Shown here: piece after piece, positions 1 through 64,000 of the stretch | How the letters are laid out: each line of letters begins with the position of its first letter | Position numbering within the stretch: the first letter of the stretch is position 1 | NCBI GenBank assembly: GCA_014728035.1 | Contig: WJMJ01000022.1 | Location: forward strand, 64,001 to 128,000 | Reading direction: 5' to 3' | Source: Promethearchaeota archaeon | Lineage (GTDB): Archaea; Asgardarchaeota; Thorarchaeia; Thorarchaeales; Thorarchaeaceae | DNA length: 64,000 bases | Position numbers and translations under genes: made by a program | The notes under the pieces: model-generated | Told to the model about the DNA's origin: nothing | What the model saw: only the letters and a program-made list of their open reading frames with translations | The model's database searches: none

Positions 1-64
1 TACTGATAGGCAACCACTCAACGAGTCCCTGAATTAGTGCAACAATAATCTGCCAAGGTTCCAT
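1..64 (-). CDS. uppP: Undecaprenyl-diphosphate phosphatase (UppP/BacA family), N-terminal fragment running off the window
   Basis: Not in ORF track. Reverse strand from ATG at 64 reads MEPWQIIVALIQGLVEWLPIS, matching the BacA GxxExLPISS motif. Confidence 0.8.
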   Translation of the reverse strand, partial: MEPWQIIVALIQGLVEWLPIS

Positions 65-138
65 ATTGCTTTCCTCTTCAAATTGAGGCGAAGTCCCCAA
101 GACTTAAAAGATTCCGTTAGAGGCTGCGCATTGAAGTT

Positions 139-810
139 GTGGATATAATGGTTCTTGATAATGGTCGCTATATTAGCTCTGAAATGGGCAACATAACCCA
201 AATGTTAGAAGAACACTTCAGAACTGCCCTCTCAATCAATAAAATGGTTGTAAATGCTGTAACGGAGTGGCTAGAAGAAAATAAAGCCATCCAGCCAGAC
301 ACTCTTTCCAAGATGACTGAACTAGAGGTACAAGGTGACTCGCTAAAAAGAAAACTCCTCCTCGAGCTTGCTAATGCCACAACACTGATGCAACGTGAGG
401 ATTTGCTTCGTCTTGTTCATTATAATGACAAATTGATAGATGGAGCAGAAATTGCTGGTTACCACCTTGCAGCTATGATGGACAAATGGGCGCCAACTGG
501 AGCTTTACGAGCAAAAGTGATTGAACTTGTCAATCTCTACATGTCAGAGATCAAAGAGCAGCGTGAAGCAGTACGTTTTCTCTCAATTAACATGGTAGAA
601 TCTATGAAGCGTGCTGATGAGATTTGCAAGATTGAAAAAGCTCTTGATGTGCTTCAACGCGAAATTCTTACTCTACTTTATTCTGAGAAGATTGACATAT
701 CTATACTCCTTAGATTTCGTGATTTCCTCAATACTATTGAAGAGCTCGCCAATCTTGGTGAAGATGCTGCAATCACAATTAGAAGTCTATCATTGACTCT
801 CAACACTTAG
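139..810 (+). CDS. DUF47/PhoU-like phosphate transport regulator
   Basis: Two helical repeats (ELEVQGDSLKRKL..REDLLRL..DKLID; EKALDVLQREIL..EELANLGEDAA) typical of DUF47. Confidence 0.75.
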   Translation: MDIMVLDNGRYISSEMGNITQMLEEHFRTALSINKMVVNAVTEWLEENKAIQPDTLSKMTELEVQGDSLKRKLLLELANATTLMQREDLLRLVHYNDKLIDGAEIAGYHLAAMMDKWAPTGALRAKVIELVNLYMSEIKEQREAVRFLSINMVESMKRADEICKIEKALDVLQREILTLLYSEKIDISILLRFRDFLNTIEELANLGEDAAITIRSLSLTLNT

Positions 811-823
811 TTGGTGTTTTGGA

Positions 824-1390
824 GTGGACACGAAACCAGAAATAGTTCCTACGGCAAAATTCACCGTTGATAGGGCTGTTGTCTGGAAGCCAGAAGATGG
901 TATGTATCTCTATGGGAATGGATATTTCGGTCAACCAGTAGGTATTAGAAAACCAAAGTCACCTGAGTTTGAAAAACCATTGGAACTTTCACTCATTGAA
1001 TGTGCCTATCTTATGAAAGAAAAGCGACTAAAGGTTCTATCAGTGAAATCTTCTGTTGAGATGACCCTTGAAGAAGTCATCCATGCTGGGTTGGAGATTG
1101 ATAAAGAGTTCAATGAGCGATTGAAAGTCTACACTGAACTTAGAAGTCGAGGATATATAGTGCGACCAGGACTGAAGTTTGGAACCGATTTTTCTGTATA
1201 CGAGAAAGGACCAGGTATCGATCATGCTCCATTTTTAGTTCATGTAATTCCTCAACGGGTGGGTGTTGAGCCTCTCGATATAGTTCGAGCAGGACGATTA
1301 GCAACGAGCGTGCGGAAAAAATTCCTTATTGCCACTATCAAAGACAATGGTCAAATTGTTTACTACTCGTTTGTATGGCATAGACCATGA
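824..1390 (+). CDS. endA: tRNA-intron endonuclease (catalytic)
   Basis: LSLIECAYL, GLKFGTDFSVY..GPGIDHAPF and RLATSVRK motifs carrying the Tyr/His/Lys triad. Confidence 0.93.
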   Translation: MDTKPEIVPTAKFTVDRAVVWKPEDGMYLYGNGYFGQPVGIRKPKSPEFEKPLELSLIECAYLMKEKRLKVLSVKSSVEMTLEEVIHAGLEIDKEFNERLKVYTELRSRGYIVRPGLKFGTDFSVYEKGPGIDHAPFLVHVIPQRVGVEPLDIVRAGRLATSVRKKFLIATIKDNGQIVYYSFVWHRP

Positions 1391-1487
1391 CATCAACATC
1401 ACTTTTTTAACGAACTACTAGTAAGACAAATAAAGGCTGAATACATCAGTCACTTATCCCTCTTATAGCCCACGAGGTAGATTCCTA

Positions 1488-1805
1488 ATGGCAGACAAGG
1501 CAGAAAACGCAAAGACCTTTGGAGCACTATTGGCTCAAGCATGGGAAAATACACCTTCCTTCATCTGTAGCAACGAATACTATATTTACTGCCTCTTTCC
1601 TGCAGATGAAACGAAGGAGCAATGGATTGAAGCATCAATCACTTTTCCTGATGGCTCATTAGATAAGAAAGACATCTCAGCTTCAAAAGCGATTGCTCTT
1701 CTTGTTGAAGAGCTGAAACTTTTGCCAACTTATGGTGCTGATACAATAGTAACATCAAAGGCCAAATTAGATCAAGTAGCCGTCAGACTGGGCACGTTGA
1801 CATAA
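1488..1805 (+). CDS. Hypothetical protein
   Basis: 105-aa ORF with GAGGT RBS and protein-like composition. Confidence 0.7.
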   Translation: MADKAENAKTFGALLAQAWENTPSFICSNEYYIYCLFPADETKEQWIEASITFPDGSLDKKDISASKAIALLVEELKLLPTYGADTIVTSKAKLDQVAVRLGTLT

Positions 1806-1873
1806 CACTCAGCTCAATACACGAAAATGATAGGCTCTAGGCCTATCGGAAATAGAAATGGGAGTGAAACCCG

Positions 1874-2683
1874 ATGTCAAAGGCGCTCATCGTTTGTCGA
1901 GAGTGTGGCCGTGAGGTCCCCGATGGACGATTTTGTAAGTTCTGCGGTAAACCTTTGGAAACAGAGGATAATATATCTCTTGAAGATGTTGAGGTCGATA
2001 CTGAAGAAACTTTGACATCTGATGTGATTTTATCCGAGTCGCATGAAGAAAAACTTCCTGAGTTCAGTATTGCGGTGGATGGCATGGATCATCGATCCTT
2101 AGCATCCATTCTTTCTAGGTCCGAACTTGTTGTACTACAATCAGACCTCGATTCGATTATCGAACAGATTCAAGCAATTCGTCAAGCTCTCAAGCTGGAA
2201 CACGCTGACAAAGACTTGTTAACTTCTCGTGCTCAAGAACTTCGAACTCGTTTTGACGCAGGTAAAGGTCGTCGAAGTGAGCTGTCTGAATTTCGTTCGA
2301 CTTTGAAGTTAGAGGAGTGTTCAGAAAAACTAGCTGCTGAAAATATTCGACTAGAAAAACTAGAAGAAATCAAGTCTACACTTGACTCAGCAGTCTATAA
2401 AGAACAAAAAGACGAGATATTAACCCGTATGAAGGCGTTTCGCCACGAGCTGAAAGCCCTCATTAAAGTGGGGAAATCTTGGAGAAAAGCTTTGAATAAC
2501 TCGGCCAAAGATATTGAGCGAAGTATTAATCGGGTCGAAGCAAAACACAAAATTGGAGATATTTCTGATAGCCATTATAGACGTTCGAAGGAAGAACTTG
2601 AGCGAGACCTAAGGATTCTAACTGGTGGGATAAAAATACTTGAGGAGGTAATTGATTCAGCTGAGCAAACTCTGAAAACTTAG
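1874..2683 (+). CDS. Double zinc-ribbon plus coiled-coil protein (CdvA-like C-terminus)
   Basis: CRECG..FCKFCG at the N-terminus, long heptad-rich helix, KHKIGDISDSHY motif; GGAGTG RBS. Confidence 0.6.
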   Translation: MSKALIVCRECGREVPDGRFCKFCGKPLETEDNISLEDVEVDTEETLTSDVILSESHEEKLPEFSIAVDGMDHRSLASILSRSELVVLQSDLDSIIEQIQAIRQALKLEHADKDLLTSRAQELRTRFDAGKGRRSELSEFRSTLKLEECSEKLAAENIRLEKLEEIKSTLDSAVYKEQKDEILTRMKAFRHELKALIKVGKSWRKALNNSAKDIERSINRVEAKHKIGDISDSHYRRSKEELERDLRILTGGIKILEEVIDSAEQTLKT

Positions 2684-2700
2684 CTGATATACTGGAGTGA

Positions 2701-3015
2701 ATGATAATGAGCACTCTTCCAGAATGTAGTCCCCTATGTAAGAAATTTAAATGCGAAAAACAGCCTCGTGCTTTGAAGATTCGTAGAAAAAGTGGTCAAA
2801 AGATCATTTGGTGCACGTGGGTTGATGACGAATGTGATGGCCCCTTTTGCAAATTTGGGGCATGTGCAATACGAAAGATGACCATGGATGGGTATTGTAA
2901 ACGTGTAACCAAGAAAAAGGAACCTGATGATTTGGATTATATTGATGACGATTTCCCCTCTGATGAAGCTATTCCGAAGAAATATGCTAAGAAAATCAAA
3001 ACAAAAGGGAAATAG
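2701..3015 (+). CDS. Cys-rich metal-binding hypothetical protein
   Basis: CSPLCKKFKC and WCTWVDDECDGPFCKFGAC..DGYC; acidic/basic tail; GGAGTG RBS. Confidence 0.7.
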   Translation: MIMSTLPECSPLCKKFKCEKQPRALKIRRKSGQKIIWCTWVDDECDGPFCKFGACAIRKMTMDGYCKRVTKKKEPDDLDYIDDDFPSDEAIPKKYAKKIKTKGK

Positions 3016-3021
3016 TCTTTA

Positions 3022-3043
3022 TGGGCAAGGTTGACCTTGCCCA
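3022..3043 (+). terminator. Hairpin TGGGCAAGG-TTGA-CCTTGCCCA
   Basis: Perfect 9-bp stem starting 6 nt after the stop codon. Confidence 0.55.
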
Positions 3044-3092
3044 AATCTCTATAAGCAGTATCATGTTGCATCAGTTTGTCAGGTGATATAAG

Positions 3093-3218
3093 TTGTTTGA
3101 GGAAATCCGCTCTGAGATGAGAGCTCTTATAGCTTTCATGATTGGTATATCCCTCTTGGGAATTGGTATTCTTTTGGAACAGATGCTCTTTGCTATAAAG
3201 TATCTTGGACCTCCATAG
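3093..3218 (+). CDS. 41-aa single-TM microprotein (not in ORF track)
   Basis: AGGTGA RBS at 3081-3086, TTG start, MFEEIRSEMRALIAFMIGISLLGIGILLEQMLFAIKYLGPP*; fills the intergenic gap. Confidence 0.65.
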   Translation: MFEEIRSEMRALIAFMIGISLLGIGILLEQMLFAIKYLGPP

Positions 3219-3231
3219 AACAATAATCTGA

Positions 3232-4227
3232 GTGATTCTTTTGAAGTCATTAGAAAAGATAGTATCTTCACTTAGAAGCTTTGATGGAATCGCTAGGAAG
3301 TTCGTAATACCCAACATAATTCATAGATTACGTGATAGCTCGTATAATGGGAATCTTCCACATTCTCTTGGTGAAGATTCTGCAGCAATCGGAACCGATT
3401 GTGATGATTTTGTTCTACTTACTACTGATGCGATTGTTGAAGAATTATGTCTTAATCATCCACATGCAGCGGGATTCAATGCAGTTCTTGCAAATATAAT
3501 GGACATCTATGCAGCAGGTGGAACTCCTACCTCGTTTGCTGTAGCACTCTCTTACTCTGACCCTCAAATCGGTGATAATCTGTTACAAGGTCTAATAGAT
3601 GGTTCACACACATTTCGAGTACCGATAGTACGTGGTCATACTAATCCCTCATCATCTTCAACTTACGTTGTTGGATCTGCAACTGGTACAGTCAATAAGC
3701 ATGATATTCTTACAGCTGGTGGTGCTGAAGAAGATGACCAACTGATTATTCTGTTTGATAAAACCGGACAGCGTGGTGAACATTATACCCTCGGCTGGGA
3801 CGCGGTTACCAATCGACAATCTGAAGAAGTAATCAAACGTCTCTCTTTGATGAATTCTCTTGCCAAAGAACATCTTGTTCATGCTGCAAAGGATATTTCG
3901 GTTGCTGGAATGGTTGGAACAACAGGAATGATGTTGGAATATTCGGGGAAGGGTGGCATTTTAGACCTAGATGAAATTGATGCACATCGCCCCGACTCTA
4001 TAAGTTTTGAAGATTGGCTTCGAATGTATATCTCACTGGGATTCTTAGTTGCAGTCCCTCAAGAAAACAAATCCCGACTCTTTGATTTGTCTGCTCAACA
4101 TGCATTGTATGCTGTAGAAATAGGTGTTGTTAATTCATCAGAAAATCTCGCACTTAAGTCAGGCTCAAATACTGAGATAATGTTTGATTTTTCAAGTGGT
4201 CCATTACTAACCCCAAAAAGAATGTAA
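3232..4227 (+). CDS. AIR synthase (PurM/SelD/ThiL superfamily)-related protein, methanogenesis marker 2/sll0787-like
   Basis: GEDSAAI, TDAI, ANIMDIYAAGGTP, GHT and AAKDIS motifs; true start probably TTG 3241. Confidence 0.75.
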   Translation: MILLKSLEKIVSSLRSFDGIARKFVIPNIIHRLRDSSYNGNLPHSLGEDSAAIGTDCDDFVLLTTDAIVEELCLNHPHAAGFNAVLANIMDIYAAGGTPTSFAVALSYSDPQIGDNLLQGLIDGSHTFRVPIVRGHTNPSSSSTYVVGSATGTVNKHDILTAGGAEEDDQLIILFDKTGQRGEHYTLGWDAVTNRQSEEVIKRLSLMNSLAKEHLVHAAKDISVAGMVGTTGMMLEYSGKGGILDLDEIDAHRPDSISFEDWLRMYISLGFLVAVPQENKSRLFDLSAQHALYAVEIGVVNSSENLALKSGSNTEIMFDFSSGPLLTPKRM

Positions 4228-4278
4228 TACTGATTAGTCCGTCAACGTTATAATGCCATAATCCCGTAAAGACCTGAA

Positions 4279-4500
4279 GTGGCAAACGTGTCAAAGAAAG
4301 TTTGTAGTATTGTTGGTTGTGAAAAGCCTTCGAAGAGGTCATTTGCAACATCCCGAATCGGTAAGAGTATCTCTAATGCAGGTCTACAACTGGAGGATGC
4401 TCGCTCACGAAAAGCCTATCTTTGTAGAGATCATTGGAAAAAAGTCAAGAAATATTACAAGAAAGATACAAAGGCTGAACGATTACGCTGGGGTCATTGA
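4279..4500 (+). CDS. Small basic zinc-finger protein
   Basis: CSIVGC...YLCRDH pattern; K/R-rich. Confidence 0.7.
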   Translation: MANVSKKVCSIVGCEKPSKRSFATSRIGKSISNAGLQLEDARSRKAYLCRDHWKKVKKYYKKDTKAERLRWGH

Positions 4501-4548
4501 CCAGGTTTTTCCAATGCTCTGGTCTTCTCCAAGTTATAAGGTGATGAG

Positions 4549-4887
4549 ATGACCGATGAACTATCCTCTCTCTTGAGCCCAAATTACAAGTTGTGGTTGG
4601 AACACGATGGCGAATATGTTTTTGGTCCGGGTGCTTATGCGATACTGGTAAGCATCGATGAAGAGGGTACTATTACTAAGGGCGCCGAGGCACTCGGTAT
4701 GTCCTACAGATATGCTTGGGGTGTTATTAAGAAGATTGAGAAAAAATTAGGTTTTCCTCTTCTTGAAACTTTCAAAGGTGGTACAGTTGGTGGTGGAGGC
4801 GCAATTGTTACAGAAAAAGGAAAGCAGCTAATGGAGATGTTTGTTCGGGTTAAAACCGAATTGGATCATGTCATTCAGAACAAATGA
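4549..4887 (+). CDS. ModE-like winged-helix regulator (Mo/W-responsive family)
   Basis: GTITKGAEALGMSYRYAW..E..LG.PL..GG..GGGA.VT HTH signature. Confidence 0.85.
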   Translation: MTDELSSLLSPNYKLWLEHDGEYVFGPGAYAILVSIDEEGTITKGAEALGMSYRYAWGVIKKIEKKLGFPLLETFKGGTVGGGGAIVTEKGKQLMEMFVRVKTELDHVIQNK

Positions 4888-4967
4888 CAGAATTATTTTG
4901 AAAAAGGTTAAGATTTGGTTGCTTTACCAGAATTGCATCTTGGCTCCACAACCATAATCTGTTTTAT

Positions 4968-6044
4968 TTAACCGAATTTAATCTCGATAGCTCCGTTTGG
5001 ACAGTGACTGAGACATTCCAGACACATGATACAATCTGGAGAGTGTACATGCTGATACGGAAACCTTCTGATTCGTATATTCATTGGACAGACTACCTCA
5101 CAGGTATTGCATTCCTTAGGAGTACATTTTGCAGGGTTTCTGCCTATTCCTATCAGCGAATCTCTAGCTATTACTCCATATAACCATCCAGCTGGACATA
5201 GCCATCTGCAGAACCAACGTGGGAACCATATTGAAACAATGACAACAAGTGCTACAAATCCAATTTGCGCTAGGAAAATTCCCCAAGTTGAAATCAACCA
5301 GAGTGTTTCAATACTAGTAGGCCATGCTTGTTCTGGTGCGAGTTTGAAAATAATATATGCTGGATTTATGGGATCAAATGCTGCATACGCAAATAAACCA
5401 AGGGTATTGATGAGATTCTCTGCACTGTTCTGAAGAACACTTACAAACATCCAGACCGCCAAGAACATCACAATAATGAAGAGATATCCTTTGACACGTC
5501 GTAATTCTTCCTCGGTGTTTGGAGCTGGTCTTATTTTCTCACGGGTTAGTAACGATGCAAAATCCTGAAATGTTCCAATTGGACAGACCCAACCACAAGC
5601 GGCGCGTCCTACTATTGCCAGGATAATAATCATTGCTCCAAGGGTGAAGAACGGAAAAATTCCTGCTGTAAACTCTCTCTGCATAGTATCAAAAGAACCA
5701 GCTATCATTGCAAATGGAGCTTCTAAAGGTGCAATTATCGGTAATGTGGGTAGCAAATTTCTAAATTGCTCCCAGAAGATTGTGACCTGTTCGAGTCCAA
5801 ACCATGCCGTGAAGATATAGGCATTGATTGCAAATATGAAGAATATCTGAACCAGTCTCCGAAGCATTCTGATGTTGACCAGGAGCGAGAGCGGATACGG
5901 TATTCTACCTTTGACTTTGCGTTTCTTATCTTTCTTCTTCTCCTTTTCTGGAGCACTCTCTTTCTTTTTGGGTTTGGTCTCTTCGGAATCAGCTTCATCA
6001 GCTTTTTCTTCGGACCTTTCGCCTTCCTCTGACATAGCAATCAA
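4968..6044 (-). CDS. Membrane 4Fe-4S protein, NapH/MauN/RdxA family
   Basis: GRAACGWVCPIG, RWFCRWLCPAG and C-terminal ferredoxin motifs (CNTCEVVCP, CIMCLECLSHCP); several TMs. Confidence 0.85.
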   Translation of the reverse strand: MIAMSEEGERSEEKADEADSEETKPKKKESAPEKEKKKDKKRKVKGRIPYPLSLLVNIRMLRRLVQIFFIFAINAYIFTAWFGLEQVTIFWEQFRNLLPTLPIIAPLEAPFAMIAGSFDTMQREFTAGIFPFFTLGAMIIILAIVGRAACGWVCPIGTFQDFASLLTREKIRPAPNTEEELRRVKGYLFIIVMFLAVWMFVSVLQNSAENLINTLGLFAYAAFDPINPAYIIFKLAPEQAWPTSIETLWLISTWGIFLAQIGFVALVVIVSIWFPRWFCRWLCPAGWLYGVIARDSLIGIGRNPAKCTPKECNTCEVVCPMNIRIRRFPYQHVHSPDCIMCLECLSHCPNGAIEIKFG

Positions 6045-6133
6045 TCTCGCCTAAGGCGTTCTAGCGGCGAAAACTTGAACCAGTATTAAAAACATTGTGT
6101 TGAGTGTGGTTATCAACAATCATCATTCTCGAT

Positions 6134-6547
6134 TTAGCTCAGCGCTATGAATTTTACCAACAGCTCTCCATCATTTACTTTTACTACATTAAGATTGTAA
6201 GCTCCCGCTGACTCGGGAGGTATGAGAATGATAGTACTTGTATAAGTTTCAACCCACGTAATGGTCTGTATCATGTCGTGTTGGAATGTAATCGTGAGAG
6301 TGGAACCAGAAGCACTAATCGACACACCAGATGGGACCTCAATTTCGACAAGCGTGTCATTTGTAATGCCACAATCCGTACTATTCACGATGTCATGTAC
6401 TTGTTCTGCAAAGACCTGTGCTGTTTCTATCTGGGTTGCGTTATTCACGGTATTCATTGCATATAGCAATACTGGAACTCCGACCAAGACTGCAGTTGTA
6501 AGTCCCACAGCAACTAACATCATTTTTTCTAGAGATCTTGATACCAT
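6134..6547 (-). CDS. Pilin-like membrane-anchored/secreted protein
   Basis: Probable start MVSRSLEKMML followed by a hydrophobic helix and a beta-rich domain; resembles class III signal-peptide proteins. Confidence 0.45.
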   Translation of the reverse strand: MVSRSLEKMMLVAVGLTTAVLVGVPVLLYAMNTVNNATQIETAQVFAEQVHDIVNSTDCGITNDTLVEIEVPSGVSISASGSTLTITFQHDMIQTITWVETYTSTIILIPPESAGAYNLNVVKVNDGELLVKFIALS

Positions 6548-6637
6548 ATCTTTCAATGATACAACATTACTCATAAACTGCTCTCTTTTCGTCAAAGTTT
6601 TTACAGATGAAATTCACCTGAAACCTGAGGAGTATTC

Positions 6638-8029
6638 ATGGATGCGCCTATTCCCGTACATATTGGATTAGTAGGTCACATCGATCACGGAAAGACCGAA
6701 CTGGCTCGAGCTCTAAGTGAGAAAGTCTTCACGGCCGGTCTTGATCGTCATCCTCAAGCGAAGAAACGTGGAATCACAATAGATCTCGGGTTCACAATGT
6801 TCAACCTCGGGAATTTTCTAGTGACGCTTGTTGATGCACCCGGTCATGCAGATCTAATAAGGAGTGTTGTTGCTGGCGCAAATATCATTGATGCTGCAAT
6901 TCTTGTAGTAGCAGCTGATGAGGGGCCAAAGATTCAAACTGGAGAACATATCGTCGTTCTGAAATCCATGGGTATCACCAACATCTGTGTAGCTTTGACA
7001 AAATGTGATTTAGTTGGCGAAAAAAGTCAGAAGAAAGTAGCATCTCAAATGCGTGATATCTTCAAGTCTATTGGAATGAAATCTATCGATATTGTCCCAT
7101 TATCAGCAAAGACTGGCTATGGACTTGAGGCGTTACGAGAAGTACTTTTGAATACTCTTAAACCAAAAACACGCCTTGTTGACGGTTCTTTTCTACTTCC
7201 TATTGATCATGCATTTTCAGTTCGTGGGCATGGTACCGTTGCCACTGGGACTATTCTAAGTGGATCGATATCTCTGGGAGATTCTATCGAACTTATGCCA
7301 CAGGGAACTACCACAAAATTGCGAGCTATTCAAACTTTTGGAGTTGGTCGTGAATCAGCTCGGGCTGGTGATAGAGTTGGTTTCAATATTCCTGATATCA
7401 AATCTGAAATCATCAGCCGAGGAAACTATCTTTGTTCACCGGGCAGTATGAAAAAAACGAGTCATCTAGTGGTTAGAATTGAACGAAATGCATTGTACAA
7501 AGGACGTATATCAAAAGAAATGACTGTTAGTGCTACAGTAGGTATGCCAACAGTCACAGCAAAACTGATTCCATTTGTTGTTGAAACGGAAAAAAATTTG
7601 ATAATTCACGAGTCTACATCCAGTATCTTTGATGCTTTATTGCTTCTACAGCATGAAATTGCAGTCCAGCATGAAACAAAGGTTCTTCTTCTTCGTACCG
7701 ATTTACCTCCCAACTCAATGCGTATCATCGGTTCCGGCTATGTGATTAATTTCGATGGTGATATCCCTCTTCATAAAAAGAGGGTTCGTTACGGCCACAT
7801 CACTCGCATACGGGAAGATGATGTACTAGTCGAAGGTCTTGTTAGCAATAAAGAAGCCGCCTTGAAGTTGAGGGATTCACCAGTAAGGACCACCCAAGAC
7901 ATTTCTGGTGTAATTAAGATGCCATTTGGAACCCGAGGAGTTCTTTCTGTGGTTTTCGACCAAGAAGTTAATCTGGGTGAAAAGGTTATTTTTGAACAAT
8001 TTGTAGAGGTGAAAATCTCCAATGACTAA
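6638..8029 (+). CDS. selB: Selenocysteine-specific elongation factor, archaeal type
   Basis: GHIDHGKT, RGITIDLGF, DAPGH, QTGEH, TKCD, PIDHAF..GHGTV.TGT; archaeal length; Sec gene neighbourhood. Confidence 0.93.
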   Translation: MDAPIPVHIGLVGHIDHGKTELARALSEKVFTAGLDRHPQAKKRGITIDLGFTMFNLGNFLVTLVDAPGHADLIRSVVAGANIIDAAILVVAADEGPKIQTGEHIVVLKSMGITNICVALTKCDLVGEKSQKKVASQMRDIFKSIGMKSIDIVPLSAKTGYGLEALREVLLNTLKPKTRLVDGSFLLPIDHAFSVRGHGTVATGTILSGSISLGDSIELMPQGTTTKLRAIQTFGVGRESARAGDRVGFNIPDIKSEIISRGNYLCSPGSMKKTSHLVVRIERNALYKGRISKEMTVSATVGMPTVTAKLIPFVVETEKNLIIHESTSSIFDALLLLQHEIAVQHETKVLLLRTDLPPNSMRIIGSGYVINFDGDIPLHKKRVRYGHITRIREDDVLVEGLVSNKEAALKLRDSPVRTTQDISGVIKMPFGTRGVLSVVFDQEVNLGEKVIFEQFVEVKISND

Positions 8030-9341
8030 AGATTTGACTGAGCATCTACTTGATTTGATACCTACAAACATAAGTGACCGAGGAAAAATCACACTGGATG
8101 CTCGCCTTGCACCAATCCGAGATATATTAAATCGTCAGAGATTTCCTGCGACCCCTCTTACAGATTGGCAAATAGAACAGTTGTTGAACCTATTTTCATC
8201 TATGGATTCTGACAAAGATCCAGATGCTGCTCGGATGGGAGAACGTGAAGGTAGGGTTGCATCACCTCTTGTTTCACAACTTGCAGGTGGATTTAATCAT
8301 GGAATTGGACGCAGTGGGCGCATTTTAGCACCTCAACCCAAGGCTGCTGGTGCATCCTTGATGCAAAAACTAACCAATAATATCGTTCTTGATGCGATTA
8401 AACAGCTTGGCCTTCACAATGTTCGTGCAGCAATGATTCTCCCATTGGGAACCGGAATGAGTATAGCTCTCACATTAAGTATGCTGCGTCGTGAGTATAA
8501 TATTCAGAATGTGCTGTATCCAAGAATTGATCATACCTCCCCAAAGAGAGGTATTGATTTGGTCGGAGTCACGATGGTTTCAGTTGCAACCGAACTTAAA
8601 GGAGATGGTGTTCAAGTTGACATGAATGATTTTGAGAAAAAACTGGGAGATACCAAATCATCCTGTGTACTAGGTACATCTACGTTCTTTGCTCCAAGAG
8701 AATCTGACCCTATTAAACCAATGGCGAAAATGTGTTTGGAGCATGATGTTCCGTTTATTGTCAATAATGCGTACGGAATTCAGTCAGAATCCGTCATGGC
8801 ATCGATTAGTTCTGCTATTGATGCTGGGCGAGTAGATGCAGTGATACAGAGTACTGACAAGAACTTTCTAACCCCAGTTGGTGGCTCTATCGTCGTTTCA
8901 CCCAATGAATCCACCATAAATGAAATTGCAGAGAGCTATGCCGGACGTGCTACTGCTGCTCCGATTGTTCAGACATTGTCTTCTCTTCTTGCAATTGGAT
9001 ATGAGAGATACATCGAATTGCGTAAAATACAATTGGAGAACCGTCGGATGCTTGAATCGCTCCTTGCTGATGAAGCTGAACGCTTGAACCAACGAGTTCT
9101 AGATATTGACAATCCTGTTTCATGTGCACTAACATTGGATGGATTTGATGTACGCGAGATTGGCGCAAGATTATACCAGCATAGAGTAACTGGTCCTCGT
9201 GCAGTGCAGAAGAATTCGTACGGTTCCTGTATCGAAGGTTATCCTCATGATTACCTCGTGATGAACGCTGCGATTGGATCCCAAAAGAAAGACATTACCA
9301 TTGCTGTGGACCGGTTAATTTCAGAATTAAAGAAAATATGA
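8022..9341 (+). CDS. spcS: O-phosphoseryl-tRNA(Sec) selenium transferase (SepSecS)
   Basis: GEREGRV, HGIGRSG, PQPKAAG, NNAYG and the PLP motif QSTDKNF; overlaps the selB stop. Confidence 0.95.
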   Translation: MTKDLTEHLLDLIPTNISDRGKITLDARLAPIRDILNRQRFPATPLTDWQIEQLLNLFSSMDSDKDPDAARMGEREGRVASPLVSQLAGGFNHGIGRSGRILAPQPKAAGASLMQKLTNNIVLDAIKQLGLHNVRAAMILPLGTGMSIALTLSMLRREYNIQNVLYPRIDHTSPKRGIDLVGVTMVSVATELKGDGVQVDMNDFEKKLGDTKSSCVLGTSTFFAPRESDPIKPMAKMCLEHDVPFIVNNAYGIQSESVMASISSAIDAGRVDAVIQSTDKNFLTPVGGSIVVSPNESTINEIAESYAGRATAAPIVQTLSSLLAIGYERYIELRKIQLENRRMLESLLADEAERLNQRVLDIDNPVSCALTLDGFDVREIGARLYQHRVTGPRAVQKNSYGSCIEGYPHDYLVMNAAIGSQKKDITIAVDRLISELKKI

Positions 9342-9353
9342 CAATATCATGTA

Positions 9354-9390
9354 CTCTTGTTTAAATCCCAAGAGGTTATATATATAGGGT
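9354..9390 (+). promoter_or_regulatory. Hairpin after spcS followed by a TATA box for the 9455 gene
   Basis: CTCTTG/CAAGAG stem 9354-9374, then TTATATATATA at 9376. Confidence 0.45.
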
Positions 9391-9454
9391 AAAAACCATC
9401 TTTTGTAGAATCATTATACGTAGACGGTCTCTATTCGAAACATAGCAGAGAGGC

Positions 9455-10114
9455 ATGATGCTAATGGAAGAAATACAGGACAAGAAACACATCGACAAAG
9501 CAATTAGCTACACCATTCCAGACTCGGCTGTGGTTTTTAGAATTGCATGGTATACTGTCGCTTCAAAACCTGGTGCAATACTAAATGAATACAGCGAAGC
9601 AGAGAGTCAAATCTTCAAGGGAAAAGCAATTTTTTCCGTTAAGTATCAAGACACCCCAATTTACGTAAGAGTATGGGTTGAAGAAGCTCAAACGTCTGTT
9701 GAATTAACCGCATGGGGTGATGATGAATCCCTTCTAGAATCCTATCTTACTGAAACTCTCTCAGCTCTCAATGAGTCTTTGAACAAATACACATCATTAG
9801 AGAAAGAAAACAAACTGAAGTTGCATAAAGCTCTGGTTGCTAAGACTTGTTGGGACCGCTTAGTGTTTGAAATTCTAAACAAAGCACCTTTGTCTGCAGT
9901 ATATATCCAAGTAGCTCATGGTCGTGAGATGTCGATTAAAGCCACTGAAGGAGAGGATATGCACCCTCTAACTCTTACCACATCAGGATGGCTTTCAAAG
10001 ATTGATTCACTCCCTCGTGAGGAACCTCTCCCCTCTGATATTGCTACTGAATTAGCCAAGAAGTCTGTTGAGTGGAAAAAGGAAACTCACGAAATAATTC
10101 GTAGATATCTCTAG
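9455..10114 (+). CDS. Hypothetical protein inside the Sec locus
   Basis: 219-aa ORF with GAGG RBS; alpha/beta N-domain and helical C-domain; ends 14 nt before tRNA-Sec. Confidence 0.8.
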   Translation: MMLMEEIQDKKHIDKAISYTIPDSAVVFRIAWYTVASKPGAILNEYSEAESQIFKGKAIFSVKYQDTPIYVRVWVEEAQTSVELTAWGDDESLLESYLTETLSALNESLNKYTSLEKENKLKLHKALVAKTCWDRLVFEILNKAPLSAVYIQVAHGREMSIKATEGEDMHPLTLTTSGWLSKIDSLPREEPLPSDIATELAKKSVEWKKETHEIIRRYL

Positions 10115-10128
10115 AACTTCTCAGTGTT

Positions 10129-10219
10129 GGCCTTCTATAGGGGCGGTGGTCCGCTTCCGTGGGCTTCAAACCCATGATCGTGCAAGCGATTAGAGTTCGA
10201 TTCTCTTAGGAGGCCGCCA
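10129..10219 (+). tRNA. selC: tRNA-Sec (anticodon UCA), 9/4 fold, CCA encoded
   Basis: Acceptor GGCCTTCTA/TAGGAGGCC (9 bp); D stem GGGGCGG/CCGCTTC (7 bp); anticodon stem CGTGGG/CCCATG with loop CTTCAAA; variable arm ATCGT-GCAA-GCGAT; T stem AGAG/CTCT (4 bp) with loop TTCGATT; G discriminator plus CCA. Confidence 0.97.
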
Positions 10220-10961
10220 ATTCTTCTTCTAATCGGTCTCTCAAAATTTTCGTCGTTTCATCCAATGAGAGGTTCTCGCTATTCGCTTTATTTAGAACTT
10301 CTTTTCTAACTTTCAGTATATCTTGCGAACCTCGATATTCTTTATGTTTGGTAAAGAAACCAGCAAGTATTCTTCGTGTGACTCTGTCTCGTTGGTCTTG
10401 GTCCGATATTCCTTCTTTGTTGTCTGATTTTTCTTGTCTAGGTATTGAAGAAAGAATCTTTTTCAAATGACCAATAGCTACTTCAATGGAATCATTATTA
10501 GGGTCATATTGGAATAACGGTTCATCCCAAGCATATTTCTTTCCGGGTGTATCTAATCGACTTGCAATTCTTTCAATCACATATGGTGGTATTACCCTCT
10601 TACGACCCTCATTCCATTTCAATGCAATATCCCGTGGAGTCGTTATATGAATCACCCCAAAGTCGCATTTGTATTTTTCAGCTAGTTTTAGTAATTCGTG
10701 ACGCATACTTGTATAATAGTTCGTGTCGTCATGGATGATGCTTTTCCCTTGACTAAGCATTTCATCCGTTTTGTCAAGTGCTGAGGCTCTTACTTCATTC
10801 TCCTTCTCTGGTTTGAATTCGGAATAATATTCCTCATCTCTCCATGTGTCTGTATTTATTATCTCAAAATCATATGCAGGAATCATTGTTTTGATAGATT
10901 TTGCAAAAGTAGATTTTCCAGAAGAAGGGATACCACAGAGAACGAGCAGAATCTGTTTCAT
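10206..10961 (-). CDS. pstK: L-seryl-tRNA(Sec) kinase
   Basis: P-loop GIPSSGKST, DDTNYYTSMR and KYAWDEP; adjacent to tRNA-Sec. Confidence 0.9.
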   Translation of the reverse strand: MKQILLVLCGIPSSGKSTFAKSIKTMIPAYDFEIINTDTWRDEEYYSEFKPEKENEVRASALDKTDEMLSQGKSIIHDDTNYYTSMRHELLKLAEKYKCDFGVIHITTPRDIALKWNEGRKRVIPPYVIERIASRLDTPGKKYAWDEPLFQYDPNNDSIEVAIGHLKKILSSIPRQEKSDNKEGISDQDQRDRVTRRILAGFFTKHKEYRGSQDILKVRKEVLNKANSENLSLDETTKILRDRLEEELAAS

Positions 10962-11003
10962 ATCAGCTCTGCTCGCTTTTTCTATGATGTTTTAAACTAA
11001 GTA

Positions 11004-11999
11004 CTATGCGAATCTGCCTTCTGAAGGATCCATAGTAATCTGTAGGTTCTTCACAAGCTCTTTGTATCTATTACGTACAGTCACCTCAGTCACATTGCTT
11101 GCTTGAGCAATCTCACGTTGTGTACGTCGATCATCTTCTATGATTCCTGCAATGTATAGAGCTGCTGCTGCAATACCACCTGGGTCCTTGCCTACAGTGA
11201 TTCCTTTCTGTCTAGCATCTTCGATAATGTCTGTTGCTCGTTTAATGGTGCGTCCTTGGACTCCTAAGTCTGCAGATATTCTTGGAATGAGGTTCTTCGC
11301 TGATGGAAGAGGTACTTTCATGTCAAGATATCTGATAAGAAGGCGAACAGCTTGACCGAGTTTCTTTCTGTCAATTCTACTCTCGTCAGCAAGTTCGTCA
11401 AGTCGACGTGGAATCTTGTGAATTCTACATGCTAAGTATACCGCTGCTGCTACGACACTTTCAATACTTCTGCCACGGGCTAGTTTCTTGCTTAGTGCCT
11501 TTCTGTAGATAAGTGCAGAGCGTTCACGAGTTTCATGAGGTATTCCTAGCTGTGAACTTAATCTTTTCAACTCATTAAGGGCGATTCTTAGATTCCTTTG
11601 GTCCGAACTATGAGCTTGTGTTCTGATCTGCCATTTTCTCATTCGGTAAATGGACGCTCTAGTGCTTGCCTTGATTGGCCTTCCACTTGCGTCTCGATTA
11701 CTCCAGCTTATTGTAGTAGAGAGTCCTTTGTCTGCAACCATTACACTCATTGGCGCTCCTGTTCTTTCACGGGATTCTCTCTCTTCAGCTGTGAAAGCTC
11801 TCCACTCAGGGCCAGTATCAATTGTGCCTTCACCAGCTACACATCCGCATGATGTGCAGATTGTTTCGCCGCGTTTTCTATCTTCATAGAATTCTTCTGC
11901 GCCGCAAAGCGTGCATACAGTTTCTCTGTTGTCTTTGACTTTTTTGCCATCTATACCCATTTTAACGACCTTCAAACGAAGGATCTTCTGTCTCTCCAT
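11004..11999 (-). CDS. tfb: Transcription initiation factor IIB (paralogue 1)
   Basis: Zn ribbon CTLC..CTSCG, B-reader GPEWRAF, cyclin repeats, TEVTVRNRYK; start may be ATG 11960. Confidence 0.95.
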   Translation of the reverse strand: MERQKILRLKVVKMGIDGKKVKDNRETVCTLCGAEEFYEDRKRGETICTSCGCVAGEGTIDTGPEWRAFTAEERESRERTGAPMSVMVADKGLSTTISWSNRDASGRPIKASTRASIYRMRKWQIRTQAHSSDQRNLRIALNELKRLSSQLGIPHETRERSALIYRKALSKKLARGRSIESVVAAAVYLACRIHKIPRRLDELADESRIDRKKLGQAVRLLIRYLDMKVPLPSAKNLIPRISADLGVQGRTIKRATDIIEDARQKGITVGKDPGGIAAAALYIAGIIEDDRRTQREIAQASNVTEVTVRNRYKELVKNLQITMDPSEGRFA

Positions 12000-12210
12000 C
12001 TCGGATAATATTAAGTTTGATTATCATTTCTCATAATTCTATGATATGGAGGGACATATGATTCCGAGTTGCATGCACAAATTGTATTTTACACTTATAA
12101 AAGGTCGGAATTGAGTGTCAAATTACTGAATATTTTGCAATCTTGCTTATACTTGCTGTAAATTATTCATGCGCAGCTAATACTATCTCCATTATGAATA
12201 CTGAAACTGA

Positions 12211-12240
12211 TAAAGGGAGTGTTTACAATTGCTCCCTTTA
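12211..12240 (-). terminator. Hairpin between the tfb genes
   Basis: TAAAGGGAG/CTCCCTTTA stem about 20 nt downstream of the 12262 stop. Confidence 0.5.
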
Positions 12241-12261
12241 CCAAGATTTGTAAAAAACGCT

Positions 12262-13206
12262 TTATGGTCTAATTGTGATTTGCAAATTGGTCGCGAGGTC
12301 TTTGTATCTGTTTCGAACAGTTACCTCAGTTACATTGCTTGCTTCTGCTATCTCACGCTGTGTTCGTCGGTCGTCTTCAATGATGCCAGCAATGTATAAT
12401 GCTGCAGCAGCAAGACCACCTGGATCTTTCCCAGCTGTGATTCCTTTCTCTCTAGCTTCATTGATTATATTCATAGCAGTCTGAACAGTCTTGCCATCAA
12501 GCTCCAAGTCTGCTGAAATCCGTGGCATTAGATCGTTCGCTGATGGAATAGGAACTTTCACATCAACATATCGAAGTATGAGTCTCACACATTGCCCTAA
12601 TTCCTTTCTATTAACTCTGGCTTCTGTTACAATTTCGTCAAGTTGACGAGGGATCTTATGAATCCGGCATGAAAGGTATATTGAAGCTGATACCATACCT
12701 TCAATGCTTCTTCCTCGTACAAGTCTTTTTGTTAGTGCTTTTCTGTAGATGAGTGCAGCAGTTTCTTTTGTTTCACGAGGAACTCCTAACTGAGAAGTGA
12801 GTCTATCCATCTCACTCATGGCAATACTGAGGTTGCGATGTTGTGAGCTATGTACTAAGGTTCTAATTTGCCATTTTCTCATTCGATAGATTTCAGCACG
12901 TTTTGTAGCTGCTATTGCTCTACCATTAGCATCACGGTCGCTCCAACTAATGGTTGTTGCAAGACCTTTATCTGCCATAGTGAGGGTCATTGGCGAACCA
13001 GTTCTGGCTCGTGCATCTCTCTCTTCAGCGGTGAAGGCACGCCACTCAGGCCCTGAATCCATTATACGTTCATTAACAACACATCCACATGATGTGCAGA
13101 TATTCTCTCCTCTTGTTATGTCTTCATAGAATTCTGTTCCTCCACAAATAGAGCAAACAGCTGATGGTTTTCGCCTATCACCCAATGACCTGACTGGTTT
13201 TGCCAA
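12262..13206 (-). CDS. tfb: Transcription initiation factor IIB (paralogue 2)
   Basis: CSIC..CTSCG, GPEWRAF, RGRSIE and TEVTVRNRYK motifs; AGGTGA RBS. Confidence 0.96.
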   Translation of the reverse strand: MAKPVRSLGDRRKPSAVCSICGGTEFYEDITRGENICTSCGCVVNERIMDSGPEWRAFTAEERDARARTGSPMTLTMADKGLATTISWSDRDANGRAIAATKRAEIYRMRKWQIRTLVHSSQHRNLSIAMSEMDRLTSQLGVPRETKETAALIYRKALTKRLVRGRSIEGMVSASIYLSCRIHKIPRQLDEIVTEARVNRKELGQCVRLILRYVDVKVPIPSANDLMPRISADLELDGKTVQTAMNIINEAREKGITAGKDPGGLAAAALYIAGIIEDDRRTQREIAEASNVTEVTVRNRYKDLATNLQITIRP

Positions 13207-13383
13207 TTTAAATCACCTTGATGAATTCTCTCTTGGAATATGGTCTTCTATATGAAGTTCGGAAACTGCAAATAGCACTGCACTTAGAGAGAGAACACTT
13301 TTTTCGAATCCCCTCATTTTCAGTATTTAAGTTTAAGCATCTATGAGAAATTGTTCTACAAACATCTGGTTTGCATTGGGGTC

Positions 13384-13415
13384 AAAAAAGGTATGGGGAA
13401 GGAAAAAGTCCTTCC
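13384..13415 (-). terminator. Hairpin plus U-tract
   Basis: GGAAGGA/TCCTTCC stem followed on the minus strand by T6. Confidence 0.55.
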
Positions 13416-13427
13416 TACTAACCATGT

Positions 13428-14003
13428 TTATTCTAGACAGCTCATTTCACGAATAACTGCATCGGGAATAATGTGTATGTTTTCGTATATTGTATCTCCT
13501 TCATCAATCATCGTTTTTGCAAGAGCTATCTTGACAAGACCATCCTTTCTACCTAGGAAATATCCTGCAATAAATTGTAATGGAACCTGCTTGTCAATTG
13601 CCTCTTCTTTAGTCATTGGACAGCATTCCACTCCTGGGCTCTCATAACTAACCTCAACTAATTCATGCCCGTCGCAAAACTCCAGTCTCGAGAGGTGTTT
13701 GGTCTTATTTGTGATTCGTTCTTTGCCGGTCATACTATGAACAGTTGTGGCATCGTAATGGAAAGGATCACCACGTTGTTTGTGAATACTGGGAACCAGA
13801 TAGAGTGTCCTATCTTCCATGGACTCTACTTTGTTGCTACCATCATCAACAAATTTCTTGTCGGTACTCTCTCCAACCAAATATCGCACATGGAAATGTT
13901 TCGCATCAACAAGTTTCTTTTCGTCACCATCTTGTACTGTAATCATTGTATTGTCCCACAATTCTACAGGATTAAACGGATTGTTTTCTAACTCACTCAT
14001 CAT
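13428..14003 (-). CDS. Hypothetical protein, possibly tandem Sm-like beta domains
   Basis: 191 aa, beta-rich; C-half LVEVSY..AGYFLG..VKIA..IIP..I; AGGTG RBS. Confidence 0.65.
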   Translation of the reverse strand: MMSELENNPFNPVELWDNTMITVQDGDEKKLVDAKHFHVRYLVGESTDKKFVDDGSNKVESMEDRTLYLVPSIHKQRGDPFHYDATTVHSMTGKERITNKTKHLSRLEFCDGHELVEVSYESPGVECCPMTKEEAIDKQVPLQFIAGYFLGRKDGLVKIALAKTMIDEGDTIYENIHIIPDAVIREMSCLE

Positions 14004-14017
14004 CTACACCTTTAAGG

Positions 14018-14041
14018 TATAATTAACTATGGTTAATTATA
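14018..14041. promoter_or_regulatory. Palindromic operator-like site TATAATTAAC-TATG-GTTAATTATA
   Basis: Perfect 10-bp arms in a divergent intergenic region; core repeated at 16364-16377. Confidence 0.55.
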
Positions 14042-14182
14042 ACTGAGATTGTTTATCAAACTTTCGAACGTGGTATTTATGTAAAAAAGTGAGAAGCAAC
14101 TGTTCGACCATGTAGCAATATATGATATAAGACACCAATCCATTCCAATATCATAATCCAACACAAATGATGGTGTGATAAA

Positions 14183-14881
14183 ATGGCTTTCGGGTTACTT
14201 CATATTCTCTTCTTAATTTCAGGAGTGCTTATAGTAGGATGTATTCTTTTTCTTTCTAGACGCTATATGGCTCAGAAAAATACCTTGACATTGGTATTCA
14301 CGCTATTTCTGATATCTTATGCCATTATTGGGTTTGCATACGGATTGAGAGGATTTTTTGATCCTCAAACTGCACCAGAGATTCTCCTCTGGGTTCTGAC
14401 GAACTTAATGTATCCCATTATGGTTGTACCTTTAGCAGTATTCCTCGCCTACCCTTATCTTCAAGAACAAATTGGAACTCTTACTGGTTTCATAACTCGC
14501 TTAGTTATGATATTTGCTTTTGTAGTAGTTGTCTTCAATTGGGGTGTCATTTTTACATCAGATATTGAATTCACCTATATCGATCTCTTTGAGCTTACTC
14601 ATTATGCTCTTGTTTCAGATTTTATTCCCTATGCATATTATTTGACTCTCCTTCTGGATATAGTCGTAGCGACTTTCTCAGCTATATTTTTGGCAATATC
14701 CTTCAAGAGGGAAACAGACTCTGTGTACAAACAAAAGGCACTATTCCTCTTGCTCGGTTGGCTGTTAGTATCTTATGGGCAATTGCTTCTACTAAGTCCA
14801 ACTCTCGCAATCATTCATCCTCTTACCTCTATGAGCGGTGTTATTCTCCTTGTGCTCGGAGTTATCCGTAGCAGTTCATAG
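14183..14881 (+). CDS. Stand-alone 7-TM membrane protein
   Basis: Seven hydrophobic segments with basic loops after TM1 (RRYMAQK) and TM5 (KRETDSVYKQK); no soluble domain. Confidence 0.75.
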   Translation: MAFGLLHILFLISGVLIVGCILFLSRRYMAQKNTLTLVFTLFLISYAIIGFAYGLRGFFDPQTAPEILLWVLTNLMYPIMVVPLAVFLAYPYLQEQIGTLTGFITRLVMIFAFVVVVFNWGVIFTSDIEFTYIDLFELTHYALVSDFIPYAYYLTLLLDIVVATFSAIFLAISFKRETDSVYKQKALFLLLGWLLVSYGQLLLLSPTLAIIHPLTSMSGVILLVLGVIRSSS

Positions 14882-14924
14882 ACGTTAGGATTACACCTAT
14901 ATGAATTGTCTAATGTGATGACAT

Positions 14925-15422
14925 ATGACAGGAAAGGTGGTCAAGATGGCATTGGTAGGTGCTGGTGGAGCTGGTAAAACTACCATTGCCTCTCGCCTTA
15001 TCACAGGTGAGTTCATCGAAACTCTGATGACCATTGGGATAAACATCGAGACCTGGAAACTAGAAGATGATGCTAGCGATTCGGATGTCACGGTGGCTCT
15101 TTTCGATCTTGGAGGTCAGAATCAATTCAGATTCTTTCAAAAGAGTCTTCTCAGTGGTACTCATGCAGTTATTCTTGTCGTTGACATGACCCGTCTACCA
15201 ACACTTTTCGAACTTGATGACTGGATCAAACTTATCCAACATGTTGACAAAGAAATGTGGCTACTTGTTGGGAATAAATGTGATGATCATATCATGATGA
15301 CGGAGGATGATATCCGTAAGAAAGCAGAAGAAATAGGAATCCCCTATGTCATTCTCAGTGCTAAAACTGGCGAAGGGTTTGATGAATTGGTTGAGCGTAT
15401 TATTGATATGATGCGAAATTAG
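14925..15422 (+). CDS. Rab/Arf-like small GTPase
   Basis: G1 GAGGAGKTT, G2 TIG, G3 DLGGQ, G4 NKCD, G5 SAK. Confidence 0.93.
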   Translation: MTGKVVKMALVGAGGAGKTTIASRLITGEFIETLMTIGINIETWKLEDDASDSDVTVALFDLGGQNQFRFFQKSLLSGTHAVILVVDMTRLPTLFELDDWIKLIQHVDKEMWLLVGNKCDDHIMMTEDDIRKKAEEIGIPYVILSAKTGEGFDELVERIIDMMRN

Positions 15423-16345
15423 TGCAACTCTCTCTCAATCAACCTTTTATTGTCATGCGCAAAACTATAATCATTCAATTAGTTTGCAGAGGTATTTGTG
15501 TGTCAAGTTCTGATGAGAAGGAAATATACGTTTTTTGTGAACAATGCAAGCAGAATGTACTCCTACGTGTCCCTCTAACCTCTGATGCTGCTACAAGGGG
15601 CGGCTTAATGTCTGTTGTTTCTGTTCATGGTAACCCTCCTCATGCACTCATGGCATATCTTGATGCAGAATTTCGTGTGAGAGGGATAGAGTATCCAGCA
15701 GCAGCTCAGACTGCGGACGCTGGGCGGATAGAGTCAGTTCCTGAAAGCAAAACGGAGGCACTTGAAGAAAAAGTCGAACTAGGATTATTAGCATTGCTTG
15801 ATATTTTTCATCCAAAAAGAAAGGATGCAATAAAAGCACTAGCAATAATTATGGTCAATATGCTTACCAAGAAGCGAATTTTTCTGATTCATGATGAAAA
15901 AGCAATTGGAACTTCTGTTATTTCGGCACTTCATGATATTGCGTCATTTGAAGAGGATCTGATTACACTCATTAATCATACAATTCTCTCAAAGAGTGAA
16001 CTGAATCCATTTTGTGTCTATGACCTTCAGCAAAATAAACTCCTTCACCAAGGTCCAAAAATCGACTCGAAATATTTTGAGCGCATTCTTCAAGATATCG
16101 CAAAGCACGAAAACCCCTACTTTAGACTTAAGAATGAAATGAGTAAAATCGTATATGCCTATGGTCGATTACAGGAAATTCTTTCAGCTCTGGATTCGTC
16201 TATTCTAGACACTCAGCTCGCTTGTGATGCGTCAATCGATTATGAATTACTTCCATTCCTTCTCGAAATGGCTGAATCTGAAGGGCATAATATCCGGTCA
16301 CTTGTGAAAAAGGACGGTCTCGGAAGGGCTCTTCGCAGTATTTAG
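15422..16345 (+). CDS. C2H2-type zinc-binding domain plus DENN-like protein
   Basis: CEQC..HGNPPH..LDAEFRVRG N-domain; NMLTKKRIFLI..VYDLQQNK core; start GTG 15422 (TAGTG overlap) or GTG 15500 (GAGGT RBS). Confidence 0.55.
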   Translation: MQLSLNQPFIVMRKTIIIQLVCRGICVSSSDEKEIYVFCEQCKQNVLLRVPLTSDAATRGGLMSVVSVHGNPPHALMAYLDAEFRVRGIEYPAAAQTADAGRIESVPESKTEALEEKVELGLLALLDIFHPKRKDAIKALAIIMVNMLTKKRIFLIHDEKAIGTSVISALHDIASFEEDLITLINHTILSKSELNPFCVYDLQQNKLLHQGPKIDSKYFERILQDIAKHENPYFRLKNEMSKIVYAYGRLQEILSALDSSILDTQLACDASIDYELLPFLLEMAESEGHNIRSLVKKDGLGRALRSI

Positions 16346-16363
16346 CGAACTATACGAGTATAT

Positions 16364-16377
16364 TTAACAATGGTTAA
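16364..16377. promoter_or_regulatory. Second copy of the TTAAC-N4-GTTAA palindrome
   Basis: TTAACAATGGTTAA, 13/14 identical to 14023-14036. Confidence 0.5.
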
Positions 16378-16414
16378 CTTTAATAGTGGTGTTTCCAAGT
16401 GAATACTGATTGTA

Positions 16415-16990
16415 ATGATTGAGTATGTTGTGATTGTCTTAGCTGTGTTTCTGTTTGGAATGCAGCATAGTGGTATGTCTGCACTTAAGGTTAAGAATCG
16501 AATTATAGATCGATGGGGGAAGAAGGGCTATTCGCGTGTCTATACTATCACAGCAAGTATCACTCTACTCATTGCATTTCTCTCTATGCAATTTTGGGAC
16601 TGGTTATATTTTCTATTCCAATCATTCAATATTCTTTCATTTGCAGTTGGTATTCTACTGATAATAATTGGGCTGGTGATAACAACTGCAGCTACTAGAG
16701 TCATTTCAGTCAGTACTGTAGCAGATATGCGAACCGACCGGAAACCAGAACTAGTGACTGATGGTATTTATGCTCAAGTACGTCATCCCCTCTACCTTGC
16801 TACAATTATTCTTCTTATTGGACTTATTTTCCTCTATCTTCCCTTTCTGAGAGTCATTGTATTTTCTTTATCTCTGATTGCTTACACTCTAATTGGTGCA
16901 TATCTTGAAGAGAGAAAACTAATTTGTCACTATGGCCAGGATTATTTGGATTATAGAGAACAAGTTGGATTCATCCTTCCAAAGCTATGA
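16415..16990 (+). CDS. Isoprenylcysteine carboxylmethyltransferase (ICMT/PEMT) family membrane methyltransferase
   Basis: LVTDGIYAQVRHPLY and EERKLI..YG..Y..Y motifs. Confidence 0.85.
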   Translation: MIEYVVIVLAVFLFGMQHSGMSALKVKNRIIDRWGKKGYSRVYTITASITLLIAFLSMQFWDWLYFLFQSFNILSFAVGILLIIIGLVITTAATRVISVSTVADMRTDRKPELVTDGIYAQVRHPLYLATIILLIGLIFLYLPFLRVIVFSLSLIAYTLIGAYLEERKLICHYGQDYLDYREQVGFILPKL

Positions 16991-17004
16991 AAGAAGATAT
17001 CTCC

Positions 17005-17448
17005 TCATTCTGAATTTAGCATCTTTTGTATCTTTGATAGATGTCTTCCTTTTTTAACAGCATCAGGACTGATCTTGTGAACTCGACCATGTTCTACAAC
17101 ATAATGTTCCACTTCCAATTCTGGAACAAAATGGCGTTTGACATCTTCTGTAACAAAATGCAATTGTACGCAATGCGGACTTCCATCAACAGAAAGTGCT
17201 ACAACACGTTTCAGTTGAGAATATCTCACAAATGATGCTATTTTGAAGCCTGCTTGATTAACATGTGCGTCTTCTAGACATATATTCAGGACCGCATAGC
17301 CTCCATCCTTTTGAGCAAATGCTTCAACAATCTCAGGATACTGCGTTAGCATGCAAGTACCGATAATGAGCAATTGGCCTTTTTCCCGAACATGTCGGGC
17401 TCCAACATTGGTACACAAAAGTGGATTGGAGTCGGTCATATCCCTCAA
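17005..17448 (-). CDS. Putative iron-sulfur cluster-binding protein
   Basis: C..C..ICLE and VDGSPHCVQLH motifs. Confidence 0.55.
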   Translation of the reverse strand: MRDMTDSNPLLCTNVGARHVREKGQLLIIGTCMLTQYPEIVEAFAQKDGGYAVLNICLEDAHVNQAGFKIASFVRYSQLKRVVALSVDGSPHCVQLHFVTEDVKRHFVPELEVEHYVVEHGRVHKISPDAVKKGRHLSKIQKMLNSE

Positions 17449-18381
17449 CTACCATTTTCTTCTAAATGGAGTATCTTCTTCTTCCTTAGGAATCCATTGG
17501 CCTACCAATGGTGCTGCTATTCTCCCAATGATGTCCCCTTCAAAAACGTAATTCATTCTTGCAAGTGAAACAACTGCACCATCATAGGGACTCTTCATTG
17601 GTCCTTTTCCTTGAATTTCCCCAATAACATCATCCTCTCGAATAACTTCTCCAAGATTTACTTTTGGAACAAAAAAGCCTTCATTCTTGGTATTGATATG
17701 CTGTAACATACCTGTGAATATGCTGGATGTTTCAATTTTATCACCTGGAATCATATCTTTGATTCTCATTAGATTCACAATGGCTTCTCGCACTTCAACA
17801 GCTGCTTGACTGTCTATTTCATTCTTGGATCCTCTCATCTCGATTGAAACAGTTGGAATTCCTTCATGTGCACCTTCTGTTGTAAGAGACCCTCTAATTC
17901 CCGAGCTCTCAATAACTAGGGGAAGGGATATTTGTGAAGCAAGATTTCGAACATGGATATATTCTCGGTGCATGGCAATGACATGGCTAACGCATGCTTG
18001 TAATCCTGTCCTCAATTCAATAACATAGTCTGCCTGCACAGCTCTTCTCCAAATCTCCCAGGCAATTCGTTCTGTCACTGTTCCATGTTCGTTACCTGGG
18101 AATACGCTATCCATGTCTTTTGAATCCAATGGTGAAACTTTTGTGCCCAGACGAAATGCTAGTGGATTAGACACTGGGAGGACCGTAATCGACCCATCAA
18201 TACGGTCTATCTGTTCAAGATGTTTCATAATGAGATAGCTGGCATACATACCACTTGCTGAAAGTCCATCCATCCCAGCTATGATGAGTATGTTTGGTCT
18301 TTCTGTTCCAAAGGTGTAGAATCCAAGAGTGGTTCCCGTTTTAGGATCGATATCGATTGCATCAACTGACGCTTTTACCAT
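17449..18381 (-). CDS. Succinylglutamate desuccinylase/aspartoacylase (M14-like) family, degenerate active site
   Basis: LPVSNPLAF, D.D.VFPG..GT.TERIA and a C-terminal biotinyl-like domain; Zn ligands missing. Confidence 0.75.
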   Translation of the reverse strand: MVKASVDAIDIDPKTGTTLGFYTFGTERPNILIIAGMDGLSASGMYASYLIMKHLEQIDRIDGSITVLPVSNPLAFRLGTKVSPLDSKDMDSVFPGNEHGTVTERIAWEIWRRAVQADYVIELRTGLQACVSHVIAMHREYIHVRNLASQISLPLVIESSGIRGSLTTEGAHEGIPTVSIEMRGSKNEIDSQAAVEVREAIVNLMRIKDMIPGDKIETSSIFTGMLQHINTKNEGFFVPKVNLGEVIREDDVIGEIQGKGPMKSPYDGAVVSLARMNYVFEGDIIGRIAAPLVGQWIPKEEEDTPFRRKW

Positions 18382-18449
18382 GTGTATCCCTTCTGTTCAC
18401 TTCAAATTGTTTTTCGTTTTCTACAATATGAAGCAGTGTATCACTTTCA

Positions 18450-19097
18450 CTAGACACTACAATTTAACCTCTTATCAACATTAAAAACAAACACATCTGT
18501 TTTTCGCTCCTGAGAGAGAAATGAATCATGTCTGCTAATTGCAAATTTGCTATTTAGAGACCAGAAATCAAACTCAAATAGTTCCTCGTGTCCACACATT
18601 TCTGGATTTCCAATCCACATCAATGGTATTCCCATTTTAACCAATTCAATTCCTGCCATTGATAGATATGGTTCCCAACTGATAATCACAAGTGCTGGGT
18701 CATATTCCTCGACTGTTTCAATAGCAGTCTTTTTCTCAACCCATTTTGGATATGCAATGTTGTATCGTCCGGTCTTAGCATCTGTTGTAATAATGTCACA
18801 ATCAAGTCTGGTTCGAATAAATTCTGTTAGTCTTCCATCTCCACTCATTACTTCAGCAATCGGATGATTTCCCTCAATTTGAATGTGTTTTTGTATCGTG
18901 TCCGAAATCTCAAGGATAAATTCTTCGCTATAGATTTGAAATATCCATCTCCCACCTGCATTTGACCCATTACAATATTTTTTCACATCAAAGTCACGCT
19001 CAACAACTTTGAAAAACTCGAGTACTTTCGAATATGGGTACAACTCTTCATGAATATCAATGAATACATCTTGGGTGTACATCCAATCATGGCTCAT
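18450..19097 (-). CDS. Hypothetical methyltransferase-fold protein
   Basis: IAEVMSGDGRL SAM-motif-like segment and IISWEP. Confidence 0.5.
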   Translation of the reverse strand: MSHDWMYTQDVFIDIHEELYPYSKVLEFFKVVERDFDVKKYCNGSNAGGRWIFQIYSEEFILEISDTIQKHIQIEGNHPIAEVMSGDGRLTEFIRTRLDCDIITTDAKTGRYNIAYPKWVEKKTAIETVEEYDPALVIISWEPYLSMAGIELVKMGIPLMWIGNPEMCGHEELFEFDFWSLNSKFAISRHDSFLSQERKTDVFVFNVDKRLNCSV

Positions 19098-19233
19098 AGA
19101 TTCACCCCGTTTGAAGGCTATTTCTCAGTATCTGTTTTGACGTTTTAACACAGTTGTTCAGAATGCGCAATCTAACTCATATTTTTGAGATAAAAGCAAA
19201 AAGACCTATATGTAAATTTTACTAATATCTCAT

Positions 19234-19743
19234 GTGGTCCTAATGGCAATCACACGTAGAATACTACTAATATCAGTCCTTTTCATGTGCTTGACTTTTG
19301 TTATGCCAGCAAATGTTGCAGCATGTGATGCAACCTACAACTCTGATTTCGGTGTGGCCATTGATCATGCAAACTATTCGGATATAGACGGCGACTCTGT
19401 AGCGGATGATGTCTTGACCATCACTCGTATCTTCCATAACTCCGAGTTTACAACAATCAAGAAGACTATAGTCTTCACCACTGTACAGGTACCTTCTGGA
19501 AGGATATTCCACAGTATCTTACATGTGAAAGGTGATTACTCGACAATGGAGGTTACTATTGAATGGTACAACATCGCAAAGGAAGCAGGATGGTACGATT
19601 TGAATGTCTTTGCACTTCTGATTACATCAGATGGTGTAATATTCCTTCATGCCTATGTTTCGTTTGATCCTCCAGAAGGAGGCGATCCCGGTCCACCGTT
19701 GTATCCTGATGCAGAGATCAATGAAACCGTAAATCTGATGTAA
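19234..19743 (+). CDS. Secreted hypothetical protein
   Basis: Signal peptide (TRRILLISVLF..VAA), DIDGD motif and Pro-rich C-terminus. Confidence 0.65.
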   Translation: MVLMAITRRILLISVLFMCLTFVMPANVAACDATYNSDFGVAIDHANYSDIDGDSVADDVLTITRIFHNSEFTTIKKTIVFTTVQVPSGRIFHSILHVKGDYSTMEVTIEWYNIAKEAGWYDLNVFALLITSDGVIFLHAYVSFDPPEGGDPGPPLYPDAEINETVNLM

Positions 19744-19812
19744 ACAATGGAATCAAATAGGATCAAATCTAGATAAAGAGAGAGAGTGTGTGTAGCGGTG
19801 AGCGGGAATCTA

Positions 19813-20916
19813 ATGAAGGATTATCTGTCATTATTGATTGCCATACAGAATAATCCCTTTGGAACCACAGACGAGCTATCTAGTGAATCCGATATATCTA
19901 AACCCACAGTTATCAAAAGGTTGCGTGTTCTACAAGGTGAAAAACGACTTATCCCTGAGGAAGATCCAAAGAAGTATTTCTCAGTAAAACCCATTCTCAA
20001 CTATTCTGCACTTGGATTGGAACCTGTTGATATACTTGCAGAAACCTCTGACTTGCAGTCCACAGAAATTCTGGAAAATGTCGCTTACGAGCACCCTTAT
20101 ACTGCTTACAGAAGCAGATGTTTTGGAAATCCAAATGGGGTGTTGTTTCAATTTAGAACTCCAGCTGGCACCTCCAACCTAATTCAAGAGTTATTCGAAA
20201 TACTCTGGAATCGAGGAACAATATCAGGTTATCATATTCTACCCGTCAAAGATTCTATTCTACGATACACATCGATGCAACTTACTGGATGGAATGAGAA
20301 TGACTCTAGGTGGGAATTCGATTGGAAAAGATGGTTCAAAGCATCGACCCGCAAAAGGGTCGAGTCGCATAAGACTTCCACATCCGTGTTAGAAACTTTG
20401 ACTAAAGATGATTTGCATATTCTTCGTGAACTTATGGTGGATTCCCGTAGGAAGAACCTTGAGATTATAGAACAATTAGCTCAGCGTGGAGTTGATTTTA
20501 CACCTCAGACTTATAGCCGTCATCAACAGATGATTAAAGACCAATGTACTCTGGGGTTTAGAGTAGCGATTGATCCTGAACCGTTTGATGTATTAACTAA
20601 CTTACTTGTGATAGGAACCGCAGATTCTGAGTATCTGCAAGAACTAGTTGCAAAGACCCAATTCATACCTTTCCCATTCGAATCTACAATTAGGATATCC
20701 AACAATCATCTGTTTTGGTATATCAGGTTAAATCAAGACCACGTTTCACCACTGCTAAATGGGCTCTTTGAAAAAATAGAAAATATGCGGGTCTGTTTCC
20801 TAGACTACCGGAACTCGTTTCTCTACAACATCTGGCCTGATGCATTTGATGAAGAAGAAAAAGAATGGCGAGTTGATAGAGCCTTCATGATAGACCGTGT
20901 TACCGACAGTCTATGA
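19813..20916 (+). CDS. Lrp/AsnC-like transcriptional regulator with duplicated wHTH
   Basis: N-terminal HTH (DELSSESDISKPTVIKRLRVL), LNYSALGL and a second HTH (DLHILRELMVDSRRK). Confidence 0.7.
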   Translation: MKDYLSLLIAIQNNPFGTTDELSSESDISKPTVIKRLRVLQGEKRLIPEEDPKKYFSVKPILNYSALGLEPVDILAETSDLQSTEILENVAYEHPYTAYRSRCFGNPNGVLFQFRTPAGTSNLIQELFEILWNRGTISGYHILPVKDSILRYTSMQLTGWNENDSRWEFDWKRWFKASTRKRVESHKTSTSVLETLTKDDLHILRELMVDSRRKNLEIIEQLAQRGVDFTPQTYSRHQQMIKDQCTLGFRVAIDPEPFDVLTNLLVIGTADSEYLQELVAKTQFIPFPFESTIRISNNHLFWYIRLNQDHVSPLLNGLFEKIENMRVCFLDYRNSFLYNIWPDAFDEEEKEWRVDRAFMIDRVTDSL

Positions 20917-20930
20917 AGACTCAATCAACA

Positions 20931-21974
20931 TTAGTTGCCTTTTGTTACTTTGAATACTGATATTGGTGTGGCTGTTTCGAATCTTGCTGCTCCTGCTTCT
21001 TTTACCCATTCTTCCATGGTGTCTTTGTAAAAGAACCCATAAGCTCCCTCTACGACTTTGAAATGGGCTTCACCATACTTGTTTGCGTCTGGGTAGAAAT
21101 TCTGAGTGCCAAATAGGAAACCGCCAGGTTTTAGCACACGAAGCATCTCTGTGATGGCACTTTTTGGATCTGTCCAGTGTAGCACTTGGGATGCATAGAC
21201 AATATCAAAGGTCTCATCATCGAAGGGGATGTTTTCAGCATATCCTGGATGAAACTCCACCGGGAATTCGTTTACTTTGTCTTTGATACTCATGTCATGT
21301 CCGTTGTGCTCGGAGACCATCTGGGCAAACTCCTCTTGTGCTATCCGAAGAAGATTCTCATCTGGATCGATTGCTACTATCTGCATTGGGGACCCATTTT
21401 GGAATAGATCGTTTTCATAGTAGTAAGACCAGATTGCGGCTGTTCCCCGGCCGTTTCCAGAGCCTACATCTAGAAATCTTATAGGCTCTTTCAGCGCGTC
21501 TGCAAAAGCAAAAGCTGCGCGGCGAATTTGTTCATAGAGCTTGTTTGACAGTGCGTCGTCCCAGTTGAATAGATTGAGACCTCCTGTAAATTCAATGTAC
21601 TTCCCTCTAAGTCTGTCAGGTATAGCTCTTGCGTGGTCAACCCAAAGTTCTTGCATGGCATCATCAAAACAGCTTGGGCATTGCCAGGCAAATTGAATCT
21701 CTTCGTCGATGAAAAGGTGGTCATCATCTTGTTCGATCACGCCATCCTCTAGCAAGATTGATAGAAGATATTCTAGGAATTCAATATCTGTATATTTGTA
21801 CTCCGATGCAATCTCCATGATAGTTTTAGGTTCTCTCAGTAAGTCGAACCAACCTTCATTTCTTAAAACTCCCAGAATATTTCCTCGAAAGAAGATGTCT
21901 ATTTCTGTTCTGAGTTTTGACACATTCAAACCAAGTTTCATTAGTTCTTTCCAAGCTTTCAATTTTCTAATCAT
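20931..21974 (-). CDS. Class I SAM methyltransferase with N-terminal wHTH
   Basis: LDVGSGNG, IDPD, AENIPFDDETFD, LHW and RVLKPGG; GGAGGTGA RBS. Confidence 0.88.
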   Translation of the reverse strand: MIRKLKAWKELMKLGLNVSKLRTEIDIFFRGNILGVLRNEGWFDLLREPKTIMEIASEYKYTDIEFLEYLLSILLEDGVIEQDDDHLFIDEEIQFAWQCPSCFDDAMQELWVDHARAIPDRLRGKYIEFTGGLNLFNWDDALSNKLYEQIRRAAFAFADALKEPIRFLDVGSGNGRGTAAIWSYYYENDLFQNGSPMQIVAIDPDENLLRIAQEEFAQMVSEHNGHDMSIKDKVNEFPVEFHPGYAENIPFDDETFDIVYASQVLHWTDPKSAITEMLRVLKPGGFLFGTQNFYPDANKYGEAHFKVVEGAYGFFYKDTMEEWVKEAGAARFETATPISVFKVTKGN

Positions 21975-21988
21975 AATTTCACCTCCTT

Positions 21989-22903
21989 TTATCTTAGTAG
22001 CCCTCGCCTATCCACATAATCTAGCATATCGAAAATTTGTGAAATCTTACCTATTTGCCCCTGTTCGAGGAGATTGATTACACTTGCAGTTCCACTTAAC
22101 AGTGGCATAAGAATTTCTTTTGCAAAGGGATATTTGCGTTCAACTCGCTCCACAATAGATGGTATTCGAGGTATGAATCCAAATTCAATTTTTGAGTATA
22201 GTCGATCATCGGAAGCCAACCTGATTAGTATCTCTGGATTTATCTTTGGATATTCTGATATTACATGCAATCCTAGAATGAGTAAACGTTTGTCAGGTAT
22301 TGCATCCCGATGTGTGTTTTTTGTCAGCTCTTTAAGAAGAATTTTGATAGATGTTATAGCTGCCGCTCCCTTAGCGGTCACGCAGGCAACTCTTGAATTA
22401 TTAATCCAGATTCGCAAGTCTTGATCTGCAATTGTAAAACTCATCTCCTCTGGTAGAGTTTCATATACGCGTTCTGCCTCCTCTACTTTTTTATCGAGTA
22501 ACCTAGCAAGTTCTAACAATCGCACTTTCTCGCTTCCTAGCCCTTCCATGACCCACGAGTCAATTCTGTCCATAATGAATACATTCTCAAGGTAGGGGTG
22601 CGTATGTAGTGCATCAGGTTTTTGAGATACTAGCCAGAGTCTTTTTTCTTCTTCGAGCTTATCAATCTGTTCGACAAAAGCATCTTTGTGACCACGGAAT
22701 AGATGTTTATGGTCCACAACTACAGTGTTAACATGACGTTCATTTCCAATCTCGTGAGCAACTCGATACGTTGTGAGTTGCATACCAAAGAATTTCTCAT
22801 GTGTTGTCTTTGACTCGAATGTTGTTGGGTTTTCAGGATCAAATTTGATAGGCTCATTACATACAGCACATTGAAACTGTGTTATCTGTTGAATTTGACT
22901 CAC
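21989..22903 (-). CDS. C2H2-type zinc-binding domain protein, GTPase partner
   Basis: CAVC..HEIGNERH..VDHKHLFRG; GTG start at 22903 overlaps the GTPase stop, with GGAGGT RBS. Confidence 0.65.
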   Translation of the reverse strand: MSQIQQITQFQCAVCNEPIKFDPENPTTFESKTTHEKFFGMQLTTYRVAHEIGNERHVNTVVVDHKHLFRGHKDAFVEQIDKLEEEKRLWLVSQKPDALHTHPYLENVFIMDRIDSWVMEGLGSEKVRLLELARLLDKKVEEAERVYETLPEEMSFTIADQDLRIWINNSRVACVTAKGAAAITSIKILLKELTKNTHRDAIPDKRLLILGLHVISEYPKINPEILIRLASDDRLYSKIEFGFIPRIPSIVERVERKYPFAKEILMPLLSGTASVINLLEQGQIGKISQIFDMLDYVDRRGLLR

Positions 22904-23568
22904 TATGCTACCTCCTTTTTGAAGAGATGGTCCACCAGCCAACGTTTTATACCATTCATTCCTTGTCCTGTCATACAGCTAATCTCAAAATATTCAACTA
23001 TCTGGGGATTGCCATGGAGAATCGCTTCAATCAACCCTTTGTCCATGGTGCAGTTCAAATCACACTTGTTTCTGACTAGGATAAAGTCGGGAGTTGGGCT
23101 TTTTGTCTGTGATATATAATAGCCAGTCAGCAAGTCCATCCATTCAGTCAAATCAATTAATGATTGAATATTGTCACTTGCAAAAACAAGGATGACTACA
23201 TCCACACCTCCGAGAGCAGTTCGACTAATATCTTTGAGTGCATGAATAGGGGAGTCGAGCTGTCCAGAAATATCGACCATTTGACATACTCCAGTAATGT
23301 CTTCCTCTACTAGATCGGAAGCTGCTATTGCAGATAGGTCGATGAAATGTGTTCGGTGATATTCTGCTTCTCCCTCAAGCAATTCTCCAAGGCTCTTTTT
23401 CTCTCTCAGAACCGTTAGTAAGCTGGTTTTTCCAACGGCCCCAGACCCTGCCATCAGAATCTTTCTGATTCCTTTTCGCAGTTTTATTTCTTCTATCATA
23501 CTCCGGGATGTTTCAGGCTCGTGTTCTTTGGCAGTCAATTTACTCGCACTCATTTTTATCACAGGCAA
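22903..23568 (-). CDS. Divergent Ras-superfamily small GTPase
   Basis: G1 GSGAVGKTS, G3 DISGQ, G4 NKCD, G5 ISC. Confidence 0.88.
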   Translation of the reverse strand: MPVIKMSASKLTAKEHEPETSRSMIEEIKLRKGIRKILMAGSGAVGKTSLLTVLREKKSLGELLEGEAEYHRTHFIDLSAIAASDLVEEDITGVCQMVDISGQLDSPIHALKDISRTALGGVDVVILVFASDNIQSLIDLTEWMDLLTGYYISQTKSPTPDFILVRNKCDLNCTMDKGLIEAILHGNPQIVEYFEISCMTGQGMNGIKRWLVDHLFKKEVA

Positions 23569-23832
23569 ATATACTCCATTATGATATAATAGTAAAATTT
23601 AGATATAAATCTTTACTATTCTACCACTTTCTATTTTTTGCAAAACTGTGCTTTTTTCTAATAGTTAGAAAAAATTGACCATAGAAATATTAGACAAAAA
23701 GAGTCGTTTTTGTATGAGTGAACTAAGGATGTATTGTGTTCTTAGTAGAGATATTTGATTGCGCATGCGAGTACTTTATAGCAGACTTCTTTTTCGGTTC
23801 CATAGTCAATACCACCAATCGAGGTCAATACA

Positions 23833-26736
23833 GTGAGTGAATTCATTAAAATCGAGAAAAAATGGCAGAAACGCTGGAAGAAAGACAAGGTCTTTGAAGC
23901 TGACCCGATTTCAAAAAAGAATAAGTTCTTTCTCACAGTTCCCTATCCATATACAAATGGAGCATTACATATCGGTCACGGAAGAACATACACTGTTGGA
24001 GATCTAATTGCTCGATATAAACGAATGCGTGGCTATAATGTTCTGTTTCCTATGGCTTCACACATGACAGGTACGCCTATTCTGGGTATGGTTGAAAGAA
24101 TCAAAGCCGGTGATCCAAAAGCTATAGAGCAGTACACACGAGACCTGCGTTTGTATTTTGACACAGAGGATGAAGTAGAAGCTCAGTTAGCAAAATTCAC
24201 AGATCCCTGGGTGACTGCAAAATTCTTTGCTGATATCATCTCTAAAGACTTTGATGCACTTGGGTATAGTATTGACTGGAGAAGAAAATTCACAACTGGC
24301 GATAAGATATACAATGCATTCATTCGATGGCAGTATCTCAAGTTTAAAGAAAAGGGATACATCAAACAGGGAAACTATCCCTTACTATTTTGTCCAAACT
24401 GTGGCAATCCCGTAGGAGAGGATGACCTACTAGAGGGTGAAACCGCTAAGGTAAAGGAATTTGTGGCAATAAAATTCCCGTTCGAAGATGGCTTTCTAGT
24501 ACCAGCAACCCTTCGTCCAGAAACCATCTTTGGGATAACCAACATGTGGATTAACCCAAGTGCGACATACGTTTGGGCAAATGTTGATGGCGAGAAATGG
24601 GTGGTGGCAAAAGCAGCAGTCGAGAAGCTGAAGCTTCAAGCTAAAGAGGTTGAAATCCTCGAAGAGTTTCCCGGGTCAGAAATCATTGGTAAGTCTCACA
24701 AGGCTATTCACGAAGACAGAGATGTACCCATTCTTCCAGCTCCCTTTGTAAATCCTCAGAATGCAACAGGTGTTGTTTATTCAGTTCCTGGTCATGCACC
24801 GTTTGACTATATTGCCTTACGTGACTTGTGGGATGACCCATCAGGATTGGATAAGTATGGTATCACGCCTGAAGACGTCCACGCTATTGAGATAATCGGG
24901 ATGATTGACATCAAAGGTTATGGCAAGTATCCTGCAAAAGAAGCTGTTGAGAAACGAGATATCAAGTCGCAGAGCGAAGGCCAAAAACTGGAAGATGCAA
25001 CTCAAGAAATCTACAAAGCAGAATTCTATGAGGGCAAAATGAAGGACAACTGTGGTGAATTTTCAGGTCGTCTGATTAAAGAAGTCAAAGATGACGTGAT
25101 TGCTTGGCTAAAAAAGAATAACCGCTGTGATAAATTCTATGAACCAGATACACGTCCTGTGGTCTGTAAATGCGGTACTGATGTACAAGTCGGTGTCTTT
25201 GCAGGTCAGTGGTTTCTTGATTATCAAAGCGAGGGTTGGAAGGAAACAGCTTGGAAAGCATTGAATGAGATGGATATCGTTCCTGAAACTTTCAGAAATC
25301 TGTTTGAAGCTACCTTTGATTGGTTAACACAACGTCCTTGCGCAAGGAAGCGTGGTATTGGTACTCGTTTACCATTTGACGAGGAATGGATAATTGAGTC
25401 ATTATCAGACTCTACAATCTATATGGCATTCTATACAATCGCTCATCATATCAAACAAAATAAGATTAAAGAAGACCAATTGGTTCCTGAAGTCTTCGAT
25501 TATGTCTTTCTAGGAAAACGGACTCCTGCTAAAATTGCTGAGCAGACTGGAATTGATGCAAAATTACTCAAGACAATGCGTAATGAGTTCAAGTATTGGT
25601 ATCCAAATGATCAACGGCACACAGCGCCCTCACACATCTCTAATCATTTGAGTTTCGCAATATTTCATCATGTAGCTATCTTTCCAGAGAAAAACTGGAT
25701 ACAATGTATCAGCTTGAATGAGCATGTCAATCTGGAAGGAATGAAGATGTCCAAGAGCAAAGGTAATGTCATTCCACTTGTTGAAATACCCAAAAAATAC
25801 GGGGCTGATGTCTATCGTACATACGCGATATCAGCAGCAGAACCTGGAAGTCTCATGGACTTTCGTGAAAAGGATGTACCTGCTGTCCGTAACCGAATCA
25901 ATAACTTTCAAGAGATTGTTACGAAATATTCCAAGAAAACACCAAAAGTCTATAGAAAGAAAGACAAGCCCACTTTGATGACACGTTGGCTGTTATCTAA
26001 AGTCAATTCACTCGTAGACCAATGTACCACTGATTTGGATAACTTCCGTCTTCGTGATTATGCTATTCGAGCGACATCGGAGATGGCACGAGCAGTCAAT
26101 ATGTATCTAAATCGGCCTGAAGTGCCAGATGAAGAACGTGATGGTACACTGGCATATGTTGCTGATATCTGGGTCAGGTTGATGGCTCCCATGACTCCCC
26201 ACATTTCTGAAGAGCTCTGGCATAAGCTGGGGCGTGATAATTATGTTTCTCTGACCGATTGGCCGAAAGCTGACAAAAAACTGATTGATTCTGCTGTGGA
26301 ATCCTCTCTTGAAGTAGTTAGAAACACTCTGGCTGATGTTCGTGAAATCACCCGATTATTGAAAGATAAAACTCCATCCAAGGTGTACATGTATGTGGCA
26401 CCACAATGGATGTTTGATGCAATGAATAGTATTGAAGAGGCTAACATACCCACAATCATTGGAAAGATTATGAAGCACCTCATGTCTAATCCTGAGTTTC
26501 GAAAACATGGCAAAGAGGTCAAGTCCATTGTTGACCGTATCGCCAAAGAGAATGGATTATGGGTACATTCAGAGAGTGCTAAGGATGAGATACAGATTCT
26601 AGAAGATTCTACATCATTCTTAGAAACCGAATTAGGCCTAAAGGTGATTATTCATTCTGCAGAAGAACCTGAATACGATCCACAAAACAAAGCTCGTTTC
26701 GCATTACCCGGTCGTCCCTCTCTATTGCTCGAGTAA
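23833..26736 (+). CDS. leuS: Leucine--tRNA ligase, archaeal type
   Basis: PYPY..HIGH, TLRPET, SLSDSTIY, KMSKS and ALPGRP. Confidence 0.97.
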   Translation: MSEFIKIEKKWQKRWKKDKVFEADPISKKNKFFLTVPYPYTNGALHIGHGRTYTVGDLIARYKRMRGYNVLFPMASHMTGTPILGMVERIKAGDPKAIEQYTRDLRLYFDTEDEVEAQLAKFTDPWVTAKFFADIISKDFDALGYSIDWRRKFTTGDKIYNAFIRWQYLKFKEKGYIKQGNYPLLFCPNCGNPVGEDDLLEGETAKVKEFVAIKFPFEDGFLVPATLRPETIFGITNMWINPSATYVWANVDGEKWVVAKAAVEKLKLQAKEVEILEEFPGSEIIGKSHKAIHEDRDVPILPAPFVNPQNATGVVYSVPGHAPFDYIALRDLWDDPSGLDKYGITPEDVHAIEIIGMIDIKGYGKYPAKEAVEKRDIKSQSEGQKLEDATQEIYKAEFYEGKMKDNCGEFSGRLIKEVKDDVIAWLKKNNRCDKFYEPDTRPVVCKCGTDVQVGVFAGQWFLDYQSEGWKETAWKALNEMDIVPETFRNLFEATFDWLTQRPCARKRGIGTRLPFDEEWIIESLSDSTIYMAFYTIAHHIKQNKIKEDQLVPEVFDYVFLGKRTPAKIAEQTGIDAKLLKTMRNEFKYWYPNDQRHTAPSHISNHLSFAIFHHVAIFPEKNWIQCISLNEHVNLEGMKMSKSKGNVIPLVEIPKKYGADVYRTYAISAAEPGSLMDFREKDVPAVRNRINNFQEIVTKYSKKTPKVYRKKDKPTLMTRWLLSKVNSLVDQCTTDLDNFRLRDYAIRATSEMARAVNMYLNRPEVPDEERDGTLAYVADIWVRLMAPMTPHISEELWHKLGRDNYVSLTDWPKADKKLIDSAVESSLEVVRNTLADVREITRLLKDKTPSKVYMYVAPQWMFDAMNSIEEANIPTIIGKIMKHLMSNPEFRKHGKEVKSIVDRIAKENGLWVHSESAKDEIQILEDSTSFLETELGLKVIIHSAEEPEYDPQNKARFALPGRPSLLLE

Positions 26737-26757
26737 CGATTCAAAAACCGAATCGTT
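26735..26757 (+). terminator. Hairpin after leuS
   Basis: AACGATTC/GAATCGTT stem. Confidence 0.45.
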
Positions 26758-26827
26758 CACTCAAATTTCATGACTGAAAGGTATTTAATTAACTATATCA
26801 TATCTTAGATATGGAGAGGTTATCAGG

Positions 26828-27103
26828 ATGGACATGATACGGGTAGTTTCGCCTCCTCACTGTAGGAAAGGACCAGCAAGATGTTCTGAGTGTAGAAAAG
26901 CAGCTCGAGTCAAAAAAATCTGCCATATTCATGTCTATACCACCACAAGTGAGAATTTCAGGCCCATAATCGAGATGGAGATTCGTGGGATTCCTGGATT
27001 TTACGAGTATGAGATAATTGAGGTCTTTGAATCTCCAAATGATGCTATCGAGTATGCGAAAAGAAATGATATCAGCAATATTGACCTTTCAATGGGACGT
27101 TGA
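26828..27103 (+). CDS. Small Cys-containing hypothetical protein
   Basis: PHC..RCSEC; GGAGAGG RBS. Confidence 0.65.
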   Translation: MDMIRVVSPPHCRKGPARCSECRKAARVKKICHIHVYTTTSENFRPIIEMEIRGIPGFYEYEIIEVFESPNDAIEYAKRNDISNIDLSMGR

Positions 27104-27106
27104 ATT

Positions 27107-27562
27107 TCAATAGGTTGTATATCTCGGTTTATTATCCTTAAACCAGCTTGGAACTTCAGCATTATCTACACGGTCAGAAGATGGCATGTATGGTTTAATA
27201 TCAACGATTGGTGTATTATCGAAAGCATCTATCTGATCTATGATTATCTTCTTCGATTCTGGAACTATCCGTTTTATTGCTACAATCGATACTCCAATTG
27301 GCGTGGGTCGACGGGGTGACCGGGTGGCAAATACTCCTGACAGTTCTGCGTTTTCCTTTGGAGGTGTTCCAGTCAAGTTCATTCTGTCTAGTGTTCTATC
27401 TTTCTCAGTAATCCACCAGAGTACAATGATATGAGAGAATTTCTCCATGTTTAAGGTGGCATCCCAAAATTGATCTTCTATCTGTATGAAGATGGTATCG
27501 TCATCAGGTTTTCGTACTCTTCCAACTATCTTTGCACATAATTCAGGTTTGACGTCCATCAT
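27107..27562 (-). CDS. tsaA: tRNA (N6-threonylcarbamoyl-A37)-methyltransferase TrmO/TsaA
   Basis: GVFATRSPRRPTPIG and DAFDNTPIVDIKPY. Confidence 0.9.
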   Translation of the reverse strand: MMDVKPELCAKIVGRVRKPDDDTIFIQIEDQFWDATLNMEKFSHIIVLWWITEKDRTLDRMNLTGTPPKENAELSGVFATRSPRRPTPIGVSIVAIKRIVPESKKIIIDQIDAFDNTPIVDIKPYMPSSDRVDNAEVPSWFKDNKPRYTTY

Positions 27563-27645
27563 TTTCTTGACACCAACGAATAGCTACCGACTAATGACGG
27601 GAAACTTCTCCCTCATGAAGCTTCCTCTTGTCAATATACTTCTTA

Positions 27646-28482
27646 CTAGTTAATTGGAAGTTGTATCTCTGTCATTAGTTGTTCAGGAGCTACTTCCTGG
27701 GGACTGTTAAGATACAGTTCCATTAGTGGACCGGTGATTTCATATCCGTTTTCGATTACGAACTCATGCAATCTGGCGTAACCTTGACCGATTTCCGGAT
27801 ATGGGCCTCGATATGTTGTAGTAGCAACTCCTGCTTCAGGAATTGTTCGTATTTGAAGGTCTTCAGCATCTATTGTGACTCGTCCAGTTATAGGAACTGC
27901 AATTTCGAAATCAGCATTCTCTGGAGTGAATTCCTTTCCATGATGAAGGAACATTATTGGTCCAACAATGCTTACCATATTTCTCTGATTTTCGGGACGG
28001 TAGATTTCCTGCATTATTCTTCCAATCATAGGAGCAATTTGCTGAATCGGGGCGGTTTTTCTTAAAGCCACCACTCGAATATCAGGTACCTGTTTAATAC
28101 TGGGTTTGGTAGTTCTGATATAGAATAGTTCTAGAGATTTTTCTTTGTCTAAGAGAATCTTTCTCACGTGTTTTAGACGTTCGATTTCCTTTTCCGTTTC
28201 TTTCAATCGTTTATCAAACAGCCTATTGAGTAATGAAGTATCCTCGCTCTCAGAAGCCTTCAACAAATCTCTTATCTCTTCCAAGCCGAAACCTAACCAA
28301 GATAGTAATTTAATCTTGACTCCTGTTTCAATTTGTGGAATGGTATAATACCGGTAACCAGTTAGTGTGTCTTTCTCTTCTGGGATTAGAAGCCCCTTCT
28401 TATCATAGAGTCTAAGCGCTTTTGGAGTGAGCTGAGTGATAATGGAAAATCTTCCAATGGGAATCTTTGAGAGTTCAGACAT
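27646..28482 (-). CDS. MerR-family regulator with GyrI-like effector domain (BmrR-like)
   Basis: IGRFS..TPKALRLYD..GLL.P..TGYRYY; C-terminal GPY..ELYLN..TEIQLP. Confidence 0.92.
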   Translation of the reverse strand: MSELSKIPIGRFSIITQLTPKALRLYDKKGLLIPEEKDTLTGYRYYTIPQIETGVKIKLLSWLGFGLEEIRDLLKASESEDTSLLNRLFDKRLKETEKEIERLKHVRKILLDKEKSLELFYIRTTKPSIKQVPDIRVVALRKTAPIQQIAPMIGRIMQEIYRPENQRNMVSIVGPIMFLHHGKEFTPENADFEIAVPITGRVTIDAEDLQIRTIPEAGVATTTYRGPYPEIGQGYARLHEFVIENGYEITGPLMELYLNSPQEVAPEQLMTEIQLPIN

Positions 28483-28505
28483 AATATCGCACTTTCCTGA
28501 GTTCT

Positions 28506-28534
28506 AAAAAAGGTACGGGAGTTCTAGAACTCCC
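28506..28534 (-). terminator. Perfect 18-bp palindrome GGGAGTTCTAGAACTCCC plus U-tract
   Basis: Palindrome at 28517-28534; T6 follows on the minus strand. Confidence 0.55.
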
Positions 28535-28542
28535 ATTTAATA

Positions 28543-29040
28543 TCATTTGACTGGTAGTTGAAGCTCGGTCTGAAGTTCTTCTGGAGCAACTTCTTGTGGA
28601 TTATTATGATAGAGTTCTCGCAGAGGACCTACAATCTTAAGTCCTCTTTTCTTCGCAAATGCAAATACCTGCCCATAGATGTCCTTGCACAAATCCGAGT
28701 ACGGCCCATAACACATCATTGACACAACCTTACCCCCTGTAATGATATGGTATTCAAGGTCTCCTTGGATTTTTGGCTCCTTACTCACCGGAACAGCTAT
28801 CTCAAATTGCATGTTCTCTGGATCGAATTCTGTATTAAGATCTATATACATCGGTGGTCCTGCAGGATGTACACCACTTCGTGCATTTTCAGACTTGCTA
28901 ATCTCTCCAAAAATTTGTCCCATTGCAGGACCTATCAATTTTGATAAGTCGTTTGTTGTGATGCCTTCAAACTTCTTTCCAATGACTTTCAAATCGGATA
29001 TTTTCTTGATTATTGGTTCTTCTGTTCTCATAGTAATCAT
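28543..29040 (-). CDS. Stand-alone GyrI-like small-molecule binding protein
   Basis: FEIAVPV, GPYS and RELYHNNPQEVAPEELQTELQLP; paralogous to the MerR C-domain. Confidence 0.88.
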   Translation of the reverse strand: MITMRTEEPIIKKISDLKVIGKKFEGITTNDLSKLIGPAMGQIFGEISKSENARSGVHPAGPPMYIDLNTEFDPENMQFEIAVPVSKEPKIQGDLEYHIITGGKVVSMMCYGPYSDLCKDIYGQVFAFAKKRGLKIVGPLRELYHNNPQEVAPEELQTELQLPVK

Positions 29041-29109
29041 TCCGTTATTTGTTGTAGCATTTCACTACAGTATTAATCAGAACTCAAACCAATATAACAC
29101 ACAGGAGTT

Positions 29110-29121
29110 TCACCTAGGTGA
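29110..29121. promoter_or_regulatory. Putative MerR-type operator TCACCTAGGTGA
   Basis: Perfect 12-bp palindrome upstream of a TATA-like TTATATT (29097-29091, minus strand). Confidence 0.4.
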
Positions 29122-29131
29122 GAGTTTCGAA

Positions 29132-29938
29132 TTAGTCATCAATAATTCTCTCATGCCCAATTGGACATGTGCCATATGTACAATCATAAAATCCCTGGTC
29201 ATAAACTACTCTCGTAAGATAGTGGTTTTTACAGTATATCTTATCACATTTTGGACAATATGCATCGATGCCATCTTCAATGAAGGTGTTCTTCTCTAAA
29301 TGATTGTGTACTTCTCGTATGTTCCCTTCATCAAGTAGGTCGAAGATGGAGCTGTTAAGTTGAAAATCAAGAGTCGTACTCTTTGTAATCCCCTTATAGT
29401 TAATTTTTCCACTACCATCATCTGCAATCGGCCCAAGTGTAAAAGATACCGCTAACTCTCCACATACTGCACAGAGAAGATGAAATTCCATTGGGCCCGT
29501 CTTTACTATGGTCTTCTCAGGTGGTGATGACTTCTTTTCAGGTAGATATACTTGAATAGCTTGATGTAGGGATTCGATTACCTTTTGAAACACTTCTTTC
29601 AGATCCTCTTGAATTTTTAAAGACCTATTATTTTGAACTGTTTCTACTTCACTTAGAACCTGCTGAAATTTTTCTTCGGCCACTCTGAGAAATTGCTTTG
29701 CATTATCCGCACGTTGGTTTCTTTCTGTACCTTCCAATGATGGACATGATTTTAGTAGCTGCCATGATGATACCACACTAAAGTATAGGTCTCGTAAATC
29801 TACCTTCCATATGCTATCCATTGAATTGTCTTCTTGAGATTCAAAGAGCTTGAGGATTTCTTCTCTAACTTTGTCCAAAGCGTCTATCTCTCTTCGGATA
29901 TCCCATATTTGTGTATCATCGGGTCTTCTATCGTCCAT
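29132..29938 (-). CDS. Hypothetical protein with C-terminal Zn-binding domain
   Basis: CAVC, YCPKCDKIYCKNH and GTCPIGH. Confidence 0.7.
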   Translation of the reverse strand: MDDRRPDDTQIWDIRREIDALDKVREEILKLFESQEDNSMDSIWKVDLRDLYFSVVSSWQLLKSCPSLEGTERNQRADNAKQFLRVAEEKFQQVLSEVETVQNNRSLKIQEDLKEVFQKVIESLHQAIQVYLPEKKSSPPEKTIVKTGPMEFHLLCAVCGELAVSFTLGPIADDGSGKINYKGITKSTTLDFQLNSSIFDLLDEGNIREVHNHLEKNTFIEDGIDAYCPKCDKIYCKNHYLTRVVYDQGFYDCTYGTCPIGHERIIDD

Positions 29939-30004
29939 ATCACATACTCATAGGTGGAATGCGACTTAAAGCCTCTGGAGAATTCTTCTTTGAAATAATA
30001 AGAA

Positions 30005-30022
30005 AGGTGGGAATTCCCACCT
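30005..30022 (-). terminator. Perfect 18-bp palindrome AGGTGGGAATTCCCACCT
   Basis: 13 nt after the operon stop; T-rich run follows on the minus strand. Confidence 0.5.
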
Positions 30023-30035
30023 CTTACAATCTTTC

Positions 30036-31799
30036 TCAGTATGGTGCTAATATCGTAGCATCAAACGCTTCACGTATCTTCTTAGTCAAGCTCCATAATT
30101 TTGGCATGGTTTCACTCTCTACCATCTCTCTTTCCAATTTTGGATGATTGAAGAAATAGAAACCTTGGTTGAGAGCACGAAGCGTGAATTCACGAAGAGC
30201 TCTTGATGTGAGGTCCTTCTCATGTTGACTGGTAGGATCGATTTGTATAACGAACTCCACACACGCAAAGTGTGGACCAGCTCCAGGAAGTATCATCAAT
30301 CCCCATAGATGCTCTTTTACCGCCTCGGGGTATATCTCCTCTAAGGTTGTAGCAAACAGATCTATACATTCTTGGACTCTGCTTGGAGCAACACGTCCCG
30401 ATTTGAAAAGGAGGCCCCCTTTCTTTCTCATAAGACGAGCTGTGATTTCGTTGTATTCCAGCATCTTTCCTCCTCTAATCAACCAATCGTATCGATAGTC
30501 CTCCATTCCAGAGTTCTTCATCAGGATGTATACCGATTCAGGATCGGCATCTGGATTATGGGGCCAGAAGAAATGTTTCTGATAGTCAGTTGCATCTCGT
30601 ATCTTCTCGGTGTTGATTTCTTTATTCTCGAGGATGGCCTGGAATCTTCTTTCATCTAATTGCACTTTTCTTTTTGTTCCCATGAGGAATAATAGATTTA
30701 CATATTTGATACCTTGAAGAGCCAGAAATCCTTTGAAGACTTCTTGGTATGATTCTCTCTCCTTGTATTTCCTTCCTTTTGTCATGACTTTGATACCCGT
30801 AATCAGAGCTTTGAGCTTGCTTTTGATTGTCGCTTCGACCCGTTCAACATCACGATTTGAATGTTGAGCTGCAAGAGCATTATCCTCTGGCACCCCAATT
30901 AACCCACCAAATCCAATCTCCCGTTCAGCAGCTTCAGTAATGACCCTCATTGAATTCTCAATATTTGTAAATCCATGACACAGAATCTTTACTTTGTCTG
31001 GTTTCTTGTACACCTTGACGCACATCTTAGTAACAATTCCATTGCCACCAACACTCTGATGCGGGAAACCTGTCAAGTCCGGTCCCCATGCTTGTACACT
31101 TACTCTCCCACCATCTAGTTCTGGATCTGTTCTGACTCCTGGTTTTCGATGCTCTATTTTCATTCGTGCATCCACTAATGAGCCAGTCGTTACTATTTCG
31201 CCATTTGGAAGTACCATTTCTACTCCAACAGTTTCCATGGCACCATAACCATACTTTCCTGAGAAGAACTTGAAACCCGCATAGAGGTTATTTCCAACCA
31301 CACTAGCTGAGCCTGGTGCTCCTGGCACATTTATTCTCAGATTGTGTTGCTCAAGTGCTGCTTGCGCTCGGGCATAGCTTACAAAAGGTTCTACTGTAAT
31401 TGTGAGACCGTCACGATCCACTTCTATTACACGATTCATCCGTTTGAAGTCTATCATTATTCCTCGAAACAGTGCAATTGCCATGCCTCCCGTATTCACA
31501 TTAGTTGACATTACATGTACTGGTATTTGATGTTTAGAAGCAATTTTACATACATGTGCAATCTCCTCAGCACTTCCTGGCAAAACAACAATGTCGGGTA
31601 CACGGTAGTCTTCAACGTTGACACTACCACTTCCGGATGAGTCTTTGCTGTATGCTACTCGGATTGCCCAGTCTCTCGAAACATATCTTGATTCAATATT
31701 TGAGGTAAGGTCTTTGACAACCGCTTCTGCTAGCTCTGTATCCATCTCTTCATACTGTGAAAGTATTCTCTTTGATTCATCTAGAATCTGTTTCTCCAT
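30036..31799 (-). CDS. FAD-binding oxidoreductase (PCMH/GlcD-type)
   Basis: PDIVVLPGS.EEI, IDFKRMNR, VEP and MVLPNGEIVTTGS; ATG 31799 with GGAGGT RBS. Confidence 0.85.
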   Translation of the reverse strand: MEKQILDESKRILSQYEEMDTELAEAVVKDLTSNIESRYVSRDWAIRVAYSKDSSGSGSVNVEDYRVPDIVVLPGSAEEIAHVCKIASKHQIPVHVMSTNVNTGGMAIALFRGIMIDFKRMNRVIEVDRDGLTITVEPFVSYARAQAALEQHNLRINVPGAPGSASVVGNNLYAGFKFFSGKYGYGAMETVGVEMVLPNGEIVTTGSLVDARMKIEHRKPGVRTDPELDGGRVSVQAWGPDLTGFPHQSVGGNGIVTKMCVKVYKKPDKVKILCHGFTNIENSMRVITEAAEREIGFGGLIGVPEDNALAAQHSNRDVERVEATIKSKLKALITGIKVMTKGRKYKERESYQEVFKGFLALQGIKYVNLLFLMGTKRKVQLDERRFQAILENKEINTEKIRDATDYQKHFFWPHNPDADPESVYILMKNSGMEDYRYDWLIRGGKMLEYNEITARLMRKKGGLLFKSGRVAPSRVQECIDLFATTLEEIYPEAVKEHLWGLMILPGAGPHFACVEFVIQIDPTSQHEKDLTSRALREFTLRALNQGFYFFNHPKLEREMVESETMPKLWSLTKKIREAFDATILAPY

Positions 31800-31800
31800 T

Positions 31801-33033
31801 TTAATTACCTCCCATAGATTTTCTAACCAATTCCGTAAGTTCAATTACCTCTAAGGGCTTTTCACCTGATTCTAATGCCTCTTTTTTGGCACCATCCTCA
31901 AGTCCTCTTACACAGAATGGGCATGCGGTAACAAAGGTATCAGCACCTTTCTCTCTGGCTTCACTTACTCTAAGTTTAGCGATATATTCTGCATATTCTG
32001 GCAATCCTGCCTTCACGCCTCCACCTGAACCACAACATAGAGTTGCATCCTTTTCTCTATCAAGAGATACTCTTTCAGAACCTGGGATATTATCAATAAC
32101 CTGTCTAGGCTCATCATATACAGCGTCAGGAAACATGTGTCGACCTAGGTGACATGGGTCATGATATGCAATCCTCATGTTCATCGGTTGATTCATTTTA
32201 AGATCTCCCGAGCTGATTTTTTCTGCCATATACTGTGTGATATGGATAGTTTCGAAGGGAAGTGGTTCTCCGAGAATTCTAGGCCAATCTTTCACTACTG
32301 TACGATAACAGCCAGCACAGGAAAAGATGACAGTACCAGCTCCTGATTCATTGATTACTCGTACATTCTCTCTCACTAGACGTTCGACATCATCCAATTG
32401 ACCGGTCCGTATCAAAGGCGACCCACAACAGATTTCTTTCGAACTCACGGAATAGTCTGCACCGGTTGAGTCAAGGATAGAGGTCGTTGCTTTGGCAATA
32501 TCCTGATATCGATATCCAGTCGTACAACCAACAAAATAGAATACATCAGTGTCTGCTTTGTCTCGTTTTGAGTCATTCTCTATCCATGTGTTTCTTTCAC
32601 CGGATTCTCCATATGGATTGTCTACTCTACGTATGCTGTCTGCAAATTTTTTCTGACTAGGCAAAGGACCGATTCCCTGCTCTACTAGTAGGGCTCGAAT
32701 TCCTTCAGTTACGTGGACCGGAAGTACATTTGTATCGTTAACATAACGACACGTTGCCTCGCAAGCTCCACATGTTGTGCAAGAGAATATAATTTGCTCA
32801 AGAGCTTTCGAGTCTCTGATTGGAAATTCTTCTCTTAGTATTGCTCGAGCCAGTTCATTTCTCCCTGGTGAGAAATACGCATCAAAACCAAAATAGAGTC
32901 CTGCTGGACAGGTATCTGAGAATTTTTCGGATTCGGTTATGGATGGTAGAGTATGATAACAGAGTCCACAATGAACACAACTAAGGGCGGATTCTAATAG
33001 TTTCTCTCTTGTAAGTTTTTGTTCTACGGTCAT
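31801..33033 (-). CDS. (Fe-S) oxidoreductase with CCG domains (HdrD/GlcF-like)
   Basis: CVHCGLC, CTTCGAC, ICCG, CAGC, HDPCHLGR, CCGSGGG and TACPFC. Confidence 0.9.
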   Translation of the reverse strand: MTVEQKLTREKLLESALSCVHCGLCYHTLPSITESEKFSDTCPAGLYFGFDAYFSPGRNELARAILREEFPIRDSKALEQIIFSCTTCGACEATCRYVNDTNVLPVHVTEGIRALLVEQGIGPLPSQKKFADSIRRVDNPYGESGERNTWIENDSKRDKADTDVFYFVGCTTGYRYQDIAKATTSILDSTGADYSVSSKEICCGSPLIRTGQLDDVERLVRENVRVINESGAGTVIFSCAGCYRTVVKDWPRILGEPLPFETIHITQYMAEKISSGDLKMNQPMNMRIAYHDPCHLGRHMFPDAVYDEPRQVIDNIPGSERVSLDREKDATLCCGSGGGVKAGLPEYAEYIAKLRVSEAREKGADTFVTACPFCVRGLEDGAKKEALESGEKPLEVIELTELVRKSMGGN

Positions 33034-33035
33034 CT

Positions 33036-34523
33036 CTATGCACCTCCAATGTTGGATGGAATACCTCCTTCACCGTTGAACAGCATGGATGGGTGAAGGA
33101 TATTTTGAGGGTCCATTACTCCTTTTAGCCGTCGCAATGATTGATAGTATGGCTGAAGCTCTGTTCTCTTATAGACAAGTTCGGAAACAATCGAGTTTCG
33201 GGGCACATTGATTATACCTCCATTGTCCATTACAGTTTGGTACATTCCTCTGTAGAGTTGTAGTAAATCCACTTCTCCGATCATCGGTAGATTATCAGGT
33301 TGAATGTTTCTCTCTCCATAGAATATATCGTATTCGCAGAAGTAAGTTCTTCCAAGTTCGATTGAATTCATCAGGAATCCAATCTGTTCATCCTCATTTA
33401 CTCCCACACTCTGAAGATATTCCGTTACTGCTCCTCGAACTGATGATAATCTTCCAGCAGTGGAGTAGTACTCAACTCTGACATGAGGGTCATACTCAAA
33501 ATGATTAATTGCACTGGTGGGTTTCGTAAACTCCTCTTTCAGCATTACTTCAAGTCCAGTGGTTGGTGCATCTCTTGACAAACTCAGATTGTGATCAGCA
33601 GCAGCTTCCTCCAAATCTTTTCTTTCGACTTCAATAAGGTCAGACTCGCCACCAAGTGCAAAGATTGCGTTCCATTTTGGTAAATTGTTGGTAAGCTTGT
33701 CATAAGTTTCTATAGAAGATGCAGCTAGTCCTGCAAGCATTTTGTTATCCAGAAGTAAGACTGACTGGGCTGCTTCTGTAGAAAGGGTCATTTTTCGAGT
33801 GTCTTGGACCAGTTTTTGTAGATTATCACTCTCACAAAAGAGAAACTCGTACTCATTTAGTCTATACTTCATTTTACAGCTGGCTTGAGATACAATACCA
33901 AATGCTCCCATTCCTCCTAGGATAAGTCTTCCAACATCCATTCTTGGTGAAAATGGGCAGTCTCCTTGTGGTGTTCCCGTTTCAAGTCCATCAGACCCGG
34001 TGGCTACCATTTCTCCATCAGTATTAGTAAACATGTAAGTAAGAAGCATCCAGTCCTGTTCATATCCATGACGATTAGCTTCAAGCAATGGATAACGTCC
34101 GTAGTATGTACTTAGAACCGAGGTGTCCGCAGGCATCCGAATGGGTGTGATAACCCGAAATCCATCTTCTTCTAACGATTTGTTCAATTTGCGAAAAGTG
34201 AGCCCTGGTTCGATATCAACACTCATTCCATCAAATGACTTGTTGATAGATATAGTCCCATTTAGTTGACTCATATCTATTATGATACTTTGTTGTGATG
34301 ATAGTGTACTTCCATGAAAATCATAGCTCGAACTAACCGGAACCAATGCAAGTTTGTGCTTTGATGCGATTTTTACAATACTTGAAATTTCGCTTCTATC
34401 GGTTGGTTGAACAACAGCTTGAGCTTGTCCTTCAATCAACGGAAAGAAGCGGTTAATTTGAAATTTATTCAAGACCTGTTCTTCAGCTAAGAAATTACCA
34501 AGGTCTTTTCTCCATTCATTCAT
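33036..34523 (-). CDS. FAD-binding oxidoreductase (PCMH/GlcD/E-type)
   Basis: VVQP..EIS.IVK.A, IDMSQL, IEPG, GAFGIV and C-terminal LK..DPQNIL.P. Confidence 0.82.
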   Translation of the reverse strand: MNEWRKDLGNFLAEEQVLNKFQINRFFPLIEGQAQAVVQPTDRSEISSIVKIASKHKLALVPVSSSYDFHGSTLSSQQSIIIDMSQLNGTISINKSFDGMSVDIEPGLTFRKLNKSLEEDGFRVITPIRMPADTSVLSTYYGRYPLLEANRHGYEQDWMLLTYMFTNTDGEMVATGSDGLETGTPQGDCPFSPRMDVGRLILGGMGAFGIVSQASCKMKYRLNEYEFLFCESDNLQKLVQDTRKMTLSTEAAQSVLLLDNKMLAGLAASSIETYDKLTNNLPKWNAIFALGGESDLIEVERKDLEEAAADHNLSLSRDAPTTGLEVMLKEEFTKPTSAINHFEYDPHVRVEYYSTAGRLSSVRGAVTEYLQSVGVNEDEQIGFLMNSIELGRTYFCEYDIFYGERNIQPDNLPMIGEVDLLQLYRGMYQTVMDNGGIINVPRNSIVSELVYKRTELQPYYQSLRRLKGVMDPQNILHPSMLFNGEGGIPSNIGGA

Positions 34524-34706
34524 TTCCTAAACCTCTCTCTCCTCGACCAAGATTCTATGTCATTATAAAATGAATCAAAGTCATGATGTGCTTTTGAGGC
34601 ACTCAAGTCACATCCTTATCAAATTTACTCAAAAAATAAACTAAAACAATAAACGAATGTTACAGACTGAAAGAAATCTGAAACTTACGAATTCTAAGCT
34701 TGGATC

Positions 34707-34916
34707 CTATTCCGTTGGTTTGTATTCGCCTGTATAAAACTCGTCTAGCTTTCCCTCATCTGATGCCATTTCAGCAAGTCTTGTTCGCTCTCGTACTTGA
34801 TCTTGATTCAAGCATCTATGACATTCTCCACAGTACATCTCTCTGATGTGCCATTTATTGTAACGTTTTCTTCTTTTGGTACTACCACAATATGGGCAAG
34901 GTTCAACATCTGTCAT
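34707..34916 (-). CDS. Small zinc-ribbon protein
   Basis: CPYCG...CGEC; GAGGA RBS. Confidence 0.65.
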   Translation of the reverse strand: MTDVEPCPYCGSTKRRKRYNKWHIREMYCGECHRCLNQDQVRERTRLAEMASDEGKLDEFYTGEYKPTE

Positions 34917-34965
34917 ATCCTCACTTCTGCGTATAAACTGATAAGTATCTTGTAGATAGTCGATA

Positions 34966-35361
34966 GTGGACTATTTTTCTTAGTTCGCAGTAGATGACTT
35001 GTCGTTAGAAAACTACAAAGATGTGGAATGGTTTTAGAACGAAGTAGATGAACCTGATATTCCCTTCACGATTCGTTATTTGGATTGTGGAATTCTTACT
35101 TTATCTATGAAAGCAAAACCTGAGAATCTTGAAATAAAAAATACTCGCTTAAGATCAGTAGATGGTAAAAAAATGTAAGCTTTCCCATTCCCCAACCTAT
35201 ACAATTCGAAACCGATTCCACACTCATTCTCATAAGTATTGATGAAGGCCCACTTTACAAATCTCCCACTACGTGCGACAAATGGGATATCTAGTGATGA
35301 GATGATTCACTGTATTTTGAAAACAGAACGACTTACCGCTGTGAAGACTAATACAGATTGA
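34966..35361 (+). pseudogene. Possible decayed gene remnant
   Basis: One frame reads protein-like across TAG 34981, TAG 35035, TAA 35176 and TAA 35233, within the longest non-coding gap. Confidence 0.25.
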
Positions 35362-35416
35362 CACCTCCCTCTTATAGAGGTGAACTCTGCTGAAAACTGA
35401 CTCAGAACATTATACT

Positions 35417-35467
35417 TATATGGTTTGCATCACAAACTGAAATTATATATGGTTTGTATAACAAACT
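35417..35467. repeat. Tandem 22-bp operator-like repeats containing GTTTG-N5-CAAAC
   Basis: TATATGGTTTGCATCACAAACT (35417-35438) and TATATGGTTTGTATAACAAACT (35446-35467). Confidence 0.6.
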
Positions 35468-35560
35468 ATTATTCGGGAACGAAAGGAAAGTGTAAGGAAT
35501 TAATTCGATTGGTGTTAACCCTCGAAACTTTCGTTTTCACTGTTGGATGGAGTTCTAAAC

Positions 35561-36784
35561 ATGACAGAAAAATCAAAGGTCTACTATGGCTCTGTGATAG
35601 CTGGGCAACCTGAGAGATTTGCAAACCCCTCAGAAAAGCTTGACAAGATACTTGAGCATTTAGACCTGAGTACTATTGAGAAGAAAGACAAGGTTGCAAT
35701 TAAGATGCATCTTGGCTTCAATGATGGATACCAAACAGTACCTGTATTCTTTGTGCGTCGTATTGCTAAGGCAATCAAAGAGAAGGGCGCTTTTCCTTTT
35801 GTGACAGACAATCCCACTGCAGTTTACAATGCAGCAGAACGTGGATATACCTCTGAAACTTGTGGATGTCCTTTGATTCCGATTGCGGGAGTCAAAGATG
35901 GCTATACAACCAAAAAGGAGGTTGGATACAAGGGTGTTGAAGATCTTGACGCAGCTGGTGTCCTTCTAGATGCAGACGTTTTGATTAACTTAACACATAC
36001 GAAAGGACATGGTTCTTGTGGATATGGTGGTGCTTTCAAGAATATAGCACTTGGTGGTTATAGTGGCCCCTCACGATGGCACAAAATTCATGGAGTAGTT
36101 GCTTTTGATTCGTATTTTGATAAAGAAAAAATGACAAAAGAACATATCCTCAAGTTACGTGAAGCATGTCCTAGAGATGCACCAACATGGAGTGAACAGA
36201 GAAAAGAGCCTACTATGGCTTTCTATGCCTGTGATCAATGTCATGGAGCTGAACCTAAACCCTGTGAAAAGGCTGATGATGGATTAACTGGTTGGAAGAT
36301 ACAGAAAGATAACTTCTATGCCTTTCAAGAGTTAATGGCACATGCATCAAAGCTAATTCTGGATTCTTTCGATAAAGAAAAAATGTTTCATCTAAACTTC
36401 ATGATGGACATCACGCCATATTGCGATTGCATGGGAATGGGAATGCCTGCTGTTATTCCTGATATTGGAATCACCGGAAGTCGTGACATTGTAGCTATTG
36501 AGTTTGCTAGTCTTGATCTTATTGGTGAAGCTGGCTTAATCGAAGGTGTTGTGAAGCAAATACCCCATAGCTATATGAGAATCAATCCTGATTTGACTAC
36601 TGACCTTCATCCGTTCCAATTATTACATGGTCCATTCAAAGATCCTTACAAGGTTGCGGAATTTGGTGAAGAAATGGGACTAGGTTCTCGTGAATATGAG
36701 CTTATAGAGGTATTATCACCCAAAGAGACTGGAGAGATGGATAGCTCTGGACACACCTATGAAGGCGGAGCTACATTCTTCTAG
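35561..36784 (+). CDS. DUF362 family Fe-S protein
   Basis: VAIKMHLG, THTKGH..GYGGAFKNIALG, ITPYCDC and DIGI..S.DIVAI; GGAG RBS before ATG 35561. Confidence 0.85.
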   Translation: MTEKSKVYYGSVIAGQPERFANPSEKLDKILEHLDLSTIEKKDKVAIKMHLGFNDGYQTVPVFFVRRIAKAIKEKGAFPFVTDNPTAVYNAAERGYTSETCGCPLIPIAGVKDGYTTKKEVGYKGVEDLDAAGVLLDADVLINLTHTKGHGSCGYGGAFKNIALGGYSGPSRWHKIHGVVAFDSYFDKEKMTKEHILKLREACPRDAPTWSEQRKEPTMAFYACDQCHGAEPKPCEKADDGLTGWKIQKDNFYAFQELMAHASKLILDSFDKEKMFHLNFMMDITPYCDCMGMGMPAVIPDIGITGSRDIVAIEFASLDLIGEAGLIEGVVKQIPHSYMRINPDLTTDLHPFQLLHGPFKDPYKVAEFGEEMGLGSREYELIEVLSPKETGEMDSSGHTYEGGATFF

Positions 36785-36797
36785 TTTAGAATACTGT

Positions 36798-36820
36798 GAC
36801 AGGTAAATTCAGTGCCTGTC
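36798..36820. terminator. Hairpin between convergent genes
   Basis: GACAGG/CCTGTC stem. Confidence 0.4.
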
Positions 36821-36826
36821 CCTATT

Positions 36827-37711
36827 CTATCTTTTATCAGTATCAACAATATCTTTCTTGTCATCTTTTCCATTTCTAGTTGCAACAACAATCAGTACTA
36901 AAAAGATAACTACGGCAATTACACCAGCCACTGGATTTTGTACCAGTGTATCAAATATTGTATAAATACCTAATAATACCGCTGCGGTACCTACCGTTGG
37001 AATTAGCCGGTCTGGTTTTACAGCACTTACAAAATACGCTGCAAAAGGAGCTGATAGAATAGCACCAATCAGCAATGGAATCTCGAGCTGCAGAAACAGA
37101 TCAAGATTTAGTTCGGTTCTTTCTAGTAATACATAGAGTGCATAAGAGGTTCCGGTTGTAACTGCTTCTGCAGTAGCTGTAGAAGCTACCGCTTTTCTGC
37201 TCTCTCTCCCAGACAAGATTTGCCCTCCAGCTACTACTGCTCCATATCCTCCTCCACTCAAACTCTTATTTAATGAAGCGATAAATCCAATGATAGTGAC
37301 TTTTCTGTAATTGAAACTCCATCTGAATTTTTGAGCCACAAGACTTCCAGTAATTATTACAGTAATGGCAACATATATTGTAATAAAAAGCTCAGAAAAC
37401 GACACTGCAATACCCACTCCAACAGCTGCTCCTATCATTCCCATAGTTGACAAAATGGCTGATACCTTGAAGTCTTTGGATTCTGGGTCCGAACTAATAG
37501 TACCTGCAAGTCTATGAAGAAGAGCCGTGATGGCGGATGACACAAATTCCGAGAATAATATTGCTGGGACTACTCTATAGACTGAATATCCTCCAATTAT
37601 CAGAACTGGTGCAAGAATTGTACCATATCCAAGTCCAAGTGTGGAATCAAAATATTTGCTAATGAAACCTGTTATGCACAATAATATGAATAATAGTGTA
37701 AACAAATCCAT
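36827..37711 (-). CDS. Sulfite exporter TauE/SafE family protein
   Basis: DSTLGLGYGTILAP and SGGGYG repeat motifs; multiple TMs. Confidence 0.85.
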   Translation of the reverse strand: MDLFTLLFILLCITGFISKYFDSTLGLGYGTILAPVLIIGGYSVYRVVPAILFSEFVSSAITALLHRLAGTISSDPESKDFKVSAILSTMGMIGAAVGVGIAVSFSELFITIYVAITVIITGSLVAQKFRWSFNYRKVTIIGFIASLNKSLSGGGYGAVVAGGQILSGRESRKAVASTATAEAVTTGTSYALYVLLERTELNLDLFLQLEIPLLIGAILSAPFAAYFVSAVKPDRLIPTVGTAAVLLGIYTIFDTLVQNPVAGVIAVVIFLVLIVVATRNGKDDKKDIVDTDKR

Positions 37712-37824
37712 TTTATTTCAGTCTATCATCAACACTTTTTCTAGGGATAGTATGAACATATTTTAATTTACCAGTATTGTACAATATTGGTAGATTGATG
37801 CTTTGCGATATCCTATAGCCTATA

Positions 37825-38844
37825 TTGAGTATCACCATCAATCGAATGGGGATTACATTGGATAGAACAAAATCATATGCTTTAATCATATTTTTGATGC
37901 TTCTGTCAATAAGCGGGAACCATTCGCTATTTGTTACTTCACAACAATCTTCAACTCCTCAATCCTGTACGATTGCTACGTTATCGATTGGTGATTCTGT
38001 TCTCTTTGGTAACAATGAAGACTATTCCATGAAAGGAACTGCATTTTGGTTCGTTCCATCTGATACTGGTTATGGTGCAGTTATCTTTGGATACTATGGA
38101 AACTGGCATCCCGCGGATGGTTTCGCACAAGGTGGCATGAATGAAATGGGCCTTTGTTGTGATGCTAATGCTCTCTCAGATGCACCTCTAAATGCTAAAC
38201 CTGAATTGGAACCTGCTCCATTTGATTTCTTCCCGCCTATTCTGGAGGAATGTGCCACCGTTAATGATACGATTAACTGGTTCCAAACTCATGATTTCGG
38301 TCCAGTGGCCCATGGTCAATTTCACTTTGCAGACGCAAATGGTGATGCTGTCGTAATCAGCGCAGGCGAAAATGGTGAGTGGGCATTTTCTAGACTTGGT
38401 GATGATGAGTATCTACTCTCTACTAACTTCAATCTGGTGAATCCAGACAATGGCTGGCATCCCTGTTGGCGCTATGAAACAGCTGATGAGATGCTTTCTG
38501 AATTCAATCACGAGGCCAATGTGACAGTAAGTAATCTGGCAGACGTAATGCAGGCAACCATTCAGACTGGTGCATATCCTACTCAATACACAAATATCTT
38601 CAATCCAAAATCACTTGACTTCTATGTCTGGCATAATGGAGATTTTTCTGAGTATAGGATATACAATTTGGCTGATGAGTTAGAGAACCTAACTGAGATC
38701 ACATATCACAAAATTCCAGTTGAACTCGGTGAGCCAGATTGGTTCTTCCCGCCACAGCTCCCAGTATTCGTTGCAATACCTGTTGGAATTGTTGCTATTG
38801 TTTCAATTCTTATCGTCTGGTATGTAAAAAGACGACGAAAATAA
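37825..38844 (+). CDS. Membrane-anchored Ntn hydrolase (C45/choloylglycine hydrolase-like)
   Basis: Signal peptide, SCT nucleophile, GNNED, GGMNEMGL and TNF; C-terminal TM plus KRRRK. Confidence 0.8.
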   Translation: MSITINRMGITLDRTKSYALIIFLMLLSISGNHSLFVTSQQSSTPQSCTIATLSIGDSVLFGNNEDYSMKGTAFWFVPSDTGYGAVIFGYYGNWHPADGFAQGGMNEMGLCCDANALSDAPLNAKPELEPAPFDFFPPILEECATVNDTINWFQTHDFGPVAHGQFHFADANGDAVVISAGENGEWAFSRLGDDEYLLSTNFNLVNPDNGWHPCWRYETADEMLSEFNHEANVTVSNLADVMQATIQTGAYPTQYTNIFNPKSLDFYVWHNGDFSEYRIYNLADELENLTEITYHKIPVELGEPDWFFPPQLPVFVAIPVGIVAIVSILIVWYVKRRRK

Positions 38845-38855
38845 AGAAGTGATGT

Positions 38856-38908
38856 GGTTGAAGGCTAGTAGATTTGTTCTACCACTTCAACCAAATTCCA
38901 TTTTTTTT
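38856..38908. terminator. Long hairpin plus T8 between convergent genes
   Basis: GGTTGAAG..GTAGA-loop-TCTAC..CTTCAACC, then TTTTTTTT. Confidence 0.55.
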
Positions 38909-38915
38909 GGATGTT

Positions 38916-40229
38916 CTACTTGATCATAGGGTCTGGTAGTTCAAGGCCTTCGTGAGCCTTATCTTCAAAGACTTGCTTGGCAGCGACTAGTAGGCTCTTC
39001 TCAATTCCTGCTATATTGTGGTTTGTTGCGACAATAAGGTTGGCTTTCGTGATGAGGCCTTCTTCATCAGACCAGTAATTATGAATGAGTGTACCTCGTG
39101 GTGCTTCAACACATCCAACTCCTTGTCCTTTCTGTGGTTCAACATCCGATAGTTTAACATCAGTGCTGACAATTTCGGGGTCTTTGAGAAGTATCTCAAT
39201 CTCTTCGATTGCTTGTACTAATTCGATAATTCTTGCCCAATGGTATGCAAAAGTTGCATGTATTACTCGCCCAAGTTTATCCCGCATCTCCTCTAATGCT
39301 TCATTTGCTATTGGAGTGGCCATCTTATCAGCTACATTCACTCGCGCTAAAGAGTTAGCTCTCCAGATTCCTTCAGGATAACCTACTTCTTTGTAGTAGA
39401 TATGAGTGGCATAGGAGTGGTCCGAAACGTATTCACCCATGTACTTCTTGTACTGCTTTGGTTTGAAGTCTTCGACAATCTCTCCCTCTGGATTCATGAT
39501 CCGAATCTTACCGTCATAAATCTCCAAGTCGCCTTTGTTATGCATCCCTACATAGTATGTTGGTGCAATAGCTAGCTTTGTAATTGGGTCCCAGTAATCC
39601 GTAACGACCTTCTTTGCTAAATCCACGGTCTGAAGCGTCCATTCCTTGGCTTCCTTGACTCTTTCAAGGAATGTATCTCGCTTTTCTTCAGAGAATGGGT
39701 TGAGCATACCACCTGGAGTAGCTGTTACAGGATGAATTGCTTTCCCACCAACAGCTGTTATGAGTTCCTGCCCGAATTTCATGACTTGAAGTGCAAGTTT
39801 TCCAACATCAGGTAATTCCTTGATGATGGTTGCGACATTACGTCTTGCTGGATCTGCAAAAGGCCCAACAACAAAATCCGGTGCAGCAAGCGCAAAGAAG
39901 TGTAATGCGTGACTACTGTATTGTTTAGCATTGATAATCAATCTACGTAATTTGATGGCTGCCGGTGGGGGTGTGACCTTCCAAGCCTCCTCTACCGCCT
40001 TGACTGATGCAAGATGGTGGGGAACTGGACATATCCCACAGATTCGTGGTGCTATTCGTGGGGCTTCTTCTGCAAATCTACCCTCTAGGAATTTCTCAAA
40101 GAATCGTGTTGAAGATACATTAAATTGCACATCTTTGACTTTGCCATCCTTAGTCAACTTCACCGTTAGCTCGCCATGCCCCTCAAGTCGGGTAACTGGC
40201 GCAATTTTGATAGACTTTTCGTCAGTCAT
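38916..40229 (-). CDS. mvhA: F420-non-reducing [NiFe]-hydrogenase large subunit lacking the C-terminal L2 motif (VhuA-like)
   Basis: TRLEGHG, L1 RICGICP and EAPRGTLIH; no DPCxxC. Confidence 0.88.
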   Translation of the reverse strand: MTDEKSIKIAPVTRLEGHGELTVKLTKDGKVKDVQFNVSSTRFFEKFLEGRFAEEAPRIAPRICGICPVPHHLASVKAVEEAWKVTPPPAAIKLRRLIINAKQYSSHALHFFALAAPDFVVGPFADPARRNVATIIKELPDVGKLALQVMKFGQELITAVGGKAIHPVTATPGGMLNPFSEEKRDTFLERVKEAKEWTLQTVDLAKKVVTDYWDPITKLAIAPTYYVGMHNKGDLEIYDGKIRIMNPEGEIVEDFKPKQYKKYMGEYVSDHSYATHIYYKEVGYPEGIWRANSLARVNVADKMATPIANEALEEMRDKLGRVIHATFAYHWARIIELVQAIEEIEILLKDPEIVSTDVKLSDVEPQKGQGVGCVEAPRGTLIHNYWSDEEGLITKANLIVATNHNIAGIEKSLLVAAKQVFEDKAHEGLELPDPMIK

Positions 40230-41134
40230 TTTTCTTCTCGCTCCTTGTCACGAATCTTTGAAAGGTATGATGCTCCATAATCTGTGAAATAAAAACTGCC
40301 TATTGGATCTGGAAATGCTTTTTCCAATTCTTCAGGATCCATATCTGCAACAGCACCAAGAGCTGAGATTATTTTAGCTCCGTGGTCTTTGATTCCCGGT
40401 GGGGGTCCAAAGCATCCCTTACAGGGTGTATTTACTGTTGGACACTGAGCTCCACACATTCCAATGGTTGCAAAACCAAGACAGAGATATCCTTGGTCAA
40501 GTAGACATTTATCAGGATCAATCTTTCCTTCATGAGCACGATAAAACTTAGTGATATTCTTTTCTTTTCGTTCCTTGGGACATTCATCACAGACCGTCTT
40601 TGTCGGGAGGTCAAATGGCTTTCCAGTTAGAAGAGCTGATAATGCTTCAAGTGTGTTCTCGCTTGTTGGAGGGCAACCCGGTAGAGGAACATCAAACTTG
40701 ACAATCTCTGTATTTGGTACAATACTCTCGGTGAAACCTGGCATTTCTTCTTCAGGAATTCTACCATCTTCTACGGTATCCGCTTCCAGAAACTTTCTTT
40801 CAAGTAATTCCTTCAATTCCCACTGATTACCAAGTCCTTGAACTCCTCCATAACACGAACAAGAGCCCCAAGCTACGAGTATTTTCGCTTTCTTCCGCAT
40901 TACCTTTAGCAAGTGAAGATCTTCTTTGGTCCTGCAGCTGCCTTCTACCAACCCAATATGGATTGATCCATCGGGCATTGATTCTAAGTCTTTAAGTTTG
41001 AAATCAACAACAGCTGGCCAATAAACAATCTCCAATTGTGGGAGGACTTCTAATAATTTGAGGTGTAAATCCACTAGTGCTTGGTCGCAGCCCCAACACG
41101 ATGTTAGTTGTGCAAGAGCGATTCTCTTTACCAC
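40226..41134 (-). CDS. mvhG: F420-non-reducing hydrogenase small subunit
   Basis: SCWGC, EGS, GSCS, PGCPP, VCDECP, CLL.QG.LCLG and CKGCFGP. Confidence 0.9.
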   Translation of the reverse strand: MVKRIALAQLTSCWGCDQALVDLHLKLLEVLPQLEIVYWPAVVDFKLKDLESMPDGSIHIGLVEGSCRTKEDLHLLKVMRKKAKILVAWGSCSCYGGVQGLGNQWELKELLERKFLEADTVEDGRIPEEEMPGFTESIVPNTEIVKFDVPLPGCPPTSENTLEALSALLTGKPFDLPTKTVCDECPKERKEKNITKFYRAHEGKIDPDKCLLDQGYLCLGFATIGMCGAQCPTVNTPCKGCFGPPPGIKDHGAKIISALGAVADMDPEELEKAFPDPIGSFYFTDYGASYLSKIRDKEREEK

Positions 41135-41136
41135 TT

Positions 41137-41607
41137 CTATTCACCTATTCCTGCTGGGTTCGGTCCGAGTTTCTTAACGGTTTCAACCATGATTTTTACA
41201 CCTTCTGTAAATACGTCTCCTTCTGCAGCGCTGGCCCATTGTAGTCTTATGCGGTCAGGTTCAATGCCTGCTGCTTCCACCATCTTTTGAAGCAGTGCAA
41301 AACGTGCACGCATCTTCAAATTGCCTGTGGAATAATGGCAGTCTCCTGGATGACAGCCAGAGATGAGTACTCCGTCTGCTCCTTGATTGAGTGCGTCTAG
41401 GATGAATGAAGGGTCAATTCTACCTGTACAGTTCACTCGGATAATCCGAACATTCGGTGGCATTTGCAATCTGCTTGTGCCTGCCAGGTCTGCGCCTGCA
41501 TAACTGCACCAATTGCAACAAAACGCAACAATACGCGGCTCAAAACCTGAACCCTTCTTGCGTTTGGATTTCGTTGCTGTCTTGGATCTTTGTGAAGTTG
41601 CTGTCAA
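41137..41607 (-). CDS. mvhD: Hydrogenase iron-sulfur subunit (Cys form)
   Basis: FCCNWCSYAGADLAG, CTGRID, GCHPGDCHY and WASAAEG. Confidence 0.94.
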   Translation of the reverse strand: MTATSQRSKTATKSKRKKGSGFEPRIVAFCCNWCSYAGADLAGTSRLQMPPNVRIIRVNCTGRIDPSFILDALNQGADGVLISGCHPGDCHYSTGNLKMRARFALLQKMVEAAGIEPDRIRLQWASAAEGDVFTEGVKIMVETVKKLGPNPAGIGE

Positions 41608-41767
41608 GTTCGTGGGACCTCCCGCGGACAGTTTAGCTCCGGTTCGCTGTCACTCTATTAAGATTGCCGGATTGGTAGCTTATTTTCAACATTTCAGATG
41701 TCAAAAGCTATCCTTTTTAATCTGGATTGAGAAGTGTATCATGTCCATGGATATTGGAGATAATAGC

Positions 41768-42001
41768 ATGATAATGGCATTCATTATGGCAAAAGTAGAC
41801 TCGCCAAAAGCGAGAGAAGTCTTAGAAAAAGTAAGAAGTCTAGATGAGGTCCAAGAGGCATTCCTCATTTATGGCGCATATGACTTGATTGTTCAGGGTC
41901 AATTCAAAAATCCAGAGGCACTGAGTGCATTTGTTGTTGACCGGCTGCGTGCAATAGAAGGCATCCATGACACTACTACAAATGTCTGTGCTACTTGTTA
42001 A
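41768..42001 (+). CDS. Lrp/AsnC ligand-binding (RAM) domain protein
   Basis: YGAYDLIV..LRAIEGI..TTT; ATG 41768 with GGAGA RBS. Confidence 0.85.
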   Translation: MIMAFIMAKVDSPKAREVLEKVRSLDEVQEAFLIYGAYDLIVQGQFKNPEALSAFVVDRLRAIEGIHDTTTNVCATC

Positions 42002-42019
42002 ACAAAGGAGAATTCACAT

Positions 42020-42340
42020 TTGGTTACTGAAGTTCACAGCAAAAGGATATACAAGTTCAAACCTCGTTTCGGAGCTCAAGTTCAGATGACAGCAGCAGAA
42101 ATAAGATCCGCTATCTTGAATTTGGGAAGTCAAATAACTGGTGCTAAGTATACGGTTGAGGTTCTTTCAGAAAAAGACGACTCGATTGAGGTTTATTGCA
42201 TAGCTCCTACTGGTCAGCTTGTCTATGAGATGGATTCAAAGTTGATGTTTAAAATTCTAAACTTCTGTGAAAAGACTAATCTTGATTTTAGTGTTGGAGA
42301 ACTGAAAGCAAAGACCCCGGATATGGAAGAGTGGGAGTAG
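42020..42340 (+). CDS. Hypothetical protein
   Basis: 106-aa ORF with AGGAG RBS. Confidence 0.65.
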   Translation: MVTEVHSKRIYKFKPRFGAQVQMTAAEIRSAILNLGSQITGAKYTVEVLSEKDDSIEVYCIAPTGQLVYEMDSKLMFKILNFCEKTNLDFSVGELKAKTPDMEEWE

Positions 42341-42347
42341 CTTCAAC

Positions 42348-44231
42348 CTACTCCTTCTTCCTAATTTTATCTTTTTCAAGTCCTAGTCTTTCTAAGGTTT
42401 CATCGCGCGGCAGACCCGTTTCGATATCCCACCCTCTTCGTTCATAATATTCATCAAGCATCTGATTCAGTTCTACTACTTCTCCTTTATTCGGGCCAAG
42501 AGGCGCTGGCTCGTGAGTCAATCGTTTTGGTAATTGGTCGTCCTGTCTTGTTATTCCCAATCTCATATTGAATAGTCGATTAAGATTTACAATTCTCTCT
42601 CCAATTATCTGGAGTTCCTCTCCAGTAAATTCGAGACCTGTATGAACTTTTAGTGCTAGAGCGACATCTTCATAGTAGAACTCTGGAGGAATCTGTGTTC
42701 CATATTTACAGAGGCCAACACTCTCAATCATGACCATGAAATCCTCACATTCCTTTACCATGATGCCTTTGTATGTTGGATTCAAACGTTCAGCCATCTC
42801 AGGAAGGTATTCTTCACCAAACCTCTCTTTGATCTCATCATCAAATCCAGCTTCATCCAAAACCGGAAATGCATATAGATGGTCTGCACCCCGTGCAGCA
42901 GTAACCGCTGCCAATCCCATGGATTTCTGTGCCCTTGGTTCTTGTCCTGCAATCTCTTGCTTCTTAACTGCCATTACGAACTTTTCAGATCCTTTTCCGA
43001 TTTTCTGAGCTGCTCGGAAACTCCCTTCAGCTAGGATGTCACCAAAGCCTTCTCTCAATGCTATCATCTTTGTTAGTTTGACTACGGTTTCATGATTACC
43101 CCAACCGAGATCAATGCCATCCGTGTCTTCAGCTGTGATAATTCCCTCGTCCCAAGCTTCCATTGCCCATGAGATTGTTGCACCTAATGAAATAGTGTCC
43201 ATTCCGTATTGATTTGCCAAGTGATGAGAATAGAGTACTGACTCAACATTGTCGTTTCCACAACGAGAACCAAGTGATGATTGAGACTCGAATTCTGGAG
43301 AGCCTCCCTCGTACTTGTATGGTCCTGTTGGAACTGCGGTATATCGTCCACATCTTTGTAAACAGCTCCAATCGGCCCTAGGTTTCACGAGATAGTCCTT
43401 TGTAATGGTTTCTCCACTAATAGCTTCATACCCGTCAAACACCCCTTGACGCATGTTGTAGCTCGGTAATCGTCCGATATGTTGCATCAATTCAACTAGA
43501 TTCGTTGTACCATATCGTGCACGTTCAGGTGTGAATGGATTGGCTAGCATACGCTTGTAGAATTCATCCATGCGTTCGAGATACTCTTTTGGTTCTGCGA
43601 CCTCTATTTTTCCAGTTCCTCTTACCACGATAGCTTTGATTTTTTTAGAACCCATAACTGCTCCGAGACCCGACCTAGCTGATGCTCTGTCTCTATCATT
43701 CATCACTGCGGCAAATCTGACTAAATTCTCTCCTGCTTGTCCTATAGATAGTACTCTGCTCTTTCGACCATGCTTCTCTCTGAGATAGTCGTCTGTGGTA
43801 AAGACATCGGTTCCCCATATTTCATCAGCGCTTTCTAATGTTACATTCTCATTGTGAATGTTAAGATAAACCGGTTCTTTTGATGCTCCTGTAAAGAATA
43901 CTGCATCATATCCAGCTAGCTTGATCTCTGTTCCCCAGAAACCTGCAGAATGACTCTCTCCCCAGACATTGGTTAAAGGGGAAAGGGCAGCTACTACTAT
44001 TCTTGAGGCTTGTGGAAACATAGAGCCTGTAAGCAATCCTGTTGCAACACCAAGGACATTTTTCGGTGAGAGTGGATCGATGTCTGGAGAAATCTCGTCA
44101 TACAATACTCGCGATAGGTATCCTGCTCCAAGAAGGTATTTTTTGATAGTCTCTTCAGGAATCGGTTTCTTTTCCACTTCACTTTTTGTCAAGTTGACCC
44201 ATAATATCTCTCCACCTACACCTTTTATCAA
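42348..44231 (-). CDS. Tungsten aldehyde:ferredoxin oxidoreductase family enzyme 1
   Basis: SPLT, GQAGENLV, RSGLGAVMGSKK, GMDTIS, EPRA, RGADHL and ESVGLC. Confidence 0.92.
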   Translation of the reverse strand: MIKGVGGEILWVNLTKSEVEKKPIPEETIKKYLLGAGYLSRVLYDEISPDIDPLSPKNVLGVATGLLTGSMFPQASRIVVAALSPLTNVWGESHSAGFWGTEIKLAGYDAVFFTGASKEPVYLNIHNENVTLESADEIWGTDVFTTDDYLREKHGRKSRVLSIGQAGENLVRFAAVMNDRDRASARSGLGAVMGSKKIKAIVVRGTGKIEVAEPKEYLERMDEFYKRMLANPFTPERARYGTTNLVELMQHIGRLPSYNMRQGVFDGYEAISGETITKDYLVKPRADWSCLQRCGRYTAVPTGPYKYEGGSPEFESQSSLGSRCGNDNVESVLYSHHLANQYGMDTISLGATISWAMEAWDEGIITAEDTDGIDLGWGNHETVVKLTKMIALREGFGDILAEGSFRAAQKIGKGSEKFVMAVKKQEIAGQEPRAQKSMGLAAVTAARGADHLYAFPVLDEAGFDDEIKERFGEEYLPEMAERLNPTYKGIMVKECEDFMVMIESVGLCKYGTQIPPEFYYEDVALALKVHTGLEFTGEELQIIGERIVNLNRLFNMRLGITRQDDQLPKRLTHEPAPLGPNKGEVVELNQMLDEYYERRGWDIETGLPRDETLERLGLEKDKIRKKE

Positions 44232-44725
44232 GATTCTACCTCCTTATTGTAGAGAACTTCACTATGCTCTTCATGAAGATTCAGAATTCGGTTGTCTGAA
44301 TCTTTTTCTTTCAATTCTCTCTCGGTTGTTAACCATATTGCGTCTACTGGGCATCTTTCAACACAGGCTTCACACTGTATACATTTGAAGGCCTTCCCCG
44401 TATCTGGATGGATTCTGATTGCAAAATATGGACATGCTTCAACGCATGCGCCTGTGCCATCACATTTTCTATTATTGACTATAACCACTCCTTTGGATGT
44501 ACGCATCAATGCTTCATTCGGGCATGCCTCTATACAAGGAGCATCTTCACAGTTTCTACAAAAAACCGGAAAATCCAAACCTGGTTCTATTCGTTCTGCT
44601 CGTACCCTTGATCTCTCAGGACTAATGACTTTGTAAAATTTCATGCTGCACACATTGACACATATCATACATCCTGTGCATATATGGGGGTCTCCAATAA
44701 CAAACTGTAGTTCACTCATATTCAT
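44228..44725 (-). CDS. 4x[4Fe-4S] electron-transfer subunit (AorA/DmsB-like)
   Basis: CTGCMIC, CRNCEDAPCIEACP, CVEACP and KCIQC..CVERCP. Confidence 0.9.
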   Translation of the reverse strand: MNMSELQFVIGDPHICTGCMICVNVCSMKFYKVISPERSRVRAERIEPGLDFPVFCRNCEDAPCIEACPNEALMRTSKGVVIVNNRKCDGTGACVEACPYFAIRIHPDTGKAFKCIQCEACVERCPVDAIWLTTERELKEKDSDNRILNLHEEHSEVLYNKEVES

Positions 44726-46092
44726 GCTTCCTCCTCAATTGTTCTTCCTCCCATTGGCTGGTATTGACCATAACCTGGCTTAACCAATATCTTTCCGTCT
44801 TCATAGACTGGTAATCCTCTCACTAGAGTCATCAAAGGTACACCCTTCATCTTCAAACCTTCATAGATTGTCCAATCGCATTTTGAGAGCATCATATCGG
44901 AAGTAATCTTTTCTTCCTTTGTCTGGTCTACTATTACTATATCTGCATCGGATCCTACCTGTAACACTCCTTTTTTGGGATATAATCCAAATATCTTCGC
45001 AGGATTTTTTGATGCTACTTGTACCAACTTCTGGATAGAGATTCGGGCTTTATTGACACCCTCGGAGAGTAGAACACGTAGAATCATCTGAATTCCATCC
45101 ACTCCTGACCATGCTTGTCGAATATCATCCTTTCCTAGTTCTTTCTTTTCGATTGGACTGGGTGCATGATCACTTACTGTTATGTCTATCATTCCTCTAA
45201 GAAGCGCAGACCAAAGCTCTGCACGATCCTGTTTTGATCTTAGCGGCGGATTCATTTTGCTCCTTGGTCCGATTCTGTTCATCTCATCCCGGTGGAACAC
45301 TAGATGATGTGGACAGACCTCTGTGGTTACCATCACACCACTAAGTTTTCCTTTCTCTATTTCTCGTACCCCCTCTCGGGTGGATATGTGGGCTATGTGT
45401 AGATGTCCTCCAGTTTGTTCAGCGATACCTATAACCTGTCGAACTGCTAGTTGTTCTGCCAGATTGGGGCGTGAGAGCGAATGACTAACAGGTGCATCCC
45501 ATTCATTCTTCATGTCTTTGCTGAATTCATCAAGCACTCCTTGGTCTTCACAATGAACCGTGATATGTCCTCCGTTGACTGAAACTTCACTAAGTAATCG
45601 TGTTAGTACCCCGGTGTTTGTATAGAATGGTTCGCAAGTGAATGCTTTGAAAGCAGCTGCACCTCTTGCAATCATCTCTGGTATCACTGGATAATTGAAC
45701 TCGTTCATCATACCTACATTGAATGAGAAATCAGTTATTGAGAGTCTAGACCCATCATCTATCTTTTCTTGTAAGAGTGTAGGTGTGTCCATTTGACTGA
45801 CTAAAGGCATATCGATGATGGTTGTTACTCCACCTGCTGCGGCTGCAAATGATCCTGGTGTAAACTCTTCGTGGTCAAGCATTCCTCTATCATGGATATG
45901 TGCATGTCCATCTATAAGACCCGGCAATACCAGCTTCTGTTTGGCGTCAATGACTCTATCACCTTGAGGCAGATGATTATCTGTTGCAATAATACAAATG
46001 GTTCCATTTTTTATTCCGATACCTCCCTGGACAATTCCTGATTCGAGAACCAATTTTCCATTTGTAATGACTGTGTCAACTGGTTTATTCAA
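44722..46092 (-). CDS. Cyclic amidohydrolase (allantoinase/dihydropyrimidinase/dihydroorotase family)
   Basis: DGHAH, AAAGGVTTIIDMP, FKAF, HCE, HIAH, NPPLR and SDHAP; TTG 46092 with GGAGG RBS. Confidence 0.9.
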   Translation of the reverse strand: MNKPVDTVITNGKLVLESGIVQGGIGIKNGTICIIATDNHLPQGDRVIDAKQKLVLPGLIDGHAHIHDRGMLDHEEFTPGSFAAAAGGVTTIIDMPLVSQMDTPTLLQEKIDDGSRLSITDFSFNVGMMNEFNYPVIPEMIARGAAAFKAFTCEPFYTNTGVLTRLLSEVSVNGGHITVHCEDQGVLDEFSKDMKNEWDAPVSHSLSRPNLAEQLAVRQVIGIAEQTGGHLHIAHISTREGVREIEKGKLSGVMVTTEVCPHHLVFHRDEMNRIGPRSKMNPPLRSKQDRAELWSALLRGMIDITVSDHAPSPIEKKELGKDDIRQAWSGVDGIQMILRVLLSEGVNKARISIQKLVQVASKNPAKIFGLYPKKGVLQVGSDADIVIVDQTKEEKITSDMMLSKCDWTIYEGLKMKGVPLMTLVRGLPVYEDGKILVKPGYGQYQPMGGRTIEEEA

Positions 46093-46387
46093 ACTTGTTT
46101 CCTCCTCCAATTGGTGGAAATAGTGCTACAGCATCTCCATCGGAAAGTTTTGTATCATAGCCATCTAGAAGTTCGATTCGTTTTCCGTTTATCATGCAGG
46201 AGAAAAAGCGTTTCAATCTCTCTCCTTCTTCATTAAAAACGGTCTCGACAAATTCTCTTCCAAATCTGTCTTTGAGTTTATCCAAAAGTTCTTTGATTGT
46301 TTCTGCTTGCAATTCAATCTTACTCACACCAGTAACACTACGAATTGTTGCAAAGAACTTGACAGTGACCTTGGCCAAATTGAACAC
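46085..46387 (-). CDS. MoaD/SAMP ubiquitin-like sulfur carrier with C-terminal extension
   Basis: VKFFATIR, ING, L.DGD.VALFPPIGGG followed by NKFE. Confidence 0.88.
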   Translation of the reverse strand: MFNLAKVTVKFFATIRSVTGVSKIELQAETIKELLDKLKDRFGREFVETVFNEEGERLKRFFSCMINGKRIELLDGYDTKLSDGDAVALFPPIGGGNKFE

Positions 46388-46482
46388 CTACTAGACAAAT
46401 ACGGAAGGCCGATTTAATAGTTAGGAAATGATTCCTCCATAGAAATATAGGGGACAAATCTCTAATTTCTACATCAAACATC

Positions 46483-47388
46483 ATGGAGTTAATACCAGTG
46501 GAGATTGTTGTTGTAGGTCATCTAAGCCGTGATCTTATTATCACACCTGAAGCTGAACGTGAAAGCTTGGGTGGAGCTCCTGCATATGCAATGATAGCAC
46601 CATCTATTGGTGCACTAGGAGCTGGGATCGTGACTCGTATCGGTACAGATTTCGAGCAATCATATCTGGATGATCTCCACGATGGGGGACTCGACCTTAC
46701 TGGCCTACGTACTAGCCAAGGTTCTTCTACACGATTTGTGAATATCTACGATGAGAAAGGAAATAGAACCCAAAGGGTCTCATCTCTAGCTCCACCAATT
46801 CATGGATATGATTATTTACCGCGTCATCTGGGTGCATCCATTTTCCATTTTGCACCTCTTACTTCCGAGGAGATTCATATATCCTGTATTGAAACAGCTA
46901 AGAGTTCTGGTGCTTTGGTATCGCTTGATGTTCAGGGATATCTCAGAGAGGTTCAAAATGAGGAGGTCTTGCTAACACCCTGGGACTATCCTGATGAAGT
47001 TCTTAGATTTGTGGATATTGTAAAAGCTGAAGAAACCGAACTGGAATATCTTTCAGATGCAAAGACCGAGGTTTCAGCAATCTCCCGGATAGTTAGTTTA
47101 GGCCCTAGGATTGTAATCATTACTCGTAGCCAGAAAGGATCGACAATTTATACCAGAAATAACCATGTTGACATCCCCTTAGTTTTAGCTAACAAATTTG
47201 TTGACAGCACCGGATGTGGGGACGTATACTCGATCAGTTTTCTTCTGGAATATATGAGAACCGGGGATGTAGGAAAAGCCGGACTATTTGGAGCGACGTG
47301 TGCATCCTTTAATCTCGAAACACAGGGCCCGTACAATCTCCCTACTAGAGACCAGGTAGAGGAACGGATGAAACCCTATCATGCCTGA
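46483..47388 (+). CDS. PfkB-family carbohydrate/nucleoside kinase
   Basis: LGGAPAY, LDVQG and DSTGCGD. Confidence 0.88.
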   Translation: MELIPVEIVVVGHLSRDLIITPEAERESLGGAPAYAMIAPSIGALGAGIVTRIGTDFEQSYLDDLHDGGLDLTGLRTSQGSSTRFVNIYDEKGNRTQRVSSLAPPIHGYDYLPRHLGASIFHFAPLTSEEIHISCIETAKSSGALVSLDVQGYLREVQNEEVLLTPWDYPDEVLRFVDIVKAEETELEYLSDAKTEVSAISRIVSLGPRIVIITRSQKGSTIYTRNNHVDIPLVLANKFVDSTGCGDVYSISFLLEYMRTGDVGKAGLFGATCASFNLETQGPYNLPTRDQVEERMKPYHA

Positions 47389-47437
47389 ATGCGAAGTATT
47401 TTTCATATGTATTTACTCACTGTAGACTCGTCATTAG

Positions 47438-48631
47438 GTGACTTGGATGCTAGAGGATTTCGACCAATTCATGGAAGATGCTGGTATTGATGCATTTGTA
47501 TGTGAAGGAAACGCTTTCGAGGTTTCTGATATTGTTTGGCTAACTGGCTTTCGTTCAACGGATTCTGTAACTTACTTCAAAAACATTCACGATAAGGGAA
47601 TTGTTGCAACCGGGTTCAAAACATATGATAGAGTACAGAAAGAGAGCTTCATCAAAGAGTTCCACGATCTTACTCCCATCTATAAAGATTTGATACGAGA
47701 AAAGAAACGAGCCTATGAAAACCCAGATGTCATCTATGAAGATATTCTCAAGACTCATTTTACGGGCAGTATTATTGGTGTGCCCGACCATCTTCCTGCT
47801 AGAGTACTTGTCGCAATCCAACAATTGGGTTATGATGTCAAAGTAGTTCCAAAGCTCTTGAAAAAAGCACGAGCAACTAAATCTCCATCGGAGATTGATA
47901 TAATCAAAAAAGCTGGAAAATCTACAACATCTGCTATAGGCCGTATTGTTGAAATGATCAAAGATTCGACTATTGGCACCAATAACTCACTAGTAGTAGA
48001 TGGGGAGCCACTCACTGTTGGAAGAGTAAAACTTGCTCTTGAACACTACTTATTGGACCAAGGTGCTGAGTCTGCTGAAGATGCAATTGTCGCAGTAGGA
48101 GCTAAAGCTTTTGATTGGCATTATCTTGGAAAACCAGAGGATGTACTCAAAGCACATGTTCCAATAATCATCGATGTGTTTCCACGATTAAAGTATGAGC
48201 GATATGTGGCAGATGTAACAAGGACTATTGTTAAAGGGTCTGTGAGTGAACCTGTTCAGAAAATGTTTGATGCAGTATATGATGCATTAGTATCCTCAAT
48301 TGACAGCCTCTCGGATGGAGCGAAAATTGATGATGTTAACATGGCTTGTTTTGAAACTCTCAAACGTCATGGATATGATTCTAGTAGGTTGAACATTGAT
48401 GCGGTTGATGGTATGACTCATGGATTGGGCCATGGTATTGGACTGGATGTCCATGAAGAACCCAGTATGTATCGGTATGAAGACTATTTTACTAAGGGTA
48501 ATGTAATGGCTATAGAGCCTGGTGTGTATTTGAAGGGGGTTGGTGGAGTTCGCATCGAAAATGACTATGCTGTGTCTAGTAGTGGTGCTGAGAGATTAAC
48601 TGTTGATTTGGAAGATATCATTCATGTCTAA
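47438..48631 (+). CDS. Xaa-Pro peptidase family (M24B)
   Basis: IIDVFP, ADVTRT, HGLGHGIGLDVHEEP, EPGVY and GVRIEND. Confidence 0.92.
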   Translation: MTWMLEDFDQFMEDAGIDAFVCEGNAFEVSDIVWLTGFRSTDSVTYFKNIHDKGIVATGFKTYDRVQKESFIKEFHDLTPIYKDLIREKKRAYENPDVIYEDILKTHFTGSIIGVPDHLPARVLVAIQQLGYDVKVVPKLLKKARATKSPSEIDIIKKAGKSTTSAIGRIVEMIKDSTIGTNNSLVVDGEPLTVGRVKLALEHYLLDQGAESAEDAIVAVGAKAFDWHYLGKPEDVLKAHVPIIIDVFPRLKYERYVADVTRTIVKGSVSEPVQKMFDAVYDALVSSIDSLSDGAKIDDVNMACFETLKRHGYDSSRLNIDAVDGMTHGLGHGIGLDVHEEPSMYRYEDYFTKGNVMAIEPGVYLKGVGGVRIENDYAVSSSGAERLTVDLEDIIHV

Positions 48632-48632
48632 A

Positions 48633-49718
48633 TCACTGGTAACTCAAAGCGAAATATGGACAGACAGAAATACACATCCCACAAGCTTCACAGGCCTCAG
48701 AATCTATGTGTAATATTTTCTGCTCTCTATCTGCTGTTATTGCTCCGTATACACACGACTTTACACATAATCCACAAACGGTACATTTTTCGTGGTCAAT
48801 CATTGGTGGCGGTTGTAACTTGGTGAGCTTCTTCAATGCGACGCCTCGAATTTCGTCAATTGAATCGTAATCATGAACATTAAGCCAGACTTCTGTTTCA
48901 TTGGCGATTCTACCATAGATTGTATGTCCCTCTAGTATGGCCGCAGTACATACCTGTACAGCTGAAGCACCTGCCATCACAAACTCGATGACATCTTCTC
49001 CAGAAGATACACCTCCAACTCCTATAACTGGGATATCTACTGCTTTTGAAATGTCAGCTACACATCTTAGTGCGATAGGCTTGAGTGCTGATCCACTAAG
49101 CCATCCTTGACCCATGTCTCCTCCAAGCATTGGCTGACCTGTTTCAATATCAATTCTCAAACAAGGCCCATATGTATTGATTGCAACAATTCCATCAACA
49201 TACTTCTCTAGCGATTTTGCTACTTCTGTAACATCTACTTTAGGACTCAACTTTGCGAATATTGGTGTGTTGACCGATTCCCGCAACGCCTTGGCTATCT
49301 CTACGTGTCCTCCTACATAGTGAGTACTAAACTCAATAGCTTCAACTCCGGCTTTCTCCATCTTTGGAGCTAACTTAGAGACTTCTTCTGGTGTGTATCC
49401 AACACTTGCAATCAGCGGTAGGCCAGAGCTCTTCGCAATTGCATACTCTTTCTCAATCCATTGTTCAGGTGGTAATTCGCTCCAGAGTTCCGTGTTTAAC
49501 ATCCCTCTTCTTGATGGAACTCTTCCTCTTCCTATCGCTGCCATATTTGGCCTTGGCACTTCAGCACCCTTGACACTAATCGTCTTTGCAACCAGTCCTC
49601 CAACTCCTCCTGTTGCAGCAGTAAGAAGTGTCATACCATCTCGTGATGTTGGTCCGGCAGCAGTCAGAACCGGATTGCGAAATTGCAAACCTGCTATTTC
49701 AACGCGGATATTTGCCAT
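48633..49718 (-). CDS. Dihydropyrimidine/dihydroorotate dehydrogenase-like flavoprotein with 2x[4Fe-4S] (PreA-like)
   Basis: AAGP, KT, NTELWS, KLSP, INT, GWLSG and GVGGV; C-terminal ferredoxin. Confidence 0.85.
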   Translation of the reverse strand: MANIRVEIAGLQFRNPVLTAAGPTSRDGMTLLTAATGGVGGLVAKTISVKGAEVPRPNMAAIGRGRVPSRRGMLNTELWSELPPEQWIEKEYAIAKSSGLPLIASVGYTPEEVSKLAPKMEKAGVEAIEFSTHYVGGHVEIAKALRESVNTPIFAKLSPKVDVTEVAKSLEKYVDGIVAINTYGPCLRIDIETGQPMLGGDMGQGWLSGSALKPIALRCVADISKAVDIPVIGVGGVSSGEDVIEFVMAGASAVQVCTAAILEGHTIYGRIANETEVWLNVHDYDSIDEIRGVALKKLTKLQPPPMIDHEKCTVCGLCVKSCVYGAITADREQKILHIDSEACEACGMCISVCPYFALSYQ

Positions 49719-49827
49719 AGTTATTGTATGGAGTTCGACAACATAAGAATTAGGTATCGTTGCTTTTGATTAAAGGATGAAAATATTTATTTGCTAATAG
49801 CTTAAGAAATGGGTAAAGGGGAGAATT

Positions 49828-50181
49828 ATGTCAATTTCTCAAAAACCACATCTGACCATCGGTGATGTTGTAACCAGATTAAGGAATGATATACTAACAC
49901 CAACTTCGGTTCGGAAATACATCAGAATTATTGAACGTGAATGGTTCATTTGTGAAGAGCGGAGAGGTGCATATAATCCCATTACTTTGGAATTACGAAA
50001 CCTTCGTCAATTCTTGGAACGCAAAATTATTCCACTTATGGAGATGGATGAACAAAGTATGAAAGAAGGTACTCCAGAACAATTACTGGAAACCTATATC
50101 TTGCGTAGTTTGTCCGCACAAACTTTGGCACGAGTATTGATTCAAGCTAGTCCTAGAGATATTCGTGGTATGTTAGAATAG
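49828..50181 (+). CDS. Hypothetical protein
   Basis: 117-aa helical ORF with GGGGAG RBS. Confidence 0.65.
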   Translation: MSISQKPHLTIGDVVTRLRNDILTPTSVRKYIRIIEREWFICEERRGAYNPITLELRNLRQFLERKIIPLMEMDEQSMKEGTPEQLLETYILRSLSAQTLARVLIQASPRDIRGMLE

Positions 50182-50182
50182 T

Positions 50183-52120
50183 CTAGTTTGCTAACATACC
50201 TCTCTTTTCCAAATCCTTTACAACAAAGTCAAGATCAAGGCTTTCAAGGACCGATTTCTTTGGAAATCCAGTTTCTTTATCGCAGCCTCTGAACTCATAA
50301 TATTCGTCTAGCATATAATCCAGATCAGGGAGTCCTCCTTTTGATGGCCCGGTTGGCATTGGTTCTTTGAGAAGTCTTCTTGGGAGAGTTTCTTCTTTTC
50401 TGGTAATTCCCAGTCTGTGATTATATGCACGTCTGAGATGGCTAATTCTATCCGCAGCACGACGCACATATTTCACATCACCCCATTCTTCCATACCTGT
50501 AAGGGATGGTAGAACATTAGCAAAAGTATCAAAGTAAAATATTGGTGGCCACATTGTGCCGTACTTGCAGATAACTGCAGAATCTGTAATGGCGTAGAGG
50601 TTTTCAATATCGTATACAACCAGTCCTTTGTGAACCGGTGACATGATCTCTTGAATCTCATCAGCTTTTTCTTTTCCGAATCGACGAATAGAAATCTCTG
50701 GAAATCCTAACTCCTCCAGACTTGATAGACTTCTAAGGTGGTCTGCGCCCCGTACATTCACTGCATAGGTGAGACCAATAGATTGGTGAGCTCGTGGATC
50801 CTGTCCAGATGCTTCCAATCCTTTAGAATGAATTGCATATTTCCATGCATCTCCTCCAATAATCTCCGCAGCCTTTCGTGTGCCTTTAGATAGCAATTCT
50901 CCAATCCCTTTCTCTCTTCTTGCTATCTTTTCAATCAGAGCATTCATTGAATCAACATTGCCCCATGATAGATCAAGACCGTCAGTGTCCTTTTCAGTAA
51001 GAATACCTCTCTCCCAAAGTTCCATGGCAAAACTGATGGTCTTTCCACAGGAGATGGTATCCATTCCAAGCAGGTCACATCTATGACCTTGGTAAAATAC
51101 CGCTTCAACATCACCATTCAAGCAGTTTGATCCGAATGCCATTAGAGTTTCATATTCTGGTCCACCAGCTGGCCCCCCAGCAAATTTTCCTTCATTTACT
51201 CGGTATACATATTTGCAACCGATTCCACATCCATGGCATGCTTCCTGTGCAACACGATATTTTTCAGCTATAAGCTCGGGGCCGATTGATTCAGCATCTT
51301 CAAAGAATCCAGTCCAATGATTTTTAGTTGGAAGGCGTCCTATCTCATTAATCATTGCAACAAGGTCTGTAGTTCCATAATCTCTTAGACTCTTCAGGAA
51401 GTCTTTCCATAGTGGGTCATTTAGCCGTTCCATCTCTTGTTCATTAGCAGTGAGATATGCATCCATATCATGCGCTTCCAGACCAAGAGAACCTCTTGCA
51501 GCAAGTGCTTTCACATTTTTGGAGCCTAGTACTGTTCCGAGACCTGTTCTCCCAGCAGCTCGATAGTAATCAACAATTATTGCTCCGTAGAGGACTCCAT
51601 TCTCTCCTGCAGGACCAATAGCTGCAGTTTCAATTGCAGGGTCTCTATGCTCTTCTCTGATCATGTCAGTTGTTTCAGCAGTTTCTCTTCCCCACAATTT
51701 AGAAGCATCACGTAATTCTGCTTTCCCATCATTTAACCATAGGTAGACTGGTTTCGGTGACCTGCCATTGAAAATGACAAAATCAAACCCTGCATATTTT
51801 ATCTCTGGCCCCAGAAAACCACCAACATGGCTCTCAGCCCATATACCCGTAAGAGGGCTCATTCCAGAGAACATCATTCTACCAGAAGGTGAGAACATCA
51901 CACCTGTTAGAGGCCCAGTTCCTACTATCAAAATATTGTCCGGTGAAAGTGGGTCGGTGTCAGGTCCAGTTCTATCCCAGAGTATTTTTGAGGCAATACC
52001 TGTTCCTCCAAGATAGAGTCTTGCCCATTCTTTTTCCATCTCTTTCTTGTGAATTTTTCCTTTTGTCAAATCAACATCCAAATAGTAACCTGCATAGCCC
52101 TTGTATGGAAAGCTTCCCAT
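50183..52120 (-). CDS. Tungsten aldehyde:ferredoxin oxidoreductase family enzyme 2
   Basis: SPLTG, GPAGEN, GRTGLG..GSKN, CHGCGIGC, GMDTIS, DPRA, RGADHL and DSAVIC. Confidence 0.92.
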   Translation of the reverse strand: MGSFPYKGYAGYYLDVDLTKGKIHKKEMEKEWARLYLGGTGIASKILWDRTGPDTDPLSPDNILIVGTGPLTGVMFSPSGRMMFSGMSPLTGIWAESHVGGFLGPEIKYAGFDFVIFNGRSPKPVYLWLNDGKAELRDASKLWGRETAETTDMIREEHRDPAIETAAIGPAGENGVLYGAIIVDYYRAAGRTGLGTVLGSKNVKALAARGSLGLEAHDMDAYLTANEQEMERLNDPLWKDFLKSLRDYGTTDLVAMINEIGRLPTKNHWTGFFEDAESIGPELIAEKYRVAQEACHGCGIGCKYVYRVNEGKFAGGPAGGPEYETLMAFGSNCLNGDVEAVFYQGHRCDLLGMDTISCGKTISFAMELWERGILTEKDTDGLDLSWGNVDSMNALIEKIARREKGIGELLSKGTRKAAEIIGGDAWKYAIHSKGLEASGQDPRAHQSIGLTYAVNVRGADHLRSLSSLEELGFPEISIRRFGKEKADEIQEIMSPVHKGLVVYDIENLYAITDSAVICKYGTMWPPIFYFDTFANVLPSLTGMEEWGDVKYVRRAADRISHLRRAYNHRLGITRKEETLPRRLLKEPMPTGPSKGGLPDLDYMLDEYYEFRGCDKETGFPKKSVLESLDLDFVVKDLEKRGMLAN

Positions 52121-52620
52121 TACTCTGATACCTCCTGTGTCCGTATGCTTGTTGACAGCTGTTCCATTCCCTTGGCCCTTTCGCTTCTTCCTTTCTCTTC
52201 TGAAACCAATGAGATCACTCCGTACTCACATGCAGTTATACAGGCAGGATCCCCGTCGCAGAGATCGCATTTGATTGCCTTTCTGGCAACTGGATCTATC
52301 ACTATTCCTCCATAGATACAAGCTGAAACACAATTTCCACATCCGATGCATTCCTCATGATTTACTGTCAAAACACCCGATGAATTCAAAATAATCGCAT
52401 TCGTAGGACAAGCTTCAGCACAGAGTGGCTCATCACACTGCAGACAGACCATCGGAATAATCAGTCCTTTGTGTTCTTTTTTGAGAATCTGTATTCTTGA
52501 CCTTGCTGGGTTGAATGATGTGGCATTCCGGGTAGAGCAAGCTAATTCACAATTTCTGCAGCCCGTACAGCGTTGGGCATCAATTACTAGGAGGTTTTTC
52601 AAAGGGGGTAACTCCGTCAA
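52120..52620 (-). CDS. 4x[4Fe-4S] electron-transfer subunit
   Basis: CTGCRNC, CLQCDEPLCAEACP, CIGCGNC and KCDLC..P.C. Confidence 0.9.
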   Translation of the reverse strand: MTELPPLKNLLVIDAQRCTGCRNCELACSTRNATSFNPARSRIQILKKEHKGLIIPMVCLQCDEPLCAEACPTNAIILNSSGVLTVNHEECIGCGNCVSACIYGGIVIDPVARKAIKCDLCDGDPACITACEYGVISLVSEEKGRSERAKGMEQLSTSIRTQEVSE

Positions 52621-52775
52621 CAGGTTTTCAGTATTCCTTTTTCTTCCACTTTAATTTGTTGTTATGCTTCTAATAACCATGTCAACATGATTTATTGATT
52701 CCTTCGCCTGTATGTTTCCAAAGGAAAACTATTAGAGTCACGCATTCACTTTTATAACTAGGCAAAATATGTCGG

Positions 52776-52824
52776 TTTGACAATCTTATCTGCAACGGTT
52801 GCAACAGCTGTCAAAAACTTGACA
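52776..52824. promoter_or_regulatory. Clustered TGACA/TGTCA palindromic sites
   Basis: TTTGACA (52776), TGCAAC-G-GTTGCA and TGTCAA-AAAC-TTGACA (52809-52824). Confidence 0.4.
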
Positions 52825-52988
52825 TTGTTGGACATGACCTGATAGGAGTCTATATGTATTAATACTGAGTGAAGGTCTGGTCGAATGACATAGCATCGCT
52901 GACCACGACTAAATCAACTCCAGTACCGCTCCTGGAGGGACAACACTTAGATGTCCAAGTTTGTTCAACTAAAAATGAACGGTAAATA

Positions 52989-54782
52989 ATGAATACTACA
53001 ACTCCCCTCGACTCGACAAAAAAATCGTTTGACAGACAAAAATTTCATGAAGTAGCGGAAAGTATGCAAATCGCAGTCCTTGATTTCAATATGGACTTGG
53101 AATTAATTTATGCAAATCCAATAGCAATGGACATTTTTGATTTTGATGAGAAAAAGTTGGATGAATGTATTTCCTTCAAGGAATTGGTGGTGCCTGAACA
53201 AGTTCAGAATATCGAAGCCACATTCAATCGACTTATCTCCGGGGAGGAACCACAATCAATGACAATTCGAGCTATCACAAGGAACGATGTTCATATCCCC
53301 TTCCAAGTTACTCCTGAACTTATATTGGAGGATGGAGAGCCAATTGGTATCATTATTTATGCAATTGACCTCTCTACCCGGGTAGCAACTGACCACGCGA
53401 TGATGGAAAGAGCTGAATATTTTCGTCTCATTGTTGAATATTCTAGTTTTGCTGGTATGGTAATTATCGATGACCAGTATCACTTTGAATGGTTTAATGA
53501 CAAATTTTGTGAAATCCTAGGATACTCTCGTCAAGAGTTGATTCAGAAAGATTTCCGTGAAGTGCTGCATCCTGATAGTCTTGAGCTAACCGCTGATAGA
53601 TACCGTAGACGGCAACAAGGAGAATCTGTACCCCCAGTCTATGAGATCAAAGTTATCCGGAAAGATGGAAGCATCAGGGAAGTTATTCTTAGTAGCAAAA
53701 TCTACAAGAGTGGTAAAGGCCTCAAATCTGTTGCTCAAGTATTAGATGTAACTGAACAGAAACAACAACGTCGAGCACTCGAAAAGAGCGAACGTCGCTA
53801 TAGAACTCTTGTTGAAACTATTATTGCTGGCTTGGGTATTGATGATGCAAATGGTATAATTATCTACGCAAATGAGACCCTAAGCAGAATGACTGGATAT
53901 ACAACTCAGGAATTAGTTGGTATGAAAGGCTCTACGCTTGTTCATGAGCTGACACCTGATCGAATACAATCTCGTCGCGAGGGCAAATTCGAACAATATG
54001 AAGCACATCTCGTAACCAAATCCGGAACTCTTGTACCAGTCATTGTTTCAGCATCGCCTTTGATGGACTCTGAAAATAACTTTGAAGGGTCTTTTGCAAT
54101 TTTTACTGATATATCTCAACTCAAATCTGTAGAAGATGAGGTCCGTTTTCTGTTAGATTTGATTTTACACGATATTGGAAATCAACTCCAGCTAATCATT
54201 GCAGGTAGTGGACTAATAGAGGGCGATGCACCAGAGGAAATTCTCCTTCGTGCAAAAGAATACATTCTAGATGGTGCACATCGTAGCCTTGATTTGATTA
54301 CAAAGGTTCGGGGTGCGGAACAAGCGAAAACTGAATCCCTTACTCCAATTGATATCACAGAGGTCATTGAATCGGAGTCAATGCTTCTCTGGAGACAACA
54401 TGGAGTGATGCCTGACATAACTGGAGTACCCAATAGTCTGATGGTCTTGGCTGATGGAGCAGTGAATCATCTCATTTGGAATATTCTGGAGAATGCAGTA
54501 AAACACAATACCAGTTCAGACCCAGAAGTATGGATTGAAGGATTCATTGAAGATGATTGCTTTCTACTTGAAATATCTGATAATGGACCAGGTCTCGATG
54601 AGGAAAAACGAAACCGACTCTTTGATGTTCATAGACGATATGGTGGTGTTGGTCTCCACATTGTGCGGCGATTAGCAGAGAAATATTGTTCTCTTCCAGA
54701 AGTGTCTGACCGTATTGATGGCCACCCTGGAGAGGGCTTGACAATAAGACTCAGATTTCATTTGGCTAAAGACGAACCATAA
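52989..54782 (+). CDS. Cytoplasmic PAS-domain (x3) sensor histidine kinase
   Basis: Three PAS/PAC repeats, H-box HDIGNQL, N-box NILENAVKH, DNGPG and GVGL. Confidence 0.9.
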   Translation: MNTTTPLDSTKKSFDRQKFHEVAESMQIAVLDFNMDLELIYANPIAMDIFDFDEKKLDECISFKELVVPEQVQNIEATFNRLISGEEPQSMTIRAITRNDVHIPFQVTPELILEDGEPIGIIIYAIDLSTRVATDHAMMERAEYFRLIVEYSSFAGMVIIDDQYHFEWFNDKFCEILGYSRQELIQKDFREVLHPDSLELTADRYRRRQQGESVPPVYEIKVIRKDGSIREVILSSKIYKSGKGLKSVAQVLDVTEQKQQRRALEKSERRYRTLVETIIAGLGIDDANGIIIYANETLSRMTGYTTQELVGMKGSTLVHELTPDRIQSRREGKFEQYEAHLVTKSGTLVPVIVSASPLMDSENNFEGSFAIFTDISQLKSVEDEVRFLLDLILHDIGNQLQLIIAGSGLIEGDAPEEILLRAKEYILDGAHRSLDLITKVRGAEQAKTESLTPIDITEVIESESMLLWRQHGVMPDITGVPNSLMVLADGAVNHLIWNILENAVKHNTSSDPEVWIEGFIEDDCFLLEISDNGPGLDEEKRNRLFDVHRRYGGVGLHIVRRLAEKYCSLPEVSDRIDGHPGEGLTIRLRFHLAKDEP

Positions 54783-54833
54783 TTGTTATGATGTACCTTT
54801 ACTAATAGACTACTCCTACCGGAGGTATATCAT

Positions 54834-56225
54834 TTGGACTCGTTTGAATCAATCCTCATCAAAAATGGCTATGTGCTGACTATAGACCCTAAGCGAAGAA
54901 TTCTTCCGAAAGGAAATATCCGAATTGAAGGAAATAAGATTACTGAAGTATCAAAATCTCCTTCTAATGATGCAGAACTTGTGATTGATGCATCTGGAAA
55001 AATAGTCATGCCTGGACTTATTGATACCCATGTGCATTTAGCTCAGGCATTAATTCGAGGATGTGCTGATGATGTATCTCTGGTTGATTGGTTGAAGAAT
55101 TATGTGTGGGTTCTTCAAGGTAATTTCACCCATGCTGACGGAAAAGCCTCCGCAGAATTGTGCATGGCTGAAATGATTCGTACTGGTACTACTGGTTTCA
55201 TCGAATGTATGATTCACTCAAGGTATGGATTTGATGGAATTGCCAAATCTGTTGAAAAAATCGGGATGCGTGCAGCTCTTTCCAAGATTATTATGGATTC
55301 AACTGGATATGCTGATAGTCCTGACATCATGTACCCTGGAATGGTAGAATCAGCTGGAGACTGCCTACAGGAAACTGAGGCTATGCTTAAGAAATGGCAA
55401 TGGGATGCAAATGGGCGTATTCAGGTATGGTATGGACTTAGGTCTCTTGGAGCAGTTTCTGATAGTCTGTTCAAGCAGGTTGTTCAACTTGCCCGTAAAC
55501 ATAAGACCCGTATGACCATGCATCTTGGCGAAGTACCTGATGATGTCAGATATGTACAGGAAAATCATGGTACCAATCTGGTAGGATTTGCTCGCAAGCT
55601 TGGACTACTGGGAGATGATATGGTTTTTGCTCATGGTATCCATTTTGAAGATCAAGAAATACAAGAACTAGCAGCTACCCAATCGAATATCTCTCATTGC
55701 CCTGCTAGTAATATGAAACTTGCATCAGGATTTGCAAAGGTACCAGAGATGCTTGAGCATGGGGTTCCTGTTTCCCTTGGATGTGATGGAGGACCTAGCA
55801 ATAATACATATGACATGATTCGTGAGATGCGACTCGCAGCTCTGATACATAAACCTCGAGTTAATGATCCGACTGTTGTTAGTGCTGAACAAGTTATTGA
55901 GATGGCTACTCTCGGTGGTGCTAAGGCTCTTGGTTTAGGTGACGAATTGGGATCTTTAGAACAAGGAAAACTTGCTGACATTATTTTGGTTGATATGCGC
56001 CATCTTAATCTAACACCAAATACCAATCCAGTTTCTAATCTTGTATACGCTGGGTCTGGGAATGATGTTGACACAGTAATTGTAGATGGTAAGATCCTCT
56101 TACGAGATAAGGAACATCTCACTCTCGACCGAGATGCGGTTATGGTTAAAGCAGAAAAACACGCAGTTGATTTGATAGAAAGAGCAGAAGTCGAGATAGA
56201 ACCAAAATGGCCTATCTTCGACTGA
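54834..56225 (+). CDS. Amidohydrolase (MTA/SAH deaminase, 8-oxoguanine deaminase, SsnA-like)
   Basis: DTHVH, HLGE, AHG, HCPASN and GCDG. Confidence 0.88.
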   Translation: MDSFESILIKNGYVLTIDPKRRILPKGNIRIEGNKITEVSKSPSNDAELVIDASGKIVMPGLIDTHVHLAQALIRGCADDVSLVDWLKNYVWVLQGNFTHADGKASAELCMAEMIRTGTTGFIECMIHSRYGFDGIAKSVEKIGMRAALSKIIMDSTGYADSPDIMYPGMVESAGDCLQETEAMLKKWQWDANGRIQVWYGLRSLGAVSDSLFKQVVQLARKHKTRMTMHLGEVPDDVRYVQENHGTNLVGFARKLGLLGDDMVFAHGIHFEDQEIQELAATQSNISHCPASNMKLASGFAKVPEMLEHGVPVSLGCDGGPSNNTYDMIREMRLAALIHKPRVNDPTVVSAEQVIEMATLGGAKALGLGDELGSLEQGKLADIILVDMRHLNLTPNTNPVSNLVYAGSGNDVDTVIVDGKILLRDKEHLTLDRDAVMVKAEKHAVDLIERAEVEIEPKWPIFD

Positions 56226-56232
56226 TATTGAA

Positions 56233-57435
56233 TTAAGCTATTATCGCTTCTCTCTCAAAGAGCTTTGCACCTATTATGAGGAATGCGATGGTAAATGCTA
56301 ATAGATATGCCACATTTCCAATCAGCATTGCAGGTGTTGCTACACCTGATAGAACTCCGTTTAGGAACATGATTGCATGAGAGAATGGGATTAGCAAGAT
56401 TGCAAATCCAAATAGCCCTCCATATTGTAATATACTTCCAGTGAAACCAAGAATACCAATAACCATGGTGGGAACCAGTAGGATTAAGTTATTGATGGAC
56501 TCGGCGGTGGCTTGGTCTTTTGCAAGACATGAAATTACCACTCCAATCCCTATTGCACATAGCAGCACTAAGAACTGACAGAAGAATATCAGTGGCAGGG
56601 TTGCAACATCAATCGTGTAGAGATTTATGTAATACTCCTCAGCAGATGGAGGTAGTCCCGCAGCTCTTAACACAATTGATAGATTGTAACTAAGGATGCC
56701 CACGATTGTGAATACCGAGTATATCATTGTCAGGAGAAGGCCTGCTACTAACTTTGAACCAAGAATTTTCAAACGGCTCATTGGTACGACAAGTAAAGCT
56801 TCCAAAGTGTGTCTTTCTCTTTCCCCGGCAAACGATTTGCTTACGTACGGAGCTGGTGCTAAGACGGAAGTTAGCATGACAAGAAAGATTGCCAATTGAT
56901 GCCCATAAGTTGCCTCCGGACTAATGGTATACCAACTAATCTGTACATCTTTCACAATAATCTGCAGATTCTGTTTCACGAAGATATCGATTCGCTGAGC
57001 TGCCGCTGTAGCACGGAAATTCCCTGTGTTGACCCACATGACCATTGTGCTTACATTATCTGTCTGGTACTCCGCTGTGAAATTTTCCGGGATTAATACC
57101 CACACTGATACTGTCTTGTTTTCTACCAGTGTTTCCCCGTATTCTCGATCGACCTCAATAAGCGGGTCTATCAACAGTTGTTCTTTACTTGCATTTATTG
57201 CATCAAATAGGGCAGGCCCTAATGCTCCATCATCTTCGACAGTAATGTACACTGCTTCCGGTTCTTCTGTTGTCTGGGCGACTATAAACGATAAGAATGC
57301 TCCTTGAAAGAGCCACGCAAACATAGGACTGATGATGAAACCAAGTAGAAGCCAACGTGATCGAAGAACTGACTTGATCTCTTTTTTAAGCATCCAGTAG
57401 GTCTTGCTATCAAGTTTCAATTTTGGTATATTCAT
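56233..57435 (-). CDS. ABC-2 type exporter permease (NatB-like)
   Basis: AGERERHTLEALL..P motif and multiple TMs. Confidence 0.88.
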   Translation of the reverse strand: MNIPKLKLDSKTYWMLKKEIKSVLRSRWLLLGFIISPMFAWLFQGAFLSFIVAQTTEEPEAVYITVEDDGALGPALFDAINASKEQLLIDPLIEVDREYGETLVENKTVSVWVLIPENFTAEYQTDNVSTMVMWVNTGNFRATAAAQRIDIFVKQNLQIIVKDVQISWYTISPEATYGHQLAIFLVMLTSVLAPAPYVSKSFAGERERHTLEALLVVPMSRLKILGSKLVAGLLLTMIYSVFTIVGILSYNLSIVLRAAGLPPSAEEYYINLYTIDVATLPLIFFCQFLVLLCAIGIGVVISCLAKDQATAESINNLILLVPTMVIGILGFTGSILQYGGLFGFAILLIPFSHAIMFLNGVLSGVATPAMLIGNVAYLLAFTIAFLIIGAKLFEREAIIA

Positions 57436-57447
57436 TTTTCAACCTCC

Positions 57448-58221
57448 TTATGTTTCGTAGACCCCTTCTCCAGTGATTAATCCTGTAAACACTTCTTCAA
57501 GATTAGCTGCTTTGAATTTCTCTTCAAGCTCACTGGGTTCTCCAATTGCTACCAGTTCTCCATTATTCAGGATTCCTACTCTATCACATAGTTCCGAGAC
57601 CTCATTCAGGTCATGAGTTGTAAGAATAATAGTGCGATTCTCTTCTTCGCTAAGTTTTTTCAATAGATTTCTAACAACCCGAGCACCAATAGTATCCACT
57701 CCAGTTGTTGGCTCATCCATGAATACGATCTCTGGCTGTATTATGAGGGCTCGTGCGACGAGTACCTTTCGTTTCATTCCTCCACTGAATCCCTTAACTT
57801 GATAGTCCTCTTTCTCTTTGAGTTTGACTATCTCAAGGAGTTCATCTGCACGTCTGTTCAACTCATCCTCTGGAATACCGTACAATCCGCCATAATAGAT
57901 GAGATTCTCCCTTGCTGTGAGTCGTTCGTAGATGCCTGCTTCTTGAGGCAATAACGTGACACGTTCTCGTATATATTCGATATCTTCTTCCACATTTTTC
58001 CCGAGAACCCATGCACTTCCTTTGGTCGGAGTGAGAAGGCCTACCAGCACACGGATGAGTGTAGTCTTTCCAGCACCATTTGGCCCAATTAATCCAAAGA
58101 CCTCTCCCCGTTTAATCTCCAGGTCAACATCTTTCAGGGCAACAACTTCTCGTTTCTTACCCTCTTCAAAGATTTTTGAGAGGTTCTCTGTTTTGATTAC
58201 TACCTCGTCTAACATCCACAC
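57448..58221 (-). CDS. ABC transporter ATP-binding protein
   Basis: GPNGAGKTT, FSGGM, DEPT and TTH. Confidence 0.95.
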   Translation of the reverse strand: MWMLDEVVIKTENLSKIFEEGKKREVVALKDVDLEIKRGEVFGLIGPNGAGKTTLIRVLVGLLTPTKGSAWVLGKNVEEDIEYIRERVTLLPQEAGIYERLTARENLIYYGGLYGIPEDELNRRADELLEIVKLKEKEDYQVKGFSGGMKRKVLVARALIIQPEIVFMDEPTTGVDTIGARVVRNLLKKLSEEENRTIILTTHDLNEVSELCDRVGILNNGELVAIGEPSELEEKFKAANLEEVFTGLITGEGVYET

Positions 58222-58242
58222 TCACCTACAATCTTCCTGTAG

Positions 58243-59019
58243 TCAATCAATTTCTTTTATACTATCAACATATGGAAATTCAGGTTCTCCCTTCAATTCA
58301 CGAAGGAATTCGTATGCTTCATCAATCTGTCTGTCGTCTCCTTCAACGTGAAACGTCACAGACCCTTCAGCCCCATTTATTCCACCTGCAGATATGGGAA
58401 CCGCATGCACATCAAACAACGCTTCAAAAGCCTCCATTTCAGTGAAGGGTACACCCTCTGAAACTGCTATTATTCCAATAGGTTCACCTAATGCGTAGTC
58501 CCATTGATCCCGACCAAATGTTCCTACAAAATCTTCATATTCAGAAGGAATGCATTTCTCTAGACCTGCTGGCATAATAATCGGTATATTTCGTGCAGCA
58601 GCAGTTCCTAAGAACGACCCAACTGTTCCACCAGTTCCACTTGCAAGAAGAACGAGGGGTACCAAATTAGCATCAAGTGCATTGGCACTCTTGATGATTA
58701 CATCATTTGGCCCCATCTCATCAAGGACATCTTTTACTTTGGTCTTCTCAAGGAGCTTACCTTTGTGAAATATTGCATCATACGCTCTTGTTTCGCTTTT
58801 AGTAACCCACAATCCATAGGGAATTGTGAGTCCTGCAATGTGTTTGGTCTTATCATACTCGCCAAGAATCTCTTCTACGAGATACGCACTGGTCGTTCCC
58901 AGTGTGATGCACAAATATCCATGATTTAAAGCAGTCTGAACAATATCAGTTGCTAGGAGCCCTTTTGCAATGAATCGCTTACTTTCAGCGACAGTAAGCG
59001 TGACAAGCAGTTTCTTCAT
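58243..59019 (-). CDS. Conserved hypothetical protein
   Basis: LTVAESKRFIAKG, GTT, KSANALD, PAGLEK and AGGINGAEG motifs. Confidence 0.7.
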   Translation of the reverse strand: MKKLLVTLTVAESKRFIAKGLLATDIVQTALNHGYLCITLGTTSAYLVEEILGEYDKTKHIAGLTIPYGLWVTKSETRAYDAIFHKGKLLEKTKVKDVLDEMGPNDVIIKSANALDANLVPLVLLASGTGGTVGSFLGTAAARNIPIIMPAGLEKCIPSEYEDFVGTFGRDQWDYALGEPIGIIAVSEGVPFTEMEAFEALFDVHAVPISAGGINGAEGSVTFHVEGDDRQIDEAYEFLRELKGEPEFPYVDSIKEID

Positions 59020-59056
59020 CCTATTCTCTCCTTAGTGGCAATATACATTTGGCATT

Positions 59057-60442
59057 TTACTTTGTTGAACTAGCTAAATCATCACGGTAAGCTTGGATCG
59101 TCTTCCTCACAAGACCCCATGAGATTGTTCTTATTGTCGAGAAATATTTTTCCAAGTCAAGGTCACTGTCTTTCAGCAATTTTGACAACTCCTTATCCTT
59201 TTTGACCATCTCTAGTAGCCCTTTGTCTTTCTTACCTTCTTCACCAAGTAATTCCCGAATTCTCTCATGTGCTTTTGGCCGTTCTAAACCTGCTTTGGTT
59301 AATTCGGTGATAACATATTCTGACAGAATCTGATCGTTTGATAAACTGAGATTCTCGCCTATTGCTTCCTCGTCTATCTCCAGTCCTTCGATCACTCTTT
59401 TCATTTCTCGTACTATATAATCCACAAGTATGAATGCCTGAGGAAAAACAAATCGTTCTGTCGAAGAATGAGATATATCTCGTTCCTCCCAACTGATAAC
59501 GTTCTCCAATGCGGGTGATACCAAACTCCTTACTATTCGGGATATCCCACTAATCTTCTCACATGTGACTGGATTACGCTTGTGAGGCATGGCCGAAGAA
59601 CCAACCTGCTCTCCTTTTGCAAACGGTTCAAAGGTTTCCGCAATCTCAGTTCGCTGTAAATTTCGTAGGTCTGTTGCTATCTTATCCAATGAAGATGCTA
59701 GATTTGCTAATGCACATACTACTTCTGCATGCCTGTCTCTCTGAGTGATTTGGGTTGTCACAATGGGATAATGAAGTCCTAACTTGTGAAGTACTTTTTC
59801 TTGCATCAAGATTCCTTTTGGTCCCAGAGCTGCATGACTGCCTGTTGCACCAGCTAATTTTCCTATTATCACTCTCTCACGGGCAGCTAATAGACGCTGT
59901 CGATGACGACGTATTTCATCTAGCCAAACCGCGAATCTAAGACCATATGTGATTGGCACTGCATGTTGACCGTGAGACCTACCTACTGCTACTAGGTCCT
60001 TTGTCGCTACAGCTTGATTGACTAAAACCATACATAATTCTTCAATTTTTGGCATGAGCACATCAAAAGCATCTTTGAATTGTAACGCCAGAGCAGTATC
60101 TTTGATATCGTTACTTGTCAGTCCAAAATGAACCCATCTGGCTCCTGGGCCTTGACACTTCTCTGCAATTGCTTCGAAAAGTGCTGCAATATCATGTCTA
60201 GTTCTAGACTCAATCTCCATTGTGCGTTCAAGGGTCACAGTTTCTGGAATTGCAGCAATGACAATGTCTCCTGCTGCATCTGCAGGAATCAATCCTATCT
60301 CCGATTGCACCTCTGCAACTGTTGCTTCTATCTTCAACCAGAGCTTGTGTCTGTGTTCTTCTTCAAAGATCTTAATCATCTCTGGATGACCATATCTTCC
60401 ATAATCAATAGGACATACTGGCATTTGCTCTGTTCTCCACAT
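59057..60442 (-). CDS. purB: Adenylosuccinate lyase
   Basis: TRHD, HFGLTSND, GRSHGQHA and GSSAMPHKRNP; start probably ATG 60424. Confidence 0.95.
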   Translation of the reverse strand: MWRTEQMPVCPIDYGRYGHPEMIKIFEEEHRHKLWLKIEATVAEVQSEIGLIPADAAGDIVIAAIPETVTLERTMEIESRTRHDIAALFEAIAEKCQGPGARWVHFGLTSNDIKDTALALQFKDAFDVLMPKIEELCMVLVNQAVATKDLVAVGRSHGQHAVPITYGLRFAVWLDEIRRHRQRLLAARERVIIGKLAGATGSHAALGPKGILMQEKVLHKLGLHYPIVTTQITQRDRHAEVVCALANLASSLDKIATDLRNLQRTEIAETFEPFAKGEQVGSSAMPHKRNPVTCEKISGISRIVRSLVSPALENVISWEERDISHSSTERFVFPQAFILVDYIVREMKRVIEGLEIDEEAIGENLSLSNDQILSEYVITELTKAGLERPKAHERIRELLGEEGKKDKGLLEMVKKDKELSKLLKDSDLDLEKYFSTIRTISWGLVRKTIQAYRDDLASSTK

Positions 60443-60477
60443 TTTTCCCCGATATACTCCCTGATATGGTTTGCTCC

Positions 60478-61740
60478 TTATCGGTTTGGTTCAGTAAGAA
60501 CATCCGATTCTTTCTTTGGTACGCACTCTCTTCTTTTCCCATACAGGTGCATCTTTAGAAATGCAATCATAGCTATTATGATTACAACTACATACGCAAA
60601 GATTGTAGCATAAGCCCCAAAGATTCTCCATTCTTCTCCATATCCGTAGGTGTATCCTTCCCATTCTGATAACAGGAAACCAAACAAGAAAAGAGATACC
60701 ACCGACACAGTACCAATTGAAAACTGCATTATCCAGTTTTTGAAACGTTTCTGAAGGATGGATATTAATTCAAATGAAATGAATGGAACTATCCAAATGA
60801 AATACATGTAACTATTCGTTATGTTTCCAATGTATATTGCTAATAGAACTAATATGTATACAAAATTAATCGAACGTTTCATTTTTGGTTGGAATATCTG
60901 TATGTATAGTATAATTGTGACGAATATCAGTATCATCATCAGCATAGATATTATTCTAAGAATCTCTTCTGATGCTCCACTAACTAACATGTAATAGATA
61001 TTGAATGGATGGGCACTTGGAATTTCAATACCCACGAAAGCACTGTAGTGTAGCAATCTAGTGAGTGTGTCAATCCCCCATAGACTGTATCCAATCAGCA
61101 TAATCGACCCAAATACCGATATTTGAATAAGAAATAGTTTGGCTTTCTCTCTCATAGCTATATCTGTATCAACTAGAATTAAAAATGCCACAACTAGCAA
61201 AGGAATGAATTTGAATCCCCCCATAATTGCTCCAATGATGGAAGCGTGCGTCCTATTCTCTCTATATAGATAAAACACAGCCATCAGTCCTATCATGATA
61301 AGTGGATCATCGTCCATATAATCAAAACAAGAATACAATGTAAGAGGATTCAGTGAGATAATTACTGTTGCAATTATCGAATAAAATTCTGATAGATATT
61401 TTTTTGCAGTTATGTAACAGATGTATGGAACTGATAGATATATGATTACAAATGATATAGCTATGGTATATGCCTCTGCATGAACACTGAGCAATGCAGC
61501 AAATAGAAGCAGCATCAATGGTGGGTGCGTTATGAAGGGGCTAATGTAGGGGCTTTCTCCTTCAAGAATTCGCATTCCTGCTACGAAGAAGTGATAGGTA
61601 ATATCTCCGCCAACTACACCATTATCCACAATGAAAAGGATATAGAAACGTTCGAAGATTGATTTGGTAATAATGACATACACTGCTAGAAAAACAACGA
61701 GTCTGTATTTGATTACTATCTCTCTTATATTCGTCCGCAA
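60478..61740 (-). CDS. GT-C membrane glycosyltransferase (GT87/DUF2029-like)
   Basis: GD..Y..G.SPY..HPPL, LNPL, DD and KFIP; about 11 TMs. Confidence 0.7.
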   Translation of the reverse strand: MRTNIREIVIKYRLVVFLAVYVIITKSIFERFYILFIVDNGVVGGDITYHFFVAGMRILEGESPYISPFITHPPLMLLLFAALLSVHAEAYTIAISFVIIYLSVPYICYITAKKYLSEFYSIIATVIISLNPLTLYSCFDYMDDDPLIMIGLMAVFYLYRENRTHASIIGAIMGGFKFIPLLVVAFLILVDTDIAMREKAKLFLIQISVFGSIMLIGYSLWGIDTLTRLLHYSAFVGIEIPSAHPFNIYYMLVSGASEEILRIISMLMMILIFVTIILYIQIFQPKMKRSINFVYILVLLAIYIGNITNSYMYFIWIVPFISFELISILQKRFKNWIMQFSIGTVSVVSLFLFGFLLSEWEGYTYGYGEEWRIFGAYATIFAYVVVIIIAMIAFLKMHLYGKRRECVPKKESDVLTEPNR

Positions 61741-61849
61741 CTCCCTTCACCGTCTTACTAGTCTCGTACTGTGGTCTTCTCTCTGAAATCTTCATATTTT
61801 GATATATCTTTTCCGAGAAATCTATAATGTAGTATTGCTAAATTGATGC

Positions 61850-62830
61850 TTGGTCAAGATTAGTATGATTCACTCTTATTCCGATTCAAAGATAGTTGAA
61901 AACATCCTGCAACTAACGGGATTGATTCAGGAAGCATTGAATTCGCTTACAAGGGCTACAATGAATATCAGTCTTGTACATTCACTATTATATAATGCAG
62001 GATCATACGAATCAGCAATCGCTCAATCAGCTTGTGGTTATCTTTCATGTGGATATAGCGGATATACTTTTCCAACACAGTTTATACCTAATAGACAAGA
62101 AGTGTTAATGGAACTCAAATCAGCCGCAAAACTATGTGATATCTTGTTTTATTCATATTCCGATAAGTCAAAATTAGGGAATGGACGGTCTCTTTGTCTG
62201 GAGGCTGCAGAAACTATTCAATCCCCACTCTTATCTCTTGGTGATGAGATTTTTGCATTTCAATCAGCACTCGGCTACATCTTACCAATATATCGTAGAC
62301 TTGGGAAACTTAAAGAGAAAAAGGTAGTCGTTTCCTGGGGTTATGATACTCGTTTTTCTCTTCCTGCAACTGCTCATGCCTTGGTGTACCTAAGTGCTGT
62401 TCTAGGTGCTGATGTAAGCATCATCGCACCAAAAGATTTCCCCCTCCTTCGTCGAGTACTTAAGAAATCAAAGAAGATTGCTGGCGAATCAGATGGGTCT
62501 GTTGAGACCGTCGAACGTACCGAGAAAGAATATCATGATGCAGACGCAGTCTTTGCATTCAACTGGTGTAGCGTGAATGAATTCATTCGTCCTGAGAGAA
62601 ATAAGGATCTTGCGTTTCAGTATCGTGACTGGCAGATATCTAAAGATTGTTTAGACAATGCATTGTTTATGACTGAACAGCCTCAGAGATTGGATATGAT
62701 TGCAGAGAGAGCTGTTATGGATAGCAGTGCAAATCTTACCTCCCATTGGTTAGAATCCAGAATTCTTGTATTGTTAGCATCAATGGATGCAATCTTTCGT
62801 CATAATTCAACAATTCGAGCTCTGGTCTGA
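61850..62830 (+). CDS. Degenerate carbamoyltransferase-fold protein (YgeW/ArgF'-like)
   Basis: KKVVVSWGY, LGADVSIIAP.DFPL and DADAVF..W; catalytic motifs absent. Confidence 0.65.
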   Translation: MVKISMIHSYSDSKIVENILQLTGLIQEALNSLTRATMNISLVHSLLYNAGSYESAIAQSACGYLSCGYSGYTFPTQFIPNRQEVLMELKSAAKLCDILFYSYSDKSKLGNGRSLCLEAAETIQSPLLSLGDEIFAFQSALGYILPIYRRLGKLKEKKVVVSWGYDTRFSLPATAHALVYLSAVLGADVSIIAPKDFPLLRRVLKKSKKIAGESDGSVETVERTEKEYHDADAVFAFNWCSVNEFIRPERNKDLAFQYRDWQISKDCLDNALFMTEQPQRLDMIAERAVMDSSANLTSHWLESRILVLLASMDAIFRHNSTIRALV

Positions 62831-62872
62831 CCTTGACCGATTCCCATTATTTATCAGGACAGACGATAATTT

Positions 62873-63985
62873 ATGTATCCTATGTGGCGTTTCATGCGAC
62901 CTGATGCAAAAAGTGTCTGGAAAGATAATGACGTGATAAGACGACTATCAAGATATCGAAAGATTATCGATGATAAGCGGTGGGCCAAATATCTCCTAGC
63001 AAAAGACATCATTGTATCTGAAAACCTAGAAGAATCAACGGAACAATTATGGGCAATCCATCAAGATTATTCGGATTTGTTCGATGAATATATGGAAAAC
63101 GTTGATACTGGGAGTGACCGGAAAAGTATTGATGATGATGTTACTGTTTCCTTTTTGGACCTGAAGATTGAGTTGGCAAATAGAATACTCATGAAATGTC
63201 ATTTCTGCGAACGTAAATGTGGAGTAGATAGAACGAAAGACAACACCGGATGGTGTAAGCTAGATGATGTGTCAAGAGTGTCTTCTGCATTTTTGCACTC
63301 TGGTGAAGAAGCACCCTTGGTTCCAAGTGGTACCATCTTCTTCTCATCTTGTTGCTTTGGTTGTGTCTTCTGCCAGAATGATGATATATCCACCAATCCC
63401 CGATCCGGAAGCGCTGTGACACCTCCAGAATTGGCTGTTATTGCAGAACGTCTATTCTCAGATGGTGCAATCAATATCAACTATGTTGGTGGAGACCCCA
63501 TACCAAATACTCATACCATTTTGGCCTCGATGCGTTTTCAAGCATCAAATGTTACTCAGCTTTGGAACTCTAACCTATATTGCTCTATTGAAACAATGCG
63601 CTTGCTATGCGATGTCTTTGATGTGTGGCTTCCTGATTTTAAGTATGGCAATAACGAATGCGGAATGCGTTTGTCTGGCGTAAAGGATTACTTCTCAATT
63701 GTATCAAGAAATCATCTAATGGCCTACAATTCTGGAGAGGTGATAATTCGACATCTAGTTATGCCTAACCATCTTGATTGTTGCACAATACCCATTCTCG
63801 AATGGATTGCTGAAAATATGCCTCAATGCATGGTAAACATAATGGCACAATATCGTCCAGAACATCTCGTTTTGCAACAACCTGATAAGTATCCTGAAAT
63901 TGGAAGGAGGGTGCTGAATAGTGAGATGCGACGCGCCCAAGCGAAAGCTGATGAACTTGGAATTTGTTGGAGGCCAGTAAGCTAG
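62873..63985 (+). CDS. Radical SAM protein, PflX-like
   Basis: CHFCERKCGVDR, HSGEE, SGTIFF, C.FGCVFCQN, PDFKYG and RHLVMP. Confidence 0.88.
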   Translation: MYPMWRFMRPDAKSVWKDNDVIRRLSRYRKIIDDKRWAKYLLAKDIIVSENLEESTEQLWAIHQDYSDLFDEYMENVDTGSDRKSIDDDVTVSFLDLKIELANRILMKCHFCERKCGVDRTKDNTGWCKLDDVSRVSSAFLHSGEEAPLVPSGTIFFSSCCFGCVFCQNDDISTNPRSGSAVTPPELAVIAERLFSDGAININYVGGDPIPNTHTILASMRFQASNVTQLWNSNLYCSIETMRLLCDVFDVWLPDFKYGNNECGMRLSGVKDYFSIVSRNHLMAYNSGEVIIRHLVMPNHLDCCTIPILEWIAENMPQCMVNIMAQYRPEHLVLQQPDKYPEIGRRVLNSEMRRAQAKADELGICWRPVS

Positions 63986-64000
63986 GTCTTTTCTAGAAAG

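Follow-up and report, generated by a model that had tools for sequence, protein, structure and literature searches.

DENN domains and Rab-like GTPases are characteristic of membrane traffic in eukaryotes, and both exist in Asgard archaea. Asgard DENN proteins and a GTPase/DENN operon are already published: Liu et al. (10.1101/2020.10.19.343400) described an Asgard operon encoding a Roadblock (LAMTOR1-like) protein, a Rab-like GTPase and a DENN protein, and proposed the DENN proteins as candidate GEFs. Among bacteria, the closest arrangement is that of the actinobacterial conservons (CvnA-D / Mfp), which their authors likened to G-protein-coupled signalling (PMC13343842, PMC13621833, PMC11343762). 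Seven-helix membrane sensor modules of the HisKA_7TM (PF16927) and 7TMR-DISM types are normally fused to a kinase or to GGDEF/EAL domains.

We analysed a gene cassette in a 64,000-nucleotide stretch of a Thorarchaeota genome (the window) and propose, at a probability of about 0.55, that its 7-TM protein, Rab-like GTPase and zinc-ribbon/DENN-fold regulator constitute a three-part membrane-associated small-GTPase regulatory module of Thorarchaeia, a reading drawn from observed gene content, folds, linkage and phylogenetic pattern. Like the operon of Liu et al., the cassette has an Asgard host, a DENN-type domain seen only by sensitive methods and an adjoining GTPase that is Rab-like rather than Rag-like; unlike that operon, it begins with a 7-TM gene where theirs begins with Roadblock, and a zinc ribbon, not a longin domain, precedes its DENN-like domain in the same chain. 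The text of Liu et al. does not mention a transmembrane partner. Neither the 7-TM partner nor the zinc-ribbon architecture appears to have been described, with overlap being possible with the DENN asCOGs of Liu et al. or with the 'class C GPCR' cluster of another preprint (10.64898/2026.10.28.762692). With conservons the cassette shares the plan of a prokaryotic operon that couples a membrane sensor with a Ras-like small GTPase and its regulators, but conservons use a histidine-kinase-like sensor with Roadblock and DUF742 regulators, whereas the cassette has a kinase-less sensor module and a DENN-fold regulator.

For this module we infer binding, GEF activity, sensing and signalling as follows. 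The 7-TM protein would be a membrane sensor module of the type found in prokaryotic kinases and cyclic-di-GMP enzymes, with no fused output, and the soluble regulator would consist of a zinc-ribbon module specific to Asgard archaea and a DENN-fold domain, joined by a disordered linker. Conserved cytoplasmic loops of the 7-TM protein would hold, or allosterically control, the DENN-fold protein at the membrane, and the latter would control which nucleotide the Rab-like GTPase carries; analogy with DENN Rab-GEFs makes a role as exchange factor the most likely. The zinc ribbon would be the recurrent element next to GTPases of the cassette subfamily, and cassettes without a GTPase of their own could draw on paralogs of that subfamily encoded elsewhere.

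Table 1. Features of the cassette and its flanks (positions in the window).
Feature	Position	Strand	Basis or remark
Stand-alone 7-TM protein, 232 aa	14183..14881	+	ORF, hydropathy, AlphaFold2 model, alignment
Rab-like small GTPase, 165 aa	14925..15422	+	Pfam, G motifs, alignment
Zinc-ribbon/DENN-fold protein, 281 aa, GTG start	15500..16345	+	Homolog starts, fold comparison
N-terminal zinc-ribbon-type beta module, residues 1-68	15500..15703	+	Invariant residues, Atlas matches
C-terminal DENN-like domain, residues ~90-270	15767..16309	+	Alpha/beta core, then helical winged-helix-like tail
ICMT/PEMT/NnrU-superfamily membrane methyltransferase	16415..16990	+	Pfam, NCBIfam; neighbour
14-bp palindrome TTAACTATGGTTAA	14023..14036	.	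~150 nt upstream of 7-TM start; candidate operator
Palindrome copy 2 (TTAACAATGGTTAA)	16364..16377	.	Interval between DENN-like stop and ICMT-family start

An earlier note on this DNA, made from sequence alone, had described four co-directional genes, and all four ORFs are indeed present on the + strand at the coordinates it gave (Table 1). It had also placed the third gene directly against the GTPase stop. The ORF at 15422-16345 does overlap that stop, but a protein start at 15422 was rejected: the homologs all begin at the position of GTG 15500, so the true gap between the GTPase and DENN-like genes is 77 nt. The palindrome that flanks the cassette occurs at six sites in the 4.3-Mb genome, compared with zero for the control, and TTAACTATGGTTAA is kept at the same position in another genome of the same genus (L003). 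Judged by sequence, TTAACTATGGTTAA, a candidate operator, and the second copy may mark the 5' and 3' edges of a three-gene unit, leaving the ICMT-family gene outside.

The resemblance of the third protein to DENN domains, suspected earlier from a short sequence core, is borne out by structure comparison: residues ~90-270 adopt a DENN-type fold with a core alpha/beta part followed by a helical, d-DENN-like part. Sequence methods returned little. No DENN-clan Pfam family matched any of 20 family members at E<=1, the NCBIfam scan gave nothing useful for the window copy, and the family profile found no DENN chain among PDB sequences; a search with PF02141 and PF16692 had no match in the window genome, but none in control genomes either, so that this negative carries no weight. 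Compared with eukaryotic DENN proteins (DENND1A/B-Rab35, DENND10, folliculin, C9orf72-SMCR8), the cassette protein is much smaller, lacks a u-DENN (longin) domain and has no sequence-level similarity (~10% identity). Its N-terminus is instead a five-strand zinc-ribbon-type module without helices, a fold assignment drawn from whole-protein models; one hairpin carries CxxC and the following one HGxPxH, after which comes D-x3-R-x-R-G. Residues C13, C16, H43, G44, P46, H48, D55, R59, R61 and G62 are invariant. Atlas matches to this module fall in Asgard-only clusters and in Zn_ribbon_21/CpXC.

The zinc module is present in 188 of 400 Asgard genomes and is homologous to that of GTPase-adjacent proteins elsewhere (hhalign 97%), and proteins carrying it repeatedly adjoin GTPases of the cassette subfamily. 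When a shared C-terminal winged helix was sought between the third protein and the Zn/winged-helix proteins, the alignment covered residues 7-69 only. What all proteins found beside this GTPase subfamily have in common is the zinc module rather than the DENN domain, an observation that favours the best-surviving alternative to exchange activity: that within the same module the DENN-fold protein is a GAP, effector or scaffold, with the zinc ribbon (R59, R61) contacting the GTPase and the DENN-like domain mainly docking the 7-TM protein. The invariance of R59, R61 and G62 speaks for it, as does the existence of folliculin-type DENN proteins that are GAPs (PMC12290439); because folliculin and C9orf72-SMCR8 act as GAPs by way of their longin domains, a DENN fold does not in itself imply GEF activity. 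We nonetheless regard this alternative as unlikely. The published longin GAP motif comprises an adjacent GP before beta-2 and an arginine finger (PMC12290439) and cannot be mapped onto the zinc ribbon; HGxPxH and RxRG, considered as such a 'GP motif plus arginine finger', were rejected for lying in a zinc ribbon at differing motif positions.

Complex prediction bears on both readings. For the three proteins together, a check that the earlier note had called for, the DENN-like protein as partner scored 0.45 (runs 0.40, 0.52 and 0.45), which supports association weakly, while controls reached 0.00 as best of 3, including one with a substitute for the 7-TM chain alone; that last drop also lends the docking alternative weak support. 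Of 80 solved complexes 58 attained the mark, as did 2 of 110 mismatched pairs; at scores of 0.60 or under, though, the passes came from just 7 of the solved complexes and from both mismatches, and the present job is unlike the calibration. Contacts agreed across runs at 65% or more and the partner pLDDT was at least 68. The prediction returned no interface, which counts against both readings.

Returning to the proposed regulatory module, its 7-TM component has seven hydrophobic stretches by hydropathy; the loops that follow TM1 (RRYMAQK) and TM5 (KRETDSVYKQK) are basic, and the one that follows TM4 is acidic. An AlphaFold2 model (pLDDT 86, pTM 0.80) contains seven helices and a beta-hairpin at residues 127-144 within the acidic TM4-TM5 loop, and the positive-inside pattern predicts an N-out/C-in topology. 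Hydropathy and model thus agree with the seven helices and N-out charge bias described before. The chain ends four residues past TM7 with no output domain and no histidine-kinase fusion; the earlier note, too, had seen no fused kinase or cyclase. Across the family the cytoplasmic loops are conserved (RRY, YP, RETDxFYK), and conserved residues (TYxDxxGLxHY) also occur in the extracellular TM4-TM5 hairpin.

How 'GPCR-like' this protein is was a separate matter. Seven TM helices and a predicted outside N-terminus are GPCR features, and GPCRs are its top PDB fold matches, but those scores lie near the helical-bundle background, and fold match separates 7-TM classes only weakly for this protein. 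No GPCR Pfam family (7tm_1/2/3 etc.) matched any of 19 family members at E<=1, the sole recurrent match being HisKA_7TM, which hit 4 of the 19 weakly (best E 8.3e-7); the window copy has no Pfam match and nothing useful in NCBIfam, and a paralog scored 15.3 bits against the HisKA_7TM cut-off of 28.6. The predicted shape matches sensor modules of kinases and GGDEF/EAL proteins at TM 0.71-0.78 (rmsd 3.2-3.6). Judging from these models, the protein resembles HisKA_7TM / 7TMR-DISM sensor modules, its closest predicted shapes and similar in size and helix number, at least as well as GPCRs; those modules normally carry their output in the same chain, whereas here the 7-TM protein stands alone and the apparent output is a separate DENN-fold protein. 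Unlike eukaryotic GPCRs (class C, adhesion, Ste2), it has no sequence relationship to that superfamily and no heterotrimeric G protein.

Could the 7-TM protein be a mere anchor, or transporter-like, localising a GTPase switch for membrane remodelling or trafficking-like roles with no signal input? Its nearest shapes are sensor modules of signalling proteins, HisKA_7TM sequence matches recur in the family and the extracellular hairpin holds conserved residues, all of which argue against this idea, and we consider it decidedly improbable. A bolder version of the regulatory module, in which the cassette would be an archaeal forerunner of signalling from receptors to small GTPases, with an extracellular or membrane signal sensed by the 7-TM protein going straight to a DENN-fold GEF and on to a Rab-like GTPase, with the 7-TM protein homologous to a class C-like GPCR ancestor and the DENN domain predating longin fusion, is at best speculative, and we rate its chances as low.

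The cassette GTPase is a Ras-superfamily G domain (Pfam Ras 2.5e-24; also Roc and Arf) with intact G1 (GAGGAGKT), G3 (DLGGQ), G4 (NKCD) and G5 (SAK) and a complete G1-G5 set, as the earlier note had read it. Its closest solved relatives are Rabs (Sec4, Rab18, Rab1, Rab35). Cassette GTPases form a distinct subfamily, scoring 166-244 bits compared with at most 98 bits for other small GTPases.

Among 21 assessable loci from species-representative Thorarchaeia genomes, 16 have the DENN-like gene directly after the 7-TM gene, among them a paralogous pair within the same genome, and the GTPase lies within 7 of these 16 cassettes; one further cassette keeps a decayed remnant with the G5 end, and about half have no GTPase. 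On the family tree, solitary DENN-like genes form a single clade (100/100), a whole clade with neither partner nearby, and all other lineages are 7-TM-linked, so the 7-TM/DENN-like linkage looks ancestral. The conserved core is thus the 7-TM/DENN-like pair, and the GTPase is not a constant partner: the supposed gene order holds for the first three genes, but the GTPase is not always among them. None of TM count, fold and gene order, on which the earlier note had said its proposal could fail, came out against it. The 4-TM partner proteins of a non-Thorarchaeia Asgard genus (g71) gave only 0.1% in hhalign against the 7-TM family.

That the unit is the 7-TM/DENN-like pair only, unrelated to GTPases, with for example the winged-helix-like segment binding nucleic acid and the GTPase an incidental passenger, is very unlikely. 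Three separate lineages of the tree have kept the GTPase, as has, at ~48% identity, a metagenomic locus; the zinc module is tied to GTPases genome-wide; and the winged-helix-like C-terminal segment falls inside the DENN-family matches, which take it in at much higher Z.

The fourth gene belongs to the ICMT superfamily, as had been said, with Pfam matches all above cut-off (PEMT 43.2 bits, NnrU 38, ICMT 27.5 with a cut-off of 24), but it scores 46.2 bits against the cut-off of 160 for the NCBIfam isoprenylcysteine methyltransferase equivalog NF040696, below equivalog level. It lies 3' of the cassette only in the window's own genus (g1), and all seven cassette GTPases lack a C-terminal end of the CAAX or CC type (that of the window ends ...IIDMMRN); no cassette protein has the C-terminal cysteine of a prenylated substrate. 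Because the gene follows in one genus only and the GTPases lack a C-terminal cysteine, the supposed link to the GTPase system fails, and the gene is probably an unrelated neighbour. The full model of the earlier note, a four-gene system of GPCR precursor, prenylated and ICMT-methylated Ras-family GTPase and DENN GEF, has co-directional genes, an ICMT match just over cut-off and the GPCR fold matches in its favour, but is barely credible given the missing cysteines, the single-genus gene outside the palindrome-bracketed unit, the sub-equivalog score and a GPCR similarity near background that sensor modules equal or exceed.

As a compact three-protein system that is expressible and reconstitutable, the cassette offers a testable archaeal membrane-linked GTPase switch, in which the DENN-fold protein has a particular membrane protein, and in many lineages also a particular GTPase, as its genetic partner. 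Work on it could reveal whether DENN domains of archaea act as exchange factors, by what means DENN proteins reach membranes when neither prenylation nor a longin domain is available, and whether prokaryotic 7-TM sensor modules use a GTPase switch rather than a kinase as output. A further result is the Asgard-wide zinc-ribbon module, a recurrent companion of one GTPase subfamily. The window has a second GTPase module, whose partner protein (21989-22942, minus strand) resembles that zinc module in its N-terminus at motif level only (hhalign 1.2%, E 0.042). A weak DUF742 match (9.4e-4) occurs only in Zn/winged-helix paralogs elsewhere in the window genome.

The locus comprises four plus-strand genes, as the earlier note had observed, with a divergent gene (end at 14003) on one side and a convergent gene (17005-17448) on the other. 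The first three, encoding a seven-transmembrane (7-TM) protein, a Rab-like GTPase and a zinc-ribbon/DENN-like protein (protein 3), form a cassette best explained as a membrane-anchored GTPase regulatory module, whose invariant axis is the 7-TM protein and the DENN-fold protein, with the GTPase frequent but dispensable. Of the earlier interpretation, what stood was that protein 3 has a DENN fold, that the membrane protein has seven TM helices and that the cassette is conserved; the link to an ICMT-family methyltransferase and a specific GPCR ancestry did not. Every protein 3 homolog starts in alignment with the GTG, not with the longest ORF.

Features of the cassette, its neighbours and the second GTPase module
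Feature	Position	Strand	Size or source
TFB (TFIIB-like) paralog	11004-11999	minus	
TFB (TFIIB-like) paralog	12262-13206	minus	
Conserved neighbour	13428-14003	minus	191 aa
Palindrome	14023-14036		14 bp
7-TM membrane protein	14183-14881	+	232 aa
GTPase	14925-15422	+	165 aa
Protein 3	15500 (GTG) start; longest ORF from 15422	+	281 aa from GTG
Protein 3, N-terminal five-strand module	residues 6-64		AlphaFold2 model
Protein 3, disordered linker	residues 69-92		AlphaFold2 model
Protein 3, confident C-terminal domain	residues 96-270		AlphaFold2 model, pLDDT about 90
Palindrome	16364-16377		14 bp
ICMT/PEMT/NnrU-superfamily enzyme	16415-16990	+	191 aa
Conserved neighbour	18450-19097	minus	215 aa
Methyltransferase-like gene, second module	20931-21974	minus	347 aa
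Partner overlapping second-module GTPase stop	21989-22942	minus	317 aa
Divergent Ras-family GTPase, second module	22903-23568	minus	221 aa

Pfam and NCBIfam gave no recognition of protein 3, and when 1.84 billion representative proteins were searched exhaustively with its profile, no more than 54 matched, 16 of these below 1e-30. Its AlphaFold2 model (20 sequences, pLDDT 78.7) has three parts, and for the C-terminal domain the top matches were exclusively DENN-family in Foldseek and VIA-align alike. Foldseek ranked DENND1B and DENND1A bound to Rab35 first, then C9orf72/SMCR8, DENND10 and folliculin; VIA-align placed DENND10 (Z 13.2 over 163 residues), folliculin (Z 10.9, 163-165), DENND1A (Z 10.9, rmsd 3.2, 149), SMCR8 (Z 9.7, 165) and C9orf72 (Z 9.5, 175) ahead of winged-helix-only matches (Z 7.3, about 60). 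For the independent ESM Atlas model, TM was 0.59-0.61 to eukaryotic DENN clusters, 0.71-0.72 to two ~282-aa Asgard clusters and at most 0.40 for the AAA+ background. These rankings and matches thus support, at the fold level, the DENN resemblance guessed for the third protein.

Hydropathy gave seven segments in the first protein, and its AlphaFold2 model (six homologs as input; pLDDT 86, pTM 0.80) has seven helices plus a beta-hairpin at residues 127-144, upholding the claimed helix count. The loops that follow TM1 and TM5 are basic and the one after TM4 is acidic, consistent with a predicted N-out/C-in topology. The nearest shapes in a predicted-structure search were the N-terminal 7-TM sensor modules of HisKA_7TM/7TMR-DISM histidine kinases and GGDEF/EAL proteins (TM 0.71-0.78, rmsd 3.2-3.6); 4 of 19 family members matched Pfam HisKA_7TM (best 8.3e-7). 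In our reading, the protein is a prokaryotic 7-TM module of sensor type that stands alone; a specific relationship to GPCRs is possible. Across the 19-sequence alignment, the extracellular hairpin and three cytoplasmic loops are the main conserved regions, the loops following TM1, TM3 and TM5 carrying RRY, YP and RETDxFYK, respectively. At locus L018 (3368-3819; G015:C125:6648-7238), an extra 7-TM family gene ~1.1 kb downstream of a 7-TM/DENN-like pair is interrupted by a TGA, possibly a pseudogene or a case of recoding.

The cassette GTPase has G1-G5 all intact, and among solved structures Rabs are its closest relatives: Sec4 (5e-18), Rab1, Rab18 and Rab35. It represents a distinct subfamily: in each of five other genomes, one to three genes scored 166-244 bits with its profile, versus at most 98 bits for all remaining small GTPases.

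Among 87 Thorarchaeia genomes, the DENN-like family occurs in 44 (13 of 17 genera) and the 7-TM family in 16 (8 of 17 genera). A DENN-like gene directly follows the 7-TM gene at 16 of 23 loci and does not at 5, the other 2 being cut by contig ends; the linked loci include a paralogous pair on contig C130 of the window's own genome, where the membrane protein (221 aa) shows clear homology to the 7-TM protein. This adjacency, together with a complete trio on a metagenomic contig of about 48% identity, bears out the proposed conservation of gene order. The GTPase lies between the two genes in six of the 16 cassettes and upstream of the 7-TM gene in one; a 57-codon remnant is present in one, seven have no GTPase and one is unclassified. 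The remnant (L001 5533-5706; GCA_016839445.1, JAEOUG010000149.1), in a 237-nt gap between the 7-TM and DENN-like genes, keeps the G5 end, with just the last ~25 residues recognizable (SAKTGENFDRLI...), and reflects either GTPase deletion in progress or an assembly artefact.

In a maximum-likelihood tree rooted on distant non-Thorarchaeia homologs, with three truncated duplicate rows omitted, the Thorarchaeia DENN-like family is monophyletic (support 97/99). All 18 solitary DENN-like genes fall in one clade (100/100), each adjoining an unrelated MsrA gene, and every other lineage is 7-TM-linked; GTPase-containing cassettes are spread over three lineages, where the tree base is unresolved. On the simplest reading, the 7-TM/DENN-like pair would be ancestral and its linkage lost once, while the GTPase would be old in the cassette and lost repeatedly.

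Outside Thorarchaeia, ~290-aa proteins in three genomes of Asgard genus g71 (family f22) match positions 7-230 of the protein 3 profile (L073 3351-4842, L074 3702-5163, L075 3667-5128); these close kin were counted as one observation. A conserved ~160-aa four-TM protein directly precedes each, and no GTPase lies nearby. This suggests that proteins of the protein 3 type generally pair with a small polytopic membrane protein. The four-TM protein was rejected as a 7-TM family relative, being unrelated by hhalign.

In the N-terminal module of protein 3, CxxC, HGxPxH and D-x3-R-x-R-G are all invariant. In structure it is similar not to a longin but to many Asgard-only clusters and to the zinc ribbons Zn_ribbon_21 and CpXC. 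This zinc module is present in 188 of 400 Asgard genomes; full-length protein 3 matches are limited to one Thorarchaeia family. Two tandem triplets on contig C125 of the same genome (L028 1364-3034 and 4379-5980) each comprise a same-subfamily GTPase, a ~150-aa zinc-module/winged-helix protein that hits DUF742 and HTH_47 weakly, and a ~200-aa V4R/TRAPP-like protein; for one triplet, hhalign establishes homology between its zinc module and that of protein 3 (97%, E 3.6e-11), restricted to residues 7-69. The triplets are a second, different GTPase system sharing the zinc module. Subfamily GTPases outside the cassette also adjoin zinc-module genes in other genomes (G034:C27, G015:C123, G015:C62), and the module is therefore the recurrent companion of this subfamily. 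The window itself holds a second GTPase module (20931-23568, minus strand), in which the GTPase's overlapping partner has an N-terminal CxxC...H...H...FRG pattern resembling the zinc module, yet an hhalign probability of just 1.2%.

Complex prediction was run on all three cassette proteins together, with the DENN-like protein as scored partner. The score of 0.45 (runs 0.40, 0.52, 0.45) is weak support from a job unlike the calibration, and no interface was returned; controls, including a swap of the 7-TM chain alone, gave 0.00 in 3 of 3. Contact agreement between the runs was at least 65% and partner pLDDT at least 68. Of 80 solved complexes, 58 attained the score mark, as did 2 of 110 mismatched pairs; only 7 of those 80 complexes and both passing mismatches scored 0.60 or under. 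The prediction raises the odds of a physical complex slightly, and no more. In the proposed mechanism, the 7-TM protein would act as sensor and the DENN-fold protein as GEF.

Asgard DENN-domain proteins were reported by Liu et al. (10.1101/2020.10.19.343400), together with an operon that they put forward as a GEF module and in which a DENN protein is encoded alongside a LAMTOR1-like Roadblock protein and a Rab-like GTPase; no transmembrane partner appears in their text, whereas the cassette here has a 7-TM protein. DENN domains have since been counted among Asgard eukaryotic signature proteins, and some later papers, including PMC12290439, discuss folliculin-type longins. The closest functional prokaryotic analogue is the actinobacterial G protein system (conservon), comprising a sensor kinase, a Ras-like GTPase, a Roadblock GAP and a DUF742 GEF (PMC13343842, PMC13621833, PMC11343762). 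We found no description of the 7-TM/Rab-like GTPase/zinc-ribbon-DENN cassette in the searchable literature, although an earlier account may exist.

The proposed ICMT link to the cassette fails. The gene follows the cassette in the same genus only, its product scores higher against PEMT and NnrU than against ICMT and falls below the NCBIfam equivalog cut-off, and no cassette protein has a C-terminal cysteine (motif absent in 7 of 7 for the GTPase and six cassette orthologs). Moreover, the 7-TM, GTPase and DENN-like genes, and no others, are bracketed by a pair of near-identical 14-bp palindromes (TTAACWATGGTTAA), and the methyltransferase gene therefore lies outside the bracketed unit. The palindrome motif has six sites genome-wide versus none for the control; in L003, a genome of the same genus, the pair sits at the corresponding positions, but it is not conserved at more distant loci. 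The palindromes are a candidate operator of a putative regulator.

The nearest public relative of this Thorarchaeia (Asgard) genome is the BAJATHOR MAG GCA_008080745.1 (81-88% amino-acid identity). The two conserved neighbours lack Pfam or NCBIfam matches, and the 191-aa one adjoins the cassette in BAJATHOR too. Just upstream, the tandem TFB paralogs are very similar in sequence and keep the same order in BAJATHOR.
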